Positions 1-64,000 of a DNA stretch of 64,000 nt are shown here, piece by piece. A program made the position numbers and the translations under genes. The number at the start of each line of letters is the position of its first letter. Positions within the stretch are counted from its first letter, which is position 1. The stretch spans positions 35,098 to 99,097 of the forward strand of contig CACPPU010000001.1 of NCBI GenBank assembly GCA_902635945.1. The letters are read 5' to 3'. Source of the stretch: an uncultured Candidatus Actinomarina sp. (GTDB taxonomy: Bacteria > Actinomycetota > Acidimicrobiia > Actinomarinales > Actinomarinaceae). The notes beneath the pieces are model-generated. The model searched no databases, had not been told where the DNA came from, and was given only the letters and a program-made list of their open reading frames with translations.

Positions 1-1
1 T

Positions 2-487
2 TCATCCGGTGACGAACAAAAATTATTCATAAATTACTTTGATGCGTTGTATTTATTAAAGATTGTGTTTAAAGAAAACAAGAAATACGAATTTATAGAC
101 ACTTCTCATGTTGATTCAATCTGGAACACGACTGAATACAAATATCATAAATTCTGTGTGATTAAAGCATTCAAATATGAACTGGGCGGATATGAGGTGC
201 AAATAGGCGACGAGTATAAAGGAGTTTGTGATGAATTGATTCCAAAAGAAAACTCCAATATCACATATAATCCTCTTTCATATGAGGACAATCCAGATTT
301 TAAAAAATCATATTGGCAGAGAAGGGATAATGCTCTGAACTCTTTTACAGATGGTGACGAAAACTTGAATGAACATTATTACATTGCAGGTTTTACTGAA
401 AAATTTGATTACGAACAACAGAAAATTCTTGGTTTAAATACGCCATACGTCAACTTTGTCATTAATAAAGACAAACCAAAGATGTAA
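2..487 (+). CDS. hypothetical protein, 5'-truncated by window edge
   Basis: Frame of ORF 47..487 is open back to position 2 (TCA TCC GGT GAC ... TTG); no recognisable motif. Confidence 0.6.
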   Translation, partial: SSGDEQKLFINYFDALYLLKIVFKENKKYEFIDTSHVDSIWNTTEYKYHKFCVIKAFKYELGGYEVQIGDEYKGVCDELIPKENSNITYNPLSYEDNPDFKKSYWQRRDNALNSFTDGDENLNEHYYIAGFTEKFDYEQQKILGLNTPYVNFVINKDKPKM

Positions 488-503
488 TTATTAATATAAA
501 TTT

Positions 504-1406
504 GTGAAATACCTTAATCCACTAATTCCTTATATCTTTGGAATAGTAATTCTATTTACCCAATCAAACTTTGACCGTCTTTTGTCTATTAATCTAATAC
601 TCCAATCAATACTTTTTCTATTTGTGGTCTGTATTCCTATTTATAAAACACAAAGAATGAGTTATGTGGATATTGCCTGGCCATGGGGATTAGTAGTTAT
701 AGGAATAGTTAATTTTCTTTACAATGACGGCACAACAATCAAGATACTACTTTCTTCATTAATTGTTTGCCTCATTGGATTAAGAATGGGAATAGGGGCC
801 GTTAGTCTGTGGAAAAAAGGATATCTAAATAAAGAACTTTCGAGATATGAATATCAAAGAATTGTATGGAAACAGGAAGGAAAACATAATACTCACGTGG
901 CACTTCAAGTTGATGCAATTACACAAGGTTTGGCTAACTCTACATTTTTAGCAATACCAATATTCTTAGTAGGATCTAGCGCAAATACGTTAAATACTGT
1001 TGAGTACTTAGGACTAACAGTATTTTTGGTATCAATTATTTTGGAATCTGTTGCAGATTGGCAAAAATTAAATTTCTTAAAATCAATGAAAATTCAAGGT
1101 TTAAAAAATCAAGTATGTGACATAGGTTTGTGGAGATACACAAGGCATCCAAACTACTTCTTTGAATGGATGGTGTGGAATGGAGTAATTATATTCTCTC
1201 TCCCATCACTTTTTGAACAGAATAATTTTTCACAAATAAACAAAGTATTGATTGGAATGTGTATTTTGTATGCTTCAAAGCTAATGTATGATACTTTAGT
1301 TTATAAAACTGGAGCTGTTCCTTCAGAATATTTTTCACTTAAAAAAAGACCTGCATATAAAGAGTATCAAAAAACAACAAGTCAGTTTTTTCCACGATTT
1401 AAATAA
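504..1406 (+). CDS. DUF1295 / steroid 5-alpha-reductase-like membrane protein
   Basis: SYVDIAW, ESVADWQK, GLWRYTRHPNYFFEW, YKEYQKTTSQFFP motifs; multiple TM segments. Confidence 0.9.
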   Translation: MKYLNPLIPYIFGIVILFTQSNFDRLLSINLILQSILFLFVVCIPIYKTQRMSYVDIAWPWGLVVIGIVNFLYNDGTTIKILLSSLIVCLIGLRMGIGAVSLWKKGYLNKELSRYEYQRIVWKQEGKHNTHVALQVDAITQGLANSTFLAIPIFLVGSSANTLNTVEYLGLTVFLVSIILESVADWQKLNFLKSMKIQGLKNQVCDIGLWRYTRHPNYFFEWMVWNGVIIFSLPSLFEQNNFSQINKVLIGMCILYASKLMYDTLVYKTGAVPSEYFSLKKRPAYKEYQKTTSQFFPRFK

Positions 1407-1428
1407 AAAGTTTCAAATTAAAAATTTG

Positions 1429-1502
1429 TGGGAGATACAAGATTTGAACTTGTGACCCCTTGCGTGTCGAGCAAGTGCTCTGCCGGACTGAGCTAATCTC
1501 CC
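1429..1502 (-). tRNA. tRNA-Val(GAC)
   Basis: Reverse complement GGGAGATTAGCTCAG...CTTGC TC GAC AC GCAAG...GTTCAAATC...ATCTCCCA folds as a cloverleaf; CCA not encoded. Confidence 0.95.
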
Positions 1503-1544
1503 GTATTTAGAAATATAGCATCATTTAGATTTTTTATAAATTGA

Positions 1545-1748
1545 TTATTTCTCTACAGTAATAATTCTTTTGCCAAACCTTAGAAATAACCTCTCAACAA
1601 TTTCAATAAGTAGATTTAACACCCAAAGTCCTAAATATATAGCTAAAAATATTTGTATAAACTGCCACAAAACAAACACAATAATCCCGTATACAAAAAT
1701 CCATGTAATTGTAAATTTTAAGGAATATATAGGTGACTGACTATTCAC
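1545..1748 (-). CDS. small two-TM membrane protein
   Basis: 67 aa, hydrophobic; GTG start overlaps the SRAP stop codon (TAGTG). Confidence 0.65.
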   Translation of the reverse strand: MNSQSPIYSLKFTITWIFVYGIIVFVLWQFIQIFLAIYLGLWVLNLLIEIVERLFLRFGKRIITVEK

Positions 1749-2392
1749 TAAAAAGGAACCTCTTCATATTTTCGTATAAGAGAATCATTATTATTTTTGG
1801 GATTATTCACTGCTCTGTCCACTTTATGAAATTCTATATCATCATATGTGTAATCTAAAATCTCAGAATAAATCTCTTCACTAGATAAATCAGATACCCA
1901 TATGTCTCTTTGTTCACTAGTAAGTAGTAATGGAGATCTATTATGTATCACTTGTAACGTATCTACAGCTTCTCTTGTGATAATAGAGGTTTCAATATCG
2001 CCACTACTTCTGTTCCAATAAAGACCAGCAGCAAACAATAAGCTTTCAGAAGTATCGAAAAAGTAATATGGTTGTTTGATACCATCTTCTTCTTTCCACT
2101 CATACCATCCAGAGATTGGAATTAAGCATCTTGAGTTTTTAAATGCTGAAGTAAATGTTTTTTTCTCAAGTAACGACTCATACCTTGTGTTAAATAAAGG
2201 CCTCGGATTTGATTGACTTTTCAACCAGTCTGGAAAATATCCCCAGTTAGCAATTACTAAATTGTTATCAATTATGCACGGTGCCGGAGCCTGTGGTGCA
2301 ACGTTGAAATTTTGTTCATATTCAATTTCAGAAAAATTATTTACAAAGGAAAGTTCATCTTTTTCAATATCAATATAGTATCTACCACACAT
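1748..2392 (-). CDS. SOS response-associated peptidase (SRAP/YedK/HMCES family, abasic-site crosslinking)
   Basis: N-terminal MCGRY, FNVAP, FNTRYES, RCLIPISGWYEW, IHNRSP. Confidence 0.95.
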   Translation of the reverse strand: MCGRYYIDIEKDELSFVNNFSEIEYEQNFNVAPQAPAPCIIDNNLVIANWGYFPDWLKSQSNPRPLFNTRYESLLEKKTFTSAFKNSRCLIPISGWYEWKEEDGIKQPYYFFDTSESLLFAAGLYWNRSSGDIETSIITREAVDTLQVIHNRSPLLLTSEQRDIWVSDLSSEEIYSEILDYTYDDIEFHKVDRAVNNPKNNNDSLIRKYEEVPF

Positions 2393-2396
2393 GTAT

Positions 2397-3068
2397 TTAT
2401 TGTAATAATGATACGTCTATTGTGTCACCATCAGAGAATGTATTGTGTTCTTTCTTATATATAATGTGAACATTTTGCTTTCCTAGAACATTTAGTTGAT
2501 CACCATCTTTAATAAAGTATGTGTCTTTTTCTAAACATAGTAATTTGTACTTGCCTCTGTTTAAAACCTTTACAGTATTGGAGATCCAAGAATAAAAACT
2601 CTCACCATAGTGAGGGATGACAATTGTGTTTGGTAAATAATTTAAACCAACCCCTTTAATCATTTTCTCTCCCATTATCATTGCACCTGCACTACATCCA
2701 GCAATAATCCCTCTTTTTTCTACACCATGTAACTCATTAGAGAAGTCTGAATTATGGATAGAGTCATATAAATGATTAGGTGAACCACCAGAAAAAAATA
2801 CAAAATTTGATTTTTTCATCTCTTCAATAACAAAATCTTGATTTAAATCTTCTCTATTCCTTGCGTCTATATGCTTGTGATTAACATTTAGATTCTTGAA
2901 ATGTTCTATTGCAAGATTTTCCCAGTAAGAAAGCCTTTCGTCAGATTCTTTACCAGCAGCTGTAGAAAATGTAAGAACATGTGGAATTTCATCTAAATAA
3001 TTTAAAAGTTTTCTATCAACATCAAGAATAGATGGTAAAAACTCTCCTGAACCTGTAATAGCAATCAT
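2397..3068 (-). CDS. peptidase S51 family (peptidase E / cyanophycinase-like)
   Basis: GSGE, FFSGGSP, nucleophile elbow GCSAGAM, VIPH; true start ATG 3068, since the ORF-track extension runs through tRNAs. Confidence 0.85.
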   Translation of the reverse strand: MIAITGSGEFLPSILDVDRKLLNYLDEIPHVLTFSTAAGKESDERLSYWENLAIEHFKNLNVNHKHIDARNREDLNQDFVIEEMKKSNFVFFSGGSPNHLYDSIHNSDFSNELHGVEKRGIIAGCSAGAMIMGEKMIKGVGLNYLPNTIVIPHYGESFYSWISNTVKVLNRGKYKLLCLEKDTYFIKDGDQLNVLGKQNVHIIYKKEHNTFSDGDTIDVSLLQ

Positions 3069-3074
3069 AGTTAT

Positions 3075-3148
3075 TGGAGGCGACGACCGGAATCGAACCG
3101 GTGTACAAGGTTTTGCAGACCTCTGCGTAGCCACTCCGCCACGTCGCC
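3075..3148 (-). tRNA. tRNA-Cys(GCA)
   Basis: GGCGACGTGGCGGAGTGG...GAGGTCT GCA AAACCTT...GGTTCGATTCC...CGTCGCCTCCA, CCA encoded. Confidence 0.97.
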
Positions 3149-3154
3149 ATGTAG

Positions 3155-3227
3155 AGCGGAAGACGGGATTTGAACCCGCGGCCTCCACCTTGGCAAGGTG
3201 GCGCTCTGCCAGCTGAGCTACTTCCGC
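3155..3227 (-). tRNA. tRNA-Gly(GCC)
   Basis: GCGGAAGTAGCTCAGCTGG...CCACCTT GCC AAGGTGG...GGTTCAAATCC...CTTCCGCT. Confidence 0.97.
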
Positions 3228-3264
3228 GTAACTTTTATATTAATAATAGATTTAAATAATAAAA

Positions 3265-3708
3265 TTAATTTTTTCCTGTTGATCCAAATCCACCAGTGGA
3301 TCTATCAGAGTTGTCCAGCTCTTCAACTTTTTCAAATGAAATACTTCCTGTAGTAATAGTTACTAATTGAGCAACTCTTTCATTTTGTGAGACGGTATAA
3401 ACTTCATCTGAATAATTCATTAACGGAACCATTAGCTCACCTGTATATCCTGGATCAATAAGACCTGGAGCATTAATTGGGGCGACAAGGTTCTTACTAG
3501 CTAATCCTGATCTTGGTAAAACAAACCCTCCAACATTTTTTGGTAATTGAATTGCTATACCTAAATTTACAAGAACAACTTTCTGTGGATGAATAACATA
3601 CTCTCCATCTGAATAGAGGTCGTAACCGATGTCATCTTCATGACTTTTGCTCGGTATTTTGGCAAATTCATTAAGAATTTTTATTTTTATATTAAAATTA
3701 TTTTGCAG
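3265..3708 (-). CDS. dut: dUTP diphosphatase (absent from ORF track; probable CTG start)
   Basis: Manual translation: DIGYDL, LPRSGLA, NAPGLIDPGYTGE, ERVAQL, RSTGGFGSTG (all five dUTPase motifs); start codon uncertain. Confidence 0.93.
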   Translation of the reverse strand: MQNNFNIKIKILNEFAKIPSKSHEDDIGYDLYSDGEYVIHPQKVVLVNLGIAIQLPKNVGGFVLPRSGLASKNLVAPINAPGLIDPGYTGELMVPLMNYSDEVYTVSQNERVAQLVTITTGSISFEKVEELDNSDRSTGGFGSTGKN

Positions 3709-3721
3709 TGGTACCCTTTCA

Positions 3722-4792
3722 ATGATGAATATTAGAGATTATTTCTTAATAAATAAAACAAAAAAAGTTAATAAAATAAAAATCTTAGATCTTCTAGGTT
3801 TTGAAAGCGATACTCTTATTGAAGCTTCGTCCTACTCAGAAGAAGCAACTGAAGTTGTTGAAGACCTAAATCAAGAAACATTTGAAACGTTATTAAACAA
3901 TACAGAAGAAATATATGTTGAGCAGAGCAGTATTGAATCATACATTGCTAGCTCTACTGAACCTACTAATGTTGCTGATTTAACACCAACTGATACTTTT
4001 AACCCTTTAAATATAACTGAACAGATACAAAGAGTCTGGTCTGATCTTGAGAGCAGAAGAAAATGGGTTTTACCGGCATTTATAACAATATCAATGGTTT
4101 TTGTGATTACAATTGCAACAAATACGTATCTTAACTACAGGAGTAGTCAAGAAGCTGTAATAGAAGAAGCTGTTGTTGTTACAAATAATTCGAATGAACT
4201 AGTTGAGCTTCTACCTGATTTAATTGAGATATCTACAAATACCTTTTACTCAAAATATGATGTTTCTAATGCAAGTGCTAATCTGCAACAAATTGAATCA
4301 TCTTTGCTTCAGTATCAAAATAACTTAGAAAATAGAAGTGATATCTCAAATGTCAGTACTGTAAAAGAAAATTTAGATAATATATTTACACTTGTTAATG
4401 AGCTTGACCTTGTTCTTTCATATAGAATTTCAATTTCAGAGGTTTTAATTTATGGTGATCTTCCTATTGATGAAGATAACGTAGACATCGAAGAAATAAC
4501 TAATAATTTATCGAATATAATTGCTCAAAGCAAGGTCAATATAGCCACATTGCCAGAAATTAAAGAGTTTGAGAATCATAAATCTCTTGTTTTAGATGCT
4601 GTTTCAACAGCTGAAGATTTACATGGTAGATATTTAGGTGCTCTAAGAAACAATGAATATGAAGTTGCACAATCTATATCTCAAGCAATTCTATTAAATA
4701 AAGAGACAGAAAGTCGTTCTTTTGAAAATGCTCTACTGGAATTTAAAGAAAAATCACTGCTTAATTACGCAAATTTTAATAACTTACCCTAA
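3722..4792 (+). CDS. hypothetical single-TM protein with long helical C-terminal domain
   Basis: One TM segment (KWVLPAFITISMVFVITIA) and acidic helical C-terminus; start moved to ATG 3722/3725 to avoid overlap with dut. Confidence 0.75.
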   Translation: MMNIRDYFLINKTKKVNKIKILDLLGFESDTLIEASSYSEEATEVVEDLNQETFETLLNNTEEIYVEQSSIESYIASSTEPTNVADLTPTDTFNPLNITEQIQRVWSDLESRRKWVLPAFITISMVFVITIATNTYLNYRSSQEAVIEEAVVVTNNSNELVELLPDLIEISTNTFYSKYDVSNASANLQQIESSLLQYQNNLENRSDISNVSTVKENLDNIFTLVNELDLVLSYRISISEVLIYGDLPIDEDNVDIEEITNNLSNIIAQSKVNIATLPEIKEFENHKSLVLDAVSTAEDLHGRYLGALRNNEYEVAQSISQAILLNKETESRSFENALLEFKEKSLLNYANFNNLP

Positions 4793-4793
4793 T

Positions 4794-5231
4794 TTATAAC
4801 TCTGCTACTTCTTTTTCAAAGTCAGAAGCATCAGAAAACTCTTTATAAACAGAAGCAAATCGTAAATAAGCCACTTCATTTGTTTCTTTTAAGTATTTAA
4901 GAACAGTTTCCCCTACAATTTCAGATTTAATTTTGTTTCCTTGAGTTTTTATTTCATTATGAATGTTATCAACAAGAGTTTTGAGTTTTTTGTCATTAAT
5001 ATCTAGGCCGCCAAAAGCATTTTCTATACCTTTATATAGCTTTTCATAATTGAATTCTTGTATATCGCCACTTCTTTTTTGTATCATTAAACCTATTTCA
5101 GCTTTTTCATACGTAGTGAAACGTAATTCACACTTAGGGCACTCTCTTCTTCTTCTTATAGAGTTACCTTCATTGTTTTTTCGTGAATCAACTACATTAG
5201 TTTCTTCTTTATTGCAGTAAGGACATACCAT
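4794..5231 (-). CDS. nrdR: transcriptional repressor NrdR
   Basis: MVCPYC..VVDSR..IRRRRECPKC..RFTTYE zinc ribbon, ATP cone, VAYLRFASVY. Confidence 0.97.
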   Translation of the reverse strand: MVCPYCNKEETNVVDSRKNNEGNSIRRRRECPKCELRFTTYEKAEIGLMIQKRSGDIQEFNYEKLYKGIENAFGGLDINDKKLKTLVDNIHNEIKTQGNKIKSEIVGETVLKYLKETNEVAYLRFASVYKEFSDASDFEKEVAEL

Positions 5232-5267
5232 ATATAGTGTCATTATAGTTACCTCTAAATCTTGTAT
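5225..5267. promoter_or_regulatory. two NrdR-box-like sites over the nrdR start/promoter
   Basis: ATACCATATATAGTGT (5225-5240) and CCTCTAAATCTTGTAT (5252-5267) versus consensus acaCwAtATaTwGtgt. Confidence 0.6.
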
Positions 5268-5539
5268 CAAATATTTACGGGTAATATCAGTATTTGATCT
5301 TCAATAAGTAATGAATTATCTAAATTATTCATCTTTTTAATCAAATAAATAAATTCTTGATGATTTTTATTTGTAAATTTATGCGAAATACCCCATAGTG
5401 TGTCTCCTTTTTGTATTTTATATTCAACAGTTGATGTATTTTGATATTGATATTGTTCGTTAATTGGTTTTTTAACAAAAAATATCATTAAGCTACTAAA
5501 AAAATACAGGTATATTATTAATTTGATTTTTAACTTCAT
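5267..5539 (-). CDS. LysM membrane protein, SOS cell-division inhibitor candidate (YneA/ChiZ-like)
   Basis: N-terminal TM plus YKIQKGDTLWGIS...NNL LysM; divergent from lexA. Confidence 0.85.
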   Translation of the reverse strand: MKLKIKLIIYLYFFSSLMIFFVKKPINEQYQYQNTSTVEYKIQKGDTLWGISHKFTNKNHQEFIYLIKKMNNLDNSLLIEDQILILPVNI

Positions 5540-5575
5540 AAGACAATTGTAGAAATTATGTATGACAAAAATTAT

Positions 5576-5591
5576 TCGAACATTTGTTCTA
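5576..5591. promoter_or_regulatory. LexA SOS box (GAAC-N4-GTTC)
   Basis: TCGAACATTTGTTCTA between the divergent lysM gene and lexA. Confidence 0.9.
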
Positions 5592-5613
5592 AATTATGAT
5601 ATAATTTACTTAT

Positions 5614-6198
5614 ATGAACAAACAATCAGAGATTTTAGAGTACATTAATCATAAAATAACTACTGAAGGAAACTCTCCTTCAGTTAGAGAGATAGCAAAA
5701 GCTGTAAACCTTAAGTCAACAAGTTCAGTACAGTACCACTTAGATAATTTGATTAAGAAAGGTTTACTATCTAAAAAAGCGAACTTATCAAGATCGTTAT
5801 CAAATAATCAAAAACTAAATACATTTATGTCAGTACCAGTTATCGGTGAAATTTCTGCAGGTACTCCACTTCTGGCTGAGGAAAATAAAATAGGAGAGAT
5901 TCCAATTGTTGAAGAGAAATATAATAAGGACCTCTTTGCGTTGAAAGTTAATGGTGATTCCATGATTGATGCAGGTATACATGATGAAGATATTGTTGTT
6001 GTTGATAAAAACATTGAACCAAAAAATGGAGATATCGGAGCTTTTATGATTAATGACACGGAAGCAACTGTTAAATATCTAGATACAATTTCTGGTAAAA
6101 AATATTTAATCCCAGCAAATAAAAATTACGAAAATTTTGAAGTTAACGAAAATATACAACCAATTGGGAAAGTTGTCAGTTTATTTAGAGATATATAA
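5614..6198 (+). CDS. lexA: LexA repressor
   Basis: PSVREIA wHTH, Ala-Gly cleavage site (ISAG), GDSM Ser and ATVK Lys. Confidence 0.97.
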   Translation: MNKQSEILEYINHKITTEGNSPSVREIAKAVNLKSTSSVQYHLDNLIKKGLLSKKANLSRSLSNNQKLNTFMSVPVIGEISAGTPLLAEENKIGEIPIVEEKYNKDLFALKVNGDSMIDAGIHDEDIVVVDKNIEPKNGDIGAFMINDTEATVKYLDTISGKKYLIPANKNYENFEVNENIQPIGKVVSLFRDI

Positions 6199-6919
6199 CT
6201 TCTCCTGATAAATATAAATTATCATTTTCAAATCTAAGATTTAAATCACCACCCGGGTACATAACGTATGAATTATTATCAATTTGATCTGTTTTATTTA
6301 GATAGTTAAACATGCAAAGTGCACCTGATCCACAGGCATCTGTCTCACCTACTCCTCGTTCGAATACTCTGGCTTTAATATAATTTCTACTAACTATTTG
6401 ATATATTTCAACATTTACACCTTCTGGGAATATGTTTTCATTAATTACTTCTGAATTCAAATTATCTAAATCTAATCCATCTACGTCTTCTACTTCGATC
6501 ATAAAATGAGGATTGCCAACTGAAGATTTAACACCTTCAAATGAATTTACATTAATCTTTTCTTCTTCATAAGTAGGAATAGGTGTTGATACTTCAACTA
6601 TATTTTCATCTACATATACTTCTAAATCTCCAACTGGTGCTTTAACAATAAATCTATCAACATCCAGATAGTTATTATCAAGCGCAAATTTGGCAACACA
6701 TCGTACACCGTTTACACAAAGTTCTGCATCAGAACCATCATTATTGAAATAATGCATTTTTACAGAATTATTATCTAATGGTTCTACGAATATAACACCA
6801 TCTACTTCATATTCAGCATCACTTACAAGCGCAATAATTTGAATTTCTGAAACTTCACCTTCATACTGACCAACAATAAAATCATTCCCTGTACCAGACA
6901 TATACGCAAAATTAGTCAT
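6185..6919 (-). CDS. dapF: diaminopimelate epimerase
   Basis: GTGNDF, NNDGS.AELCVNG.RC, VGNPH, ERGVGET.ACGSG. Confidence 0.96.
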   Translation of the reverse strand: MTNFAYMSGTGNDFIVGQYEGEVSEIQIIALVSDAEYEVDGVIFVEPLDNNSVKMHYFNNDGSDAELCVNGVRCVAKFALDNNYLDVDRFIVKAPVGDLEVYVDENIVEVSTPIPTYEEEKINVNSFEGVKSSVGNPHFMIEVEDVDGLDLDNLNSEVINENIFPEGVNVEIYQIVSRNYIKARVFERGVGETDACGSGALCMFNYLNKTDQIDNNSYVMYPGGDLNLRFENDNLYLSGEVIYL

Positions 6920-7736
6920 TAATTATCTCCATCATTGAATTGTATACAAGGTCCTCGTCATCGGTTTCAATCATATGTAATTTTGATTCTTTTTTAAACC
7001 ATGTAATTTGTTTTTTAGCTAGCCTCTTTGTTTTTATATTAATATTTTCTTCAAAATTATCAGATAAATTCATACCGATAGCTTGCAAGACTGTTTTTGA
7101 AGGATTATTTATTTTGTTTATTTCTTCTACCAATCCATTATTAATCATTTTTTTGGTTCTAATTTCAATATTTTTTTTATGATTAGGGTGATTCCAAAAT
7201 ACTCCAACTTTGTCTTTAGGTAAATTTACTTGTGGAAAAACATATTTAGATTCCTCCAACATAAAGCTTTCTATGTTTCTCATTAATCTCCTTTTGTTAA
7301 GCTCAATATCGGGAATAGGGATCTCATTAAGTTCATGAAATTTTATCAATTGATCAAAATTTAATTGTTCTAATTCTGATCTTATTGTTGGATCAGTTGG
7401 TTTAAATTCGTACCTATCAATAATAGCTTTTACGTATAATCCTGATCCTCCTACAGCTAATATATCCTCATTAAATGATTTCTCCGGTATATCTTGATCA
7501 ATAAGATAGTTTAAATAATCAATTATTGAAAAATTCTGATCACAATCTGCAATATCTAAACCATAATATTTTACTTGCGCTTGCATAACGTCAGATGGTT
7601 TTGCAGTTAACACGTCAAGCCCCTTATAGACAGCCATAGAATCAACTGAAAGAATAGACATGTTATTCTCAATTGCAATTTTGTGTGCTAAATCTGACTT
7701 TCCAGATGCTGTTATACCTGTTAGAAAATATAACAA
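6912..7736 (-). CDS. miaA: tRNA dimethylallyltransferase
   Basis: GITASGKS, SVDSMAVYKGLDVLTAKP, VGGSGLY, LAKKQITWF. Confidence 0.95.
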   Translation of the reverse strand: MLYFLTGITASGKSDLAHKIAIENNMSILSVDSMAVYKGLDVLTAKPSDVMQAQVKYYGLDIADCDQNFSIIDYLNYLIDQDIPEKSFNEDILAVGGSGLYVKAIIDRYEFKPTDPTIRSELEQLNFDQLIKFHELNEIPIPDIELNKRRLMRNIESFMLEESKYVFPQVNLPKDKVGVFWNHPNHKKNIEIRTKKMINNGLVEEINKINNPSKTVLQAIGMNLSDNFEENINIKTKRLAKKQITWFKKESKLHMIETDDEDLVYNSMMEIIND

Positions 7737-7737
7737 A

Positions 7738-9114
7738 CTAAATTAATTCTGCTTTTAAATAAAAAGGTGTTGAATCAATAATTTTAACTTCAACAATATC
7801 CCCAGTAGAAACATTCTTATTATCAATATGTGTTATCTGTCCACTATCAATTTTGCCAGTTAGAACCTGATTATTTTTTTTCGATTGTTTTTCGATTAAT
7901 AAGACTTGTTCAGTTCCAACAAATCTTTTTAATCTTTTTTCACTAATATCTGTTTGAACATCTTTTAAATGTTGAAATCTTTTCTTAATGATATCTTGGT
8001 CAACATATTCATCTTCCATATCGTATGCTTTTGTGCCTGGTCTTGGCGAAAACTGAAACATATAAACTGAATCAAATTCAACATATTTTACAATATCCAT
8101 TGTGTCTTGAAAATCATCATCAGTTTCACCAGGAAAGCCAACTATTATATCTGTTGTCAATGAAACGTCTGGAATAATGCCTCTAATCATGTCTACTTTT
8201 TGTATAAATTTTTCCTTATTGTAACCACGATGCATCTTTGAAAGAATATCACTACTTCCACTTTGTAATGGTACGTGTATCTGATTACATACTTTACTTA
8301 GTGACTTGACTGCATTTATAGTTTCTTCTTTAAAATCTTTTGGATGTGGTGATGTAAAACGAATTCTTTCGAGTCCGTCTATCTCATTAAGCTTATATAA
8401 CAACTGAGCAAAGTATGGTCTACTCTTATTATCAATTTTTAAATCTCTCCCATAGGAATTTACATTTTGCCCTAATAAAGTAATTTCTTTAATCCCTGAC
8501 TCAACTAATTCCTGTGCTTCGTTAATAATATCGCTAGGTCGTCTACTTATTTCTGGACCTCTGACTGACGGAACAATACAAAATGTACAAGAATTATTGC
8601 AACCGATTTGAATTGTTAACCATGCAGAATGTTCAGATTCTCTAATTGATGGTGCATCTGTTGGAAGATCTTCTATTTCATCAATTATTTCAGTTATAGG
8701 CCCCCAGTCTTCTGATTGATTTAGTAGATTTATGATATTTGTTAAATTGTGAGTACCAATTACGACATCTACCCATGGGGCTCTTTCTCTTACAAGTTCT
8801 TTGTCTTTCTGTGCAGCACATCCACCAACAAGTAACTTGCGATCGATTCCTTCATCTTTCCATTTTTTTAACTGACCAAGTGTTCCATATAATCTATCAT
8901 CAGCATTTTCTCTGATTGTGCATGTATTGATAAACATAATATCTGCGGAATCCTCAATGGTAGCTTTTGTCATACCATCTAGTTCAAACATGCCAGCTAT
9001 TTTTTCAGAGTCATGTTCATTCATTTGGCAACCAAATGTTTTAACAAAGTATTTTTTACCCACACGCGAAGGAGTAAAATTCATTTTTGGCTTAATTACA
9101 ACTGTTTGTTCCAC
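7738..9114 (-). CDS. miaB: tRNA-2-methylthio-N6-dimethylallyladenosine synthase
   Basis: TFGCQMN, NTC.IRE, GCNNSCTFC radical SAM motif, C-terminal TRAM domain. Confidence 0.97.
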   Translation of the reverse strand: MEQTVVIKPKMNFTPSRVGKKYFVKTFGCQMNEHDSEKIAGMFELDGMTKATIEDSADIMFINTCTIRENADDRLYGTLGQLKKWKDEGIDRKLLVGGCAAQKDKELVRERAPWVDVVIGTHNLTNIINLLNQSEDWGPITEIIDEIEDLPTDAPSIRESEHSAWLTIQIGCNNSCTFCIVPSVRGPEISRRPSDIINEAQELVESGIKEITLLGQNVNSYGRDLKIDNKSRPYFAQLLYKLNEIDGLERIRFTSPHPKDFKEETINAVKSLSKVCNQIHVPLQSGSSDILSKMHRGYNKEKFIQKVDMIRGIIPDVSLTTDIIVGFPGETDDDFQDTMDIVKYVEFDSVYMFQFSPRPGTKAYDMEDEYVDQDIIKKRFQHLKDVQTDISEKRLKRFVGTEQVLLIEKQSKKNNQVLTGKIDSGQITHIDNKNVSTGDIVEVKIIDSTPFYLKAELI

Positions 9115-9152
9115 AATTGAATTATAAAATTGTTTTTTAAATAATCTCTATA

Positions 9153-10205
9153 TTATTTTTCAGGTGTTGCATCCTCTGACTCTTCTACAGTATCTTCTTC
9201 TGTAGCCTCGTCTGATTCAATCATGCCAACTGCCTTGTACACATCAGTTTCTAACTGCAAAGCAATATCAGCATTTTCTCTTAAAAATCTCTTAGAATTT
9301 TCCTTACCTTGACCTAATTGAATTTCATCATAAGTAAACCATGCACCAGCTTTTCTAACTATTCCATGATCTACACCTACATCTAGCAAGCTTCCTTCTC
9401 TAGAAATACCTTGACCAAACATAATATCAAATTGAGCTTCTTTAAATGGTGGCGCAACTTTGTTCTTTACAATTTTTGCTCGTACACGATTACCAATCAT
9501 TTCAGCTCCAATTTTAAGAGTTTCAATTCTTCTAATGTCAATTCTTACTGATGCATAAAATTTAAGCGCTCTACCACCACTTGTAGTTTCAGGAGAACCC
9601 CACATAACACCAATTTTTTCTCTAATTTGATTGATAAATATAACAGTAGTTTGTGTTTTATTGATAGAAGATGTGAGCTTTCTTAACGCCTGTGACATTA
9701 ATCTTGCCTGTAAGCCTACATGGGATTGACCCATTTCTCCATCAATTTCAGCTTGAGGAACTAAAGCTGCAACAGAGTCAATAACTACTACATCGACACC
9801 TTCGGAATCGATCAACATATTTGCAATCTCTAGAGCTTGTTCCCCTGTATCTGGCTGTGATACAAGTAATTCATCAACATCAACACCAAGAGCGCTTGCA
9901 TAGATGGGATCAAGTGCATGTTCTGCATCAATGAATGCTGCTACTCCACCAGCTTTTTGAGCTTCAGCAGCAATGTGTAAAGATAATGTTGTTTTACCTG
10001 AGCTTTCAGGACCATAGATTTCTATGACTCTACCTTTGGGTACACCACCTATGCCTAATGCAAGATCTATTGATAGTGCTCCTGTAGAAATTGAAGGTAT
10101 CTTTCTAACTTGGTCAGAACCAAGCTTCATCAAAGAACCTTCTCCAAATTGTTTTTCTATCTGCGAAAAAACTGTATCGAGTTTTTTTGCCCTGTCTTTA
10201 TCCAT
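9153..10205 (-). CDS. recA: recombinase A
   Basis: [39 protein letters not shown]. Confidence 0.99.
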
Positions 10206-10270
10206 TATTTTCTCCTATTTATTAACAATAATTAATAACTATTTAAACATCTCTATATGACAAATTTTAA

Positions 10271-10286
10271 TCGAACATTTGTTCGA
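10271..10286. promoter_or_regulatory. LexA SOS box upstream of recA
   Basis: TCGAACATTTGTTCGA. Confidence 0.93.
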
Positions 10287-10292
10287 ATACAA

Positions 10293-11486
10293 CTATTTAA
10301 TTAAATTTAATAGATCCCATATACAGTTATTTACTGCTCTATTTATTATATCTTCCCTATTACCGCGTAAATTGTGTGTGAAATTAGTTGTTTCACCATT
10401 GATACATATAGATATAAATATTTCACCGATTTTATATTTACTTGAAGGAACCGGACCTGCTTCACCTAATACTGCTAAACCGACTGAAGAATTATATTTT
10501 TTCATAGACGCAACTGCTAACTCTTCTGTGAGTAGGGCCCAGTCTTCATTAGGTTCTGCATTCAATAGTTCTTTTTTTGAATCCATAGAATACAAGACAT
10601 TGGATGCGATTAACGTTTCACTTGCACCAGGATGAGACACAATCTCTTTAGAAAATGATCCCCCCGTAATGCTCTCTACTAGCGAAATTGTATAGTTATT
10701 AGCTTTTAATTCTCTTAATAAAATTTTCGATGCAGGGATATTTTCATAACTTAATATATTGTCACTTAATGTTTCTTTAATTTGATTTTTAAATTTATTT
10801 AACGCATCATCAGTGACCGAATTTTTATCGATTCGTAATTTAATTATTCCCTTACTCGCTAAATAAGCTAAATCTAAACCTTCAGGTTTGAACTTATCAA
10901 TCTTTTCTGCCAAAGCAGATTCTGCTTCATTAAAAAACAAAATAAATTCATAATCTTTTTCAACTTTTGTAAAGTTATCTTTTAAAAATGGTACTAATTC
11001 ATCTGTTACTAGCGGGATGAATTCTCTCGGTGGACCAGGAAGTATAAATACATGTTTACTTTTCAATTCAATATAAATCCCTGGTGAAGTTCCGTTTGTG
11101 TTGTTTAATTTGGTTGCACCTGCTGGGATTTCTGCTTGTTTTATATTTGTTGCAGGCATAGTCATGCCTCTACTCTCCCACCTTGACTTCATCCAGTTCA
11201 AATGATCTTCGTCAACAACAAGTTTTAAGTCAAACATTTCAGAAATGACTTCTTTGGTAAAATCATCTTCTGTAGGTCCGATTCCTCCACATGTAATAAT
11301 GACATCATTATTCTCAAGTAATTCATTTACAGCATCTTGTATTAATTTTTTATCATCAGGTACAGTTTTTTCTGTTGAGAGAATAAATCCATTGTTATAT
11401 AAAGCTTGCCCAAGTGATGCAAGGTTAGTATTAACAGTATCGCCAAGTAAAATCTCTGTTCCAACGCTTAAAAGTGCAATATTCAC
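10293..11486 (-). CDS. cinA: competence/damage-inducible protein CinA (COG1058 domain + PncC-like domain)
   Basis: VGTEILLG..VNTN, GGIGPTEDDFT, LPGPPRE, VESITGG; upstream of recA. Confidence 0.93.
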   Translation of the reverse strand: MNIALLSVGTEILLGDTVNTNLASLGQALYNNGFILSTEKTVPDDKKLIQDAVNELLENNDVIITCGGIGPTEDDFTKEVISEMFDLKLVVDEDHLNWMKSRWESRGMTMPATNIKQAEIPAGATKLNNTNGTSPGIYIELKSKHVFILPGPPREFIPLVTDELVPFLKDNFTKVEKDYEFILFFNEAESALAEKIDKFKPEGLDLAYLASKGIIKLRIDKNSVTDDALNKFKNQIKETLSDNILSYENIPASKILLRELKANNYTISLVESITGGSFSKEIVSHPGASETLIASNVLYSMDSKKELLNAEPNEDWALLTEELAVASMKKYNSSVGLAVLGEAGPVPSSKYKIGEIFISICINGETTNFTHNLRGNREDIINRAVNNCIWDLLNLIK

Positions 11487-11533
11487 ATATTTAGGATAGC
11501 AAGGTTATTCACCAATAATATTATCATTAAGTT

Positions 11534-12016
11534 ATGAAACGTTTCTTACCAATATTTATCATATTTTTTATTTCCTGTTCCTATGGAGCCAGTGAAGAAT
11601 TGGAGAGTGAAATACTAGAAGCTGTGGCAGAAACTACAGGTTCTATTACAGAAAGTACTTTTCAGTATATAAATACATCTGAAGCTGTTGTCACTGAGAA
11701 TTTTACAGATAAAAAAACAATCATTATTTTCTGGGCTGATTACTGAGGCGTATGTAGACGGGAGTTACCTGTCGTAGAAAAAGAATTAGCTTACATTTCT
11801 GATGAGTATGATGTTATTGCATTAGCACACAGTCAGTACGAACCAACTATGGAATGGGTGAATGAAAATCTTAATGGGAATCTCACAATAGGGTTTTCTA
11901 CTCCTGAGTTAAGAGATTATTTTAAGATTGTTGGTCAACCAATTTCTATAGTGCTTGATACCAACGGTGAGATAATTTCTCGTACATATGGAGAAATTGA
12001 TTTAACAAATTTTTAA
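11534..12016 (+). CDS. TlpA/ResA-like thioredoxin-fold lipoprotein, probable selenoprotein (UxxC), 160 aa
   Basis: In-frame TGA 11744-11746 in IIFWADY-U-GVCRRELP; the frame stays open for 89 more codons (...FKIVGQPISIVLDTNGEII...) to TAA 12014-12016; lipoprotein signal MKRFLPIFIIFFISC. Confidence 0.88.
11757..11773 (+). promoter_or_regulatory. putative bacterial SECIS hairpin
   Basis: GACGGG-AGTTA-CCTGTC stem-loop (one G.U pair) starting 11 nt after the UGA, with G in the apical loop. Confidence 0.65.
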
Positions 12017-12078
12017 CTTAAAACGATACCCTTTAGTCTGAAACAAGTATGATGAGCTTATAAGCTAGCGGAGGAAGA

Positions 12079-13212
12079 ATGACTAAAAAATCATTTATAC
12101 TTCTACTTGTTTTATCTTTGGCTTTTGCTGCCTGCGGTGGTGCTGAAGAAGAAACTGTAGAAGAACCTGCAGTTGTTGAAGAGGCTGAAACTCTAGACGC
12201 ACCAGCTACTACTGTTGCAGAAACACTAGATAAAATAACTTTCGGCTTTATTCCAAGTGCAGAACAAGCTGATCTTCAAGACAATATCAAGCCATTAATG
12301 AAAGTTTTAACTGATGGTCTTGGAATTGAAGTTGAAGGATTTGTAACTAGTGACTTTTCAGGATTATTAGTTGCGATGGGATCTGGTCAAGCAGACATTG
12401 GAGCATTCAACACATTAGGTTATGTTAATGCATTAAATGTATTCCCAACAAGAATTGAAGCAATTGCAAAAGTTGTAAGATATGGATCTGGTTCATACCA
12501 TGCTAATTTCTGGACAACTGATGCAAGTGTTTGTGACTCACCACCTGTAATTGGAGCATTTGAGAATATTGATGGTGTTCCACAACTAATTTTAGGATCT
12601 GAAACAGAATCTCCTGATGTGAAAGCATTACAAGTTGGTTGGACCTTTGGTGATGATGGAAAGATTCCAGAAGTAAGAAATATTGATGGTGTTGACGTAA
12701 CAGTCAGCCCAGGATATGCATGTGAAGCTGATTTAAATGTACTAAGAGGTGAAAAAGTATTATTTGTTGAAGAAGGTTCAACATCTGGATACCTATATCC
12801 TTCTTTACAGCTAAAAAATATGGGAATTGATTATCAAAATGATATTACCCAAGTTTTTGCTGGTTCACATGATGGAGTTATTTCAGGTCTGTATAACGGT
12901 GATGCTAAGTTTGGTGTTACTTATGACGATGCAAGAAGAACTTTAAGAAAAACCAATCCTGATGTTGGTGAAAAAGTTATAGCTATCGGTATTTCAGCTG
13001 AAATTCCAAATGACGTTGTTGCTGTAAGAAGCGATCTTCCAGAAGATATAAAATCTCAAATATATCAAATTTTGTCTGATTACATGGCTACCGAAGAAGG
13101 TGCTGCTGTAATGGATGAAATTTATGGTTGGACAGATGTTGTTCCTGCAGACAATTCTGAATTTGATGTAGTTAAACAAGCTGCTGAAGAATTCGGTCTT
13201 TACGACGAATAA
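12079..13212 (+). CDS. phnD: phosphate/phosphite/phosphonate ABC transporter substrate-binding lipoprotein
   Basis: Lipobox FAAC, FGFIPS, STSGYLYP, AGSHD, IPND; SD GGAGG. Confidence 0.93.
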   Translation: MTKKSFILLLVLSLAFAACGGAEEETVEEPAVVEEAETLDAPATTVAETLDKITFGFIPSAEQADLQDNIKPLMKVLTDGLGIEVEGFVTSDFSGLLVAMGSGQADIGAFNTLGYVNALNVFPTRIEAIAKVVRYGSGSYHANFWTTDASVCDSPPVIGAFENIDGVPQLILGSETESPDVKALQVGWTFGDDGKIPEVRNIDGVDVTVSPGYACEADLNVLRGEKVLFVEEGSTSGYLYPSLQLKNMGIDYQNDITQVFAGSHDGVISGLYNGDAKFGVTYDDARRTLRKTNPDVGEKVIAIGISAEIPNDVVAVRSDLPEDIKSQIYQILSDYMATEEGAAVMDEIYGWTDVVPADNSEFDVVKQAAEEFGLYDE

Positions 13213-13220
13213 AACATTAT

Positions 13221-13254
13221 TTTTAACCGGGTTGTTTTTACAGCCCGGTTAAAA
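13221..13254. terminator. strong intra-operon hairpin between phnD and phnC
   Basis: TTTTAACCGGGTTG-TTTTTA-CAGCCCGGTTAAAA. Confidence 0.75.
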
Positions 13255-13264
13255 TTTATCTAAA

Positions 13265-14032
13265 ATGATTAAATTTGAAAATGTAAGTGTCACCTATCCG
13301 GGTGGTGTTGAAGCCCTAAAAGATTTAGATCTCGAAATCAATGAGGGTGATTTTATTATTATTGTTGGACTCTCTGGAGCTGGTAAATCTACATTGCTTA
13401 GAACAATAAATAATCTTGTTAAACCTACAAATGGAACTGTCTACTTGGAAGGTAAAGATGTTACCAATGCCAAGAAAAGAGATTTAAAGAATATTCGTTC
13501 ACAAATTGGTATGATCTTTCAAACATTCAATTTAGTCAACAGATCAACAGTTTTAAAAAATGTATTAACTGGTAGATTAAGCACTATATCTACTTTCAGA
13601 TCTATATTTGGATTATGGCCAAAAGATCAAAAACAACTTGCTTTTGAGGCACTTGATCAAGTAGAGATATTAGAAAAAGCCTATGTACGGGCATCTAACC
13701 TTTCTGGTGGTCAACAACAAAGAGTTGGTATTGCACGAGCATTATCACAAAAACCTAAAGTAATGCTCGCTGACGAACCTGTAGCCTCGCTTGATCCTAT
13801 TACTTCAAGAGTTGTTATGAATTATTTAAAAAAGATAAATACAGAATTAGGTATAACTACAATTGTAAATTTACATTTTCTTGATTTAGCAAAAGAGTTT
13901 GGAGATAGACTAATTGGACTTAGAGATGGAAAATTAGTTTTTGATGGAAATGTTGATGGTGTATCTGATGAAGATTTTGAAAATATCTATGGACGTTCTA
14001 TTAAATCTTCTGATTTAATCGGCAATGATTAA
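13265..14032 (+). CDS. phnC: phosphonate ABC transporter ATP-binding protein
   Basis: GLSGAGKST, LSGGQQQRV, LADEPVASLDP, IVNLH. Confidence 0.95.
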   Translation: MIKFENVSVTYPGGVEALKDLDLEINEGDFIIIVGLSGAGKSTLLRTINNLVKPTNGTVYLEGKDVTNAKKRDLKNIRSQIGMIFQTFNLVNRSTVLKNVLTGRLSTISTFRSIFGLWPKDQKQLAFEALDQVEILEKAYVRASNLSGGQQQRVGIARALSQKPKVMLADEPVASLDPITSRVVMNYLKKINTELGITTIVNLHFLDLAKEFGDRLIGLRDGKLVFDGNVDGVSDEDFENIYGRSIKSSDLIGND

Positions 14033-14807
14033 TATACCTAAAAAACCACCTCCTTCGTATTTAGTTACAATTGGAATTCCTTTTGCAATGCTTTTTACTG
14101 TATTTTCATTTCAGCGAGTAGGTTTTAACCTTCAAGATTTTAGAGAAAATTTAGCAAATAGAGCAATAGTGACAGATCCTTTGTTCAATCCAAAATGGAG
14201 TTGGGCCTGGGAAAATACTGCTGATGCTATGGTAGAAACTGTTCAAATTGCAATACTTGCCAGTATCGTTGGGTGTGCATTAGCTTTACCTTTATCTTTT
14301 TATGCATCAAGAGCAACTAACTTAAACAAGTATTCTTATTTTTTATACAAGTCATTTTTAAATTTAGTCAGGACAATTCCAGATTTGTTTTGGGCAATGC
14401 TTTTTACTGTTGCAGTAGGTATTGGACCTTTCGCTGGAGTTTTAGCACTTATCATGTTTTCTCTAGCAATCATGGGTAAGTTACTTTCAGAGACTATTGA
14501 CAGTATAGATCCAGGACCAATGGAAGCAGCAAAAGCTACAGGTTCCACTCATAATCAAACAGTATTTACGTCAGCTTTGCCTCAGGTACTTCCAAACTTC
14601 ACAGCATATTTCCTATATATTTTTGAATTATGCATAAGGGCAAGTGTCATTCTTGGTTTAGTCGGTGCTGGTGGAGTTGGTAGGATTATCGAAACTCAGA
14701 GAATATTTTTGAGGTTTGATAGAATTTCACCAATCATTGTCATCATTCTTGTTGTAGTTATATTAATTGAACAGTTCAGTGTATGGATAAGAAGAAGGAT
14801 ATTATGA
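14025..14807 (+). CDS. phnE: phosphonate ABC transporter permease
   Basis: RTIPDL, GKLLSETIDSIDPGPMEAAKATG, ILGLVGAGG. Confidence 0.93.
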   Translation: MINIPKKPPPSYLVTIGIPFAMLFTVFSFQRVGFNLQDFRENLANRAIVTDPLFNPKWSWAWENTADAMVETVQIAILASIVGCALALPLSFYASRATNLNKYSYFLYKSFLNLVRTIPDLFWAMLFTVAVGIGPFAGVLALIMFSLAIMGKLLSETIDSIDPGPMEAAKATGSTHNQTVFTSALPQVLPNFTAYFLYIFELCIRASVILGLVGAGGVGRIIETQRIFLRFDRISPIIVIILVVVILIEQFSVWIRRRIL

Positions 14808-15607
14808 ACATACCTAAACAACCAATTAGTCAAAGAATTTTAAAATATACTTTAACTACTGCTATTATTTTTGCATCATTATGGTCAGCAGCTGGACTAG
14901 AAATAACAATAGAAAGAATTTTAGATGCACCTAGACAAATTGGAATACTAGTTGGTGCAATGTTTCCATTAGACACTAGTCAAGAGGCTATAGATAGAAT
15001 CATACCAAAAGTGTTTGAATCTTTATTTATTGCGTGGGCTGGAACAGTAATTGGAGCAATTTTTAGCTTTCCTATTTCATTCTTAGCTGCGCAAAATGTA
15101 GCAGTTGGTGCTGTGAGTAGAATTACTAAACAAATATTAAATGCTATTCGTGCTTTTCCAGAATTGATACTAGCTTTTGTATTTCTACCAATAACTGGCC
15201 TTGGAGCATTTACAGGAACATTAGCTTTAGGAATTCACTCTATTGGAACACTTGGAAAACTATCATCAGAAGTAATAGAAGGAATTGACGAAGGACCTCT
15301 TGAAGCAATTAAATCTTCTGGTGGTTCAAAAATAAATGAACTTATTTTTGGTGTAATTCCACAAGTCATGCCAACAATTACTTCATATTGGCTGTACAGA
15401 TTTGAAATAAACTTAAGAGCTTCAGCTGTTCTTGGTGTTATTGGTGCTGGAGGTGTAGGGCAAGAGTTAATAAATCAATTAAGATTTAGAGATTTTCCTA
15501 GAGCAGGAACAGTATTAATTTGTACAATTGCTTTAGTTTTAATTGCAGATGCTATATCAGCTTCAATTAGAAATAGAATTATTCAAGGAAAAGTAGTTAA
15601 GGGTTAA
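14804..15607 (+). CDS. phnE: phosphonate ABC transporter permease (second copy)
   Basis: RAFPEL, LGKLSSEVIEGID, YRFEINLR..VLGVIGAGG; ATGA overlap start. Confidence 0.93.
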   Translation: MNIPKQPISQRILKYTLTTAIIFASLWSAAGLEITIERILDAPRQIGILVGAMFPLDTSQEAIDRIIPKVFESLFIAWAGTVIGAIFSFPISFLAAQNVAVGAVSRITKQILNAIRAFPELILAFVFLPITGLGAFTGTLALGIHSIGTLGKLSSEVIEGIDEGPLEAIKSSGGSKINELIFGVIPQVMPTITSYWLYRFEINLRASAVLGVIGAGGVGQELINQLRFRDFPRAGTVLICTIALVLIADAISASIRNRIIQGKVVKG

Positions 15608-17980
15608 TTACTCTTCGAACCAATTTTCCTCTGTAGAATCTTGAGTCTCTTCTGTAGAAGTTTCATCTTCAGATGCATCCACTTCTTGCTGATCGTCTAT
15701 AGAAGTTAAAAGACTAGTTTCGAATTCTTCAACAGTTATTAATACTTCTCTAGCTTTTGAACCTTCCGAAGGACCGACAATACCTTGTGCTTCAAGTATG
15801 TCCATCAATCTACCTGCCCTTGCAAAACCAACTCTTAATTTACGTTGAAGCATTGATGTTGAGCCAAGCTGTGAGCGTATTACAAGTTCTTTAGCAGTTG
15901 CTAATAACTCTTCGTCTTCACCAAAATCTTCAGATGGAGATGTAGAGCTTGTTTTTTGTTCCTCTGTAACTGCTGGATTGTAAACTGCTTCTTTTTGATC
16001 TTTCACCCATGAAACAACATCTTTTATTTCACCTTCAGTTACCCATGCACCTTGGATTCGCTCTAATCGTGGGTTTGAAGCTGTAACAACTAACATATCA
16101 CCCAATCCAATTAATTTCTCTGCACCGGATTGATCTAGAATAACTCTTGAATCTGTTGTTGATGCTACTGAAAATGCAAGTCGTGAAGGTATATTTGCTT
16201 TCATAACACCAGTGATAACATCTACTGATGGCCTCTGAGTAGCAACTACTAAGTGTATACCAATTGCTCTCGCCATTTGAGCAAGTCTTACAATTGCAGA
16301 TTCTACTTCCCTACCAGCAACCATCATCAAGTCATTTAACTCATCTATAAATACAACTATGTATGGGAATCTATCAAACTTTTCTTCATCAAGTAGACCA
16401 GCATCATATTTTTCGTGATAACCATTAATATCTCTAACTTGACCATCAGCTAATAAATCATATCTTCTGTCCATCTCTGAGACAGCCCAACCAAGTGCAT
16501 CAACAGCTTTTTTAGGATTTGTAATGACCTTTGTAAGCAAGTGTGGAACATTGTTGTACTGACCTAACTCAACTCTTTTCGGATCAACCATAACCATTTT
16601 TACTTCATCCGGATTAGTTCTTACTAGAAGTGATGTAACAATTGAGTTAATACATGAAGATTTACCAGCTCCAGTTTGTCCAGCAATTAATACGTGTGGA
16701 AGTTCAGATAGGTTAAGTAATCTTGGTTTTCCTGATATGTCTAAACCTAGTCCGACATTTAATGGATGTTCAGAATTTGCAGCTTCTTTTGAAGAAAGGA
16801 CATCGCCGAGAGAAACAAGTTTTCTTTGCCTATTTGGTATCTCGATACCAATAGCACTTCTCCCTGGAATTGGAGCAAGTAAACGTACATCTGGTGTAGC
16901 TAATGCATATGCAATGTCGTGAGAGAGAGAAGTTACTTTTGAAACTTTGACACCAGGTGCTAACTCGATTTCGTAACGAGTTACTGTTGGGCCTGGTACA
17001 ACATTTGTAAGTTCTGCTTCTACACCATGTTCCTTTAATAGTTGAGTTAAGTCATTTGCAGTTTCTTGTAATAATTTTTTAGAAGTTGATACAGAGGATC
17101 CATTTTTTAACAATTTAACTGGAGGTAATGTATATGTACCAGATTTGCTTTGCTTCTTGGGTTTTGGTTTAGTGGTTTGCGTCTTCTTATCTTTAAAATC
17201 TTTAATATCTGACACATTTGAAACTTTTTCTTTGATTTTTGATGCAGATTTTGAAACAGTATTAGGTTCGTCATCGTTAATTACTGGATCTTTGTAAATG
17301 TCTTCAAGGTATATATTTCTAGCTTCTTTTCTAGCTAATACGAATGCATAAATGAATTTATAAATGTATTTCAGTATTGCTTGGATACCACCAATTAAAT
17401 CTTTAAGTTCTATATCAGTCATATAAAGAACTGACATGATTAATCCTAATAAAAGTATTGTATGAGTCATTTGTAGACCAACACTGTTGGTAAGTGGATA
17501 AACAATAAAAGCTGAAATATGACCACCAGACTTTAATAACAACTCTGAACCAGCGCTCAGTGACAAAGGTTGTGCATGGATTAAAGAATGAAACATAGAA
17601 GCAGAAAATATTTGAACCCAAAATGTTCCTACTAATACTCTTTGTGCTTTTACAGTTTCACGATCCCTTATGAGTATTGCGGAACCGTAAAAAAAGAATA
17701 CTGGTAAAGCAAACACACCATAACCGAAAGCCCACTGAAGCACATTGAAGACAACTTCACCAACAGGTCCTCCTTGTGAGAATATTGACAACACAGTAAG
17801 CATTCCGAAAGAAAACATAAAAACTGCTACAGCTTGATAAGATTGGACGAATTTAGATAACGTACTAGAAGTTGTAGATTTAAGTGTAGTTACTGCCCTG
17901 TCTACGTTTATTAACTTGTTTTGTTTAGACACCCGCTTACGCCCATTTACCCTTTTGCGAGTGGATGTCTTCACAGCCAC
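15608..17980 (-). CDS. ftsK: DNA translocase FtsK
   Basis: N-terminal TM region, PHVLIAGQTGAGKS, IDELNDLMM, ATQRPSVDV, gamma domain LQRKLRVGFARA. Confidence 0.98.
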   Translation of the reverse strand: MAVKTSTRKRVNGRKRVSKQNKLINVDRAVTTLKSTTSSTLSKFVQSYQAVAVFMFSFGMLTVLSIFSQGGPVGEVVFNVLQWAFGYGVFALPVFFFYGSAILIRDRETVKAQRVLVGTFWVQIFSASMFHSLIHAQPLSLSAGSELLLKSGGHISAFIVYPLTNSVGLQMTHTILLLGLIMSVLYMTDIELKDLIGGIQAILKYIYKFIYAFVLARKEARNIYLEDIYKDPVINDDEPNTVSKSASKIKEKVSNVSDIKDFKDKKTQTTKPKPKKQSKSGTYTLPPVKLLKNGSSVSTSKKLLQETANDLTQLLKEHGVEAELTNVVPGPTVTRYEIELAPGVKVSKVTSLSHDIAYALATPDVRLLAPIPGRSAIGIEIPNRQRKLVSLGDVLSSKEAANSEHPLNVGLGLDISGKPRLLNLSELPHVLIAGQTGAGKSSCINSIVTSLLVRTNPDEVKMVMVDPKRVELGQYNNVPHLLTKVITNPKKAVDALGWAVSEMDRRYDLLADGQVRDINGYHEKYDAGLLDEEKFDRFPYIVVFIDELNDLMMVAGREVESAIVRLAQMARAIGIHLVVATQRPSVDVITGVMKANIPSRLAFSVASTTDSRVILDQSGAEKLIGLGDMLVVTASNPRLERIQGAWVTEGEIKDVVSWVKDQKEAVYNPAVTEEQKTSSTSPSEDFGEDEELLATAKELVIRSQLGSTSMLQRKLRVGFARAGRLMDILEAQGIVGPSEGSKAREVLITVEEFETSLLTSIDDQQEVDASEDETSTEETQDSTEENWFEE

Positions 17981-18015
17981 GGATATATTATACCATAAAA
18001 AAGTGTAGAAAAAGC

Positions 18016-18897
18016 TTAATTATTCTTAATTTTTTGGAAATTATCCAATAATTTATTGGCTAATTCACTAGAAATGTCAGTAATAGGCATTAATGGTGAT
18101 CCAACATCTTCCCACGTTTGCGTAAGTAAGTACTTAACTGGACCAGGACTTGGTTCTTCAAATAATAAATCAAAAAGAGGTAAAAGTTGATTTTGCAAGT
18201 GTTCAGCTGATTCAACCTCATCATTAAGTACATGGTTTATTAAATCGTAAATTTCATTTCCGACAACATGGGAAGCAACTGAGACAACACCTTTTCCACC
18301 CATCTTCATGAACTCTATAGTCTCACCATCATTACCTGAATAAATATCAACTTTATCTTTGAGTGCTTCTAATTCATTTTTAGAGAATTCCAAATCCCCT
18401 ACCGCATCTTTTATGGAATGTATTCCAATATCATCAACAAGTTTTTCTAAAGTATCAATTTCAATTAACGTTGCTGTTCGACCAGGAATGTTATATGCCA
18501 TAATTGGTAAGTCAGTGTTTTTAGAAACCTCTTCAAAATGCTTCAAAATTCCAAATTGAGATGGTTTTGAATAATATGGTGTAACAATCATTATGCCGTC
18601 GACACCTATGTCATTAGCCATTTTTGTATACTCGATAGATTCTTTAGTGGAGTATGTACCAGTTCCAGCAATTATCTTTGCTTTATCTCCTACAGAGTCT
18701 TTAGCAGTTGAATAGATAATTTTTCTATCTTCTTTTGTTAAATTTGGTGATTCACCAGTTGTTCCTGATAAAACTAAGCCGTCAGATTTTTCGTGAACTA
18801 ATTTTTTACATAGTCTCCACAAAGTATCAGTGTTTAGCACCCCATTGTTATCGAAAGGAGTTATGACTGCTGTTAATAGCTTGCCAAAATCGCTCAT
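18016..18897 (-). CDS. dapA: 4-hydroxy-tetrahydrodipicolinate synthase
   Basis: TAVITPF, GTTGES, TPYYSKP, YNIPGRT, IKDA. Confidence 0.96.
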   Translation of the reverse strand: MSDFGKLLTAVITPFDNNGVLNTDTLWRLCKKLVHEKSDGLVLSGTTGESPNLTKEDRKIIYSTAKDSVGDKAKIIAGTGTYSTKESIEYTKMANDIGVDGIMIVTPYYSKPSQFGILKHFEEVSKNTDLPIMAYNIPGRTATLIEIDTLEKLVDDIGIHSIKDAVGDLEFSKNELEALKDKVDIYSGNDGETIEFMKMGGKGVVSVASHVVGNEIYDLINHVLNDEVESAEHLQNQLLPLFDLLFEEPSPGPVKYLLTQTWEDVGSPLMPITDISSELANKLLDNFQKIKNN

Positions 18898-18899
18898 AC

Positions 18900-19649
18900 T
18901 TAGATATTAATCTTCTTAGCTATTAAATTTTCTAAACCTAGATTAAAACCCTCTAAATCGTGATAAAGATCGAGGACAACTTTTACTCCATATAGGTATG
19001 CTTTTCTATCATATACTTTATGATCTAAATTAAAAGATTCGTATTCATTTACGAAATCTACCTCTTGCTCAGCTAGAAATTTATCATCTCTCAAAGAATA
19101 TATATTTTTGTTTTTCACATTATTAATTTGATAAAAGTCACCATCTTGTTCGTGAGAGTTTATTTCTGACGGCAAAGAATTTGCTAAATCTAGTGCAGTA
19201 CCAGATGGTGCATCTTGTTTATTTCCATGATGTTTTTCGGTAATATTTACTGAATTAAATTTTTCAGAAAGAGCTAGTGAGAAAAGCTTTTGATATGCAG
19301 CGCCTATAGAAAAGTTTGGTATCACTATAACTTTTTTATCTGTGATTGACTTTAGTTTTGATAACATTTCTGAGCTCACACCAGATGAACCAATAATTAA
19401 ATCAGCATCTGAATTAAGTAGTGAGTCTATATTTTCGTTAATTACCGTGGCAGGCGAAAACTCTAAGACAACATCTTCTTCTATATTTGTTAAATCTTTA
19501 TAGCTTTTATATTCTTGTCCTTTGTAATTAGGATCATGAATTGCTGTTAAAGTAAAATCGTCTCTTGAGTTTATGTAATCTGAAACGAGTAGTCCCATTG
19601 AGCCCGCGCCACCAGATATCAAAACAGTATTTTGTGCGATTTCATTCAT
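18900..19649 (-). CDS. dapB: 4-hydroxy-tetrahydrodipicolinate reductase
   Basis: GGAGSMG, PNFSIG, EKHHGNKQDAPSGTA. Confidence 0.93.
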   Translation of the reverse strand: MNEIAQNTVLISGGAGSMGLLVSDYINSRDDFTLTAIHDPNYKGQEYKSYKDLTNIEEDVVLEFSPATVINENIDSLLNSDADLIIGSSGVSSEMLSKLKSITDKKVIVIPNFSIGAAYQKLFSLALSEKFNSVNITEKHHGNKQDAPSGTALDLANSLPSEINSHEQDGDFYQINNVKNKNIYSLRDDKFLAEQEVDFVNEYESFNLDHKVYDRKAYLYGVKVVLDLYHDLEGFNLGLENLIAKKINI

Positions 19650-19697
19650 CTTTGATAATTCCTTATACTTATAGTTGTTAATGATAATGATAAATAG

Positions 19698-21650
19698 ATG
19701 AATTCAAAGAAAAAAAACATCGAAGCCCAAATAGTAGAAGATTTTGAAAAAATCAGACCTGCAATTACTAGGCTATTGCAGACTCAAATGAAAAATGATG
19801 ATTTATCTCTTCGATATGGAAGGTCAAAATCAAACAGTAAGAATGATATTGTAATAAATCCATCAATACTTGTTAATACAATTTCAAAAACAAATCTTGA
19901 TAGAGATGAGGTTATGATTGGTACAGTTGTGCACGAAGCTATACATGCAACAAATAACTATAGCTTAGACTCTGAATCCTTAAACAAACTATTCCCTGAC
20001 GAACTCGATGATGTAGAAGATATTGATGATGTTCTCGAAATACTCACAGGTCCCTTTGGAAAATATGTCTTTGACATCTTAATTCACTCAATCGAAGAAA
20101 AAATCTTTGTGAAACAATATGAAGGTTTAAATTCAATTCTTGAAGATATTTACACTGAGTCATTTTCAGAAATAAAAAAGCTTGGAAATTTTAGTCAGTA
20201 TCTTTCATTATTATTTCACTCAATAACCTCTTATATAGATCCTGAATTTGAAAACTACAAAAAGCCTGTCGTAAATTCCTTGAATGAATCTTTACACATT
20301 TTAAAAACGTTGAACTATGAAAATGTAAATGTGTCTGAATTAATAGAGGCTACAGTTCAGATGGTTGACATATGTAGACGATATAATATTCTTCCAGACT
20401 TAGACAACTACACACTTGGTGAACAAAAAGAGATTGAAGAATCGCTTGATGAAAGTGTAGTAAATGATTTAAGTAAAGTTCTTATCCCCTCCTCCAACAA
20501 TGTGACAACAGGCAATACTTTACAGAAATTTCTTGGACAGACAGAGTCTAAATCAACTGATGATAAATTAAATCTAATGGATGATCATATATCCAAAGTT
20601 GGTGCCTCAACTACAATCTATTTTCCTTCAGGAAATACTGCAAAAGTCGTTGAAAATAAAATTCCAAACAATTACAAAAACTTATACAAAAATGGTCTTG
20701 AAACATATGAATCTTTATTACAACAATGGAATTTACCTATTTATAAAGTTACAAACAAAATAAAACCCTACTTTATACACAACCAAAAAAGACAAAGAAT
20801 TAGTGGATTCGATCAAGGAGATTTATCTCCGCACGTTCCAATCATGCTTGCGTCAGGCAGATACGAGAGAATGTTTGAACAAAAACAAAGACTGTCTAAT
20901 AAATCATATGCCATATCGCTTTTAATTGATGGAAGTGGTTCTATGATTGAGAAAAATAAAGATGAACTTCATCCTTGGTCTTTAGCCTCAGCATTAATTG
21001 GTGCTAGTTATCTGTCCCAAATATGTTTTGAACTTGATATCGATTTTGAAGTTTCTATTTTTAACAGAGCCTTTGCATCTGAGCATACTGAAAATGAAGA
21101 TACATACAATAAAAGAAAATTTGCAGTTTCATCAATGTTAAATAGAACCTACGGATCTTCAGCACAAGAGCTTTATAGTACGGCAAATCATTATTTTATA
21201 AAAGAGTTTAAAGACTCTTGGAGAGAGAACTATCAGCAATTTATAGGACTAATTGAATTTTCAAGAAACTTAAGAGACTCGATTGACATAGGAATAAGTG
21301 AAGATTCAATTCCACCAGTAAGTATGTTTGAAAAAGGAACTAACATCGATGAAATAAATATCATGCATGCAACAAAAAGATTACTAAACCATCCTTCGAA
21401 TACAAAGATGTTGGTTGTGCTGTCTGATGGTATGACTAGAGGGTCGTTGAGTGAACTTCAAAATAGTATAAACTTTGCGACCAAAAATGGTGTTGATGTA
21501 ATAGGCATAGGAATAGGTAATAGAGGTTCTTGGAGAGAATATATTAATAATGTACAAATTGAAAAACCTGAACAGCTAATTCATTCCATAGTAAACATCA
21601 CAAAGGATATACTTATTAAAAACATTAAATTAACATCTGGAGTTGCCTAA
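19698..21650 (+). CDS. VWA-domain protein (CobT/NorD-like C-terminus) with N-terminal HEXXH motif
   Basis: VVHEAIH (H79-H83); MIDAS LLIDGSGSM, KMLVVLSDG, VIGIGIG. Confidence 0.85.
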   Translation: MNSKKKNIEAQIVEDFEKIRPAITRLLQTQMKNDDLSLRYGRSKSNSKNDIVINPSILVNTISKTNLDRDEVMIGTVVHEAIHATNNYSLDSESLNKLFPDELDDVEDIDDVLEILTGPFGKYVFDILIHSIEEKIFVKQYEGLNSILEDIYTESFSEIKKLGNFSQYLSLLFHSITSYIDPEFENYKKPVVNSLNESLHILKTLNYENVNVSELIEATVQMVDICRRYNILPDLDNYTLGEQKEIEESLDESVVNDLSKVLIPSSNNVTTGNTLQKFLGQTESKSTDDKLNLMDDHISKVGASTTIYFPSGNTAKVVENKIPNNYKNLYKNGLETYESLLQQWNLPIYKVTNKIKPYFIHNQKRQRISGFDQGDLSPHVPIMLASGRYERMFEQKQRLSNKSYAISLLIDGSGSMIEKNKDELHPWSLASALIGASYLSQICFELDIDFEVSIFNRAFASEHTENEDTYNKRKFAVSSMLNRTYGSSAQELYSTANHYFIKEFKDSWRENYQQFIGLIEFSRNLRDSIDIGISEDSIPPVSMFEKGTNIDEINIMHATKRLLNHPSNTKMLVVLSDGMTRGSLSELQNSINFATKNGVDVIGIGIGNRGSWREYINNVQIEKPEQLIHSIVNITKDILIKNIKLTSGVA

Positions 21651-22639
21651 TGGGTTCACAAAAATTTATAAATCCTGATAATGAAAAACAATCTGTTGAA
21701 ATAGAAGAATGTAAATTAGATAAAAAATTAGAAGATTTTGACTCACGTAATAATCGAATTCCTGAAGTTGATGAATTTTATGTAGACCTAGGTATGCAGT
21801 ACAGACTTGCACAGGTTATGAATTCAAAAAGTAAATCTTTTAAAAATGAGATTCCTATACACATTGCATTGATGGGTCATATGGGAACAGGAAAAGATCA
21901 TGACATAGAACAATTTGCAGCAAAACTACGATTTCCATATTACAGAATTCCTTTATCAGGAGAAGTTAGAGACGTAACGCTTTTAGGTTCTGTTCAGTTG
22001 TATGGAGATGGTAAGGGTGGAACTGAAAGCAGATGGCAAGATGGTGAGCTAACAAGAGCTCTAAGAGGGCCAGCAATTGTTAACCTGTCGGAGCTTAATG
22101 CAGCAGGTCCTGAAGTTTTATTTGCCCTTCATTCGTTACTTGATAGACATAGGAAACTAGAACTACCAAACGGAGAAGTTCTTTCTTTAAGAGAAGATAC
22201 ATATATTTTTGGAACCATGAATCCAACAAGTTTGAGAGATTATGCGGGTACCCAGTCATTAAATAAGGCATTTGCCGATAGGTGGGTCATATGGGACAAA
22301 CCCTTTCCAAATAAAGAACAATTAGATGCTATTTTTGAAAAAAGATATCCCAAACTTCAAAAAGAATATAGAGAACTAATCATTAAATTAGCAACAGAAA
22401 TTAACAACTCATTTATGTCTGATGATATAAGTATCAACATAGAAACCCCTATGAGTTTGCGAACAATAGTAGAGAGAATACCTATTGGCTTAGATGTTTA
22501 CACTGACTCAGCAGATCCATTAAAAGATACTTGGGAAAATTTTGTATTACCGCATGTTAATAAAGAAGACTTAGATCATTACAAAACTTTGTGGAACACA
22601 ATAGTTAGAAAAGGGCCTTCTATAAAACCTAAGCTTTAG
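21650..22639 (+). CDS. MoxR-family AAA+ ATPase (CbbQ/NorQ/CobS-like)
   Basis: GHMGTGKD, WQDGELTRA, NLSELNAA, GTMNP, LNKAFADRW; TAATG coupling to the VWA gene. Confidence 0.88.
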   Translation: MGSQKFINPDNEKQSVEIEECKLDKKLEDFDSRNNRIPEVDEFYVDLGMQYRLAQVMNSKSKSFKNEIPIHIALMGHMGTGKDHDIEQFAAKLRFPYYRIPLSGEVRDVTLLGSVQLYGDGKGGTESRWQDGELTRALRGPAIVNLSELNAAGPEVLFALHSLLDRHRKLELPNGEVLSLREDTYIFGTMNPTSLRDYAGTQSLNKAFADRWVIWDKPFPNKEQLDAIFEKRYPKLQKEYRELIIKLATEINNSFMSDDISINIETPMSLRTIVERIPIGLDVYTDSADPLKDTWENFVLPHVNKEDLDHYKTLWNTIVRKGPSIKPKL

Positions 22640-23078
22640 AAAATTTTATTAAAGGGATATCTCTGTTTGTTCTTTTTCTGTACATTTGAAACGTTGGATA
22701 CACTTCGTCTAATAAACTCCAGTAATATTCTTTTTCAGAAGACTCGATTAATTCGTAGGTAGCTTCAAAGCGTTCATTGTTTATTGTGATATAGGGATTG
22801 TCAGTTGATAGGTTGTAAAACCAATCTGGTGTTTTATCATTTCCACTGTATGAAGCTGCAACTATAAAATCATTTTCAAAATTTGCATAAGTTAAAGGTG
22901 TTTTTCTAACTTGATTAGTTTTACTCCCAATAGTTTCAAGTAAGAGAATGTGGTCCCCTATTATTTTTTCACCAAGGAAAGAGTGATTGAATCTTATAAT
23001 TTTGGAGTGAATTTTTGAGATTAACTTATAAAACCATTCCGGCCAGAGATGTGCTGACTTGCCTAGTAATCTCCACAT
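22629..23078 (-). CDS. deazaflavin (F420H2)-dependent nitroreductase/quinone reductase (Ddn family)
   Basis: LLLETIGSKT...RKTPL, AASYSG..PDWFYNL, YRKRTNRDIP. Confidence 0.92.
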   Translation of the reverse strand: MWRLLGKSAHLWPEWFYKLISKIHSKIIRFNHSFLGEKIIGDHILLLETIGSKTNQVRKTPLTYANFENDFIVAASYSGNDKTPDWFYNLSTDNPYITINNERFEATYELIESSEKEYYWSLLDEVYPTFQMYRKRTNRDIPLIKFSKA

Positions 23079-23090
23079 TGATTACTTAAT

Positions 23091-23306
23091 TTAAAAATCT
23101 TCCTGATTTTCTTCTTGATCTTTAAATTTCGGATCGTACTTTTTGAAAAAATCTTTTAATTTATTTTCTAAATCATCAGTTTCTAAATTAGCTAATTCAT
23201 TTCTAAGCTTTTTAATTTGGATCTTAATATCGACATTTTCATCCATAAGCCTTAAAACGTACCTCAATCCAAGGGCTAAAAGAACAAACTTTAAGATTTT
23301 CTTCAT
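23091..23306 (-). CDS. small membrane-anchored coiled-coil protein
   Basis: 71 aa with hydrophobic N-terminus; TATGAT-N6-ATG leaderless promoter. Confidence 0.7.
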   Translation of the reverse strand: MKKILKFVLLALGLRYVLRLMDENVDIKIQIKKLRNELANLETDDLENKLKDFFKKYDPKFKDQEENQEDF

Positions 23307-23373
23307 AAATGCATCATAAATAGAAACTTATTTTAAAAAAAGTTTTTTTTGATGAAATTGCCACTGGAGTTAA

Positions 23374-24138
23374 TTGTTGACCTCAAGTAAACTTAATAAA
23401 GTGCAAGAAATATTAAGTAATCTCGTTGCAGAACAGCAATTATTAGATCAATACCTTCAAAGTATTCCTGTTAGAAATTGGAATACTAAAACTACTTACA
23501 AAAATTGGGATATCACAGCTCATGTTAGCTATCTTGCAGCTCTTGAAGATCTTGCTCACAATGCACTAAAGAAAAAAGGTACTGACTTTAATAAATATAA
23601 AGGGCCTAAGGGTTTAGAAAAATTTGAAAAAGAAGCAATTAAAAAAGGAAATGACATGAGACCACAAGATGTTATTGAATGGTGGAGAATGTCTAGAGCA
23701 TCTGTCATTGAAACTTTAGCTAAATCATCTCCAGGAAAAAAATTAACTTGGTGGAAAAATGAAATTGATTGTAGAACATTTGCAGTTACAAAATTGGCAG
23801 AGACATGGGCACACAGTTTAGATGTTTATGATGCAATGAAAAAAGATTACGAAGACACTGTTCGCGTTGAGCACGTAGCGCTTTTTGGATGGTTAAATGC
23901 AGAACGAGCAAGTAAGGTCAATAAAATTAAATATCAAGATTTAAGAATAGAGCTCATCGGACCAGAATATAAGGCTTGGCAGTTTGGTGATGAAGAAAGT
24001 GAAAATAGTATAAAAGGAAATGCTAGTGACTGGTGTAGAGTGGTTACTGGTAGAGTGCCCAAAGGACATAAACTTACACTTTCTACTGAAGGTGATTTTG
24101 CCAAAAAATTCGTTAAATTTAATCACGTAAAAATATAA
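23374..24138 (+). CDS. maleylpyruvate isomerase-like, mycothiol-dependent enzyme (DinB superfamily)
   Basis: WDITAHVSYLA, LAETWAHSLDV, C-terminal SCP2-like W.FG...GNASDWCRVVTGR. Confidence 0.8.
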   Translation: MLTSSKLNKVQEILSNLVAEQQLLDQYLQSIPVRNWNTKTTYKNWDITAHVSYLAALEDLAHNALKKKGTDFNKYKGPKGLEKFEKEAIKKGNDMRPQDVIEWWRMSRASVIETLAKSSPGKKLTWWKNEIDCRTFAVTKLAETWAHSLDVYDAMKKDYEDTVRVEHVALFGWLNAERASKVNKIKYQDLRIELIGPEYKAWQFGDEESENSIKGNASDWCRVVTGRVPKGHKLTLSTEGDFAKKFVKFNHVKI

Positions 24139-24899
24139 TGCAAGTCTACGGAGTAGTTCACTTAAAAAGCCTTCCTGGCTCCCCTTCTAACAGGTTATCT
24201 ATTGATGAAATTATAGATTCAGCACAAGAAGATGTTAATAGCTTGGTTTATGGTGGTGTTGATGGAATCATAATTGAAAATTTTGGAGACACTCCTTTTG
24301 TAAAAGATGATATTTCCAAACGTACTCTTGCAAGCTTTACTACAGTTGTAGAAAATTTATCAATAGAAAGAGATATTAAAGTTGGAATAAATGTTCTAAG
24401 AAATGATGGTATTGCAGCTCTTGCAATTGCCGAAGCTACTAAATCACAGTTTGTAAGAATCAATGTTTTAAATAACACTATGTTTACCGATCAGGGTGTT
24501 ATAGAAGGTGATGCTCACGGAGTTAATCAGTTTAAATCAAGTCTCAATAGTTATGTAGAAATCTATGCTGATGTATTTGTTAAGCATGCTGTACCACCTC
24601 CTGGTTCAAAAATTGAAAACCATGCAGAAGAATTGATTCATAGAGCTGGTGCAGATGTGGTGATTGTTACAGGAGATGGTACTGGACATGAAATAAATAT
24701 TGAAGATTTACAAAAAGTAAGAAACATTGTTCCAAGTGGAAAACTTGCTATTGGATCGGGAGTAAACTCAACAAATGTCGATGCCTATCAAGATTTGGCA
24801 GACATACTAATTGTAGGAACTAGTTTTAAATTTGATAATGATGTTGCTAAAAGGGTTGACATCAATAGAGTTGAAGAGTTAGTAAGAAAAATAAAATAA
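24138..24899 (+). CDS. BtpA/SgcQ family TIM-barrel protein
   Basis: GVVHL..LPGSP, IIENFGDTP, GINVLRND, ADVFVKH, IVTGDGTG. Confidence 0.93.
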   Translation: MQVYGVVHLKSLPGSPSNRLSIDEIIDSAQEDVNSLVYGGVDGIIIENFGDTPFVKDDISKRTLASFTTVVENLSIERDIKVGINVLRNDGIAALAIAEATKSQFVRINVLNNTMFTDQGVIEGDAHGVNQFKSSLNSYVEIYADVFVKHAVPPPGSKIENHAEELIHRAGADVVIVTGDGTGHEINIEDLQKVRNIVPSGKLAIGSGVNSTNVDAYQDLADILIVGTSFKFDNDVAKRVDINRVEELVRKIK

Positions 24900-24949
24900 T
24901 TTTTATTACTACAATACAAATCTGTTACTTAACTATCATTTTTATTTGA

Positions 24950-25888
24950 ATGGAAGCCATACTTAATCCAGCACTACTATTGTTCCTTTCAGGAATTTTG
25001 ATTGGAACTCTATTTAAATTAATCCTTCACAACTCAATTTCTAAATACTTGGGATATTATTTGTTGCTTTCACTGGGGCTCAAAGGTGGTGCAAGCCTTC
25101 AAGAAAATGGATTTATAAATGAAGTTATTAGTGCATTAACACTTGGAGTAATGTTTGCTCTTTTAATACCAATTATTGCTTACATTTATCTTAAAAATTT
25201 ACTAAATAGCGACGATGCAGCCGCACTCTCTGGAACTTACGGATCAGTAAGTGCTGTTACATTTGTAACAGCTATTGCATATCTTACAACTACTAATCAA
25301 AACTTTGATAACTACATGTCTGCTGTTTTAGTTGTGATGGAGTTCCCAGCAATATTTATGGCACTCTATTTAGTTACGCATAATAAGCAAAATAAAGGTA
25401 ATAATTTAGAAACTATTAAGACAGCATTTTTAGAACTTCCAAATATTATTTTGATCTCATCATTGTTTATTGGATATTTTGTCAATCAAGCACTTTTATC
25501 TAATTTAGATTTCATAATTGTTGAAATATTTGATTACGTTTTATACGTGTTTTTATTTGTAATGGGAACTAGGGTCGCAAAGAGAATTGGAGAACTTAAA
25601 GGCAAAGGAGCTAGCCTAATTGTTTTTGCTTTATGTACTCCATTGATTGGTTCAATTATTGCTTTACTGGCATCTCTAAACTTTAATTTTTCTGTCGGCA
25701 ACGCAACATTGCTTATGGTGTTAACAGCTAGTGCAAGCTATATTGCAGTACCAGCAGTTGTAAAAGACGCTATACCAAATGCAAATCCTGCTATATACCT
25801 TGGACTTAGTTTGGGTGTCACATTTCCATTCAATATCATTGTTGGAATACCTTTATATAACGAACTAGCTAAATACTTTATTGGCTAA
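24950..25888 (+). CDS. sbtA: sodium-dependent bicarbonate transporter family permease (SbtA)
   Basis: LLLSLGLKGG, YGSVSAVTF, VVMEFPAI, ASASYIAVPA, SLGVTFPFNI. Confidence 0.92.
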   Translation: MEAILNPALLLFLSGILIGTLFKLILHNSISKYLGYYLLLSLGLKGGASLQENGFINEVISALTLGVMFALLIPIIAYIYLKNLLNSDDAAALSGTYGSVSAVTFVTAIAYLTTTNQNFDNYMSAVLVVMEFPAIFMALYLVTHNKQNKGNNLETIKTAFLELPNIILISSLFIGYFVNQALLSNLDFIIVEIFDYVLYVFLFVMGTRVAKRIGELKGKGASLIVFALCTPLIGSIIALLASLNFNFSVGNATLLMVLTASASYIAVPAVVKDAIPNANPAIYLGLSLGVTFPFNIIVGIPLYNELAKYFIG

Positions 25889-26596
25889 TTAGAGAAGGAA
25901 TCCACCATCAATGGTTACAACTTCGCCTGTAATCCATGATGCATCATCACTTGAAAGAAAGTAAATCAAACTAGCTATATCTTCTGGTTCTCCTAGTTTT
26001 TTAAGAGCATGAAGGTCCGCACTTCCCTGCTCATCACCTGCCCAAAGCATTTCTGAAAGCTTAGTTTTAACCACCGCTGGAGCAATACCATTCACTCTAA
26101 TATCAGGCGCAAGTTCCATTGCTAATTGTTTTGTCATATAAATTAATCCGGCTTTTGAAATATTGTAAGCTCCCATGTAGTGCGCAGGCTTAATTCCACC
26201 AACAGAACAAACATTCAGAACAGATTCTTTTAAACCAGCTTTTACAGCTTCTCTTGTCCACATTAAAGGACCCATTAAATTTACATCCCATGTTTTCTGC
26301 ACTGCAGATAAATCAACATCCATCAAGCTTCCACCAGAAGGGTTTGTGCCAGCGTTGTTAATTAAAACATCTAAAGACCCTGTTTCATCCACAATTTTTT
26401 TACAGGTCTCAGTTGCAGCAGCAAGATCATCCGCTCTTGCAACGAAACCCTTTAACTGCGAATTTTCAGAAAGTACCGCTTCTAGATTCTCCTCTTTTCT
26501 AGATGTGATGTATACATTCCAACCTTGATCAATAAATTTTTGAGCAGTGGAAAGACCTATACCTCTTGTTCCACCGGTTACGAGTGCAGTTTTCAT
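25889..26596 (-). CDS. short-chain dehydrogenase/reductase
   Basis: TGGTRGIG, NNAG, YNISK; start set at MKTALV. Confidence 0.95.
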   Translation of the reverse strand: MKTALVTGGTRGIGLSTAQKFIDQGWNVYITSRKEENLEAVLSENSQLKGFVARADDLAAATETCKKIVDETGSLDVLINNAGTNPSGGSLMDVDLSAVQKTWDVNLMGPLMWTREAVKAGLKESVLNVCSVGGIKPAHYMGAYNISKAGLIYMTKQLAMELAPDIRVNGIAPAVVKTKLSEMLWAGDEQGSADLHALKKLGEPEDIASLIYFLSSDDASWITGEVVTIDGGFLL

Positions 26597-26642
26597 TATT
26601 GTTAAAGTATAGTAGTTATTTCTCAATTCAGTTACAGTTGAA

Positions 26643-27881
26643 ATGCAAATGGAAAATTTTCAAAAATATAAAGTATTACTTACGCAAAACCAAAACTTTC
26701 GAAAACTATTTGCTGCTCGTTTAATCACACTAGGTGGAGATTGGTTATTAACCGTGCCTCTCTTAGGTATAATTTACGAGTTAACTGAAAATCCATTTGT
26801 AACCTCTCTTGTGTTGGTGGTTCAGAGTGCGCCATTATTTATGCTTGGAAGCTTTGGTGGTTACTTGGCAGATAGATTCGATAGGAAAAAAATAATCGCA
26901 ATCTCAGAGTTCTTATCAGGAATGACAGTATTGTTAATTCTTTACTCAGTCACAACTGAAAATGTAGTATTTATTTTGTTTTCATTTGGATTGCTTTCTG
27001 TTGTAGGTTCTCCATACATGCCTACTTCTGATGCAGCTTTGCCAAACGTTGTTAAAAAGGAAAATTTAGCTGAAGCAAATGTTATATTTTTTTCAAGTTG
27101 GGGTGTGATGGCCGGTCTAGGAGCTGGTCTTGGAGGTTACTTAACAACAATAATCAGTAGAAATATGTTATTTGCAATCGATAGTTTAACCTTTGTGCTT
27201 TCAGCTTTAATAGTCTTCTCGATAAAGAAAAATTTGAGTGAAAAATCTCAAGATAAAGATGAAGAAGAGGATATAAGTTATAAAGAAGGTCTTAAATATG
27301 CTGCATCAAAGAAAGAAATTTTTTCCTTAATTATTACAAAAGCAACCTTTAGTATCTCAGCTAGCGGTTTACTCTCTTTGTTTACTGTTCTCTCTTATGA
27401 TATATATAAAACTGGAGACTTTGGTACAGGCCTTATGTTTGGTGCAAGAGGCGTTGGTGCACTGATTGGTCCTATTGCGATTAGATATTATTTTGGAAGC
27501 ACTGATGGAAAACTACTGAACACAATCGGCATAACCATCATGGCCTGGGGTTTGTTTTATTTCTTTATACCGTTTTCGGTATCACTGTACCTAACAGTGT
27601 TGTTATTAATCCTTGGACACTCTGGTGGTGGTTCACAGTGGGCGTTTTCTACATATGGATTACAAGTACTGACACCAGATAGGCTCAGGGGAAGAATTGC
27701 TGGAATTGATTATTCACTTTATTTTTTTATGAATACAATTTCAACCCTTATGATTGGATACCTTGCAACTGTATATGGTGTGCTTTTTGTCTTTAAGCTA
27801 TTTCCCGTACTGGGATTCATATTCGGATTTGTCTGGTATTTATCTACTAGAAATATCTGGAAGAGTTTAGATAAATCCTAA
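26643..27881 (+). CDS. MFS transporter (DHA3-like)
   Basis: GGYLADRFDRKK motif A, about 12 TM segments, PDRLRGR. Confidence 0.93.
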   Translation: MQMENFQKYKVLLTQNQNFRKLFAARLITLGGDWLLTVPLLGIIYELTENPFVTSLVLVVQSAPLFMLGSFGGYLADRFDRKKIIAISEFLSGMTVLLILYSVTTENVVFILFSFGLLSVVGSPYMPTSDAALPNVVKKENLAEANVIFFSSWGVMAGLGAGLGGYLTTIISRNMLFAIDSLTFVLSALIVFSIKKNLSEKSQDKDEEEDISYKEGLKYAASKKEIFSLIITKATFSISASGLLSLFTVLSYDIYKTGDFGTGLMFGARGVGALIGPIAIRYYFGSTDGKLLNTIGITIMAWGLFYFFIPFSVSLYLTVLLLILGHSGGGSQWAFSTYGLQVLTPDRLRGRIAGIDYSLYFFMNTISTLMIGYLATVYGVLFVFKLFPVLGFIFGFVWYLSTRNIWKSLDKS

Positions 27882-27890
27882 GTGATTTTA

Positions 27891-28754
27891 TCACATAGAA
27901 AAAAGATTTTTTCCTTCAAATTTTTTTGTACCATTAACATAGCTAAAGTACTTTCGGCATTCACAAGATTGATACTCTATGTCAATAGGGTAAAACTCTC
28001 TTTTGGCTTCAGGCCAATACTCTGTTTGAAGTTCTATCATTTTAAGGCCTACATCTTGATGGCTATTTAAATTAAGAAAATTTTGGAGCCTATCTAAATA
28101 TGGTTCTGCCCCTATACCGGTAGGAACATCAGTGGTGATTGGTATAACATCTTCTCTAAACCAGGCAATGTCTATCAAAGCCATAAATATTGGGAAGTCA
28201 TTATTCATCTTAAATTGCTTATTTATATTGTTTGTTGCAGTAATAACATCTCTATTAGAATTTAAAACTATTTCAGCTAACTCTTCTTTTTTTTCATAAA
28301 ATTTAAATGTTGAAGCATCAATGCGGCTATATTGCTTTTCACCCCAATATGAGTCTTCTACTGGGTACGCTGTGAAATTCTCCCACTGCTCTAAACCAAG
28401 AAGTTTTTCTTTTAAAGCTTCAGGATTACCTAAATCATTTATCGTTAGTTGATCAATAGTTAAATCTTTGTTGCACCACCTACTAAAAAATAAAGCTTGG
28501 ATTAATAAAGGTAAGTCTTCTTTTGCTGGTTCAGCAAATTTAATAATGGATTTACTTACTTTATCATCCTCTCTAAAAACATTTAGAAAACGACCTTTTT
28601 GTAAAATCGGATCATCGCTCCAAGGATATGGTTCTCCTGACTCTCTTTTTACACGTACAGATTCACGTTTCTTGCAGTAATCAAAAAAGCTTTGTACTGG
28701 GTCCTCTATTTCAAGACCATCTAGTGAGTGTGCATATGGATTCTCTAAAACCAT
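27891..28754 (-). CDS. aGPT-Pplase1 / 5-hmdU DNA kinase helical-domain-like protein
   Basis: RESVRVKRESGEPYPWSDDPILQKGRFLNVFREDD, GIGAEPYL, DIEYQSCECRKY resemble family motifs (PWT.DPIL..F.NV.R..D; DIE..LCE..KY). Confidence 0.75.
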   Translation of the reverse strand: MVLENPYAHSLDGLEIEDPVQSFFDYCKKRESVRVKRESGEPYPWSDDPILQKGRFLNVFREDDKVSKSIIKFAEPAKEDLPLLIQALFFSRWCNKDLTIDQLTINDLGNPEALKEKLLGLEQWENFTAYPVEDSYWGEKQYSRIDASTFKFYEKKEELAEIVLNSNRDVITATNNINKQFKMNNDFPIFMALIDIAWFREDVIPITTDVPTGIGAEPYLDRLQNFLNLNSHQDVGLKMIELQTEYWPEAKREFYPIDIEYQSCECRKYFSYVNGTKKFEGKNLFSM

Positions 28755-28788
28755 AACTTTAATTTAAACAGATTACTTCACACTTTTC

Positions 28789-30054
28789 TTACTTCACAAC
28801 TGGTATTTGAAGCATATTTGTTGTGTAAGCAGCAGACTTTCTTTCCGACTTCATTCTCCAGTCTTTTTTTATACCCTGTGCTCCCAGTGTCAATGTACTT
28901 GATCCATACTTGCTATTAACGCCGTCCAGTACCTCCATGACGCGGTCTGATTGATCGTAGTTCTCATATTCATAAAAACTATACTGTTCGTTCTCTGCGT
29001 CAGTAATATCTAACAGCATTACACCAATTTTCTGGTATTCATATCCATAGACAAAGAGTTTTCGTGTTAGATGTTTTGCTTCTTTGACAATCTTTGACGT
29101 ATTGCTTGTTGGTATTGAAAAAAATGTACTCATACCGTTGCTATATCTTTTCTCTGGGTTGACAAATGGACTGGTTCTTAAGAATACATACAAGCCTTGG
29201 GCTCTAGAACCCTGGGCTCTCAACTTCTCACACGCTCTAGCAACATAGTTGGAAACAGCTTCCTCTAACTCACTTACTAGCATTACTTTTCTACCAAATG
29301 ACTTAGAGGATATGATGTTTTTCTTATTCTTCACCTCTTCTATGCCAATACAGGAAATCCCATTTAGCTCATGATGTATCCTCTCCCCTACAATGCTGAT
29401 TGTTTTTCTGACATGACGAGCATTTGCCTGTGTTAAATCATAAGCGGTATCTACTCCAATTCTTCGAAGCCTTCTTCCCCATCTTGTTGAGATTCCCCAA
29501 ATCTCTTCAAGTGGTAGGTCTTTTAAAATCTCATCTCTTACACTCTGATCTCGTATATCGAAGACATTAGATGTTGTGTATTTTTTAGCTTGTCTGTTTG
29601 CTACTTTTGCCAATGTCTTTGTTGGGCCTATGCCTATTGAAACTGGAATCCCTGTCCACTGTTTGATTAATCTTCGTATCTCTTGAGCTGTCTCTTCTAA
29701 ATCACAGTAGTAAAAGCTACTAATATCGAGAAACGCTTCATCAATAGAGTAAATCTCTATATCGCTGACAAGAGATTTCAGTGAGGTCATCACTCTGGCG
29801 GACATATCACCATAAAAAGTGTAGTTTGATGAAAATACATGAACTTTGTTTCTATTGATAAGTTGTTTGTATTTAAAGTACGGGGCTCCCATTGGTATGC
29901 CTAAAGCTTTTGCTTCATTTGATCTAGCAACCACGCATCCATCATTGTTAGACAAAACAACAATAGGCTTTCCTTCTAGCTTTGGGTTAAATACTCTCTC
30001 ACAAGACGCATAGAAGTTATTACAGTCCACTAGGGCAAAAATTTTATTATTCAC
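28789..30054 (-). CDS. umuC: Y-family DNA polymerase V subunit UmuC
   Basis: [38 protein letters not shown]-terminal WRMK...S..YTT. Confidence 0.96.
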
Positions 30055-30068
30055 TTACTTACTCCTTT

Positions 30069-30086
30069 GAATACTGTACACTATTC
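30069..30086. promoter_or_regulatory. palindromic operator candidate between divergent umuC and umuD
   Basis: GAATACTGTACACTATTC, 16/18 self-complementary. Confidence 0.6.
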
Positions 30087-30109
30087 TAAGAAAAAAGAAA
30101 GACATTTTT

Positions 30110-30625
30110 ATGCCACGAGGTGGAGCAAGAAAAGGAGCCGGTAGACCAAAAGGTCAAGGCAAGTATGGAGAGCAGACAAAAGCTGTCCGTATTCCTGTGA
30201 GTAAGGTGAAGTATATCTCTGAGGTCATCAACAAAGGGCTATACGAAGTACCAATGTATAGTAATAAAGTTGCAGCTGGATTCCCATCCCCTGCAGACGA
30301 CTATTTAGAAGACAAAATAGATTTAAATCAATATTTAGTAAAGCATCCTGCATCAACATTTTTAGTAAGAGCTTCTGGAGAATCAATGATCAATGCTGGA
30401 ATATTTCCTGACGATATCTTAGTTGTAGATAGAAGCTTAAAAGCTGAAGATGGAAAAGTGGTTATTGCTGTTGTAGATAATGAACTGACTGTAAAAAGAT
30501 ATCGTAAAAAAGGTAAAAGAATCATTTTAGAACCAGAAAACGAAGCGTTTGATCCAATTGTGATTGCAGATGAATCTGAAGCATTTGTTTGGGGTGTTGT
30601 AACAAACGTCATTCATAATCTGTAA
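30110..30625 (+). CDS. umuD: UmuD-family S24 autopeptidase with N-terminal extension (UmuDAb-like)
   Basis: VAAGFPSPADDY, GESM, LTVK; N-terminus GGARKGAGRPKG...TKAVRIPVS. Confidence 0.93.
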   Translation: MPRGGARKGAGRPKGQGKYGEQTKAVRIPVSKVKYISEVINKGLYEVPMYSNKVAAGFPSPADDYLEDKIDLNQYLVKHPASTFLVRASGESMINAGIFPDDILVVDRSLKAEDGKVVIAVVDNELTVKRYRKKGKRIILEPENEAFDPIVIADESEAFVWGVVTNVIHNL

Positions 30626-30634
30626 AATAAAAGT

Positions 30635-31534
30635 ATGGTAAACATACTACAAAACGAACCGTCAGATTTTGAAGGTATTAAAGAATGGGACTATAAAGAA
30701 AATTTCTACACATTAAATACTGAGTATGGAGATTTAAGAATTCATTATGTAGATGAGGGATCAGAAAATGATAAAACCGTACTATTGCTTCACGGAGAGC
30801 CTGACTGGGGTTATATTTATAGAAAATTTATTGATCCTTTAGTTGAAAATAATTTAAGAGTTATTGTTCCAGATCTTCCCGGTTTTGGTAAGTCTGACAA
30901 ACTATCTGAAAGAACAGCTTACACATATGAAAAATATGTAACGTGGATGAATGCTTGGCTACGAGATTTAAATCTAAAAAATATAACTCTATTTGGGCAA
31001 GACTGGGGCGGATTAATAGGATTAAGACTTGTTTTAGAAAACCAAGATAAATTCGATAGTGTAGTTTTAAGTAATACTGGATTACCAACAGGTGATGTAC
31101 CACCGGGTGAAGCATTTGAAAGCTGGAAAAATTACTCCCAGACAGTAGAAAATTTCCATGCTGGAGGAATTGTAAAAGGTGGTACTGTTAAAGGAATTGA
31201 GCAATACGTAATTGATGCTTATAACGCACCGTTTCCAGATGAATCTTATAAAGAAGCAGCGAGACAGTTTCCTATGATAGTCCCAGTTACACCAGACGAT
31301 CCAAGTTCGGAAATTAATAGAAACGCATGGAAGGAATTAAAAAAATGGGACAAACCCTTTTTATGTGTTTTTAGTGAACAAGATCATGTATTCAAAGGTG
31401 TTGATAAAGCATTTACTAAAAATGTTCCTGGTTGTAAAAATCAACCGCACAAGACAATTCAAGGTGGACATTTTGTCCAAGAAGATAACCCAGAAGAGTG
31501 TATTGAAGCAATATTAACTGTTGCTAAGAACTGA
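30635..31534 (+). CDS. haloalkane dehalogenase (alpha/beta hydrolase)
   Basis: IHYVDEG, LLHGEPDW, GFGKSDK, GQDWGG, GGHFVQED. Confidence 0.92.
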   Translation: MVNILQNEPSDFEGIKEWDYKENFYTLNTEYGDLRIHYVDEGSENDKTVLLLHGEPDWGYIYRKFIDPLVENNLRVIVPDLPGFGKSDKLSERTAYTYEKYVTWMNAWLRDLNLKNITLFGQDWGGLIGLRLVLENQDKFDSVVLSNTGLPTGDVPPGEAFESWKNYSQTVENFHAGGIVKGGTVKGIEQYVIDAYNAPFPDESYKEAARQFPMIVPVTPDDPSSEINRNAWKELKKWDKPFLCVFSEQDHVFKGVDKAFTKNVPGCKNQPHKTIQGGHFVQEDNPEECIEAILTVAKN

Positions 31535-32222
31535 CCTTTGCCTTACCCCAGTAGTTGTAACCAAGAAATTTTTGAGTTCCAGGAAGATAAATATTATTTA
31601 AATCAAGAAATTGAAATCCACTATCTGAAATTAATTGTTCAATGTTTCTGTTAGTGTGGCAACCGCCAGCGATTTTAGGATAAAAGAAGTCAGTTATGTT
31701 TTGAATAAATGAAACTCTTTTGTTAGGTGATAATCCATGTTCACTAAATATAAATACACCATCATCCTTCAAAACTCTTTTAATTTCCTGTAGTGTTTTT
31801 TCAGGCTCTGGAATAGAACATAATGCATAAGTACTTACTACAGTATCAATAGAATTAGTTTCTACTGATAAACTGCTTGCAGATTCGATTAAGAATTCAA
31901 CATTTAAGTTATTCTTCTCTGCTCGTTTTTGTGCAATTTGATTTAACTCTTTTGACGGATCAATACCTAAGATACTTGTTACTTTTTGATTATCATAATG
32001 TTTTAGATTTGATCCAGGTCCTATTCCAATCTCCAAGACTTTTCCACTTGCTTCAGGAATAACCTTTTTTCTTTGATAGTCTATCGGCCTTGAATTGCAT
32101 GTTAAGTTCAGGACATAAGGTAGGATCTTTTTTTCATAGAATGATTTACTTATTAATCGAATAAGAGGAAAAACAATAAATAAAGAAATATTTGAAATCA
32201 ATAAGTAAATATATTTCTTCAC
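31524..32222 (-). CDS. class I SAM-dependent methyltransferase
   Basis: VLEIGIGPGSN, DTVVSTYALCSIP, EHGLSP, GGCHTNR. Confidence 0.92.
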   Translation of the reverse strand: MKKYIYLLISNISLFIVFPLIRLISKSFYEKKILPYVLNLTCNSRPIDYQRKKVIPEASGKVLEIGIGPGSNLKHYDNQKVTSILGIDPSKELNQIAQKRAEKNNLNVEFLIESASSLSVETNSIDTVVSTYALCSIPEPEKTLQEIKRVLKDDGVFIFSEHGLSPNKRVSFIQNITDFFYPKIAGGCHTNRNIEQLISDSGFQFLDLNNIYLPGTQKFLGYNYWGKAKVSS

Positions 32223-32226
32223 CTAC

Positions 32227-32736
32227 TTATTCGTGCCCTCCTCTTGGAACTCCCCCGTACTTCATGCGTGTATCTCCCATGTACGCGACTCTTTCTTCAG
32301 GTGTTAATGTTTTACAATTAATAATTTCACCGACAAAGAACGTATGAGTACCAAAATCTATTTTTTGTTCAGTTTTTAGTTCTAACCAAACAGTTGCATT
32401 ATCAAATATAGGAACTGAATTTTCAGTTAAAGTAATTGGTTCTTTATTTAGATAGCCTTCAGAATATTCTGCAGGTTTAGAAAATTTAACAAAAACTTTT
32501 GTGTACTCAGGTGAAAACATGTTGATAGTAAAAAAATCACTTTGATCCATTAAATTAAAAGTAACACTTTTATTATCTATACCTACACCGATCAATGGTG
32601 GATCCATACTTACTTGGGTTATCCAACTTGCAGTCATACCATTGAACTCTCCATTAGCGTGACTTCCAATTATGCCTAGTGGACTAGGAATCTTCCACGT
32701 TGCTACATTAATACTTTCTGGTGTCAGATCATCCAT
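32227..32736 (-). CDS. flavin reductase family protein
   Basis: NGMTASWITQVSMDPP, GTHTFFVGEI. Confidence 0.93.
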   Translation of the reverse strand: MDDLTPESINVATWKIPSPLGIIGSHANGEFNGMTASWITQVSMDPPLIGVGIDNKSVTFNLMDQSDFFTINMFSPEYTKVFVKFSKPAEYSEGYLNKEPITLTENSVPIFDNATVWLELKTEQKIDFGTHTFFVGEIINCKTLTPEERVAYMGDTRMKYGGVPRGGHE

Positions 32737-33777
32737 TTACAAACAACTTTTAATAAATTTTATAGTTTCTATATCTAATGGGATTGCTATAGACAATTCG
32801 GTAACGTTACAGTTCTTCCAATCTTCAAGCTTTTCTTTTATTCGTTCTTTAGAGCCAACAAGGGTTAAGTCATCAAGCAATTCATCAGGAAAAATTGATT
32901 CTGCTTCTGCTTTTTCACCTTTTAGATACAACTCCTGAATCTGTGTAGCGATTTCCTCATAGCCATATTCACACATCAAATTAAAATAAAAGTTTTTATC
33001 TTTTGCTCCCATACCGCCAACATAAAGTGTGTAATTGTTTCTAGCGGGTGCGAGATATGCATCTCTCTCAGATTCGTCACAAACTTTTGCAAATACTGGA
33101 GCAGATATTTGAAATTTTTCTTTTTTGTTTGGATCACCTGATTTTTCGAAACCTTTTTCTAAAAATTGATTAAAAAATTTATCACCAAGAGTCGGTGAAT
33201 ACATGAAAGGAAGCCATCCATCTGCAATCTCTGCTGTAAGCTCAATATTTTTTGGACCAATAGCTGCAAGATAAATTGGAATATCACTTCTTAAAGGTTG
33301 TTCAATAAGCTTCAATGGCTTTCCTAAACCGGAAGCGTCATCACCTTTATAAGGCAGGTTATAATACTCCCCTTCAAATGAAGTTTTGCTATCTCTTTGT
33401 AATATGTCTCTAACTATCTGAACATATTCTCTTGTTTTCTTTAATGGTTTTCCATAAGCAACACCATGCCAACCCTCAACAACTTGTGGACCAGAAACCC
33501 CAATCCCCAATCTAAATCTACCACCAGAGAGTTTATCTAAAGTAACGGCTGTCATTGCAGTCATAGCAGGAGACCTACCAGGAATCTGCATAATGCCAGA
33601 TCCTAGTTTTAATTTCTCTGTTAATGCGGCAAAATATGAAAGTGGGGTGACTGCGTCATATCCATATGCTTCAGCTGTCCAGATACAAGATATACCTATT
33701 TCATCCAATTCTTTGATTAAAGATTTTTCACTTGATATATGAGGACCAAAATACCCAACATTTACACTTACTTCCAT
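32737..33777 (-). CDS. LLM-class F420-dependent oxidoreductase
   Basis: WTAEAYGYDA, LDKLSGGRFRLGIGVSGPQVVEGWHG, AAIGPKN, EIADGW. Confidence 0.94.
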   Translation of the reverse strand: MEVSVNVGYFGPHISSEKSLIKELDEIGISCIWTAEAYGYDAVTPLSYFAALTEKLKLGSGIMQIPGRSPAMTAMTAVTLDKLSGGRFRLGIGVSGPQVVEGWHGVAYGKPLKKTREYVQIVRDILQRDSKTSFEGEYYNLPYKGDDASGLGKPLKLIEQPLRSDIPIYLAAIGPKNIELTAEIADGWLPFMYSPTLGDKFFNQFLEKGFEKSGDPNKKEKFQISAPVFAKVCDESERDAYLAPARNNYTLYVGGMGAKDKNFYFNLMCEYGYEEIATQIQELYLKGEKAEAESIFPDELLDDLTLVGSKERIKEKLEDWKNCNVTELSIAIPLDIETIKFIKSCL

Positions 33778-33789
33778 AGGTATAGGATA

Positions 33790-34302
33790 CTATAAATTTA
33801 CTTCAATAAATTCATCATGAGTTATCAAACTGTGCATTTGAATATCGTGACTTTCAGATGGAATTTCATTTATTAAATGATTTTTATCTGTAATACCAAT
33901 AAATGTAGATGTTGAATGGCGAGATAAAAGCTGATCATAAATACCCCTACCCTTGCCTAGCCTAGTACCTTTTTTATCAAATCCGAGTCCTGGGACTAAA
34001 AATATGTCTACTTTATCAATTATTTTTAAATTAATTGGTTGAAAAACATTAAAACTGTTTTTTTCTAACGGTTCCTCATAAATGCATATTTTTGTTTCTC
34101 CATCTTCAAGGCATGTTGTTGCCAAAACTGACTGACCCTTTAGATGCATGTTTATGTTAACTTCGTTTTCAAGAGGAATATACGTACATACAATCTTATC
34201 TTTAATAACATTTTGTAGCCTATCAATAACTATCTGAGTGTATTCAGCATTGACCAATGAAATTTCTTTTAGTTTCTTCCTTAATTCTATTTTTTCTAAC
34301 AT
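33790..34302 (-). CDS. 5-formyltetrahydrofolate cyclo-ligase
   Basis: LVPGLGFDKKGTRLGKGRGIYD, ESHD. Confidence 0.93.
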   Translation of the reverse strand: MLEKIELRKKLKEISLVNAEYTQIVIDRLQNVIKDKIVCTYIPLENEVNINMHLKGQSVLATTCLEDGETKICIYEEPLEKNSFNVFQPINLKIIDKVDIFLVPGLGFDKKGTRLGKGRGIYDQLLSRHSTSTFIGITDKNHLINEIPSESHDIQMHSLITHDEFIEVNL

Positions 34303-34340
34303 AATTTATTATCTAGATAGTTCTACATTACACTTACAAC

Positions 34341-35072
34341 ATGTTGAAGAACAAATTACTTACATGGTTCAATCTGTTAATCATGGGTATTTACACCATT
34401 CCAGTTGCATACTCAATTTGGTTTGTAGGTCTTTTTAACAAATTCACAAAAGCTAAATATTACATAGCACAAAGCTGGACGATACCTTGGATGTGGGCTG
34501 CGAGATCAAAGGTAACGTTGATTAAAAATTACGATTATAAAAAAAATCAGCCTTATGTTGTTATTTCAAATCACTTATCAAATTTAGATCCGATGATGCA
34601 ATTTCGATATCTTAAAATAAAGTGGGTGTTTATGGCAAAAAAAGAAGTGTACAAACTGCCATTCTTTAGAACTGCTGCAAAGTCTTTTAATTTTATAAAA
34701 GTTGATAGATCAGATAAAAATGATAGAAAAAGTATAAATGAGCAAGCAAAAACTCTATTTAATAATGGATGGTCGCTTATGGTCTACCCTCAAGGAACAA
34801 GAGCAAAGAAAGATAATTTTTTACCTTTCAAAAGTGGTGCTTTTCATATTGCGTTAGATAATAATATCCCAATCCTTCCTGTTGTCATTGCTGGAACTGG
34901 TGACATATGGCCAAGAGGTGGAAAATTTATGACTAGTGGTAAAGCAATCATCAATACGCTGGAACCAATAGATATTTCAAAATATACAAAAGAGACTATC
35001 GATGAATTAGTTGAAGAAACATATAAAAAAATGTCTAATGTGTATAAAGAATTAACTGCCTCCATAAAATAA
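34341..35072 (+). CDS. plsC: 1-acyl-sn-glycerol-3-phosphate acyltransferase
   Basis: NHLSNLD, YPQGTR, FKSGAF. Confidence 0.92.
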   Translation: MLKNKLLTWFNLLIMGIYTIPVAYSIWFVGLFNKFTKAKYYIAQSWTIPWMWAARSKVTLIKNYDYKKNQPYVVISNHLSNLDPMMQFRYLKIKWVFMAKKEVYKLPFFRTAAKSFNFIKVDRSDKNDRKSINEQAKTLFNNGWSLMVYPQGTRAKKDNFLPFKSGAFHIALDNNIPILPVVIAGTGDIWPRGGKFMTSGKAIINTLEPIDISKYTKETIDELVEETYKKMSNVYKELTASIK

Positions 35073-35093
35073 TAAAAAACTTACAATACGAAT

Positions 35094-35609
35094 ATGAACA
35101 TCTTAGTAGCAGCTCTTTCAATTTTTTTATTAAGATTATTGGACCAAACATTAGGCACGTTAAGAGTACTTTATGTAAATAAAGGAAAGCCAGTCTTCGG
35201 TGCTGTTCTAGGATTTGTCGAATCAGCTATATGGGTAGTAGCTATTTCAAGAGTAATACAAGACTTAAATGATCCATTATTGATTTTTGGCTATGCGCTT
35301 GGGTTTGCATCAGGAACAATTATGGGATCTTACATTGAAAACACAATAGCGATTGGTGATATTGTTGTGAGAATATTTGCACCCAAAGATAGTGACAGCA
35401 TGCAAGTAGCCGAAGAATTAAGAAAAAATGATTTTGGTGTAACAATTATTAATGGAGAAGGCATGCAAGGAGAAGTCAGTATCGCATGGTGCGTAACTCC
35501 AAGAAAAAAACTTAAACAAGTGTTAAAGATTGTATCAGAAATCAATCCTGATGCTTATGTAACGACAGAGCCTACAAATCCAACTAAATTAACTGGAAAT
35601 AGAAAGTAA
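35094..35609 (+). CDS. DUF2179/DUF5698 membrane protein
   Basis: LGTLR, GFVE, YALGFASG, FGVTIINGEG, PDAYVT. Confidence 0.88.
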   Translation: MNILVAALSIFLLRLLDQTLGTLRVLYVNKGKPVFGAVLGFVESAIWVVAISRVIQDLNDPLLIFGYALGFASGTIMGSYIENTIAIGDIVVRIFAPKDSDSMQVAEELRKNDFGVTIINGEGMQGEVSIAWCVTPRKKLKQVLKIVSEINPDAYVTTEPTNPTKLTGNRK

Positions 35610-35610
35610 C

Positions 35611-37914
35611 CTAGAGTCCCTTTTCAAATTCATCTTCAAAAGAAACTCTTTTTCTGTTTGAAGACTTTCCCCCATTGTCTGATTTTTTATCTCTACCGTT
35701 TCTATTACCATTTCTAGATCTGGAAGGTTTTCTATCACGAGAATTTTTTGAATCTCCGCCTTCTGCTTCTTCAGGGATTTCTAAATCTTCAACTGGCGAA
35801 AGACTTACTTTTCCATTTTCAATTGAATCTACATTGACTTTAATTTTGTCTCCAACTGATACAACTGCTTCAGTATTATTTACTCTTTTAGATGAGTGAA
35901 ATTTTGATACATGCAATAAACCATCTCTACCTGGAAGAATATTTATGAAAGCTCCATACGTTGCAACACTTACAACTTCTCCATCATATTGTGCCCCAAC
36001 TTCTGCTTCAGGTGGATCGATTATTAACATAACCATTTCTTTACCAGCTGCTATTGCTTCTTCTTCAGTTGACCCAAGTGTTAAAATACCATCATCATCA
36101 ATTTCGACAGAACATCCAGTTTCTTCCTCGATTTTCTTGATATTTTTACCTTTTGGACCAATGACTTCACCAATTTTGTCTTTAGGTAATTCGATAGTTT
36201 CTAGTCTTGGTGCATTACCAGAAAGACTTTCTGCTGGTTCAGCAATAGTGTCTTCCATAATGTCTAGTATGTGATGTCTTGCATCCATAGCTTGATTTAA
36301 TGCTTTTCTTAATACATCAGCAGGCAGACCTTCTATTTTCATATCTAGTTGTAATGCTGTAATGACATTTCTTGTTCCAGCAACTTTAAAATCCATATCC
36401 CCAAGTGCATCTTCAGCACCCAAGATATCTGTGAGAGTAACATAGGTATCATCTTTAGAAATTAGTCCCATTGCGATACCTGCAACATGTTCTCTAATAG
36501 GAACACCTGCAGCCATTAATGACAAACTGGATGCACATACTGAAGCCTGAGAAGTAGATCCATTTGAAGAAATTGCTTCACTTACAACTCTGATAGTGTA
36601 TGGAAAGTCAACTTTTGGAGGAATAACAGGTACCAATGCTTTTTCAGCCAAAGCACCATGACCAATTTCTCTTCTCTTTGGGCCTCTCATTGGGTAAGCT
36701 TCTCCTGTTGAGTATGGAGGGAAATTATAATGATGCATATATCTTTTTGATGTAACTGTATCAATAGTATCTAACATCTGTTCAAGCCTTGACATACCTA
36801 AAGTTGTAACATTCAGAACCTGTGTTTCTCCTCTTAAAAATAATGAAGAACCATGAACAGTTGGAAGTAAGTTTATCTCAGCAGATATATTTCTAATATC
36901 AGTTGGAGTTCGTCCATCTAATCTAGCTCCACCACTTAAAACTCTATCTCTCACTGTGTTTTTAACAATAGACTTGAAAGCTAATTTAATTGCTTTAGTA
37001 TTGTCATCATCTTCATTTAAGAATTTCTCAATAGCTTGCTCTTCAAGAGAACTTTGCTTTTCACTTCTTTCGGATCTAACTGTTATAGCCATTGCTGTTT
37101 CAATGTCTGAACCAAATGCTTCACTAATTTGTGACTTTAGCTCTTCTGAGTAGTCTTCAATAATAGGCCAGTCAACCTCAGGTACATCTCTCTTAGCAAC
37201 TAATTCTTTTTGAGCTTCTATTAATTTCGAAATAAATTCTTTGGACATATCAATTCCATCAGCAACAATATTTTCAGATGGTGCAGTACTACCTTCATCA
37301 ATTTTATTAAAAGCGTTGTCTGTTGCTCCAGCCTCAACCATTACAATATCTATTTCGCCTTTAGGGTTTAGGCTTCCTGCAACAACCATATCAAAAACTG
37401 ATTCTTCTAATTCAGTATTTGTAGCTTGAACTACCCAGTTGTCATTAATTAAAGACATTCTCACAGCACCTACAGCTGACTCAAGTGGAACCCCTGCTAA
37501 TTGAAGACCTAATGATGCAGCATTGAGAGCTAAAATATCATATTCATTTTCGTTATCAACACTTAAAACTGTTGCAATTATTTGTGTTTCACATCTAAAA
37601 CCATCTTTAAAAGAAGGTCGCAAAGGTCTATCTATTAATCTACAAGCTAATATAGCTTTTTCCGTTTGCCTACCTTCTCTTCTGAAAAATCCTCCAGGAA
37701 TTTTTCCAGCGGAATACATTCTTTCTTCTACATCCACTGTTAAAGGGAAAAAATCAATACCATCCCTTACACTTTTGTTAGCAACTGTTGTCACTAAAAC
37801 TGTGGTATCACCTGATGTAACAACTACAGAACCAGGTGCTTGCAGAGCTAATTTACCTGTTTCAAATCCAATTTCTGCATTACCAATGTTTACTTTTACA
37901 TTATCGATCGACAT
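35611..37914 (-). CDS. pnp: polyribonucleotide nucleotidyltransferase
   Basis: FFPLTVD.EER, RREIGHG.LA, GDMDFKVAG, KH and S1 domains. Confidence 0.98.
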   Translation of the reverse strand: MSIDNVKVNIGNAEIGFETGKLALQAPGSVVVTSGDTTVLVTTVANKSVRDGIDFFPLTVDVEERMYSAGKIPGGFFRREGRQTEKAILACRLIDRPLRPSFKDGFRCETQIIATVLSVDNENEYDILALNAASLGLQLAGVPLESAVGAVRMSLINDNWVVQATNTELEESVFDMVVAGSLNPKGEIDIVMVEAGATDNAFNKIDEGSTAPSENIVADGIDMSKEFISKLIEAQKELVAKRDVPEVDWPIIEDYSEELKSQISEAFGSDIETAMAITVRSERSEKQSSLEEQAIEKFLNEDDDNTKAIKLAFKSIVKNTVRDRVLSGGARLDGRTPTDIRNISAEINLLPTVHGSSLFLRGETQVLNVTTLGMSRLEQMLDTIDTVTSKRYMHHYNFPPYSTGEAYPMRGPKRREIGHGALAEKALVPVIPPKVDFPYTIRVVSEAISSNGSTSQASVCASSLSLMAAGVPIREHVAGIAMGLISKDDTYVTLTDILGAEDALGDMDFKVAGTRNVITALQLDMKIEGLPADVLRKALNQAMDARHHILDIMEDTIAEPAESLSGNAPRLETIELPKDKIGEVIGPKGKNIKKIEEETGCSVEIDDDGILTLGSTEEEAIAAGKEMVMLIIDPPEAEVGAQYDGEVVSVATYGAFINILPGRDGLLHVSKFHSSKRVNNTEAVVSVGDKIKVNVDSIENGKVSLSPVEDLEIPEEAEGGDSKNSRDRKPSRSRNGNRNGRDKKSDNGGKSSNRKRVSFEDEFEKGL

Positions 37915-37927
37915 ATAACCTCTTTCG

Positions 37928-37987
37928 TGACCAAGGTTATTAATTGTCAGCTTTCAACAAAAGCTCTCAATTAACAACGCAAGGTCA
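37928..37987 (-). promoter_or_regulatory. long stem-loop in the rpsO-pnp spacer (pnp leader, RNase III-site-like)
   Basis: TGACC/GGTCA, TTATTAATTG/CAATTAACAA and AGCTTT/AAAGCT nested inverted repeats. Confidence 0.65.
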
Positions 37988-37993
37988 AATTTA

Positions 37994-38251
37994 TTATCTT
38001 CTTAAGCCAAGTTTATCTATAAGATCACGATACCTTTGTACATCTTGATTCTGAAGGTACTGAAGTAATCTCTTTCTTTTACCAACAAGCATTAATAATC
38101 CTCTTCTTGTGTGGTGGTCTTTTTTATGTGTTTTCAAATGATCTGTTAAATGATCAATTCTATTACTCAATAAAGCAACCTGAACTTCAGCAGAACCAGT
38201 ATCTGTATCGGATTTACCGTATTCTTTTATAATTTCTTGCTTTGTTTTCAT
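37994..38251 (-). CDS. rpsO: 30S ribosomal protein S15
   Basis: [23 protein letters not shown]. Confidence 0.99.
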
Positions 38252-38293
38252 TCGAGATAATAATAGTAGCTGCTACATCTAATGTGAGATTAT

Positions 38294-39187
38294 TTAATTT
38301 TTATTAATATCCTCAATATCTTTAGATATTTGTTGAATTAATTCATCAATACTTGAGAATTTTATTTCATCTCTTATAAATTTTTTAAAATATACTGTTA
38401 AATCAGCGTCGTAAATATCGTCATTAAAATCAAAAATATGTACTTCTAAACTTTGCTTGGTGCCTTCAGACACCGTAGGCTTATATCCGATATTCATAAT
38501 TCCTTCATAAAGATATTCATTTAAGAGCACGTCTACTTTGTATACTCCATTTTTGGGTATTTGAATACTCTTATCAATGTTCAAATTTGCAGTAGGAAAT
38601 CCTATCTGAGAACCTCTTTGATCACCTTTGATAACAGTTCCTATTAAAGAATATTCATAACCCAAAGCTTCATTAGCCTGTTCAACAAAACCTTCACTCA
38701 AAAATGACTTAATCAAGGTTGAAGATATTTTTTCATTATTGTGTTCATAATCAGGAATAGTATTTACTGAATCTTCACCAAAATATTTAATTAAGTAATT
38801 TACGTCACCCTCACGGTTTGCACCAAATTTAAAATCATTACCTACATAAATATTTTTAGCTTTCATATTGTTTTTTAACATCTCACAAAAAGTTTTAGGT
38901 GAATACTTCATTACATGTTCAAAATTAATAAATACTAAATTACTAGGTTCAAATTTTTTGAATAATTCAATCTTCTCATTATTAGTTGTTAATAACATAT
39001 GTTCATTATTGAAGTATTTTTTTGGAAGTGTATCAAAAGTAACTATTTGAAATAAATTACTTGATTCTTTTGTATATTTTAATAGTTCCTGATGGCCTAA
39101 ATGTAATCCATCAAATCCACCGATACACACAGCTGGAATATCATCATCAATATAATTGTCGGAAGTAAAATTTTCATATATTCTCAT
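38294..39187 (-). CDS. ribF: bifunctional riboflavin kinase/FAD synthetase
   Basis: GGFDGLHLGH, ISST, GFPTAN, LEVHIFDF. Confidence 0.96.
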   Translation of the reverse strand: MRIYENFTSDNYIDDDIPAVCIGGFDGLHLGHQELLKYTKESSNLFQIVTFDTLPKKYFNNEHMLLTTNNEKIELFKKFEPSNLVFINFEHVMKYSPKTFCEMLKNNMKAKNIYVGNDFKFGANREGDVNYLIKYFGEDSVNTIPDYEHNNEKISSTLIKSFLSEGFVEQANEALGYEYSLIGTVIKGDQRGSQIGFPTANLNIDKSIQIPKNGVYKVDVLLNEYLYEGIMNIGYKPTVSEGTKQSLEVHIFDFNDDIYDADLTVYFKKFIRDEIKFSSIDELIQQISKDIEDINKN

Positions 39188-40065
39188 ACGAGTACTTTCT
39201 CTGGTTTGTAATATTTCTCATTAAAAGGTTTATAAATTGCCACAATATTGTTCTCGATAGATATTATATAATTTTCTTCATTTGAAAACATATTTCTAGG
39301 TAGAAGTTGACCATTCTTAATTGTTTCATGCATTTCCACATCTAGTTCAATTTTTGGCAGATTAATAACTTCTGCCCAATCTAATGACATTATTTTTGAG
39401 TTGTGATTTATAGCTTCAACATTTGTATTTAGATTTTTATGATTAATATTTAAATTACCAACGGCTGTCCTTGTAAGAGTATCTACTATTGCATAAGTAT
39501 TCAGATACTCACCTAATTGTTGAACAATGCTTCTTATATATGTTCCCTTGCTAACAGTTATCTCAAAAGTGGCTTTGTTATCTAATGCTTCTAACAATTC
39601 TGTTCTTTCTACAAATATTTTTCTATTAGGAATTTCTACATCTTGATTTTGACGTGCATATTTATATAATCGTTTTCCTTTTACTTTAATTGCTGAATAA
39701 ATTGGTGGAGTCTGGGTAGACTCACCAACCAAATTAGTTAGAAATTCTTGTATTTGAGGTTTCAACTGTTCTGCACTTATATCATCATGTTTTGTAATTT
39801 CTGAGTCAACATCAAGAGTTGGAGAAGAATAACCTAATATAGCAATTACTTTATAAGTTTTATTTGTGTTGTCTATGTAATCAAATAATTTTGTATACCC
39901 ATTAGTAGCAAGAAGCATTAAACCATCCGCGTTTGGATCTAAGGTACCTGAGTGACCTACTTTTTTAAATTTAAAATTTTTTTTTAATTTAGTACATAGA
40001 TCTTGAGAGGTCCATGTTTTTGGTTTGTCTAATAGATAAAAGTTAGACTTGTGACTTAATTGCAT
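39184..40065 (-). CDS. truB: tRNA pseudouridine(55) synthase
   Basis: KVGHSGTLDP, PPIYSAIKVKG..LY..AR, SKGTYIRS. Confidence 0.97.
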   Translation of the reverse strand: MQLSHKSNFYLLDKPKTWTSQDLCTKLKKNFKFKKVGHSGTLDPNADGLMLLATNGYTKLFDYIDNTNKTYKVIAILGYSSPTLDVDSEITKHDDISAEQLKPQIQEFLTNLVGESTQTPPIYSAIKVKGKRLYKYARQNQDVEIPNRKIFVERTELLEALDNKATFEITVSKGTYIRSIVQQLGEYLNTYAIVDTLTRTAVGNLNINHKNLNTNVEAINHNSKIMSLDWAEVINLPKIELDVEMHETIKNGQLLPRNMFSNEENYIISIENNIVAIYKPFNEKYYKPEKVLV

Positions 40066-40984
40066 TCTTAACTTTATTTTTTATTTCTTCCATACTTAAA
40101 TTTGTAGAAAATCCAGACGCTGCTTTATGTCCACCGCCACCAAACAGAGAAGCAATCTGTTGCACATCTAATTCATTGCGAGACCTCAAGCTTCCTTTAA
40201 ATGATTTATCTTCTTGTTCTTTTAACAATAACGCCACACTTGATTCTTTCACCAATCTAATAGAATCAATTAAAAAATCTGTTTCAGAAGATTCAATGTT
40301 GTAATTGAGATAATCTTCTTGTAAAACATACGAAACAACCAATTCTTCTTCTTTATGTAATTCAATTCTGTTTAACACTTCACTTTGTAGTTTGATTGCA
40401 TTCATAGGAATAGACCCATAGATATTATCACTTATACTTGTAAGCTCAGCACCACTTAACATTAGTTTTGATGCGATTTCAAATACTTCATTATCTGTAT
40501 TTGAATATTGAAATCTACCTGTATCAGTGATTAATCCTGTCATAAGACAATTGGCGATATTTTTATCGATGTCAATATTTGCAGAAAGAATTTCTCTGAA
40601 TAGTACTTGTGTAGTACTAGCCGCTTTTGAATCAATTATCTGAATATCACCAAAAGAAGGATTGATATGATGATCTACTACAATTACTCTTTTAGCATTT
40701 AATGCTAAATCTTCTAAATCACCAAGCCTTTCTGAGTTTCCACAATCAAAAACATATATACTGTCATAATTTTTCTTTGGCTTATCCAAAATCAATTCAA
40801 TAGGTAAATGATTTAAATTAGAGGGAACGTTACCTTTCATATCAAAAGATACGTCGGAATCTATGCCTTTGCTGTCCAGTATTAATTTAAAAGCTAAAGC
40901 GGAACCTAAAGCATCACCGTCAGGGTTGATATGGCCTGTAATTAAATTAGAAGAATCTTTAATGTCTTCAAAAAGTTTACTCAT
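40043..40984 (-). CDS. nrnA: DHH/DHHA1 oligoribonuclease/pAp phosphatase
   Basis: HINPDGDALGS, VDHH, TDTGRF, SLRS, GGGGH..A. Confidence 0.93.
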   Translation of the reverse strand: MSKLFEDIKDSSNLITGHINPDGDALGSALAFKLILDSKGIDSDVSFDMKGNVPSNLNHLPIELILDKPKKNYDSIYVFDCGNSERLGDLEDLALNAKRVIVVDHHINPSFGDIQIIDSKAASTTQVLFREILSANIDIDKNIANCLMTGLITDTGRFQYSNTDNEVFEIASKLMLSGAELTSISDNIYGSIPMNAIKLQSEVLNRIELHKEEELVVSYVLQEDYLNYNIESSETDFLIDSIRLVKESSVALLLKEQEDKSFKGSLRSRNELDVQQIASLFGGGGHKAASGFSTNLSMEEIKNKVKNAIKSQV

Positions 40985-41327
40985 TCTCAGCAGTCCTATC
41001 TAACAGTTCATTGATTCTTAGAACATTATTAAATGTGCTATCTACTTCAAAAATGATTTTTGGTACATTTTTAGTTGTCATTTCTCTTGCTAATACTTTT
41101 TGAATTTTTGTTCTATTTTTCTCAAGTGCAGTTTTTAAAGAGCCTTCATTACCATCGAGTGTTGAAACAAATACCATTGATTTCTTTAAATCTGGTGAAG
41201 TAGAAACATGAGTAATAGTTGCTTTGTTTAGGACTGGATCAGAATTTCTTAAAAGTGCGCTTGAGATAATTTTTTGAATGAGGGGGTTTATTCTATTTAT
41301 TCTTCCACCACGTGTTTGATTACTCAT
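40977..41327 (-). CDS. rbfA: ribosome-binding factor A
   Basis: ITHVSTSPDL, VPKIIFEVD; position after infB. Confidence 0.93.
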   Translation of the reverse strand: MSNQTRGGRINRINPLIQKIISSALLRNSDPVLNKATITHVSTSPDLKKSMVFVSTLDGNEGSLKTALEKNRTKIQKVLAREMTTKNVPKIIFEVDSTFNNVLRINELLDRTAENE

Positions 41328-41336
41328 CGTTTTTTT

Positions 41337-43346
41337 CTAAACTTCTACTTCTCCAAGTATCTCTATTGTGTCGCCTTCTTTAATATCTTTATAATCTGAA
41401 AGACCAATACCGCACTCAAGACCTTCATTAACGACTTCAACATTGTCTTTAAATCTTCTTAATGAAACAATGGTACCCTCATAAATTACTACACCGTCTC
41501 TTAGTAGTCGTGCCTTTGCGTCGAGCTCTACTTTACCTTCAGAAACTACAGAACCAGCAACTACACCAACTTTTGGTGCACGGAATGTAGTTTTAACTTC
41601 AACCATACCAATAATTGCTTCTTCAGTTTTTATAGTCATTTGTCCAAGTACAGCTTCAGAAATATCGTCTAGCAATTCATAAATAATGTTGTATGTTCTT
41701 ACGTCAATACCTTTGCTTTGAGCCATGTTTCTTGCCTGGCTATCAGGTCTTACATTAAAACCAATAATAAGTGACTCTGTAGCACTGGCTAAATCAACAT
41801 CAGATAATACAATTCCCCCTACTGCTGAGTGAACTACTTGGATATTTACATCATCTGTTGCTAATTTGTTTATTCCATCTTTAATTGCTTCAACTGAACC
41901 ATTGGTGTCAGCTTTTAAAATTACATTTACTGTATTTAACTCACCTTCTTGTAAAAGTTTCATCATGTCACTAACTCGTGACTCAACTGAAAATGATGAG
42001 TTGTCATGCTCTTTTAATTTAGTTTTATTTTCTTCAGCTTTTGCCTTAGCCTCTTTTTGATTTTTAACAGCAACAAATTGATCCCCTGCAGTTGGTGATT
42101 CATCCCAGCCTATAATATCTATCGGAGAGCCTGGCTCTACAGACTTTACTGTTTTATTATTGTGATCAAACATTGACTTCACTCTACAAAATGCCTGACC
42201 AGCATAAAGAAAATCACCTTGTTTTAGAGTACCTCTTGTAACTATTACCGTAGCAACATTACCTCTACCTACTTCCATGCGTGATTCAACAATATACCCA
42301 GAAGCATTTGTATTATAATTTGCTTTTAGTTCTTCTATTTCTGCTACGAGTGCAAGTGTTTCAAGCAAATCATCAACTCCATCACCTTTAAGTGCGGAAA
42401 CTTCAACTACAGGTGTATCTCCACCTAAGTCTTCAGAAATTACTTCATATTTTGTAAGCTCAGCTTTAATCATAGATGGATTAGCTTCAGGTAGATCACA
42501 CTTATTTATGGCGACAACTATAGGTACATCTGCAGCTTTTGAGTGGTTGATCGCTTCAATTGTTTGAGGCATTACTCCATCATCGGCAGCTACTACTAAA
42601 ACAACTATATCAGTAACATTTGCACCCCTAGCTCTCATTTGTGTAAATGCTTCGTGACCAGGGGTATCAATAAAAGTAATTCCAGACTCTCCAGTATCTA
42701 CTTTATAAGCTCCAACGTGTTGTGTTATACCACCAGCCTCACCATCTGCAACTTTTTCATTTCTTATATAATCCAACAAGCTAGTTTTACCATGGTCCAC
42801 ATGACCCATAACTGTAATTATTGGTGCTCTTAAATTTAATTTATCTGGATCGTCTTCAAAATCTTGAAATTCAATAATATCTTCTCTTGAAATTGTTACT
42901 TCATCTATCAAATCAGGAATTAGATTGTACTTTTCAAAAAGCTTTTCTATATCACTATCATCTAATGGTGTATCTATAGCTTTCATTATTCCTAGACCCA
43001 TTAAATCACCAACAATTTGTGTGGCTTCAACTTCTATAAGTGAGCTAATTTTTTCTGGAGATGAATTTCTGGAAACTTCAATAATCTGTACGTCATCTTC
43101 TACAACTTCTTCAGATTCTGCTTCTGGTTCAACCTGAATAGCTTCTTCTTGTTCAGAGACCTCCTCAGATTCAACTTCAGGTTCATCTTCTGGCATCAAA
43201 GCTAATTTAACTAATTCTTCTTCCTCTTCAGTTAATCCAGATGATGCAGTTTTTACTTCTATACCAAGCTCTTTTGCTTGATGCAAAATGTCAGCTGATG
43301 CTAAATCAAGTTCCTTTGCGATTTGATGAATTCGCTTTTTAGCCAT
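41337..43346 (-). CDS. infB: translation initiation factor IF-2
   Basis: MGHVDHGKTS, GGITQH, DTPGHEAF, NKCD. Confidence 0.99.
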   Translation of the reverse strand: MAKKRIHQIAKELDLASADILHQAKELGIEVKTASSGLTEEEEELVKLALMPEDEPEVESEEVSEQEEAIQVEPEAESEEVVEDDVQIIEVSRNSSPEKISSLIEVEATQIVGDLMGLGIMKAIDTPLDDSDIEKLFEKYNLIPDLIDEVTISREDIIEFQDFEDDPDKLNLRAPIITVMGHVDHGKTSLLDYIRNEKVADGEAGGITQHVGAYKVDTGESGITFIDTPGHEAFTQMRARGANVTDIVVLVVAADDGVMPQTIEAINHSKAADVPIVVAINKCDLPEANPSMIKAELTKYEVISEDLGGDTPVVEVSALKGDGVDDLLETLALVAEIEELKANYNTNASGYIVESRMEVGRGNVATVIVTRGTLKQGDFLYAGQAFCRVKSMFDHNNKTVKSVEPGSPIDIIGWDESPTAGDQFVAVKNQKEAKAKAEENKTKLKEHDNSSFSVESRVSDMMKLLQEGELNTVNVILKADTNGSVEAIKDGINKLATDDVNIQVVHSAVGGIVLSDVDLASATESLIIGFNVRPDSQARNMAQSKGIDVRTYNIIYELLDDISEAVLGQMTIKTEEAIIGMVEVKTTFRAPKVGVVAGSVVSEGKVELDAKARLLRDGVVIYEGTIVSLRRFKDNVEVVNEGLECGIGLSDYKDIKEGDTIEILGEVEV

Positions 43347-44381
43347 TTACTCTTCCTCTTTTGACGCACTCTCTTCATCGTCAGATTCCTCTATTTGTGG
43401 AGAGTCTCCAAGTCCTTCTATATCTATTTTATATCCAGTTAATTTTGCAGCTAATCGAGCATTTTGGCCTTCTTTTCCTATTGCTAAGGAAAGTTGACTA
43501 TCTTTTACAACTACTCTTGCTGTTTTTAAATCTTCATCAATTTCAACTTCGTCAATATCAGCAGGCCCAAGAGCTTCTTTGATGAACCTTACTTTATCTT
43601 CTCTCCATTCAACAACATCAAGTTTTTCTCCTCGTAGTTCATTGACTATCTGCCTTACACGATTACCTCTCGAACCAACACATGCACCTTTTGGGTCAAC
43701 ATTAGGATCATTAGAGAAAACTGCAATCTTAGTTCTACTTCCCGGTTCTCTTGCTATTGCTCTAAGTTCAACAGTACCATCAGTTAGTTCTGGAACCTCT
43801 AATTCGAGCATTCTTTGGACAAATTCAGCTTTACTTCTGCTTACGATAATTGGAATACCTTTAGCATCTTCCCTTACTTCAGTAATTAAAGCTTTGACTC
43901 TATTTCCTCTTTCGAGACGCTCGAATGGTACTCTTTCACCAGATGGAATAACAGCTTCTGCATCTTGTAGGTCCAAAATTGTTTGATTAAATCTAGGATC
44001 AAATTGAGTTACTATTCCAGTAATAAGTTCACCCTCTCTGCCGATATATGCATCTAAAACAGTAGCTCTTTTTGCATCACGAATTTTTGTAGTCATCATT
44101 TGCTTGAAGGATTGTGCAGCTATTCTTCCAAATTCATCTTCATCAAGCTCTACTTTCCACTCTTCAATAACGTTTCCTTCATTATCTAATTCTTGAGCGT
44201 AAATTAATACTTCACCACTATCTGGATTTAATGTAACTCTTGCTTCTTCTGCCGCCCCAGGAATCCTCATATATGCAGATCTAAAAGCAGACACTAAAGC
44301 TTCATACATACTTTCTACAGCGACACCCTTATCCAGTGCTAAAGATTCAATTGCTTGTTTGCTATCACTTCCTAATTTCAT
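43347..44381 (-). CDS. nusA: transcription termination factor NusA
   Basis: FGRIAAQ, AREPGSRTKIAV, LSLAIGKEGQNARLA. Confidence 0.98.
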   Translation of the reverse strand: MKLGSDSKQAIESLALDKGVAVESMYEALVSAFRSAYMRIPGAAEEARVTLNPDSGEVLIYAQELDNEGNVIEEWKVELDEDEFGRIAAQSFKQMMTTKIRDAKRATVLDAYIGREGELITGIVTQFDPRFNQTILDLQDAEAVIPSGERVPFERLERGNRVKALITEVREDAKGIPIIVSRSKAEFVQRMLELEVPELTDGTVELRAIAREPGSRTKIAVFSNDPNVDPKGACVGSRGNRVRQIVNELRGEKLDVVEWREDKVRFIKEALGPADIDEVEIDEDLKTARVVVKDSQLSLAIGKEGQNARLAAKLTGYKIDIEGLGDSPQIEESDDEESASKEEE

Positions 44382-44383
44382 AA

Positions 44384-44857
44384 TTATCCCTTTACTCTTT
44401 CTTTAAATTGTTTAAATTCTATTTTTGCGTTCTTAATGTTTGAAAAACTAATTTCAATTTCAGTTAGCTCTGTTTTTAAAACTATAATTTCTTTTCCAAC
44501 TGAAACAAGGTCCCCTTCAAATGTATAAACATCATTTATTGGATCAAATAATTTAACTTTTATTAACTCTCCTATTGAAAGTTCAAAATGCCTAAAGGAT
44601 TTAAGTTTTCTTTCAATTCCTGGACTTGAAACAATCATATCGAATGAGCCTTTTTCGAACCCCAGATCTTCGACTAATCTATTTAATTGTCTATTTAATC
44701 TTGCAGTGATGTCGATGTTTACATCTTCAACGGAATATATAAATACTTCAATTTTTGAAATATTTGGAAAATTTACAATGTTAAGATCATAAAGCTCTAA
44801 ATTTTCATCTTTTAGATATGAGTCAATTTGTTGTTGGATTTCGTTTTCAGAAACCAT
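44384..44857 (-). CDS. rimP: ribosome maturation factor RimP
   Basis: VSSPGIERKL; SD GAGGAGG before ATG 44857. Confidence 0.92.
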   Translation of the reverse strand: MVSENEIQQQIDSYLKDENLELYDLNIVNFPNISKIEVFIYSVEDVNIDITARLNRQLNRLVEDLGFEKGSFDMIVSSPGIERKLKSFRHFELSIGELIKVKLFDPINDVYTFEGDLVSVGKEIIVLKTELTEIEISFSNIKNAKIEFKQFKERVKG

Positions 44858-44871
44858 AAAAACCTCCTCAT

Positions 44872-44899
44872 AAAAAAAAGCGGGTTTGACACCCACTTT
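44872..44899 (-). promoter_or_regulatory. rimP leader terminator/attenuator
   Basis: Minus strand AAAGTGGGT-GTCAA-ACCCGCTTT followed by a U run, just upstream of the rimP SD. Confidence 0.8.
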
Positions 44900-44958
44900 A
44901 CGTAGCTAAATTGTCAATCTTTATTATATCAAATATAGAAAGTTATTAAAAGGGATTT

Positions 44959-46389
44959 TTAATAAGCTTTTGAGAAAATAGCTAATTTTCCTTGTGTATT
45001 TTCATTATTTACAGCTTTATCTGTTTTTTCTTCATCTAAAACGTAACACCTAAGCGTAGCTTTGGTTTCTGCTTTAACTTTATCTTCGTCATCACTATTT
45101 TCATCCCAAAAACATGTAACAAAACCTGGATCTCCATTAAGTGTACTTATAAGGTCTTCATATGAATCAACATGTACTGTATTTTCTTTACGAAAATTTT
45201 TCGACGATTCAAGTAAATTATTATGTATATTATCTAAAGTTTCAGAGACTTCAGTACCAACATCATCGAAATTAATATTGAATTTTCCATTAACACCATC
45301 TCTTCTTGAGAAAACAACTGTTTTATTTTCAACATCTCTTGGTCCAATTTCAATTCTTAATGGCACGCCCTTTAATTCCCATTCATTAAATTTAAATCCT
45401 GGAGATATATTATCCCTATCATCTACATAGACTCTGAAACTTTTTCCTAATTCTTCGCTGATTTTATTCGTTGCGTCTAATACTGATCCTTTAGAATCCT
45501 CGTTAGGTGTAATAGGAATAATTACAACCTGGTGTGGTGCTAACTTAGGAGGCAAATTTAAACCCTTATCATCACCATGAGCCATTATTATCATGCCAAT
45601 CAATCTAGTACTTACTCCCCAGCTAGTTTGATAAGGATGTTGTAAATTATTTTCCTCATCTGAAAATTGAATTTCAAAAGCTTTTGAAAAATTTTGGCCT
45701 AATTCGTGTGAAGTTCCAGCTTGTAAAGCTTTCATGTCTTTCATCATTGCTTCAATAGAATATGTTCTGGTAGCACCTGCGAATCTTTCATTTGCTGACT
45801 TTATACCTTTCACAACTGATACCGCAGCTGCATTTTCTGCAAATTCTGAATAAATTTCTAACATCCTAAGAGCTTCTTCGGTTGCTTCAGATTCTGTTGC
45901 ATGAGCTGTATGACCTTCTTGCCATAAAAACTCTGATGTTCTTAAGAATAATCTAGTCCTCATTTCCCAACGAACAACATTAGCCCACTGATTTATCAAC
46001 ATTGGTAAATCTCTATGGCTTTTGATCCATTTTGCAAACATATGATTAATAATTGTTTCTGACGTAGGTCTTACAACTAATGGTTCCTCGAGCTCTTTTC
46101 CACCTGCATGAGTTACCATTGCTAGCTCAGGAGAAAATCCTTCTACATGCTCAGCTTCTTTTTGGATAAATGAATTTGGAATAAATAGCGGAAAATAAGC
46201 ATTTTGATGCCCTGTTTCTTTAAACTTTTTATCCAAATATGATTGCACACTCTCCCAAATAGAATATCCGTATGGTCTAATGACCATGGTTCCTTTTACA
46301 GGTGAATAATCTGCCAATTGAGCTTGTTGAATGATGTCGGTATACCATTCATTAAAATCTTCTGACATTGGAGTAAGCTTTTCAACCAT
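44959..46389 (-). CDS. proS: proline--tRNA ligase (archaeal/eukaryotic type)
   Basis: RPTSET, FLRTSEFLWQEGH, QAGTSHELG, C-terminal KAY; no INS editing domain. Confidence 0.97.
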   Translation of the reverse strand: MVEKLTPMSEDFNEWYTDIIQQAQLADYSPVKGTMVIRPYGYSIWESVQSYLDKKFKETGHQNAYFPLFIPNSFIQKEAEHVEGFSPELAMVTHAGGKELEEPLVVRPTSETIINHMFAKWIKSHRDLPMLINQWANVVRWEMRTRLFLRTSEFLWQEGHTAHATESEATEEALRMLEIYSEFAENAAAVSVVKGIKSANERFAGATRTYSIEAMMKDMKALQAGTSHELGQNFSKAFEIQFSDEENNLQHPYQTSWGVSTRLIGMIIMAHGDDKGLNLPPKLAPHQVVIIPITPNEDSKGSVLDATNKISEELGKSFRVYVDDRDNISPGFKFNEWELKGVPLRIEIGPRDVENKTVVFSRRDGVNGKFNINFDDVGTEVSETLDNIHNNLLESSKNFRKENTVHVDSYEDLISTLNGDPGFVTCFWDENSDDEDKVKAETKATLRCYVLDEEKTDKAVNNENTQGKLAIFSKAY

Positions 46390-46407
46390 GTTTATATATT
46401 AAAGGTT

Positions 46408-47628
46408 TTAATTTTCAATATCTTTATTTGTTGTAATCTCTATTACCGACTTTGTCTTTTGATCAAAATTATTAATATCTCCCTGTATATTTAGCAATTC
46501 TTTTACATCTTCCTCAGCTATTTGAGCTGCATCTGCATCAGCAGCAGCGAGTCTTGCATCGATGCCTTCCTCAGCAATCAATCTTCCTTCTTTTAACAAG
46601 GCGCCAACCATATCTTTCTCATCAACAACTTTTACAACCTGTCCTTTGATGAATAAATGTCCTCTTTTTTTGCCAGCAGCAATACCCAGATCGGCTGACC
46701 TCGCTTCGCCAGGACCATTTACAACACATCCCATAACAGCTACTTGAATTGGAAGGCCTTCTTTTTCAAGAACTTCCTGTGCTTCTGCAGCAATTTTTAT
46801 TACATCAACTTCAGCCCTACCGCAACTAGGGCAAGCTATCAAGTCAAGTGACTTTCTTTCTCTTAGATTTAGGTACTCGAGTAATTGTCGGCCATATTTG
46901 GCTTCTTCTACTGGATCTGTTGTAAGTGACAGTCTTATGGTGTCCCCAATACCTTCAGAAAGAAGTGTAGAAATTCCCGCGATAGATTTAATTAAGCCAC
47001 CAGGTAAAGGACCCGCTTCGGTAACACCTAAATGTAAAGGGTATTCAACTGTTTCGGCAAGAAGTCTATAAGATTCGATCATTAAAGGGACATTAGAATG
47101 TTTTACAGAAATCTTAATATCATGAAAATCAACATCCTCAAGATATCTTGCTTCTAATAATGCGGATTCAACAAGTGCTTCAGGAACAGCATCACCATAT
47201 TTTTCTAGAATATCTTTATCTAAGGAACCTGCATTAACTCCTATACGTATCGGGATATTTGCATTTAAACATTCTCTAGCTACTTCTTTAATTTGTTTTT
47301 CATTTCTAATATTTCCTGGATTTAGCCTTAAACCATCTACACCTGCTTCAACAGCTGCAAGAGCTAATTTATATTGGAAATGAATATCTGCAACAATTGG
47401 TACAGGACTTCTTGCACAAATTTTTACAAGAGATTCTGCAGCTTCTATTTCATTGCATGTAACTCTAACAATATCTGCACCATTATTAGCTAGTTCATAA
47501 ACTTGCCCTAAAGTCTCATCAGTATCTCTAGTTTTCGTAGTTGTCATTGACTGAACAGATACTGGATAGTCAGACCCTACTCCAACTTTTCCAACTTGGA
47601 TTTGCGATGTTTGTCTTCTTTCACTCAT
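46408..47628 (-). CDS. ispG: (E)-4-hydroxy-3-methylbut-2-enyl-diphosphate synthase
   Basis: VSVQSMTTT, VADIHF, RLNPGN, ACPSCGR, MGCVVNGPGE. Confidence 0.98.
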   Translation of the reverse strand: MSERRQTSQIQVGKVGVGSDYPVSVQSMTTTKTRDTDETLGQVYELANNGADIVRVTCNEIEAAESLVKICARSPVPIVADIHFQYKLALAAVEAGVDGLRLNPGNIRNEKQIKEVARECLNANIPIRIGVNAGSLDKDILEKYGDAVPEALVESALLEARYLEDVDFHDIKISVKHSNVPLMIESYRLLAETVEYPLHLGVTEAGPLPGGLIKSIAGISTLLSEGIGDTIRLSLTTDPVEEAKYGRQLLEYLNLRERKSLDLIACPSCGRAEVDVIKIAAEAQEVLEKEGLPIQVAVMGCVVNGPGEARSADLGIAAGKKRGHLFIKGQVVKVVDEKDMVGALLKEGRLIAEEGIDARLAAADADAAQIAEEDVKELLNIQGDINNFDQKTKSVIEITTNKDIEN

Positions 47629-48728
47629 AATCTAATTGGTTGTGTGATATCTAAGTAAAAAGCTGTAATTCCTAAAAATACAAAAATAACAATTACAACA
47701 GCAGCAAGAGGATAGAGTTTCTTATCTGGTATTTTTTTACCAGTAATCCCTTCATAAAGTGCAAGTACGACTCTACCTCCATCTAAGGGTACAAGTGGAA
47801 TAGAGTTGAAAACTGCAAGAAATATATTTACAAATGCTAAGAGGGTAAATAAATTTACATATCCACCTTCAGCAATTTGGTTGCCTGCTTGAGCTAAACC
47901 TATAGGGCTAAGAGGTCTTGCCTCGTCTGGAACAACTTCCCCACTATATGTTCCTAAAAGTGTTTGTAAATTTTGTGGACTAAATAATGTAAATATTCCT
48001 TCAACTGCTGCTTTAGTCATATCAATTTCAACTAATGTTGTTGCAGAAATTGAATCGATAATACCCATCTTTTGATTTTCAATTTTTGGAGAGACACCAA
48101 GGTAACCAGATTCATTATTTGCAATTACTCTTGATTCTAAAATTGCAGTTGTAACATAACTCTGACCATTTCTTGTGTACCCAATAGATACGTTTGAATT
48201 AGGATTTTCTTCTATATAGCCAACTAGTTCTCTCCAGGTTGTAACTTGGTTGCCATTAAAACTTGTTATTATATCACCCTCTTTTAGACCTGCTTTAGAG
48301 GATGGTGCCTCTGAAGATGAATCAGTTGAGGACACTCCAATTGTTTCAATTTGGAGTGTTGGTTGCTCAACGCCATAAAAGGTAAAAATTGAGAAAAGAA
48401 TTAACCAAGCTAACACAAAATTTACAATTATTCCTGATGAAGCAATATAAAGTTTTTTTGTCCAAGAAGCAGTATGGAAAAGTTCATCTGAATCATAACC
48501 CTCAACAGACTCATTTTCATCCATACCGGGAATTTTTACATAACCACCGAGTAAAAGGGCTTTAAGTCCGTACTCTGTATTATTCCTTTTAAACGAAAAT
48601 AACCTTGGTCCAAAACCAACAAAAAATTCAGAAACTGCTATTTTTGATCTTTTTGCTGATATATAGTGACCTAATTCATGCAAAACTACAAAAAGCGTTA
48701 ATAAAGCAATTGTTAAAAATGCGTTCAT
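47625..48728 (-). CDS. rseP: RIP metalloprotease (RseP/M50) with PDZ domain
   Basis: HELGH, GFGP, GGYVK, NSIPLVPLDGG. Confidence 0.94.
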   Translation of the reverse strand: MNAFLTIALLTLFVVLHELGHYISAKRSKIAVSEFFVGFGPRLFSFKRNNTEYGLKALLLGGYVKIPGMDENESVEGYDSDELFHTASWTKKLYIASSGIIVNFVLAWLILFSIFTFYGVEQPTLQIETIGVSSTDSSSEAPSSKAGLKEGDIITSFNGNQVTTWRELVGYIEENPNSNVSIGYTRNGQSYVTTAILESRVIANNESGYLGVSPKIENQKMGIIDSISATTLVEIDMTKAAVEGIFTLFSPQNLQTLLGTYSGEVVPDEARPLSPIGLAQAGNQIAEGGYVNLFTLLAFVNIFLAVFNSIPLVPLDGGRVVLALYEGITGKKIPDKKLYPLAAVVIVIFVFLGITAFYLDITQPIRL

Positions 48729-48747
48729 ATATTAATTATTACACTTA

Positions 48748-49668
48748 TTAAATTAAATCTAAAAACTGTATAAAAAGAACTAAAACAGGAAAACTAAGTA
48801 TTTGAGAATCTACTCTATCTAACACGCCCCCATGACCTGGCAAGAAATCACTCGAATCTTTTACGTCTAATGACCTTTTAATTCTTGATTCAAATAAGTC
48901 ACCTAATACACCAAATAAAATAAAGATTAATGAAATCAGTAAAGTTGGGATAGTTTCTATTTCAAAATTGTTACTTAAAACAATATACATAGCTAATGAA
49001 CCAGTAATTAAACCTGCAAAGAAACCCTCTACTGTTTTATTTGGTGAAATTTCTTTATACAGTTTTCTTTTACCATATCGTCTACCGAATTCATACGCAG
49101 CAATATCAGAAACAGATATAGAAATAAGAGCCAAAAAGGTAAATAAAGCTCCAACATTTTGAAGCACATAACCTATGCAAGCTAAACCCGTACCAAACCA
49201 AATCAAAAATAAGAATGAACTTCCAAATTTTTCATATATCCCATAAGTTACAAAAGTTCCTGTGTAGACAATCACACCTATCGGGAAAATAAAGAGTGGT
49301 ACATGAATATTTTCTAGACCGTAAAAGTATGCAATTACAAGTGGTGCAAGAGATGCATACAGCAGTAAAGGATACGGAATTATTACTCCATAATCAAAAA
49401 TATCAAACCATTCTTTCGTAGAAATTAAAGCAATAAGTATTAATAAAATAAAAGCTGAAGTTTTATTTAAAAACAAAAGGGAAACAACTAATAGTAATCC
49501 TAATCCAGTAAACACCCTTGGATTTGATGTAAACCTATTTCCTTTTTCTTCATTGCCTGTGTCATATTCGCTTGGCAAGCTTTCCTCATCAGGGATTTCA
49601 ATATAACCGGGCCAAAATGTTCCATCGTTGTCAGACTGTAAATACTTATTAAACTTCAAGAAGTTCAT
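48748..49668 (-). CDS. cdsA: phosphatidate cytidylyltransferase
   Basis: SDIAAY, ISPNKTVEG, GDLFES.IKR..VKDS..LPGHGGVLDRVD; start approximate. Confidence 0.95.
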   Translation of the reverse strand: MNFLKFNKYLQSDNDGTFWPGYIEIPDEESLPSEYDTGNEEKGNRFTSNPRVFTGLGLLLVVSLLFLNKTSAFILLILIALISTKEWFDIFDYGVIIPYPLLLYASLAPLVIAYFYGLENIHVPLFIFPIGVIVYTGTFVTYGIYEKFGSSFLFLIWFGTGLACIGYVLQNVGALFTFLALISISVSDIAAYEFGRRYGKRKLYKEISPNKTVEGFFAGLITGSLAMYIVLSNNFEIETIPTLLISLIFILFGVLGDLFESRIKRSLDVKDSSDFLPGHGGVLDRVDSQILSFPVLVLFIQFLDLI

Positions 49669-50200
49669 TTTGCTTTACCGTAAGCAACTCATCAATTTTA
49701 TTTACAAAATTGTCAGTGATGTCTTGTACTTGAGTTTCTAAACGTTTAATTTCATCAGCAGAATGATCATCTTTTAATTTAGATATTTCATCAATTCCAA
49801 ATCTTCTATGAGTCCTAATTGATACTTTTGCATCTTCTGATGCTTTTGATGCAACCTTTCCTAATTCTTTTCTTCTTTCTTCTGAAAGAGCCGGAATAGG
49901 TATACGTACTACTTCGCCGTCATTTGTTGGATTAAGACCTATGTCAGCATTTAATATTGATTTTTCAATTTCATCTAATGAATTTTTGTCAAAAGGTTGA
50001 ATTACTAAAAGCTTTGGATCCGGAACTGATATAGTTGCGAGTTGTTGAAGAGGTGTTTTTGTTCCATAATATTCAACTGTAAGCTTGTCTACTAATGCTG
50101 GGTTTGCTCTTCCAGTTCTTATTGTTGCAAACTCGTCCACTAGATGATTTATAGTAGTGAGCATTTTATTCTCAACTTCTTTGATTAATGTTTCAGACAT
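49649..50200 (-). CDS. frr: ribosome recycling factor
   Basis: IRTGRANP, GLNPTNDG, LSEERRKEL. Confidence 0.98.
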   Translation of the reverse strand: MSETLIKEVENKMLTTINHLVDEFATIRTGRANPALVDKLTVEYYGTKTPLQQLATISVPDPKLLVIQPFDKNSLDEIEKSILNADIGLNPTNDGEVVRIPIPALSEERRKELGKVASKASEDAKVSIRTHRRFGIDEISKLKDDHSADEIKRLETQVQDITDNFVNKIDELLTVKQNELLEV

Positions 50201-50204
50201 AAAT

Positions 50205-50906
50205 CTATTTTATTAATGTTCCTAAAGATTCACCAGTTAAAGCTTTGTATATATTTCCAGTTGTTGTGCCATCAAATACTCTTATAGGCATTTTGTTTTC
50301 TTCGCATAATGTAATAGCCGTAAGATCCATCACTTTAAGTTTGCTAGAAACAACTTCTTTATAAGATATCTCATCGAATTTTTTTGCATCTGTATCTTTT
50401 TCAGGATCTTTATCAAAAACACCATCCACTCTTGTGGACTTAAGCATTAAGGTTGCTTCTATCTCAGCGGCTCTTAAAGATGCGGCTGTATCAGTTGTAA
50501 AATAAGGATTACCAGTGCCTGCTGCAAAAATCACTACTCTTCCTTTTTCTAAGTGCCTAATAGCTCTCAGTCTTATATAAGGTTCAGCAACTGCTGTCAT
50601 TGTGATTGCAGACTGAACTCTTGTTTGAGTTCCATTTTTGTCTAAAGCATCTTTTAAAGCTACAGCATTGATTACTGTTGCTAACATTCCCATATAATCA
50701 GCATTAGCTTGTGCCATATTTTTTGCAGATTCTTGTACTCCTCTGAAGAAGTTTCCACCACCAACAACAACTCCAATTTCAATACCTTTGTTGTTAGCTT
50801 CTGTTATTTCAGAAGCGATTCTTTCAATAGTTTCTGGTTGTATACCAAAATTTGATACCGGATCTGCAAAAGATTCTCCGGAAAGTTTGAGAAGAATCCT
50901 ACTCAT
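50205..50906 (-). CDS. pyrH: UMP kinase
   Basis: [32 protein letters not shown]. Confidence 0.98.
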
Positions 50907-50909
50907 AAT

Positions 50910-51518
50910 TTAGGCTCCTACTTCTATTCGAGAGAATTTCTTAATATAAATTTTTTCACCTAATCTACCACTAAGTTCTTCAATCATGGTACCAACTTGG
51001 CCTTCATAAAAATCTGGATTACAGAAAGTTTGTTCATTTAAAACATAATCTTTATAAAAAGATGAAATTTTACCTTCAACAATTTTTTCAATCACTTCTG
51101 CAGGTTTACCTTCATTTTCTGATTGTTTTTGAATTATATCTTTTTCTTCATCTATTCTTGACTCAGGTACTTCGTCAATATTTACAAATTCTGGTTTTAA
51201 TGCAGCAATATGCATAGCAATTTGTTTTGCAACATTTTTAAACTCTTCAGATTTGGCAACAAAATCAGTTTCACATGCGAGTTCAACTAACACTCCTGAT
51301 ACGGCTCTATCTTGTTGGTAATGTATATAATCACCAATTGTTCCTTGATTAGCTTCCTTATCAGCTCTTTTCTTTGAATCTGCTAATCCTTTTTCTCTTA
51401 AAAATTTAACCGCTTTATCGAAATCACCAGAGCTTTCTGAAAGAGCCTTTTTAGCATCCATCATTCCTGCACCTGTCATATCACGTAATTTTTTTACGTC
51501 TGAAGCTGAGATTGTCAT
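50910..51518 (-). CDS. tsf: elongation factor Ts (short form)
   Basis: VKKLRDMTGAGMMD, ETDFVA, MHIAA. Confidence 0.97.
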   Translation of the reverse strand: MTISASDVKKLRDMTGAGMMDAKKALSESSGDFDKAVKFLREKGLADSKKRADKEANQGTIGDYIHYQQDRAVSGVLVELACETDFVAKSEEFKNVAKQIAMHIAALKPEFVNIDEVPESRIDEEKDIIQKQSENEGKPAEVIEKIVEGKISSFYKDYVLNEQTFCNPDFYEGQVGTMIEELSGRLGEKIYIKKFSRIEVGA

Positions 51519-52228
51519 TACTCACTCTCCTTATTTTCGACTTGGTCTCTTTTACCCGAACCTTTTAAGCAAGCATCTGCTATTGCTGAAGCTATAAGTT
51601 CAATTGACCTAATTGCATCATCATTTCCTGGAATTAGGAAATCTATCCCTTCTGGATTTACATTAGAATCAGCTAATCCTATAACAGGTATGCCTAATTT
51701 CTGTGCTTCTGTAATAGCTGTAGTTTCGTTTGCAAGATCTACAACAAATAATGCATCTGGAAGTTTGTTTAGATTGACAATTCCACCAATTGATTTATTT
51801 AATTTTTCAATTTCTCTTTTTATTTTTAGTCTTTCAGATTTTGTATATGCATTAATTTCACCTGAAGATTCTAGAGATACTAATTCTTTCAAATAAACAA
51901 CTCTTTTAATGATTGTTTTAAAATTTGTAAGCATTCCACCAAGCCATCTAAAATTCACATATGGCATTCCCGCTCTATTTGCTTGATCTTCTATAACTTG
52001 TTGAGCTTGAGGTTTAGTTCCAACAAAAAGAACTTTTCCACTGTTAGCTACTAATTTTTGAACGTAGTCTTGAGCTTGTTCAATAGCTTCATATGTAATT
52101 CTTAAGTCAAGAATGTGAATGCCGCTTTTTGCGCCATAAATGTATTTGTCCATTTTCGGATTCCATCTTTGAGTTTGATGGCCAAAATGCACGCCTGCTT
52201 CAAGCAGATCTTTCATTGATGTAGACAT
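51518..52228 (-). CDS. rpsB: 30S ribosomal protein S2
   Basis: LEAGVHFGH..RWNPKM, RWLGGMLTN, IPGNDDAIRS. Confidence 0.99.
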   Translation of the reverse strand: MSTSMKDLLEAGVHFGHQTQRWNPKMDKYIYGAKSGIHILDLRITYEAIEQAQDYVQKLVANSGKVLFVGTKPQAQQVIEDQANRAGMPYVNFRWLGGMLTNFKTIIKRVVYLKELVSLESSGEINAYTKSERLKIKREIEKLNKSIGGIVNLNKLPDALFVVDLANETTAITEAQKLGIPVIGLADSNVNPEGIDFLIPGNDDAIRSIELIASAIADACLKGSGKRDQVENKESE

Positions 52229-52239
52229 CTAATTTCTCC

Positions 52240-52320
52240 TTTGGTTAATTCATCCCACATTCCTTGCCTAAGCGGTTTCCAAACTTTCGTTCACCAAGGA
52301 AACTTGTAAATGTGGTGTCT
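52240..52320 (-). promoter_or_regulatory. structured rpsB (S2) leader
   Basis: Nested complementary segments CCACATT/AATGTGG and TTCCTTG/CAAGGAA upstream of SD AAGGAG. Confidence 0.65.
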
Positions 52321-52357
52321 ATTTTCTTTAAAAATTCTAATATTAATGCTGTATTAA

Positions 52358-53227
52358 TCAACCCCTTGGGTGAGATTGTTTGTATTTTTTCTTCAATTGC
52401 TTTTTTGATACATGTGTATATATTTGAGTAGTATTTGGATCATTGTGACCAAGAAGCTCCTGAACTATTCGCAAATCTGCTCCCCCGTCTAAAAGATGTG
52501 TTGCAAAAGTGTGCCTTAGACTGTGTGGAAAAGTTCCAACTCTAAGTTTTACAATTCTTCTTATTTCCCTATCACTTAATTTCCCGCCCCTAATGCCCAA
52601 AAATAAAAAGTCATTAGATTTTTCATTAGCAAATATTTCCCTAGCAATCCTTAAATAGTTATTAATACTATTAAATGCACGTTCAGTTATTGGTAAAACT
52701 CTCTCCTTATTACCTTTCCCTAAAACTTTAATAGATTTATTTTTTCTAATATCTTTAATAACAAGATTGCTTACTTCACTAACTCGAAGACCAGAAGAAT
52801 ACATTAGTTCTAATATGGCTTTGTCTCTAATCTCTTTATTGTCACTTACAGGTAAAGAATCTAGTAGTTCATTTATATAATTTGCGGTTAGTACATTAGG
52901 AAGTTTTTTATCTGTTTTTAAACTTGTAACTGGTTTAATTAGGTCTCTTTCAAAATAATCATTCTCTGAGCTCCAAAACAAAAAAGACCTAATAGACGTA
53001 ATTTTTCTGTTGATAGTAGATTTTGAATAATTTTTTTTAGAACAGATTTTTAAAAAATTTGAAAACTCTCCAACTTTGTTCTCTTCATTCAAATACTGAG
53101 TAATGTCATTTTTGTATGACTTAATAGTGTTTGGCGAATAATTATTAATTTTTTCAAGTGCATTTAAATATTGATTTAAAATTTCCTTTTGATTGATTTT
53201 ATTATCTAGCTTCAAGTCTTTTCTCAA
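52358..53227 (-). CDS. xerC: tyrosine recombinase XerC/XerD
   Basis: GLRVSE, GKGNKER, PHSLRHTFATHLL, LLGH...TTQIYTHV; chromosomal position next to rpsB. Confidence 0.9.
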   Translation of the reverse strand: MRKDLKLDNKINQKEILNQYLNALEKINNYSPNTIKSYKNDITQYLNEENKVGEFSNFLKICSKKNYSKSTINRKITSIRSFLFWSSENDYFERDLIKPVTSLKTDKKLPNVLTANYINELLDSLPVSDNKEIRDKAILELMYSSGLRVSEVSNLVIKDIRKNKSIKVLGKGNKERVLPITERAFNSINNYLRIAREIFANEKSNDFLFLGIRGGKLSDREIRRIVKLRVGTFPHSLRHTFATHLLDGGADLRIVQELLGHNDPNTTQIYTHVSKKQLKKKYKQSHPRG

Positions 53228-53957
53228 GTCTTCTTTGTAATCCAGAAAGGATGAGTGTAATAATTAAATACATCACAGTAAGAACGAGATAAGTTTCTGC
53301 AAATCTAAATGTACTTCCAGAATATAACCTGCCTCTATACGTTAGATCTTCTACTGCTAAAACTGATAACAGTGAGGAGTCTTTCATCATAGAAATAAAA
53401 TCATTTCCGAGTGCAGGAAGCATATTACGAAAAGCTTGAGGCAAGACTATATGTCTCATTACTTGTCTTTCAGATAAGCCTAACGATGCACCACCCTCTC
53501 TTTGACCTACAGGTACAGATTCAATTCCGGCTCTAAACACTTCAGCAATATATGCTCCATAAAATACTGAAAGTGCAATTATTGCTCTAACCAACATTGG
53601 AACGTTACCATTATTAATGTTGAAAAATTCGGCAGCTCTAACAACTACTACGAAAGCAATTGTAAAAATAAGTATAAGAACGGGCACTCCACGTATAAAT
53701 TCGATGTATGTTCTTGAGATTGTTCGTGCAAATTTATTCTTGGAAATCCTTCCTATTCCAGAAATCAAACCAAGAAATAAGGCAATTATGAATGATATAA
53801 ATGTTGAAAGAAAAGTAATTGTAAGCCCGGGCAGTATAAAATTAAAAGCTTTGTTGTATTCAGGTTCGGAATAGATCATGAATAGCATATAAGCTATTAC
53901 TCCACTTAGAATAATGATCCACCAATTATCTGGTTTAAGAAGATTTTTTATTTTCAT
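53202..53957 (-). CDS. polar amino acid ABC transporter permease
   Basis: YIEFIRGVP, AYIAEVFRAGIESVP.GQ.E, KDSSL. Confidence 0.95.
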   Translation of the reverse strand: MKIKNLLKPDNWWIIILSGVIAYMLFMIYSEPEYNKAFNFILPGLTITFLSTFISFIIALFLGLISGIGRISKNKFARTISRTYIEFIRGVPVLILIFTIAFVVVVRAAEFFNINNGNVPMLVRAIIALSVFYGAYIAEVFRAGIESVPVGQREGGASLGLSERQVMRHIVLPQAFRNMLPALGNDFISMMKDSSLLSVLAVEDLTYRGRLYSGSTFRFAETYLVLTVMYLIITLILSGLQRRLEKRLEAR

Positions 53958-53975
53958 TTATATCCATAGTAAAGC

Positions 53976-54001
53976 AATAGGCACGGATATCCGTGCCTAT
54001 T
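53976..54001. terminator. perfect 26-bp palindromic hairpin between binding-protein and permease genes
   Basis: AATAGGCACGGATATCCGTGCCTATT. Confidence 0.75.
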
Positions 54002-54029
54002 ACAAATTTAAATATAAGTAAACTTTTAC

Positions 54030-54917
54030 TTATACTTCGCAGTCCTCTGGAAGATATTCTTCTGGAATGTTTTCATCACATTCTGCGATATCATCATAGG
54101 TTACTGAAAAGTCAGGTGAGAAGAACTTAGCATTGATTTCTGCAAGTTTTCCACTTTCCTTCATAGCTGCCAACCCTTTGTTTACAACATCAACTAATGG
54201 GCTTCCATTAGGAAATGCGAAACCGAGTTGCTCTGAAGTTAAGTCACCACCAACCAATTTAACTTGGTCTTTGTTGGCTCCCATATAACCTAAACCAGCT
54301 GTTTCATCAATAATTGATGCATCTGCATCACCAGAAATAACAGCTTGGATTGCAAAGTTAAAATCATCAAAAGCTTGGACTTTATCTTCTCCAAGTTCTG
54401 AAACTGCAAACTCATAGTTTGTAGTACCTTTTTGAGTTGCTACTGTATAGTCTCCATTTTTGAGATCATCAATACTTGTAATTTCAGTATTTCCAACTGC
54501 GACAAGTACTCTTTGTGCTAAATTAATATATCCATCTGAAAAGTCGATGATTTCATCTCTTTCAGCTGTGATAGTAATTCCATCACCTGCGACCATGAAT
54601 TGACCGTCAGCAACTGCTTGTATCATTCCATCCCATGCTGCAGGTATATAAACTGGTGTGAAGTTCATCAACTCACCCATGTGATTAAAGACATCATAGT
54701 CCCAACCTTTTGCTACACCGTCAGCGGCATCAATATAGTTAAATGGAAGATACGCATTTTCTACAGCAAATGTAAATTCACATCCACCTAGATCAGGTAA
54801 TCCGTTTTCTCCTGTTGTAATTTCTACCTCATCACAAGGTGTAGCGTCAGCGCCTCCACACGCAGCTGCAACCAATGCGAGAACAAAAATTAAAAGGAGT
54901 GATTTCTTAGTTTTCAC
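54030..54917 (-). CDS. polar amino acid ABC transporter substrate-binding lipoprotein (possibly arginine)
   Basis: Lipobox AAAC, AYLPFNY, WDGMI, ITITAER, QKGTT; SD GGAGG. Confidence 0.92.
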   Translation of the reverse strand: MKTKKSLLLIFVLALVAAACGGADATPCDEVEITTGENGLPDLGGCEFTFAVENAYLPFNYIDAADGVAKGWDYDVFNHMGELMNFTPVYIPAAWDGMIQAVADGQFMVAGDGITITAERDEIIDFSDGYINLAQRVLVAVGNTEITSIDDLKNGDYTVATQKGTTNYEFAVSELGEDKVQAFDDFNFAIQAVISGDADASIIDETAGLGYMGANKDQVKLVGGDLTSEQLGFAFPNGSPLVDVVNKGLAAMKESGKLAEINAKFFSPDFSVTYDDIAECDENIPEEYLPEDCEV

Positions 54918-54949
54918 TTAGTAAACCTCCGTTTTCTTAAGTAATGATT

Positions 54950-54987
54950 ATTGCATAAAAATGCATATAAATGCATAATTATACATA
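54950..54987. promoter_or_regulatory. tandem ARG boxes (ArgR operator)
   Basis: aTTGCATAAAAATGCATa and aATGCATAATTATACATa, two 18-bp boxes 2 bp apart. Confidence 0.75.
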
Positions 54988-54991
54988 TTTT

Positions 54992-55747
54992 TTATTCATC
55001 TAATGTATTTTTATAAACTGGTGGTCTTTTATCTAAAAATGCTGACATTCCTTCAGCTGCATCTGAATGAAGAAATCTTTTATTTTGGTTTTCTGTTTCT
55101 AAATCTAACGATTTACTGAATGTTTTGTCCAAACCTTCTCTTATTTGTTGTTTAATCATGCATATAGATATGAAACTTTGTTTGTTTAAACTTTCTATTA
55201 ATGATTCGAATTCTTTATCCATGTCTTCCAAAGAACATAACTTATGTAAAACACCAAGATTATTTAACTCAGTACCATTAATTTCATTTGATGTCATCAT
55301 TAAAGATTTTGCTTTTTGAATTCCAATAATTCGTGGTAGAACCCATGAACCACCAAAATCAACAACTAAGCCTCTCCTAACAAAAACTTCAATAAATCTT
55401 GTCTCTGGTGTAGCAATTATAAAATCACTTAAAAGCATCATATTCGAACCCGCACCAGCAGCAATACCATTAACAAGCGAGATTACTGGTTTTTTACAAT
55501 TCCATAAAGTTTCTGCAGCATTTGATACATCTTCCATTAAGGAGTTAATATTTTCACCCAGTTGTGCTCCAGCAGAATAATTACCATTAATATGTTTAAT
55601 TACTAAATACTTCTGATCACTTTTTTCAAAATATTCAATTTCAGATTTTAATGATTTCCAATCTCCTGAACTTATAGCATTAAGAGAAGCTTCATCATTA
55701 AAATATAGATACTTAATATCGTTTTCAATTTTTGATTCAAGAACCAT
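54992..55747 (-). CDS. enoyl-CoA hydratase/isomerase family protein
   Basis: YSAGAQL, KPVISLVNGIAAGAG, FVRRGLVVDFGG, EGMSAFLDKRPP. Confidence 0.92.
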   Translation of the reverse strand: MVLESKIENDIKYLYFNDEASLNAISSGDWKSLKSEIEYFEKSDQKYLVIKHINGNYSAGAQLGENINSLMEDVSNAAETLWNCKKPVISLVNGIAAGAGSNMMLLSDFIIATPETRFIEVFVRRGLVVDFGGSWVLPRIIGIQKAKSLMMTSNEINGTELNNLGVLHKLCSLEDMDKEFESLIESLNKQSFISICMIKQQIREGLDKTFSKSLDLETENQNKRFLHSDAAEGMSAFLDKRPPVYKNTLDE

Positions 55748-55784
55748 ATTTCAAGTTTAATATATTTTAATTTAGAATGTAGTT

Positions 55785-55892
55785 ATGGGATTTGATCCAA
55801 ATAGACCTTATAAGGCAAATAAAACTGACTATATCAATATTATTTTTGCCTTCATACTTACGGCAATTGTTGTTATATGGGCTTTAAGCTAA
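55785..55892 (+). CDS. unannotated 35-aa single-TM small protein
   Basis: MGFDPNRPYKANKTDYINIIFAFILTAIVVIWALS; TAGAAT-N6-ATG leaderless promoter. Confidence 0.7.
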   Translation: MGFDPNRPYKANKTDYINIIFAFILTAIVVIWALS

Positions 55893-56460
55893 AAGATTTT
55901 CTATGAATATTTGATAAACCATATTTTGAAATAGCCTCTCTATGATCTTTTGTTCCATAACCTTTATTTTTTTCAAATGAATATTCAGGGTATTTTTCTG
56001 AAAATTTGATCATTAAATTATCTCTAAGGACTTTTGCGATAATACTTGCTAAAGCTATTGCTCTACAATTATCTTCTCCTCGAACCACAGAGATAGATTT
56101 AAAGTCGTTAATTTTAAAATGATCAACATATACTATTTCATTGCCAGTGTAAATATCTGAGATTGAGTCAGTTAAAACTTTTTCATTAGCGTTCTTGATT
56201 CCAAATTGATCAATAAAAGTATTTGATGATTCATTAAATGAATACTCAATGTTATTTTCTTCGACCATTGAAAATATTTCTTCTCTTTTTTTTGCACTAA
56301 GTTTTTTTGAATCTTTTACGTTAGTTAATAGTGCTAAATGTGAATAATTAATCTTTACCGCTGCAGCACATATTGGACCAGCAAAAGAACCTCTGCCAAC
56401 TTCATCTGCTCCTATTATGTATTTAGCTGGATCTTCTGACCAAACTTTATCTTCAATCAT
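55873..56460 (-). CDS. rnhB: ribonuclease HII
   Basis: GADEVGRG, DSKKLS, ASIIAKVLRD, NKGYGT..H, HRKSF. Confidence 0.97.
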   Translation of the reverse strand: MIEDKVWSEDPAKYIIGADEVGRGSFAGPICAAAVKINYSHLALLTNVKDSKKLSAKKREEIFSMVEENNIEYSFNESSNTFIDQFGIKNANEKVLTDSISDIYTGNEIVYVDHFKINDFKSISVVRGEDNCRAIALASIIAKVLRDNLMIKFSEKYPEYSFEKNKGYGTKDHREAISKYGLSNIHRKSFSLKPI

Positions 56461-57043
56461 TTATATTTGTAAAATTTTCAAATGGGAAAATCACATAATA
56501 AGCTTTCCCAACAATATTGTTGTAAGGTATTGTTCCGATGTATCTAGAGTCTTGGCTGTTTATTCTGTTATCTCCTAAAACAAATATTTCTCCATCAGGG
56601 ACAACATATGTTTGGTCTTTGAAGTATCTACCCTCTTCAATATTAAGCACTACAAATCTATTGTTATTTACAAATACTTCACCTGATTGATTAATAACAA
56701 CTTCATCACCACCAGTACCAATAACTCTTTTAATTAATGCAGTATTTAAATAAGTCTGATCATTTGTTAGTTTCCAAATCTGTAAAGACTCTATAAATTG
56801 GTCATAATAATTTTCATCAAACTGTGTTTGCGGACCATAAAAAACAACAATATCACCTGTTGTTATATCTGTTTCTATAAAGGTATTCTTTACTACTAAA
56901 ACTCTGTCATTAACTTGTAAGGTTGGTTCCATAGAAGATGATGGAATGAAATAAATTTGTACAAGAAAAGTTCTGACTAATGTAGCCGCAACAATAGCTA
57001 GAACGATTATTAGTGATGACTTAATTAACTTCTTTATAATAAT
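56453..57043 (-). CDS. lepB: signal peptidase I (non-AUG start; extends upstream of the ORF-track call)
   Basis: In-frame upstream TM and catalytic-Ser box: KKLIKSSLIIVLAIVAATLVRTFLVQIYFIPSSSMEPTL; LIKRVIG, LGDNR.NS.DSR. Confidence 0.9.
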   Translation of the reverse strand: MIIKKLIKSSLIIVLAIVAATLVRTFLVQIYFIPSSSMEPTLQVNDRVLVVKNTFIETDITTGDIVVFYGPQTQFDENYYDQFIESLQIWKLTNDQTYLNTALIKRVIGTGGDEVVINQSGEVFVNNNRFVVLNIEEGRYFKDQTYVVPDGEIFVLGDNRINSQDSRYIGTIPYNNIVGKAYYVIFPFENFTNIND

Positions 57044-57049
57044 AAAAGT

Positions 57050-57394
57050 TTAATTACGATCTTCTTTTATTTTGGCTGATTTACCAACACGATCTCTTAG
57101 ATAATAAAGTTTAGATCTTCTTACTTTACCTTTTCTAATGACTTCAATAGAGTCAACAATTGGCGCATGAACAGGAAAAATTCTTTCGACACCAACGCCA
57201 AAAGAAAGTTTTCTAACTGTAATAGTTTTATTTACTCCTACACCATTAATAGCAATAATTACACCTTCAAAAGTCTGAATTCTTTCTCTATTTCCTTCGG
57301 ATACTTTTACGTTAACTTTTACAGTATCTCCAGGACCAAAGGAAGGTAAGTCTTCCTTTAAGAATTCGTTTTCAATGCTTTTTATTAAGTCCAT
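57050..57394 (-). CDS. rplS: 50S ribosomal protein L19
   Basis: [32 protein letters not shown]. Confidence 0.99.
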
Positions 57395-57431
57395 AGTTGC
57401 TCCAGATGAGAATTATATAATTAAATTAAGT

Positions 57432-58067
57432 TTATATGTCTTTTAAATTATTCTTTTTCCATTCATCTATTTTTTGATGATTTCCGGACAAAAGTACCTC
57501 TGGTACTTTCTTATTTTTAAAGATTTCAGGTCTTGTATAGACAGGATAATCAATTTTATTATCTGTAAAAGTTTCACTTTTTAATGATTCAGGATTTCCT
57601 AACACATCTGGGATTTTCCTAATCAATGCTTCTAATAAATACAAAGCTGGGATTTCTCCCCCGGAAACAACAGATTGGCCAATTGATATTTCATAATCAG
57701 AATGAATTTCTAAAATTCTTTGATCATAACCTTCATATCTACCACATACTAAATTAATTGACTTGTATTCAAGTAATTCACTTATAAGATTTTCATTTAA
57801 CTGTTGTCCTGATGGGGTTAGAAAAACATTAATATCTGCCTTGCTGGAAGTTATAGCTTTGTCTAATGGTTCTGGCATCAAAACCATTCCTGGCCCACCG
57901 CCATATGGAGCATCATCAACTTGTTTATATGTTCCTATGCCATAATCTCTAAGATTTGTTGAATTTATAGCTACTAAATTATTTTTTAATGCTTGATTAA
58001 TAATCCCGGCATTTTTCCATTCTTCAATTAGATTTGGAAATAATGTTATTACATTGTAAGAATTCAT
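57432..58067 (-). CDS. trmD: tRNA (guanine-N1)-methyltransferase
   Basis: VDDAPYGGGPGMVL, CGRYEG, VSGGE, YTRP, VPEVLLSGNH. Confidence 0.97.
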   Translation of the reverse strand: MNSYNVITLFPNLIEEWKNAGIINQALKNNLVAINSTNLRDYGIGTYKQVDDAPYGGGPGMVLMPEPLDKAITSSKADINVFLTPSGQQLNENLISELLEYKSINLVCGRYEGYDQRILEIHSDYEISIGQSVVSGGEIPALYLLEALIRKIPDVLGNPESLKSETFTDNKIDYPVYTRPEIFKNKKVPEVLLSGNHQKIDEWKKNNLKDI

Positions 58068-59899
58068 TTTTTTTCTAAAGAATTTTTTGTATCGCTAAAT
58101 TTTGTATATAAAGTATTTCTCAAAATTGGATTTTTATTTTCAGACTCAATTATTTGAATAAATTGATCTTCAGTTGTTTCTTGCCCATGATCTGCTCCTG
58201 AAGCTCTGCTAATGTTTTCATTGATCAAAGTACCACCTAAATCATTAACACCAGCATGAAGGAGTTTGCCTGCTCCATCATGACCCAATTTCACCCAGCT
58301 TGCTTGAATGTTGTCTATTGAATTTACAAAGTAAATTCGCGCTAATGAATGAATAAGAACAACTTCATCCCAAGTAGGTCCTGGCATACTTTTACCCTGT
58401 AAGTAAATAGGAGAACCCATGTGAACAAAAGGAAGAGGTACAACTTCAGTAAATCCATTTGTTTTGCTTTGAACATTTTTTATTAATGAAAAATGATTAA
58501 CCCATGAATCTATATCATCAATATGACCAAACATAATTGTTGCTGTAGATTTTATCCCTAAGTTATGAGCTACTTCCATTACATATGCCCATTGCGAAGA
58601 AGTTATTTTATCAGGGCAAAGATATTTTCTAACTCTATCGTCTAATATCTCAGCAGCAGTTCCGGGAAGTGTGTTTAGTCCAGCTTTTTTTAACAGCCTT
58701 AAATACTCCTCAACACTCAAACCAATAGTCTCTGCACCTTGCCAAATTTCTAAAGGAGTGAAACCGTGAATGTGCATTTCTGGAACAGAAGCTTTTATAT
58801 CTTTTACCATTTTTAAATAAAACTCTCCCGTATAGTCAGGATGAATGCCGCCTTGTAAACAAACTTCTGATGCACCCATATCATATGCTTCGACAGTTCT
58901 TTCAACCACTTCTTGTATATCAATGTTGTATGGTTTTTCTTTTAAATTTAAACTATTAGGACCTTTAGAAAATCCACAGAAACCACATTTGTAATAGCAT
59001 TGATTCGTATAATTAATATTTCTATTCTTTACATAAGAAACATTATTTCCGTTTTTTAAAAAATTTAACTCGTTAGCAACATTTGCAATATCATTTATTT
59101 TTTCTCCTGCGGTATTAAACAATACTCTTAAATCATCATTATTAATTTGATATCCATCTAATACCCTTTTCAATAATGAGTCAATTTCAGAATGGTTGAT
59201 TTGACTTTTATTGTTAAAAACAAAATTATTTAAATTTGGGATATTTTTCCCACTACCAGGAGACCAACTTGTCTCTTCTCTTCTAAAGCCTCTGACATTT
59301 CTAGTTTTTAAGAATCTAAAAAATCTTTCTTTATCAAATTCTTCTCTTGCCTCATCAATAGAAAATACGGGAGAAAGCAAAGTTCGCTCATAGAAATTTA
59401 GACCTTCTAGGTTTTGAAGTTCTAATATCTGTTCGGAACTCCAGTCCCTGAGGAGTAAATCTGAAACTCCTGCATTAGCAAATTCAATTGCTTCCTCAAT
59501 TGTTTCAACGTATGTCGATGTTATAAAACTTGTTTTTGAGTTAATAGATTTAAGGAATTGTAGTTCTGATTTAGTAGAAATTAAAATAGTGTGTGGCTTT
59601 AGTCTATCGATAACTTCTAATGCGATTTCAATATTATTTTTAAAAATGTAAATCAATCTTTTTGGATGTACAGATTTAAACTCCTTCCAGTTTTCGTCAG
59701 TAACCATCCATGCGTCTGCATTTATAGTGATATCCTTTGATACTGTTTGAAATTCCTTATTATGTAAATTATCCGTATTTACTGGTACATCACTTTTTAT
59801 TAAGAATGTAGAAGTTCCCTCTTTTTTTCTTGAATTTAAATATATTTCGTTGTCGTTATCACATGGTCTGATTCGAAGAAAAGAAATGTTATTGTTCAT
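58064..59899 (-). CDS. cofH: FO synthase subunit CofH with extra N-terminal domain
   Basis: NRNINYTNQCYYKCGFC, EVCLQGG, PGTAAEIL, NIQASWVK, NDLGGTL.NENISRASGA; start set at ATG 59899. Confidence 0.92.
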   Translation of the reverse strand: MNNNISFLRIRPCDNDNEIYLNSRKKEGTSTFLIKSDVPVNTDNLHNKEFQTVSKDITINADAWMVTDENWKEFKSVHPKRLIYIFKNNIEIALEVIDRLKPHTILISTKSELQFLKSINSKTSFITSTYVETIEEAIEFANAGVSDLLLRDWSSEQILELQNLEGLNFYERTLLSPVFSIDEAREEFDKERFFRFLKTRNVRGFRREETSWSPGSGKNIPNLNNFVFNNKSQINHSEIDSLLKRVLDGYQINNDDLRVLFNTAGEKINDIANVANELNFLKNGNNVSYVKNRNINYTNQCYYKCGFCGFSKGPNSLNLKEKPYNIDIQEVVERTVEAYDMGASEVCLQGGIHPDYTGEFYLKMVKDIKASVPEMHIHGFTPLEIWQGAETIGLSVEEYLRLLKKAGLNTLPGTAAEILDDRVRKYLCPDKITSSQWAYVMEVAHNLGIKSTATIMFGHIDDIDSWVNHFSLIKNVQSKTNGFTEVVPLPFVHMGSPIYLQGKSMPGPTWDEVVLIHSLARIYFVNSIDNIQASWVKLGHDGAGKLLHAGVNDLGGTLINENISRASGADHGQETTEDQFIQIIESENKNPILRNTLYTKFSDTKNSLEKK

Positions 59900-61010
59900 T
59901 GTGTTCTTTTGGATATCCATCTGTATCAATAATATTATTAACTTTTTCAAAAATTTTACTATTTAACCATTCTTTTTTTATAAATTCTGGATAAACGGGT
60001 AATCTCTTTTTTAAGAGTTGACCTGTACTTGAAATATCTAATTTTAATTTATTTATATTTGGCCATAAATGATCTGGATTTACCCAATCAATAGTTAATG
60101 GAGATATTCCACCTAAATCATTAATGCCGCTTTTTAAAAATATTGTTATATCCGGTGAAAGATTTGGTGGAACTTGAAGAGATATATGTGAAGGGGCATA
60201 AATTCTAGTTGTGGCAATGATTCTTAAAAATAAATCATTTGTTATTTCAGAATTATTCTTCATTAATGTATTTTTCTTTGCTCTGAAATTTTGTAATATT
60301 ACTTCCTGAATTGCAGAGTTCTTTTTTACATAATCAATTAAATTTGATATATCATTTACAATTTCTTCTTTTGTTGAGGTTAAACCAAGAAGTAATCCAG
60401 TTGTGACTGGATATTTTTCTTCTAATGCATTGTTAAGGGTATCCAACCTTAAATCAATATATTTAGTATCTGTTTTGTAATGAGCTTTTCCCCTATCGTA
60501 TATATTTTTTGAAAATGACTCAATCATAACCCCACCAGATGGTGAGTGTTTTTTTAACTCCTTTATCTCTTGTTTGCTCATTAAACCAGGGTTGGCGTGA
60601 GGGAAAAGATTAAATTTCTCATTTACAACCTTCATAGAACTAATTAAATAATCATGAGTTGAGGAATGGCCTAATTCTTTAAGTTGGGTTAAAGCAAAAT
60701 CCCATTTGAGCTCCGGCTTATCTCCTAAAGTAAACAAAGCTTCATAGCAACCAGCTTCATCACCAGCTTCTGCTATTGAGAGAACCTCTTCTTGATTTAA
60801 ATAAGTTCCACCCTCTTTTGGAGATTTTACAAATGTACAATATCCACAATTATCTCTACACATTGTTGTTAGTGGAATAAATACTTTAGGGCTATATGTA
60901 ATATTGTCGCCAAAGTAATTTGTTTTCTTCTCATAAGCATTAGCCAACAGTTCTTCAGTTGAAACTTCTCCAAAGATGGAATCATTAATTTTTCTAGTTA
61001 ATTCTGTCAT
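59889..61010 (-). CDS. cofG: FO synthase subunit CofG
   Basis: ITYSPKVFIPLTTMCRDNCGYC, EALFTLGDKPE, QEVILQNF, QVPPNL, DLGGISP. Confidence 0.96.
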   Translation of the reverse strand: MTELTRKINDSIFGEVSTEELLANAYEKKTNYFGDNITYSPKVFIPLTTMCRDNCGYCTFVKSPKEGGTYLNQEEVLSIAEAGDEAGCYEALFTLGDKPELKWDFALTQLKELGHSSTHDYLISSMKVVNEKFNLFPHANPGLMSKQEIKELKKHSPSGGVMIESFSKNIYDRGKAHYKTDTKYIDLRLDTLNNALEEKYPVTTGLLLGLTSTKEEIVNDISNLIDYVKKNSAIQEVILQNFRAKKNTLMKNNSEITNDLFLRIIATTRIYAPSHISLQVPPNLSPDITIFLKSGINDLGGISPLTIDWVNPDHLWPNINKLKLDISSTGQLLKKRLPVYPEFIKKEWLNSKIFEKVNNIIDTDGYPKEHNEQ

Positions 61011-61079
61011 AAATATTGGTTTTAAGGTATATTATTAGTTGATTGTAACAACAATTAATCAATAATCTTGTGAGGGTTA

Positions 61080-62084
61080 ATGGCAAATGTTTCTTTAGTT
61101 GGCTTTGGGAGAATAGGTAGAGATCTATTTAGGCAAACATTGGGTGATACAGATATAAACATTGTATCTATTTCTGACACTGCTGATAAAGCTAACTTAA
61201 TTTATTTATTAAAGTACGACTCAATTTACGGAAAGCTAGATGCAGAAATTGAGGAATCTGAAACTGGTATTGTTGTTAATGGTAAAGAAATCATATTTAA
61301 TTCTTGGAAAAATGGTGACGAAGCAAATTGGGATGAACTAAACACTGACATCGTAGTTCTTGCAACTGGTAGACCAAAGACTAAAGAAGAAGTTGATAAA
61401 CATTTATCAAAAGGTTGTAAAAAAGTTATCGTTGCCTCAACTCCCGAAAATTTTGAAGATATACAAATATATGTGCCAGGTGCAAACGATGAAGCTATAG
61501 ATTTAAACTCAAGTGTATTTTCCTTAGGTTCCAATACAGCAAATGCTGTTGCACCTATTCTTAAAGCTTTAGATAGTAAAGTTGGGGTTGAAAGAGCATT
61601 TCTCACGACTGTTCATGGATATTCAAATTCAAACCGTTTAGCAGATGTAGCAGGTGAAGGTTTCAGACTTAACAGAGCAGCTGGTGAAAATATTATTCCA
61701 AGTATTACTAAGTCTTCTGAAGTTATATCAAATGTTCTTCCATTCATTCAAGGAAAGATAGCTTCCTCTTCTATGACCGTACCAATTCCTGACGGAAGTA
61801 CAGTTGACTTGACAATTGATATCAAAAACGAAACAAGTATTGAAGATATTAATATAATAATTGAGGATGCTTCCAATTCTGATTTAAAAAACATAATCGG
61901 ACTTACATATGATCCAATTGTTTCTTCTGATGTTGTAAGAAGCACGCTCTCTGGTTTAGTAGACGGATTAGCAACAATGGGTATTAATAATAAAAAAATT
62001 AAACTCATTATTTGGTTTGATAATGGTTGGGGTTATGCAGCTAGAATTGTCGATACAGTGAAAAAGCTTGGTCAGGTGTTATAA
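61080..62084 (+). CDS. GAPDH-like protein lacking the catalytic cysteine
   Basis: GFGRIGR, YLLKYDSIYG, WFDNGWGY retained, but SLGSNTANA replaces SNASCTTNC. Confidence 0.9.
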   Translation: MANVSLVGFGRIGRDLFRQTLGDTDINIVSISDTADKANLIYLLKYDSIYGKLDAEIEESETGIVVNGKEIIFNSWKNGDEANWDELNTDIVVLATGRPKTKEEVDKHLSKGCKKVIVASTPENFEDIQIYVPGANDEAIDLNSSVFSLGSNTANAVAPILKALDSKVGVERAFLTTVHGYSNSNRLADVAGEGFRLNRAAGENIIPSITKSSEVISNVLPFIQGKIASSSMTVPIPDGSTVDLTIDIKNETSIEDINIIIEDASNSDLKNIIGLTYDPIVSSDVVRSTLSGLVDGLATMGINNKKIKLIIWFDNGWGYAARIVDTVKKLGQVL

Positions 62085-63089
62085 GTGGGTAATGTAGCCA
62101 TAAACGGTTTTGGAAGAATTGGACGTTCTATATTAAGAATCATTGTTGAAAATAATTCTGATATAAATGTTGTTGCAATTAATGACCTCGGTAATTATGA
62201 AAATCTTGCATATCTTTTAAAACATGATTCTGTAATGGGCATTTTGGATAGTGATGTACAAGTTGATGGAGACAATCTTTTAGTTGGAGATAGAGTTATT
62301 AAACTTACCTCAATAAAAGATCCTGCTGAGCTTCCATGGAACGAATTAGATGTGGATGTTGTAATTGAATCAACTGGAATTTTTAGAGATAATGAATCCC
62401 TAAATAAACACTTAGATGCTGGTGCAAAAAAAGTATTGCTGACTGTACCACCCAAAGATGAAATTGACGCAACAATAGTTTTAGGTGTAAATGACGATGA
62501 CTTGAAGCCAGATGATAAAATCGTCTCTAACGCTTCATGTACTACAAACTGTCTAGCACCGATAGCTAAAGTACTGGATGATAATTTTGGAATCAAATCT
62601 GGTCTTATGACTACCGTTCATGCATATACTAACGATCAGGCACTGGCAGAAACAACACATAGTGACTTCAGAAGAGGCAGAAGTGCTACCCAAAATATAA
62701 TTCCTACTTCAACAGGCGCAGCTAAAGCAGTTGGTATGGTTTTACCTGAATTGAATGGTAAATTAGACGGCATGGCGATGAGAGTTCCAGTGCCAGATGG
62801 AAGTGTTGTTGATTTAGTAGTGGAGTTAGAAAAATCTGTATCTATAGATGATGTAAATAAAGCTGTAAAACAAGCTGCAGATAACGAGCTGAAAGGTATT
62901 TTAGAGTACTCTGAAGTTCCTCTTGTATCTACCGATATTTTAAATAATCCACATTCAAGTATTTATGATGCATCTTCTACACAATTATTAGAAGGAAATC
63001 ATGTCAAAGTTGTATGTTGGTACGACAACGAATGGGGTTACTCAAATAGGGTTGTAGATTTAATCGGAAATCTATTAAATAATGGATAA
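62085..63089 (+). CDS. gap: type I glyceraldehyde-3-phosphate dehydrogenase
   Basis: INGFGRIGR, SNASCTTNCLAP, TVHAYT, NIIPTSTGAA, MRVP, WYDNEWGY. Confidence 0.98.
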   Translation: MGNVAINGFGRIGRSILRIIVENNSDINVVAINDLGNYENLAYLLKHDSVMGILDSDVQVDGDNLLVGDRVIKLTSIKDPAELPWNELDVDVVIESTGIFRDNESLNKHLDAGAKKVLLTVPPKDEIDATIVLGVNDDDLKPDDKIVSNASCTTNCLAPIAKVLDDNFGIKSGLMTTVHAYTNDQALAETTHSDFRRGRSATQNIIPTSTGAAKAVGMVLPELNGKLDGMAMRVPVPDGSVVDLVVELEKSVSIDDVNKAVKQAADNELKGILEYSEVPLVSTDILNNPHSSIYDASSTQLLEGNHVKVVCWYDNEWGYSNRVVDLIGNLLNNG

Positions 63090-63498
63090 AAACCTTCCAA
63101 TCGCTCCGGAAGCAATTGGAAATTATGTAACCTATAAAAAAATTGGAAACTATGTCTACACATCTGGACATGTACCTATTACAGAACAAAAGAAATATAT
63201 AGGAAAGGTGCCAACTGAAATATCAATAGATGAAGCTTATAAAGCAGCAGAGTTATGCGCTGAACTTACAATTGCAACAATTAAAAAACACGGGTCTATT
63301 GATAACTTGCAGCCTGTGAATGTTATTGGTTTTGTAAATGCTAATGAAGATTTTGGAGATCACGCTCAAGTTCTTAACGGATTCACAGATAAACTTTCAG
63401 AATACTTTAGTGAAAAATCTACAAGATCAGCTGTAGGAGTTGCTAGCTTACCATTAAATGTATGTGTAGAAGTACAGTGTGTTTTTATCGATGAGTAA
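63082..63498 (+). CDS. RidA/YjgF family protein
   Basis: GNYV, YTSGH.P, GFVN, TRSAVGVASLP. Confidence 0.9.
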   Translation: MDKNLPIAPEAIGNYVTYKKIGNYVYTSGHVPITEQKKYIGKVPTEISIDEAYKAAELCAELTIATIKKHGSIDNLQPVNVIGFVNANEDFGDHAQVLNGFTDKLSEYFSEKSTRSAVGVASLPLNVCVEVQCVFIDE

Positions 63499-64000
63499 AT
63501 TAATAGGAATATCCACTGGTCTTAAAAATGTAGACATGGCGCCTGGTAATATTCCATGTGTTGTAATTAATCATGATTTTGTTAAAGCATGTAACAACTA
63601 TGGAAATACTGCTGTAATTTTTGGACCACACGAAAATTCAGAAACAATAGACGTATCAAAATTTGATGCAATAGTAATTTCAGGTGGTGGTGATATTAAT
63701 CCAAATATTTATGGAGAAGAAAAACTTGAAAAAACAATAAGAATTTCGGACCATAGGGATAGCACAGAGTTGACTATGCTTAAATCTGCAGAAAAACATA
63801 ATGTAAAAACTCTTGCTATATGTAGAGGACATCAATTACTAAATGTTTATAAAGGTGGAACACTTTATCAAGATCTTGAGGATAGTGGATTTACTAAAAT
63901 CAAACACGACAGACCGTTTGATGATGCACGTTCACATGTTCATGATGTAAATGTAGAAAGTAATTCAAAATTATATAAAATAATTCAAGAAAATGAAATA
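63491..64000 (+). CDS. gamma-glutamyl-gamma-aminobutyrate hydrolase family (peptidase C26), 3'-truncated
   Basis: Manual translation from ATG 63491: ISGGGDINP..YG, RD..E, LAICRGHQLLNV..GGTLYQDL. Confidence 0.9.
   Translation, partial: MSKLIGISTGLKNVDMAPGNIPCVVINHDFVKACNNYGNTAVIFGPHENSETIDVSKFDAIVISGGGDINPNIYGEEKLEKTIRISDHRDSTELTMLKSAEKHNVKTLAICRGHQLLNVYKGGTLYQDLEDSGFTKIKHDRPFDDARSHVHDVNVESNSKLYKIIQENEI

Follow-up and report, generated by a model that had tools for sequence, protein, structure and literature searches.

A W-C-x-x-C motif followed by x-x-E-x-P, together with a cis-Pro loop, is typical of the TlpA/ResA/CcmG family, as is also visible in alignments. The Etrx proteins of S. pneumoniae, which are surface-exposed lipoprotein thioredoxins of a single-membrane bacterium, receive electrons from CcdA and pass them to a surface methionine sulfoxide reductase. 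With respect to selenocysteine (Sec) insertion, the E. coli fdhF-type SECIS is a hairpin internal to the coding sequence that follows the UGA directly and has G and U in its apical loop, and in E. coli a 17-nt upper stem-loop set 11 nt from the UGA suffices. Candidatus Actinomarina, from which the DNA analyzed here was obtained, is one of the most abundant bacteria of the surface ocean and also one of the most streamlined. Its genome of roughly 1 Mb agrees with the original prediction, made from the letters of this DNA, that the host was a streamlined actinobacterium.

Selenoproteins of the thioredoxin-like U-x-x-C type are a known marine kind. Table 2 of PMC2398784 lists the families Trx-like 1-3 and Prx-like 1-3, of which Prx-like 3 has a weak pfam08534 match and is commoner in marine samples, and further U-x-x-C thioredoxin-fold entries are found in PMC13188914. 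As presented in these two sources, the marine proteins resemble the one described here in their thioredoxin fold, their origin in surface-ocean bacteria and their many Cys homologues, but the catalogues define families by motif and domain rather than by organism or export signal. For the genus itself, a 2026 preprint (10.64898/2026.04.03.716425) reports that each of 84 complete Actinomarina genomes has selC, selA, selD and a divergent selB, and that about five selenoproteins are predicted per genome; its main text leaves the present protein unnamed and reports that SECIS elements were not found, while its supplement may list the protein.

Here we describe a locus within a window of 64,000 nt which is very probably a functional selenoprotein gene of Ca. 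Actinomarina, whose product is best read as a thiol-disulfide reductase that is exported, anchored by lipid and attacks with Sec. The protein is an addition to the known marine kind. It had been predicted to be a hidden selenoprotein, a description which holds for the protein, undescribed in the preprint's main text, but not for Sec use in the genus, which that text had already reported.

Reading frame and active site

The gene occupies positions 11534-12016 of the window on the + strand and comprises 160 codons, including one Sec codon. The ATG at 11534 opens a 70-codon ORF which, when read with translation table 11, is terminated by the TGA at 11744-11746; past this TGA, the same frame continues for 89 further codons to the TAA at 12014-12016. 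The translation, ...IIIFWADY*GVCRRELP...IVGQPISIVLDTNGEI..., reads as it had originally been written out. A single in-frame TGA was found across 11534-12016 (+), and it occupies the position of the first Cys of the thioredoxin C-x-x-C (FWADY-U-GVC), that is, residue 71 and position 1 of U-G-V-C. This placement had also been foreseen, and the solved homologues align a Cys there. The resolving Cys74 of the U-x-x-C motif is encoded by TGT at 11753-11755 (+).

Fold and family placement

Profile searches with the read-through product matched solved ResA, StoA, TlpA and DsbE-type proteins. In the active site, W-A-D-Y-U-G-V-C-R-R-E-L-P, Sec replaces the first Cys, while Cys74 aligns with the second CxxC cysteine of solved TlpA/ResA-type proteins and G134-Q135-P136 (11933-11941, +) aligns with their G-x-P. 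The AlphaFold2 model had a mean pLDDT of 80.8, with values mostly above 90 in the domain and 87-97 across residues 41-150, and in it the cis-Pro loop G134-Q135-P136 precedes a strand at residues 137-141. Foldseek comparison of this model gave a probability of 1.00 for Etrx1/2, ResA, M. tuberculosis DsbF, CcmG, TlpA and StoA, with TM scores on the target of 0.53-0.74 for Etrx1/2, ResA, M. tuberculosis DsbF, CcmG and TlpA. Profile and structure comparison thus support a TlpA/ResA/CcmG-type thioredoxin fold for the predicted domain, as had been proposed when the product was called a TlpA-like oxidoreductase.

The product scored 27.5 bits against Pfam Redoxin, above the cut-off of 26.6, and its scores with the curated NCBIfam models fell short of their cut-offs (ResA 32.6 of 170, StoA 31.4 of 210, TlpA 27.1 of 230, DsbE 22.9 of 123). 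Overall these models gave about 20-33 bits versus cut-offs of 123-230, the best NCBIfam match being ResA. Since the cut-offs were so far from reached, the protein is, as judged from these profiles, a distant member of the superfamily and not an equivalog of any named enzyme. It shares with ResA, TlpA, CcmG (DsbE) and StoA (1st9, 1jfu, 2b1k, 3erw) the thioredoxin fold with an N-terminal beta-hairpin and a central insert, an active site which opens helix 1 and is followed by x-x-E-x-P, and the cis-Pro loop. Export and anchoring are likewise predicted for it, and its genome encodes a CcdA-type shuttle. In contrast to those proteins it has Sec as the first active-site residue, and neither cytochrome c nor sporulation genes are linked to its gene. 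The best Foldseek matches were Etrx1 and Etrx2 of S. pneumoniae (4hqs, 2yp6, 4hqz), with E 3.5e-9 and TM 0.73 on the target, although identity was only 18-21% and these proteins carry Cys where the window protein has Sec. We also considered NF041054, the 'ResA-like WAxxUGC motif-containing protein', which has a similar W-A-x-x-U-G around its Sec (W-A-D-Y-U-G in the window protein); membership was rejected at 21.1 bits versus a cut-off of 300, the model having 354 positions, of which only 100-195 were covered, versus the 160 residues of the present protein.

Predicted lipoprotein signal and proposed promoter

A lipoprotein-type signal peptide, MKRFLPIFIIFFIS-C, is encoded at 11534-11578 (+), with the Cys15 codon at 11576-11578. 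Cys15 was invariant in 22 of 22 aligned orthologues and follows a K/R-rich start and a hydrophobic stretch, and the source genome encodes Lgt (94.5 bits) and LspA (91.8 bits). These observations are consistent with the predicted lipoprotein signal, on which the protein would be lipidated. In one clade the signal has Phe as residue -1, an unusual residue for a lipobox.

A leaderless promoter had likewise been proposed. The candidate -10 box, TATCAT at 11522-11527 (+), ends 6 nt before the ATG. Among 43 distinct orthologous upstream sequences, a TANNNT hexamer ended exactly 6 nt 5' of the ATG in 41 and an SD-like tetramer was present in only four. A generic sigma-70 promoter scan, on the other hand, gave nothing above chance at this site. 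The comparison among relatives is consistent with a putative leaderless start.

Genomic context and candidate roles

The Sec gene adjoins no ccm gene; in five of five relatives checked, it lies between cinA-recA and a phosphonate-type ABC transporter. This arrangement bears on the role of the enzyme. A genuine selenoprotein could serve as ResA and CcmG do, keeping the haem-binding cysteines of apocytochrome c reduced during cytochrome c maturation; ResA and CcmG are indeed among the best structural and profile matches, and the genome encodes a ccm system for the maturation of c-type cytochromes. However, the ccmBCEFH-like cluster ends with a separate Cys-type, thioredoxin-like CcmG-like lipoprotein with the motif WASWCLEC, in the usual place of CcmG, and the Sec gene lies elsewhere. 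We consider a cytochrome c maturation role for the Sec enzyme improbable. That role is probably filled by the Cys-type CcmG-like lipoprotein, so that the Sec enzyme more likely serves the repair or protection of surface proteins.

With respect to partners in such repair, a CcdA homologue was found in the source genome (48.9 bits), and a search for Sco returned only a sub-threshold match (20.2 bits versus 22.8). MsrA, which carries a lipoprotein signal in Actinomarina relatives, was not found in the source genome. Of 21 genomes from the genus, 15 encode it, and it was not found in a single-contig genome that has the Sec gene; with MsrA in only 15 of the 21, it cannot be the sole client. MsrB was encoded in all 21, in frames of 124-138 residues around a domain of 116 positions, which leaves no room for a signal peptide.

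Selenocysteine machinery and genetic code

The original prediction had called for selA, selB, selD and tRNA-Sec(UCA) in the genome. The first three are present in the source genome: selA (SelA, 326 bits), selB directly 3' of it, with a GTPase domain and the SECIS-binding wing SelB-wing_3 (38.8 bits), and selD (374 bits), which itself has an in-frame TGA at its active site, GSG-U-ACK. The tRNA, on the other hand, was not found by ARAGORN or RF01852 in the source assembly, which is 76% complete, the best RF01852 matches being tRNA-Ser and tRNA-Leu below the cut-off. It was nevertheless found at 72-76 bits in nine of ten same-genus genomes, comprising five of five contiguous relatives and four of the five closest relatives. 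The 3-kb surroundings of tRNA-Sec from these nine relatives had no blastn match in the source assembly (the control worked), which makes it probable that the gene belongs to the 24% left unassembled.

Five genes with an in-frame TGA were found in the source genome, the TGA of each standing where a redox Cys would be expected (in U-x-x-C, in C-x-x-U or at the SelD active site). All five products are small redox selenoproteins: SelD, a SelW-like protein, an AhpD-like protein, a membrane Trx-like protein and the TlpA-like lipoprotein of the window. A scan based on codon-usage log-odds was discarded as too noisy, antisense frames scoring like genes, and a loose-overlap filter was also abandoned as its 337 candidates were mostly junk. 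A stricter filter returned 11 candidates, three of them credible; selD and the SelW-like gene of 78 residues escaped it and were identified by other routes.

Should the UGA be read as a standard residue without Sec, it would be read either as Trp in the manner of code 4 or as Trp or Cys by near-cognate suppression aided by the hairpin described below. Public gene calls do put W at this codon: among metagenome protein calls of 146-160 residues, W stood at the Sec position in 12 of 12 fetched, which also means that many environmental copies keep the TGA. Against a standard residue, the only tRNA-Trp of the source genome has anticodon CCA, the Trp codons of its long frames, 2130 by count, are TGG throughout, and TGA terminates 160 of 757 open frames of at least 200 codons. 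Elsewhere in the genome TGA is an ordinary stop, and the earlier remark that this is not code 4 is borne out. The confinement of in-frame TGAs to just five genes at redox positions, the retention in a 1-Mb genome of a Sec pathway which is complete when the tRNA of relatives is counted and the presence of Cys, not Trp, in the lone non-TGA homologue (see below) argue in the same direction, and by established thioredoxin chemistry a CxxC enzyme would be inactive with Trp instead of its attacking Cys. Decoding as a standard residue is accordingly very unlikely, and Sec is the reading we retain. It had also been expected that annotation pipelines would truncate the protein. Table 11 does end the ORF at the TGA, but many public metagenome calls instead read through it as Trp.

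Conservation of the TGA among orthologues

An orthologue was found in 31 of 36 same-genus genomes in addition to the source genome, each with exactly one TGA, at identities of 99-47%. Matches in two genomes, G019 and G012, were orthologous and are without fetched loci. All 30 loci fetched from the genus had the motif FWADY-U-xx-C, with the TGA in the same alignment column throughout. The orthologue alignment comprised 22 of these 30 loci, the near-duplicates L020, L023, L025, L036, L037, L039, L041 and L042 being omitted; after the TGA, residues C74, R75, E77, L78, P79, A96-S100, G134, Q135 and P136 were invariant in its 22 rows.

The scan was widened to a collection of species-representative genomes, in which nearly all of the 56 orthologous records were titled Ca. 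Actinomarina, Actinomarinales or OCS155 and a few otherwise. The TGA was kept in 55 of the 56 loci, down to 43% identity. The sole exception, L114 (38% identity), has TGC (FWADY-C-PTC), is without the hairpin and lies in another gene neighborhood. The alternation of TGA and Cys which was to be looked for among relatives thus took the form of a conserved TGA and one distant Cys homologue. Cys homologues, as would be expected of a selenoprotein gene, were found in L114 and in the solved homologues.

Pooling the 30 and 55 loci, which come from overlapping genomes, gave 53 distinct sequences. None of the 53 had a stop codon in the 80 codons 3' of the TGA, and in these codons variable sites by codon position numbered 59/30/77; the orthologues keep their frame over the full length. 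In three studies, RNA libraries yielded contigs that span the TGA, which is unaltered in them; being contigs, they show the occurrence of the TGA allele, not transcription, its level or its 5' end, and run X10 was without coverage of the TGA. A nonsense mutation, pseudogene or sequencing error, from which only a 70-residue N-terminal piece or nothing would be made, fits the table 11 ORF ending at 11746 and the tRNA-Sec missing from the source assembly, but can be dismissed in view of a TGA shared by 55 of 56 loci, whose single-cell and metagenome assemblies were made independently, and by the RNA-library contigs of three studies, 80 open downstream codons evolving like coding sequence, and a thioredoxin fold that requires both halves.

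A SECIS-like hairpin 3' of the TGA

The 17-nt hairpin that had been noted 11 nt past the UGA was found in its place at 11757-11773 (+). Its 6-bp stem pairs GACGGG (11757-11762) with CCTGTC (11768-11773) around the pentaloop AGTTA (AGUUA in RNA; 11763-11767). It starts 11 nt past the A of the TGA and was present in both MFE and centroid folds. Alone, its folding energy was unremarkable (z = -0.38, with 66 of 200 shuffles folding at least as well), and support for it comes from comparison among sequences, not from single-sequence energy. Across the alignment, 138 of 138 stem cells were paired versus 49-70% when the 3' partners were slid by 1-3 columns. Full pairing was seen in 53 of 53 distinct sequences, which comprised 13 hairpin variants and in which the loop was invariably AGTTA or AGTTG. 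Both-sided changes occurred in two of the six stem pairs: pair 25-37 was C-G in 19 sequences and G-C in 11, and pair 26-36 was A-U, G-U or G-C. These changes, which coincide with differences in the encoded residues (RR..V versus RE..L), probably arose only a very few times within a set of related sequences. The hairpin also overlaps the codons of invariant E77, L78 and P79, so that part of its conservation reflects protein constraint. The stem is made of GC-rich codons that are rare in the genome (CGG 1.0% of Arg, GAG 22.9% of Glu, GTC 9.3% of Val).

Hairpins with an AGUUR loop were also found 3' of the Sec codons of the SelW-like and membrane Trx-like genes of the source genome. Genome-wide there were 64 AGUUR hairpins, of which only four followed an in-frame TGA with the frame open on both sides, and three of these four belonged to selenoprotein genes (the window gene, the SelW-like and the membrane Trx-like gene). 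An Rfam scan of 11400-12100 gave no family matching the hairpin, only a chance miRNA match (E 7.6). The hairpin has the same size and distance from the UGA as the E. coli minimum and shares with the fdhF-type SECIS its intragenic place and the G and U of its apical loop, but differs from it in sequence, having an AGUUR pentaloop, a 6-bp stem and no visible bulged U. The Actinomarina SelB is likewise divergent (TIGR00475 173 bits versus a cut-off of 242). On the evidence of these comparisons, the conserved TGA and hairpin together appear to be more than chance. With the AGUUR hairpin there is now a definite SECIS candidate in a case where Rfam models gave none, either here or in the search of the preprint (10.64898/2026.04.03.716425).

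Proposed mechanism and significance

From the anatomy of the locus and its comparison with relatives we infer that the UGA is decoded by means of SelB and the hairpin. In this mechanism the ribosome would read the UGA at 11744-11746 as Sec, with SelB carrying Sec-tRNA(Sec) recruited by the 17-nt hairpin 11 nt 3' of the UGA. The product would be a pre-protein of 160 residues with a lipoprotein signal peptide which, after export, would probably be lipidated on Cys15 and stand on the outer face of the cytoplasmic membrane. Sec71 would be the exposed attacking nucleophile, forming a selenenylsulfide with Cys74 as it reduces a disulfide or other oxidized group of an extracytoplasmic client, and the oxidized enzyme would probably be re-reduced by the genome-encoded membrane electron shuttle CcdA. 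The interpretation first offered for this DNA, that a streamlined actinobacterium keeps Sec machinery for an extracytoplasmic redox enzyme, is supported by these results, with Sec incorporation, lipidation and the leaderless start as its inferred elements.

A more far-reaching proposal, which we put forward only tentatively and regard as rather doubtful, is that the Sec enzyme forms the hub of cell-surface repair. Electrons of cytoplasmic origin would be handed by CcdA to the Sec protein and by it to surface clients such as the lipoprotein MsrA of relatives, Sec would be kept as a safeguard against over-oxidation, and AGUUR would be a lineage-specific minimal SECIS read by the divergent SelB. 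If this were true, Sec would owe its retention to the over-oxidation that a thiol directly exposed to sunlit, oxic sea water would undergo, and two of the five selenoproteins of a genome of roughly 1 Mb would act outside the cytoplasm.

The locus is also an annotation trap: in public catalogues the protein either stops at residue 70 or has its catalytic residue wrongly given as Trp. For the organism itself, the Sec pathway costs four genes in a genome of about 1 Mb, and naming its targets makes the question of cost and benefit testable.

Reading frame and conservation of the in-frame TGA

The Sec gene was found to occupy a single plus-strand frame (window 11534-12016) of 160 sense positions, which ends at TAA (12014-12016) and is interrupted only by a TGA at 11744-11746 (...KKTIIIFWADY-TGA-GVCRRELP...). 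As the original prediction from sequence alone had proposed, this TGA lies at the position of the first Cys in the W-C-x-x-C of TlpA/ResA-type thioredoxin-like proteins. The host was also correctly described as a streamlined actinobacterium: the source assembly is 1.05 Mb in 17 contigs (~32% G+C, completeness 76%), and almost every orthologous locus from the collection of species-representative genomes came under the title Candidatus Actinomarina, Actinomarinales or OCS155 cluster. The gene order recA-cinA, Sec gene, phnD was kept in all five Actinomarina loci checked.

Among 36 further genomes of the genus, 31 had an orthologue (identities of 99-47%), and each orthologue, like the source gene, contained exactly one TGA; the five genomes in which no orthologue was found have a completeness of 60-87%. 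FWADY-U-x-x-C, with U in the same column, was observed in 30/30 fetched loci, and an independent scan of named contigs found TGA in 55 of 56 Sec gene loci. The sole exception (L114), which is also the most distant at 38% identity, carries TGC (FWADY-C-PTC), lacks the hairpin described below and has a different gene neighbourhood. The proposed search of relatives thus returned, at the level of sequence, the alternation of Sec and Cys that a true selenoprotein should show. Among 53 distinct sequences no stop occurred in the 80 codons past the TGA, variable sites in that part were distributed 59/30/77 over codon positions 1/2/3, and C74, R75, E77, L78, P79, A96-S100 and G134-Q135-P136 were invariant in the aligned orthologues; the post-TGA part is therefore under protein-level selection. 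RNA-library contigs from three different studies spanned the TGA with 11744-11746 unchanged and, being contigs, demonstrate the allele in the field rather than transcription.

Weaker thioredoxin-like matches (~24-32% identity), each with one TGA inside, were observed in eight class-level relatives of other genera (G055, G042, G051, G037, G047, G059, G056 and G048). Sec-containing TlpA-like proteins may accordingly be wider in the class than this genus.

SECIS-like hairpin

The predicted hairpin (GACGGG/AGUUA/CCUGUC, plus strand) was present at 11757-11773, beginning 11 nt past the UGA, in both the MFE and centroid folds, and was the sole structure predicted by RNAalifold on an alignment of 30 loci. 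Stem cells held standard pairs in 138/138 cases versus 49-70% when the 3' partners were slid by 1-3 columns, in a hairpin that overlaps codons of invariant residues. Pair 25-37 was C-G in 19 sequences and G-C in 11, and pair 26-36 was A-U, G-U or G-C, two-sided changes which probably trace to few events. The 53 distinct sequences contained 13 hairpin variants, every one fully paired, with a loop that was always AGUUA or AGUUG. The stem also uses codons avoided by this AT-rich genome (CGG, 1.0% of Arg; GAG, 22.9% of Glu; GTC, 9.3% of Val; CTC, 4.6% of Leu), which points to selection on RNA as well as protein. The hairpin alone folded no better than shuffled sequence, and no Rfam family matched it. 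AGUUR-loop hairpins with a stem of at least 5 bp numbered 64 in the genome, and only four were preceded by an in-frame TGA with an open frame on both sides: those of the Sec gene, an Rdx/SelW-like gene and a membrane Trx-like gene, and a fourth on the minus strand of contig C1.

Codon usage and selenocysteine pathway

TGA is not a general sense codon in this genome, in line with the exclusion of code 4 in the original prediction: the sole tRNA-Trp of the assembly has the anticodon CCA, the Trp codons of long frames (2130 counted) were TGG without exception, and TGA is the stop of 160 among the 757 open frames with 200 codons or more. The search for selA, selB and selD recovered all three. SelA (431 aa) scored 326 bits. 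The gene directly after it encodes a GTPase of 559 aa whose C-terminal SelB-wing_3 domain scored 38.8 bits (cut-off 23.2), although the protein as a whole fell below the TIGR00475 cut-off. SelD scored 374 bits and contains its own in-frame TGA (GSG-U-ACK). The tRNA-Sec with anticodon UCA was recovered at 72-76 bits from the five most contiguous relatives and from four of the five closest, but was not found in the source assembly (76% complete). The 3 kb surrounding this tRNA in the nine relatives had no blastn match in the source assembly, whereas a control locus gave a 95.6% match, which argues that the region is probably simply unassembled. A 2026 preprint (10.64898/2026.04.03.716425) reports that each of 84 complete Actinomarina genomes has selA, selC and selD together with a divergent selB; in 32 of the 84, selC lies within a hypervariable region, a position that would explain its loss from draft assemblies. 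Together with the conserved TGA, the Sec/Cys alternation and the paired hairpin, these pathway genes support the selenoprotein interpretation.

Fold, predicted export signal and putative promoter

In a search that took the TGA as Cys, the product passed the Pfam Redoxin threshold (27.5 bits versus 26.6), with below-threshold matches to AhpC-TSA, Thioredoxin_8 and Thioredoxin; an NCBIfam ResA-like WAxxUGC model exists, but the product falls short of its cut-off. A profile of 22 orthologues matched solved ResA, StoA, TlpA, DsbE-like and related extracytoplasmic thioredoxins, in alignments spanning the active site and the G-x-P loop. When the AlphaFold2 model (mean pLDDT 80.8; residues 41-150 at 87-97) was compared by Foldseek, the best matches, each with a probability of 1.00, were Etrx1 and Etrx2 (lipoprotein thioredoxins of the pneumococcal surface), ResA, M. 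tuberculosis DsbF, CcmG and TlpA; the TlpA entries include complexes in which it is joined by a mixed disulfide to ScoI or to cytochrome oxidase subunit II.

At the N-terminus, MKRFLPIFIIFFIS-C resembles a lipoprotein signal, with a Cys that is invariant in aligned orthologues; Lgt and LspA are encoded in the genome, consistent with the predicted lipid anchor. One clade has an unusual Phe before this Cys; because the ccm-linked paralogue likewise has S-F-C-S, the lineage may tolerate Phe there.

A gap of 47 nt (within window 11484-11533) separates the Sec gene from a divergent cinA-like gene on the minus strand, whose GTG start is at 11486. A TANNNT hexamer ended exactly 6 nt before the Sec gene ATG in 41 of 43 distinct orthologous sequences, SD-like tetramers were rare (4/43), and TATCCT lies 6 nt before the GTG on the opposite strand. 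This arrangement fits two putative back-to-back leaderless promoters, and the spacing is consistent with the leaderless start originally predicted for the Sec gene, although a generic promoter scan was silent on it.

Other selenoprotein genes and public annotation

By sequence, five selenoprotein genes were counted in the source assembly, in agreement with the preprint's figure of about 5 per Actinomarina genome (10.64898/2026.04.03.716425). Besides the Sec gene, an Rdx/SelW-like gene of 78 residues (G000:C2:73737-73973, L142:238-474; MEIKLEFCVV-U-NYTPRA..., C-x-x-U; Pfam Rdx 58.7 bits) has a 6-bp hairpin with an AGUUG loop beginning 11 nt past the Sec codon; judged by length alone, it may be the commonest selenoprotein family of the preprint, which is 78 aa long and called uncharacterised there. 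A membrane-anchored Trx-like gene (G000:C9:18461-18934, L058:262-735; FYSDY-U-LGC, U-x-x-C) kept its TGA in 35/35 matches across 41 genus genomes, and its hairpin (AAUUCAU-AGUUR-AUGAAUU), 20 nt past the UGA, was conserved even at synonymous sites. Different hairpins were found in an AhpD-like 'peroxidase-related enzyme' gene (G000:C1:240440-241000, L057:241-801; C-E-Y-U, C-x-x-U; TIGR01926 135.5 bits, CMD 34.2 bits), with UCUCC-GGUC-GGAGA ~20 nt past the UGA, and in selD (G000:C2:103304-104332, L010), with CUCUCC-CAA-GGAGAG ~10 nt past the UGA and a double TGA at the gene end.

Public protein collections yielded 372 matches to the Sec gene product, with near-full-length copies in the hundreds and, among the matches listed (P0001-P0120), a largest cluster of 1095 member sequences. 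Translation table 11 does cut the gene at residue 70, as had been anticipated of annotation pipelines, but all 12 copies fetched from the best 120 of the 372 matches were near full length with W at the Sec position. This is a systematic mis-translation by metagenome gene callers, which evidently chose a TGA=Trp table on short AT-rich contigs.

Proposed function and partners

The analysis established the fold class, the geometry of the active site (by homology), a signal of the export type and an encoded CcdA homologue; in the proposed cycle, Sec71 would be an exposed nucleophile, a selenenylsulfide would form between Sec71 and Cys74, and the oxidised enzyme would be re-reduced through CcdA. 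A System I cytochrome c maturation cluster (G000:C4:22510-27458, L119; ccmB-, C-, E-, F- and H-like genes and a TPR protein) ends in a Cys-type Trx-like lipoprotein (WASWCLEC), probably CcmG, which would take the cytochrome c maturation role. A membrane-anchored WCGYC thioredoxin-like gene (G000:C1:314683-316500, L120) overlaps a DsbB-like gene (CKFCWYQR), and a rhodopsin-like gene adjoins this pair. The separate WASWCLEC and WCGYC proteins thus make the Sec enzyme a third predicted extracytoplasmic thioredoxin-like protein.

The Etrx-MsrAB2-CcdA system of pneumococci is a precedent for an MsrA-type client, and by analogy MsrA is one lead. In relatives G001, G019 and G007 (L143:1051-1719, L144:1441-2043 on the minus strand, L147:571-1173) MsrA has a lipoprotein-type signal (e.g. 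MKTVKVLLLLLFVS-C), pointing to extracytoplasmic repair of methionine sulfoxide. Of 21 genomes, however, only 15 yielded an MsrA; it was found neither in the source assembly nor in one genome that consists of a single contig and carries the Sec gene.

Relation to earlier work

Catalogues from marine metagenomes have included thioredoxin-fold selenoproteins with a U-x-x-C motif since 2008 (Table 2 of PMC2398784 has Trx-like 1-3 and Prx-like 1-3). For selenocysteine or selenoproteins in Actinomarina or Actinomarinales, our literature search found only the 2026 preprint (10.64898/2026.04.03.716425), which already describes Sec use in Actinomarina; its Rfam search for SECIS elements failed, and its main text does not mention thioredoxin, TlpA, redoxin, disulfide, lipoprotein, AhpD, SelW or hairpin. 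The Sec gene is therefore real, and the additions to earlier work are modest: this protein is identified and given a likely location, an AGUUR hairpin is recognised as shared, the remaining four selenoproteins are identified, and the mis-annotation of Sec as Trp is brought to light.

Follow-up and report, generated by a model that had tools for sequence, protein, structure and literature searches.

The gapX-gap locus

The DNA that we analysed, hereafter called the window, is a stretch of 64 000 nucleotides from an uncultured Candidatus Actinomarina sp., and it carries on its forward strand two colinear genes of the GAPDH family, each encoding a protein of 334 amino acids. The upstream gene, for which we use the name gapX (61080..62084), is an ORF running from ATG to TAA and encodes a GAPDH paralogue without the catalytic cysteine or either of the phosphate-site arginines; the downstream gene, gap (62085..63089), runs from GTG to TAA and encodes a canonical type I GAPDH in which the catalytic and phosphate-site residues are complete. 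The stop codon of gapX (TAA, 62082-62084) adjoins the start codon of gap (GTG, 62085-62087), leaving a spacer of 0 nt at the TAA/GTG junction (62082..62087, forward strand), and both the ORFs and the sequence thus agree with the original prediction of two colinear 334-residue genes with zero spacing.

Within the 3' end of gapX, 6 nt upstream of the gap GTG, there is a Shine-Dalgarno-like word, AGGTG (62074..62078, forward strand), which may serve as the ribosome-binding word for gap. On its other side, gapX is separated from the divergent gene cofG by an intergenic region (61011..61079) that contains promoter-like words and the word GAGGG (61072-61076), although we treat these as weak evidence: a promoter and terminator scan gave matches at 61004-61033 and 61039-61066, with no more promoter-like ones than in shuffled sequence. 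Downstream, a Rid-family-like ORF on the same strand (63082..63498; TIGR00004, 46.9 bits, below the cut-off) shares its first 8 nt with the end of gap and probably forms one operon with it, and such an ORF is found downstream of gap in all three of the same-genus loci inspected. The last ORF, also on the forward strand (63479..64000), is glutamine-amidotransferase-like (gamma-glutamyl hydrolase-like) by weak, sub-cut-off matches, and leaves the window.

In the assembly as a whole (1.05 Mb, 76% complete), gapX and gap are the sole two matches above the Gp_dh_C cut-off. Both genes are covered by contigs from four libraries recorded as metatranscriptomic, in two studies, which signifies presence in RNA libraries rather than transcription or a single transcript; contigs from RNA-recorded libraries also bridge the junction, namely X6 (61103-62495), X8 (61548-62611) and X12 (61913-62611), again without implying a single transcript. 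Contigs X8 and X12 give no cover over 60500-61141.

Family membership and active-site residues of gapX

The gapX and gap proteins align over 331 residues with 37% identity (E 6e-83), and both contain the Gp_dh_N and Gp_dh_C domains, which are detected in gapX with E values of 1e-24 and 4.5e-39, respectively. Against TIGR01534, the equivalog model of type I GAPDH (cut-off 367.2 bits), gap passes with 448.9 bits, but gapX fails with 273.6 bits. An AlphaFold2 model of gapX, made with a 43-row family alignment, has a confident GAPDH fold (pLDDT 90, pTM 0.89), with the S-loop (186-203) as its sole low-confidence part. The best PDB sequence matches of gapX are likewise all GAPDH, and the top one, 1nq5, which we take to be an engineered mutant, has Ser at the cysteine position in the alignment.

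Residues are numbered here as in the GAPDH of Geobacillus stearothermophilus (Bst), mapped by alignment to the PDB sequence matches, and the roles of the catalytic and phosphate-site residues are textbook knowledge for that enzyme. The catalytic Bst Cys149, which is Cys152 in gap, is aligned to Asn152 of gapX (AAT codon, 61533..61535, forward strand), and the second cysteine (156; Bst Cys153) is Ala. In the substrate-phosphate sites, Bst Arg195 is replaced by Leu at window residue 197 (CTT codon, 61668..61670, forward strand) and Bst Arg231 by Thr233 (ACC codon, 61776..61778, forward strand), giving MTVP in place of MRVP, and gapX reads IIPSITKS where gap has IIPTSTGA. Retained are the motifs GFGRIGR, TVHGY and WFDN, together with Asp32, Ser148, Thr150, His176, Arg197, Thr208 and Asn313, so that the features of the NAD site (GxGxxG, Asp32 and Asn313) are all present at the level of sequence conservation. 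The original prediction had named the Asn codon, the Ala at the second cysteine, MTVP for MRVP and IPSIT for IPTSTG, as well as the preservation of GFGRIGR, the His of TVHGY and WFDN, and the sequence and alignment bear it out on every one of these points. Further changes, absent from that prediction, are Arg195 to Leu, Asp181 to Ser, Gly209 to Lys and Glu314 to Gly.

These residues rule out that gapX acts as a GAPDH through the thioester mechanism. The protein is a member of the GAPDH superfamily, and in its domains, length and predicted fold it is like the type I phosphorylating GAPDH (GapA, EC 1.2.1.12; G. stearothermophilus, 1gd1), but it has none of Cys149, Arg195 and Arg231, and Gly209 and Glu314 are replaced. 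Because the defining catalytic features are missing and the TIGR01534 score falls below the curated cut-off, gapX ought not to be classed among the GAPDH enzymes.

Other members of the family were considered as identities for gapX and rejected. Erythrose-4-phosphate dehydrogenase (Epd, TIGR01532) and the ArsJ-associated GAPDH (NF033735) are GAPDH-family paralogues whose models match gapX weakly, with 202.9 bits against a cut-off of 530.55 and 249 against a cut-off of 450, respectively; both are Cys-dependent enzymes, whereas gapX has no such Cys, and no arsJ is present among the ORFs of 58000-64000. A GapB-like NADP enzyme was rejected on account of the preserved Asp32.

Conservation and selection in Actinomarina

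A search for homologues of gapX returned 2581 proteins, the best 120 of which, 68-95% identical to it, were examined. The source names of its near relatives indicate Candidatus Actinomarina, of the class Acidimicrobiia. All 120 of these have Asn at the cysteine position, as does gapX itself, and Leu at Arg195 and Thr at Arg231 are each present in 121 of 121 when gapX is counted with them. Indeed, every altered residue state of gapX is fixed in the best 120 of the 2581, and the pattern is therefore not one of chance.

Actinomarina loci were compared pairwise, and in the 21 comparisons in which dS was below 1 for gapX and gap alike, the dN/dS values (NG86) were 0.05-0.15 for gapX and 0.00-0.09 for gap; gapX is under strong purifying selection, approximately twofold weaker than that on gap. 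The two genes are adjacent in 21 of 24 same-genus genomes, and the remaining three (74-80% complete) carry neither. In the 64 genomes of the window's own family, there were two matches in 57, one in two and none in five (74-83% complete).

Distribution in Acidimicrobiia

The class was surveyed by an even draw of 301 Acidimicrobiia genomes, to which the 64 of the window's own family also belong. Outside the window's own family, a clear gapX orthologue (the G025 query, or a protein with 51-82% identity to it) was found in 48 of 236 genomes, belonging to five families: f2 (35/35, a count that takes in the unpublished genome G255), f10 (8/9), f15 (2/7), f34 (2/2) and f40 (1/1). The other Acidimicrobiia families sampled gave ordinary gap matches only. 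Asn occupies the cysteine site in all 48 upstream copies, and of the 47 that were tabulated, 46 have Asn or Thr in place of Arg231; the position of Arg195, by contrast with these, is variable. Fourteen solo gap genes of the class cluster with generic GAPDH, apart from the pair-linked gaps (SH-aLRT 90, from a quick search with an uncertain root).

Distribution across phyla and architecture of the pair

When gapX was scored against 1.84 billion cluster representatives, the best matches outside Actinomarina were enriched in Cys-less GAPDH homologues, which group with the window gapX (FastTree SH 98). Their source names include Planctomycetota, Acidobacteriota and Actinomycetota, and their annotation is always GAPDH. 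A profile of the Cys-less homologues was then scanned over one genome per species, and the best 80 of the 581 confirmed stretches were taken. The tandem pair is present in 79 of these 80 loci, the one exception being a Falsibacillus chromosome with an ordinary gap, and the record titles of the pair-bearing loci name at least 13 phyla. A Thermoanaerobaculum MAG is one of the carriers.

The 79 pairs, together with the 48 from Acidimicrobiia, make up a set of 127 (phmmer-based extraction). The copy scoring lower against GAPDH is upstream in 127 of 127; the cysteine is present in every downstream copy, and the reading frame is intact in all 127 sampled copies. The two genes overlap or abut (spacing of 0 nt or less) in 99 pairs and lie within 20 nt of each other in 124, the commonest spacing being -4 nt (ATGA). 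Apart from gap itself, no pathway-specific neighbour is shared by the pair loci examined.

In the 127 upstream copies, the residues of the dinucleotide site are largely kept: the Rossmann glycines are present in 123-126 copies, the Asp32 site holds Asp in 115 and Glu in 11, and Asn313 is preserved in 109. At the substrate sites, Arg231 is kept in a single copy (Asn in 110, Thr in 13) and Glu314 in none (Gly in 120), and the six commonest residues at the Gly209 site, N, W, K, R, P and F, which account for 112 of the 127, do not include Gly. Position 149 holds Asn in 57 copies, Ser in 34, Cys in 26, Ala in eight, and Pro and Ile in one each.

These distributions bear directly on the claim of the original prediction that gapX is a pseudoenzyme maintained by selection and not a copy in decay. 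That claim is upheld by the intact frame, by dN/dS values of 0.05-0.15, by Asn in all 120 of the best homologues and in all 48 Acidimicrobiia copies, and by the retention of the gene across families and phyla; being present in 21 of 24 same-genus genomes and in many phyla, it is clearly neither restricted to one strain nor evolving with a dN/dS near 1. The accompanying suggestion, that keeping such a gene in a streamlined genome points to function, needs a shift of emphasis: the pair is old and found in many phyla, and its retention is not special to a streamlined genome.

Phylogeny of the upstream copies

A tree was calculated with IQ-TREE (quick search, LG+C20) from 57 copies of each kind, upstream and downstream, together with 14 generic representatives of GAPDH. 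The 57 sampled upstream copies are all united in one clade by a branch with an SH-aLRT of 100, and the groupings within the upstream and downstream halves largely mirror each other, which argues that the pair is old and has been inherited as a unit, not re-created by local duplications. The hallmarks of the upstream clade are the loss of Arg231, the change of Glu314 to Gly and the replacement of Gly209. Within it, the state of the nucleophile position has changed between Cys and non-Cys at least six times, a figure that is a rough minimum because many of the inner forks are weak. On this reconstruction, the family hallmark is the remodelling of the phosphate sites, and the nucleophile was lost repeatedly, as a secondary event; such recurrence suggests that the conserved function of gapX does not depend on catalysis at the nucleophile position.

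Interface and modelled complex

A two-chain model of Gap with gapX gave an ipSAE of 0.66 (three runs, 0.62-0.71), compared with 0.00 for the best of three controls, although a model of this kind may score by its likeness to solved GAPDH homotetramers and does not separate A:B from A:A or B:B. This mark was reached by 58 of 80 solved complexes and by two of 110 mismatched pairs. The partner chain has a pLDDT of 91, and at least 98% of the contacts recur from run to run. The modelled interface is the large sheet-to-sheet (P-axis-type) dimer interface of GAPDH tetramers, and its core contact residues (199, 203-205, 234-236 and 281-283) are identical in gapX and Gap.

The predicted interface is also the part of gapX that varies least, with the reservation that its positions overlap with residues that are buried or close to the active site, for whose conservation there are other grounds as well. 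Over the 44 interface positions the mean entropy of gapX was 1.16 bits, as against 1.90 bits in the rest of the protein (p = 3e-5); in gap the two values differed little (0.91 and 1.13 bits, respectively; p = 0.13). The excess of gapX entropy over that of gap was 0.16 bits at the interface and 0.80 bits elsewhere (p = 2e-7), and 14 of the 24 near-invariant positions of gapX lie in the predicted interface, which comprises 13% of the protein.

Proposed role of gapX

We propose that gapX serves Gap as a partner subunit, one that binds NAD(H) but does not catalyse, a reading to which we give slightly better than an even chance. The protein would be folded like a GAPDH and would have kept dinucleotide binding while losing GAPDH chemistry; it would be made from one mRNA with gap, as a coupled translation unit, and would assemble with Gap through the conserved P-axis-type dimer interface to give a mixed oligomer, within which it would have no catalytic part but a structural or regulatory (NAD(H)-sensing) one. 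The physical heteromer, the binding of NAD(H) and any effect on the activity of Gap are the parts of this scheme that we infer. The reading draws on the strict gene order and apparent translational coupling maintained over great evolutionary distance, the Gap-like dimer interface, the preservation of the dinucleotide site beside degraded substrate sites and the repeated loss of the nucleophile, and it appears to be the most economical account of them. The original prediction had likewise suggested a subunit of a heterotetramer or an NAD(H) sensor, for which the gene coupling, the conserved interface, the complex model and the Rossmann motif with Asp32 are supporting but non-decisive evidence. 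Besides the reservations on the complex model and on the interface comparison given above, it tells against our reading that coupled genes need not encode one complex, that the invariant pocket of the Acidimicrobiia copies could mean that the protein has a ligand or chemistry of its own, and that those copies of other phyla which keep Cys may still be enzymes.

The first of the alternatives is that gapX is a stand-alone, homo-oligomeric NAD(H) binder, acting as a redox sensor or buffer or in some moonlighting capacity, which is co-expressed with Gap but not complexed with it. The intact fold and the conservation of the Rossmann motif, Asp32 and Asn313 would suit such a protein, and so would the conserved interface, which serves homo-oligomers as readily as hetero-oligomers and is modelled by a method that is blind to the difference between A:A and A:B. 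However, the core of that interface is identical to that of Gap, and the genes overlap or abut in 99 of the 127 sampled pairs; under such conditions, only selection against mixed oligomers would readily keep the two proteins apart, and the sequence seems to bear no sign of it. We therefore regard this alternative as unlikely, though it is the strongest of the three.

A neofunctionalised oxidoreductase, working with NAD and a His or Lys base but no thiol nucleophile and accepting some substrate different from glyceraldehyde 3-phosphate, seems to us less probable again. The residues at position 176 speak for it, because in the 127 sampled upstream copies they are always potential bases (His in 113, Lys in 14; in the 47 tabulated Acidimicrobiia copies, 34 and 13, respectively), as does the pocket formed by Ser148, Asn149, Thr150, Arg197 and Thr208, which is invariant or nearly so in the 47 or 48 Acidimicrobiia copies. 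Moreover, among the 79 copies of other phyla (from the best 80 of 581 stretches), 26 keep Cys, His and Arg195 and are without only Arg231 and Gly209; these may still be enzymes, and could be active with another specificity. Set against this, position 149, where at least six changes have occurred, may hold N, S, C, A, P or I, which leaves no common catalytic residue there, the two anion sites are both remodelled, and differently by lineage, and no pathway-specific neighbour other than gap accompanies the pair.

Finally, a recent, neutral or decaying duplicate of gap, as a tandem paralogue of equal length without catalytic residues might at first appear to be, has a negligible probability, because dN/dS is 0.05-0.15, the frame is intact in 127 of 127 sampled copies, the identity to gap is only 37%, and the upstream and downstream copies form separate clades that split before the sampled phyla diverged.

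Comparison with known systems

The partner-subunit function proposed for gapX most resembles that of the trypanosomatid 'prozymes' and, more loosely, that of the two-subunit chloroplast GAPDH. PMC5201418 and PMC3663545 describe prozymes as inactive paralogues whose hetero-oligomerisation with AdoMetDC and deoxyhypusine synthase activates these enzymes, the latter being a heterotetramer of impaired and inactive subunits. On that description, gapX is similarly a dead paralogue of an oligomeric enzyme, kept under selection beside the active one; but prozymes are eukaryotic and their genes are unlinked, whereas gapX is bacterial, occurs in many phyla and is coupled to gap, its complex with Gap and any activation of Gap being putative.

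The chloroplast A2B2 GAPDH consists of two paralogous subunits, GapA and GapB, both of which are catalytic, and GapB confers regulation through a C-terminal extension. The likeness lies in a GAPDH of two paralogous subunits, one of them carrying regulation; unlike GapB, gapX has neither the C-terminal extension (334 residues, compared with 334 in Gap) nor the nucleophile.

In searches of the main texts of openly available papers, we found no description of a Cys-less bacterial GAPDH paralogue or of a bacterial GAPDH heteromer. The excerpts of PMC11836677 (on Drosophila paralogues), PMC12041015 (a review of aldehyde dehydrogenases) and PMC12008989 (on UBA5794) contain no mention of such a GAPDH pair.

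Implications

GAPDH is among the most studied of enzymes and, in bacteria, is taken to be a homotetramer; the present results suggest that it may have a non-catalytic partner subunit that has gone undescribed. A bolder form of the proposal, which we put forward tentatively and consider possible rather than probable, is that in many bacteria, of at least 13 named phyla, GAPDH is natively a two-gene hetero-oligomer, in which an ancient partner, without the phosphate site and repeatedly without the nucleophile, would fill half of the tetramer and be dedicated to the allosteric control of this glycolytic step by sensing NAD(H) or a metabolite; it would be a bacterial 'prozyme'.

There is also a practical consequence for annotation, since proteins of the gapX type are named GAPDH or 'type I GAPDH', and pathway reconstructions count in them a second GAPDH that is probably non-enzymatic. 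With the nucleophile lost several times in a single clade, the family offers a natural series on how pseudoenzymes arise. If the conserved, coupled and non-catalytic partner is real, a step of central metabolism would be built or regulated differently in many uncultured lineages, including abundant marine groups such as Actinomarina and Marinimicrobia.

Genes flanking the gapX–gap pair

The canonical type-I gap (62085-63089, + strand), which lies directly 3′ of the GAPDH paralogue gapX (61080-62084, + strand), is followed on the same strand by a Rid-family-like ORF and then a γ-glutamyl-hydrolase-like (class I amidotransferase) ORF, together spanning 63082-64000; the first of these shares 8 nt with gap and 20 nt with the second. 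Both are weak family-model matches, scoring far under the curated cut-offs. Because the two neighbours recur after the pair in all three same-genus loci read, the operon may be gapX–gap–rid-like–amidotransferase-like, instead of the usual gap–pgk–tpi.

On the other side of the pair lie a cofG ORF (59889-61010) and, downstream of it, an ORF of 628 aa (58064-59950, − strand) matching the NCBIfam model for CofH, an FO synthase subunit; the two share a 62-nt overlap. The CofH model covers only residues 270-617, and the N-terminal part, of approximately 250 residues, had no NCBIfam match. Although cofG and cofH are two separate genes here, the top-scoring NCBIfam model was that of fused CofGH.

Variation and relationships of the two GAPDH genes

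In one subgroup of the Acidimicrobiia, the catalytic His176 of the paralogue (G. stearothermophilus GAPDH numbering) is replaced by lysine while Asn149 is kept. Lys176 was found in 13 of the 47 upstream copies tabulated for the class; loci L016, L018 and L114 carry such copies.

Among the best matches to the gapX protein, scored against 1.84 billion cluster representatives, were some very long proteins carrying multiple GAPDH-like segments: P0124 (2089 aa) has four matched stretches and P0140 (1455 aa) two.

The 14 solo gap genes (L134-L147), from Acidimicrobiia families lacking the paralogue, clustered with generic GAPDH representatives (SH-aLRT 90) and stood apart from those gap genes of the class that are paired with a paralogue, in a tree with weak support for this separation and an uncertain root. 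This grouping is a hint that solo gap genes and the pair represent different GAPDH lineages.
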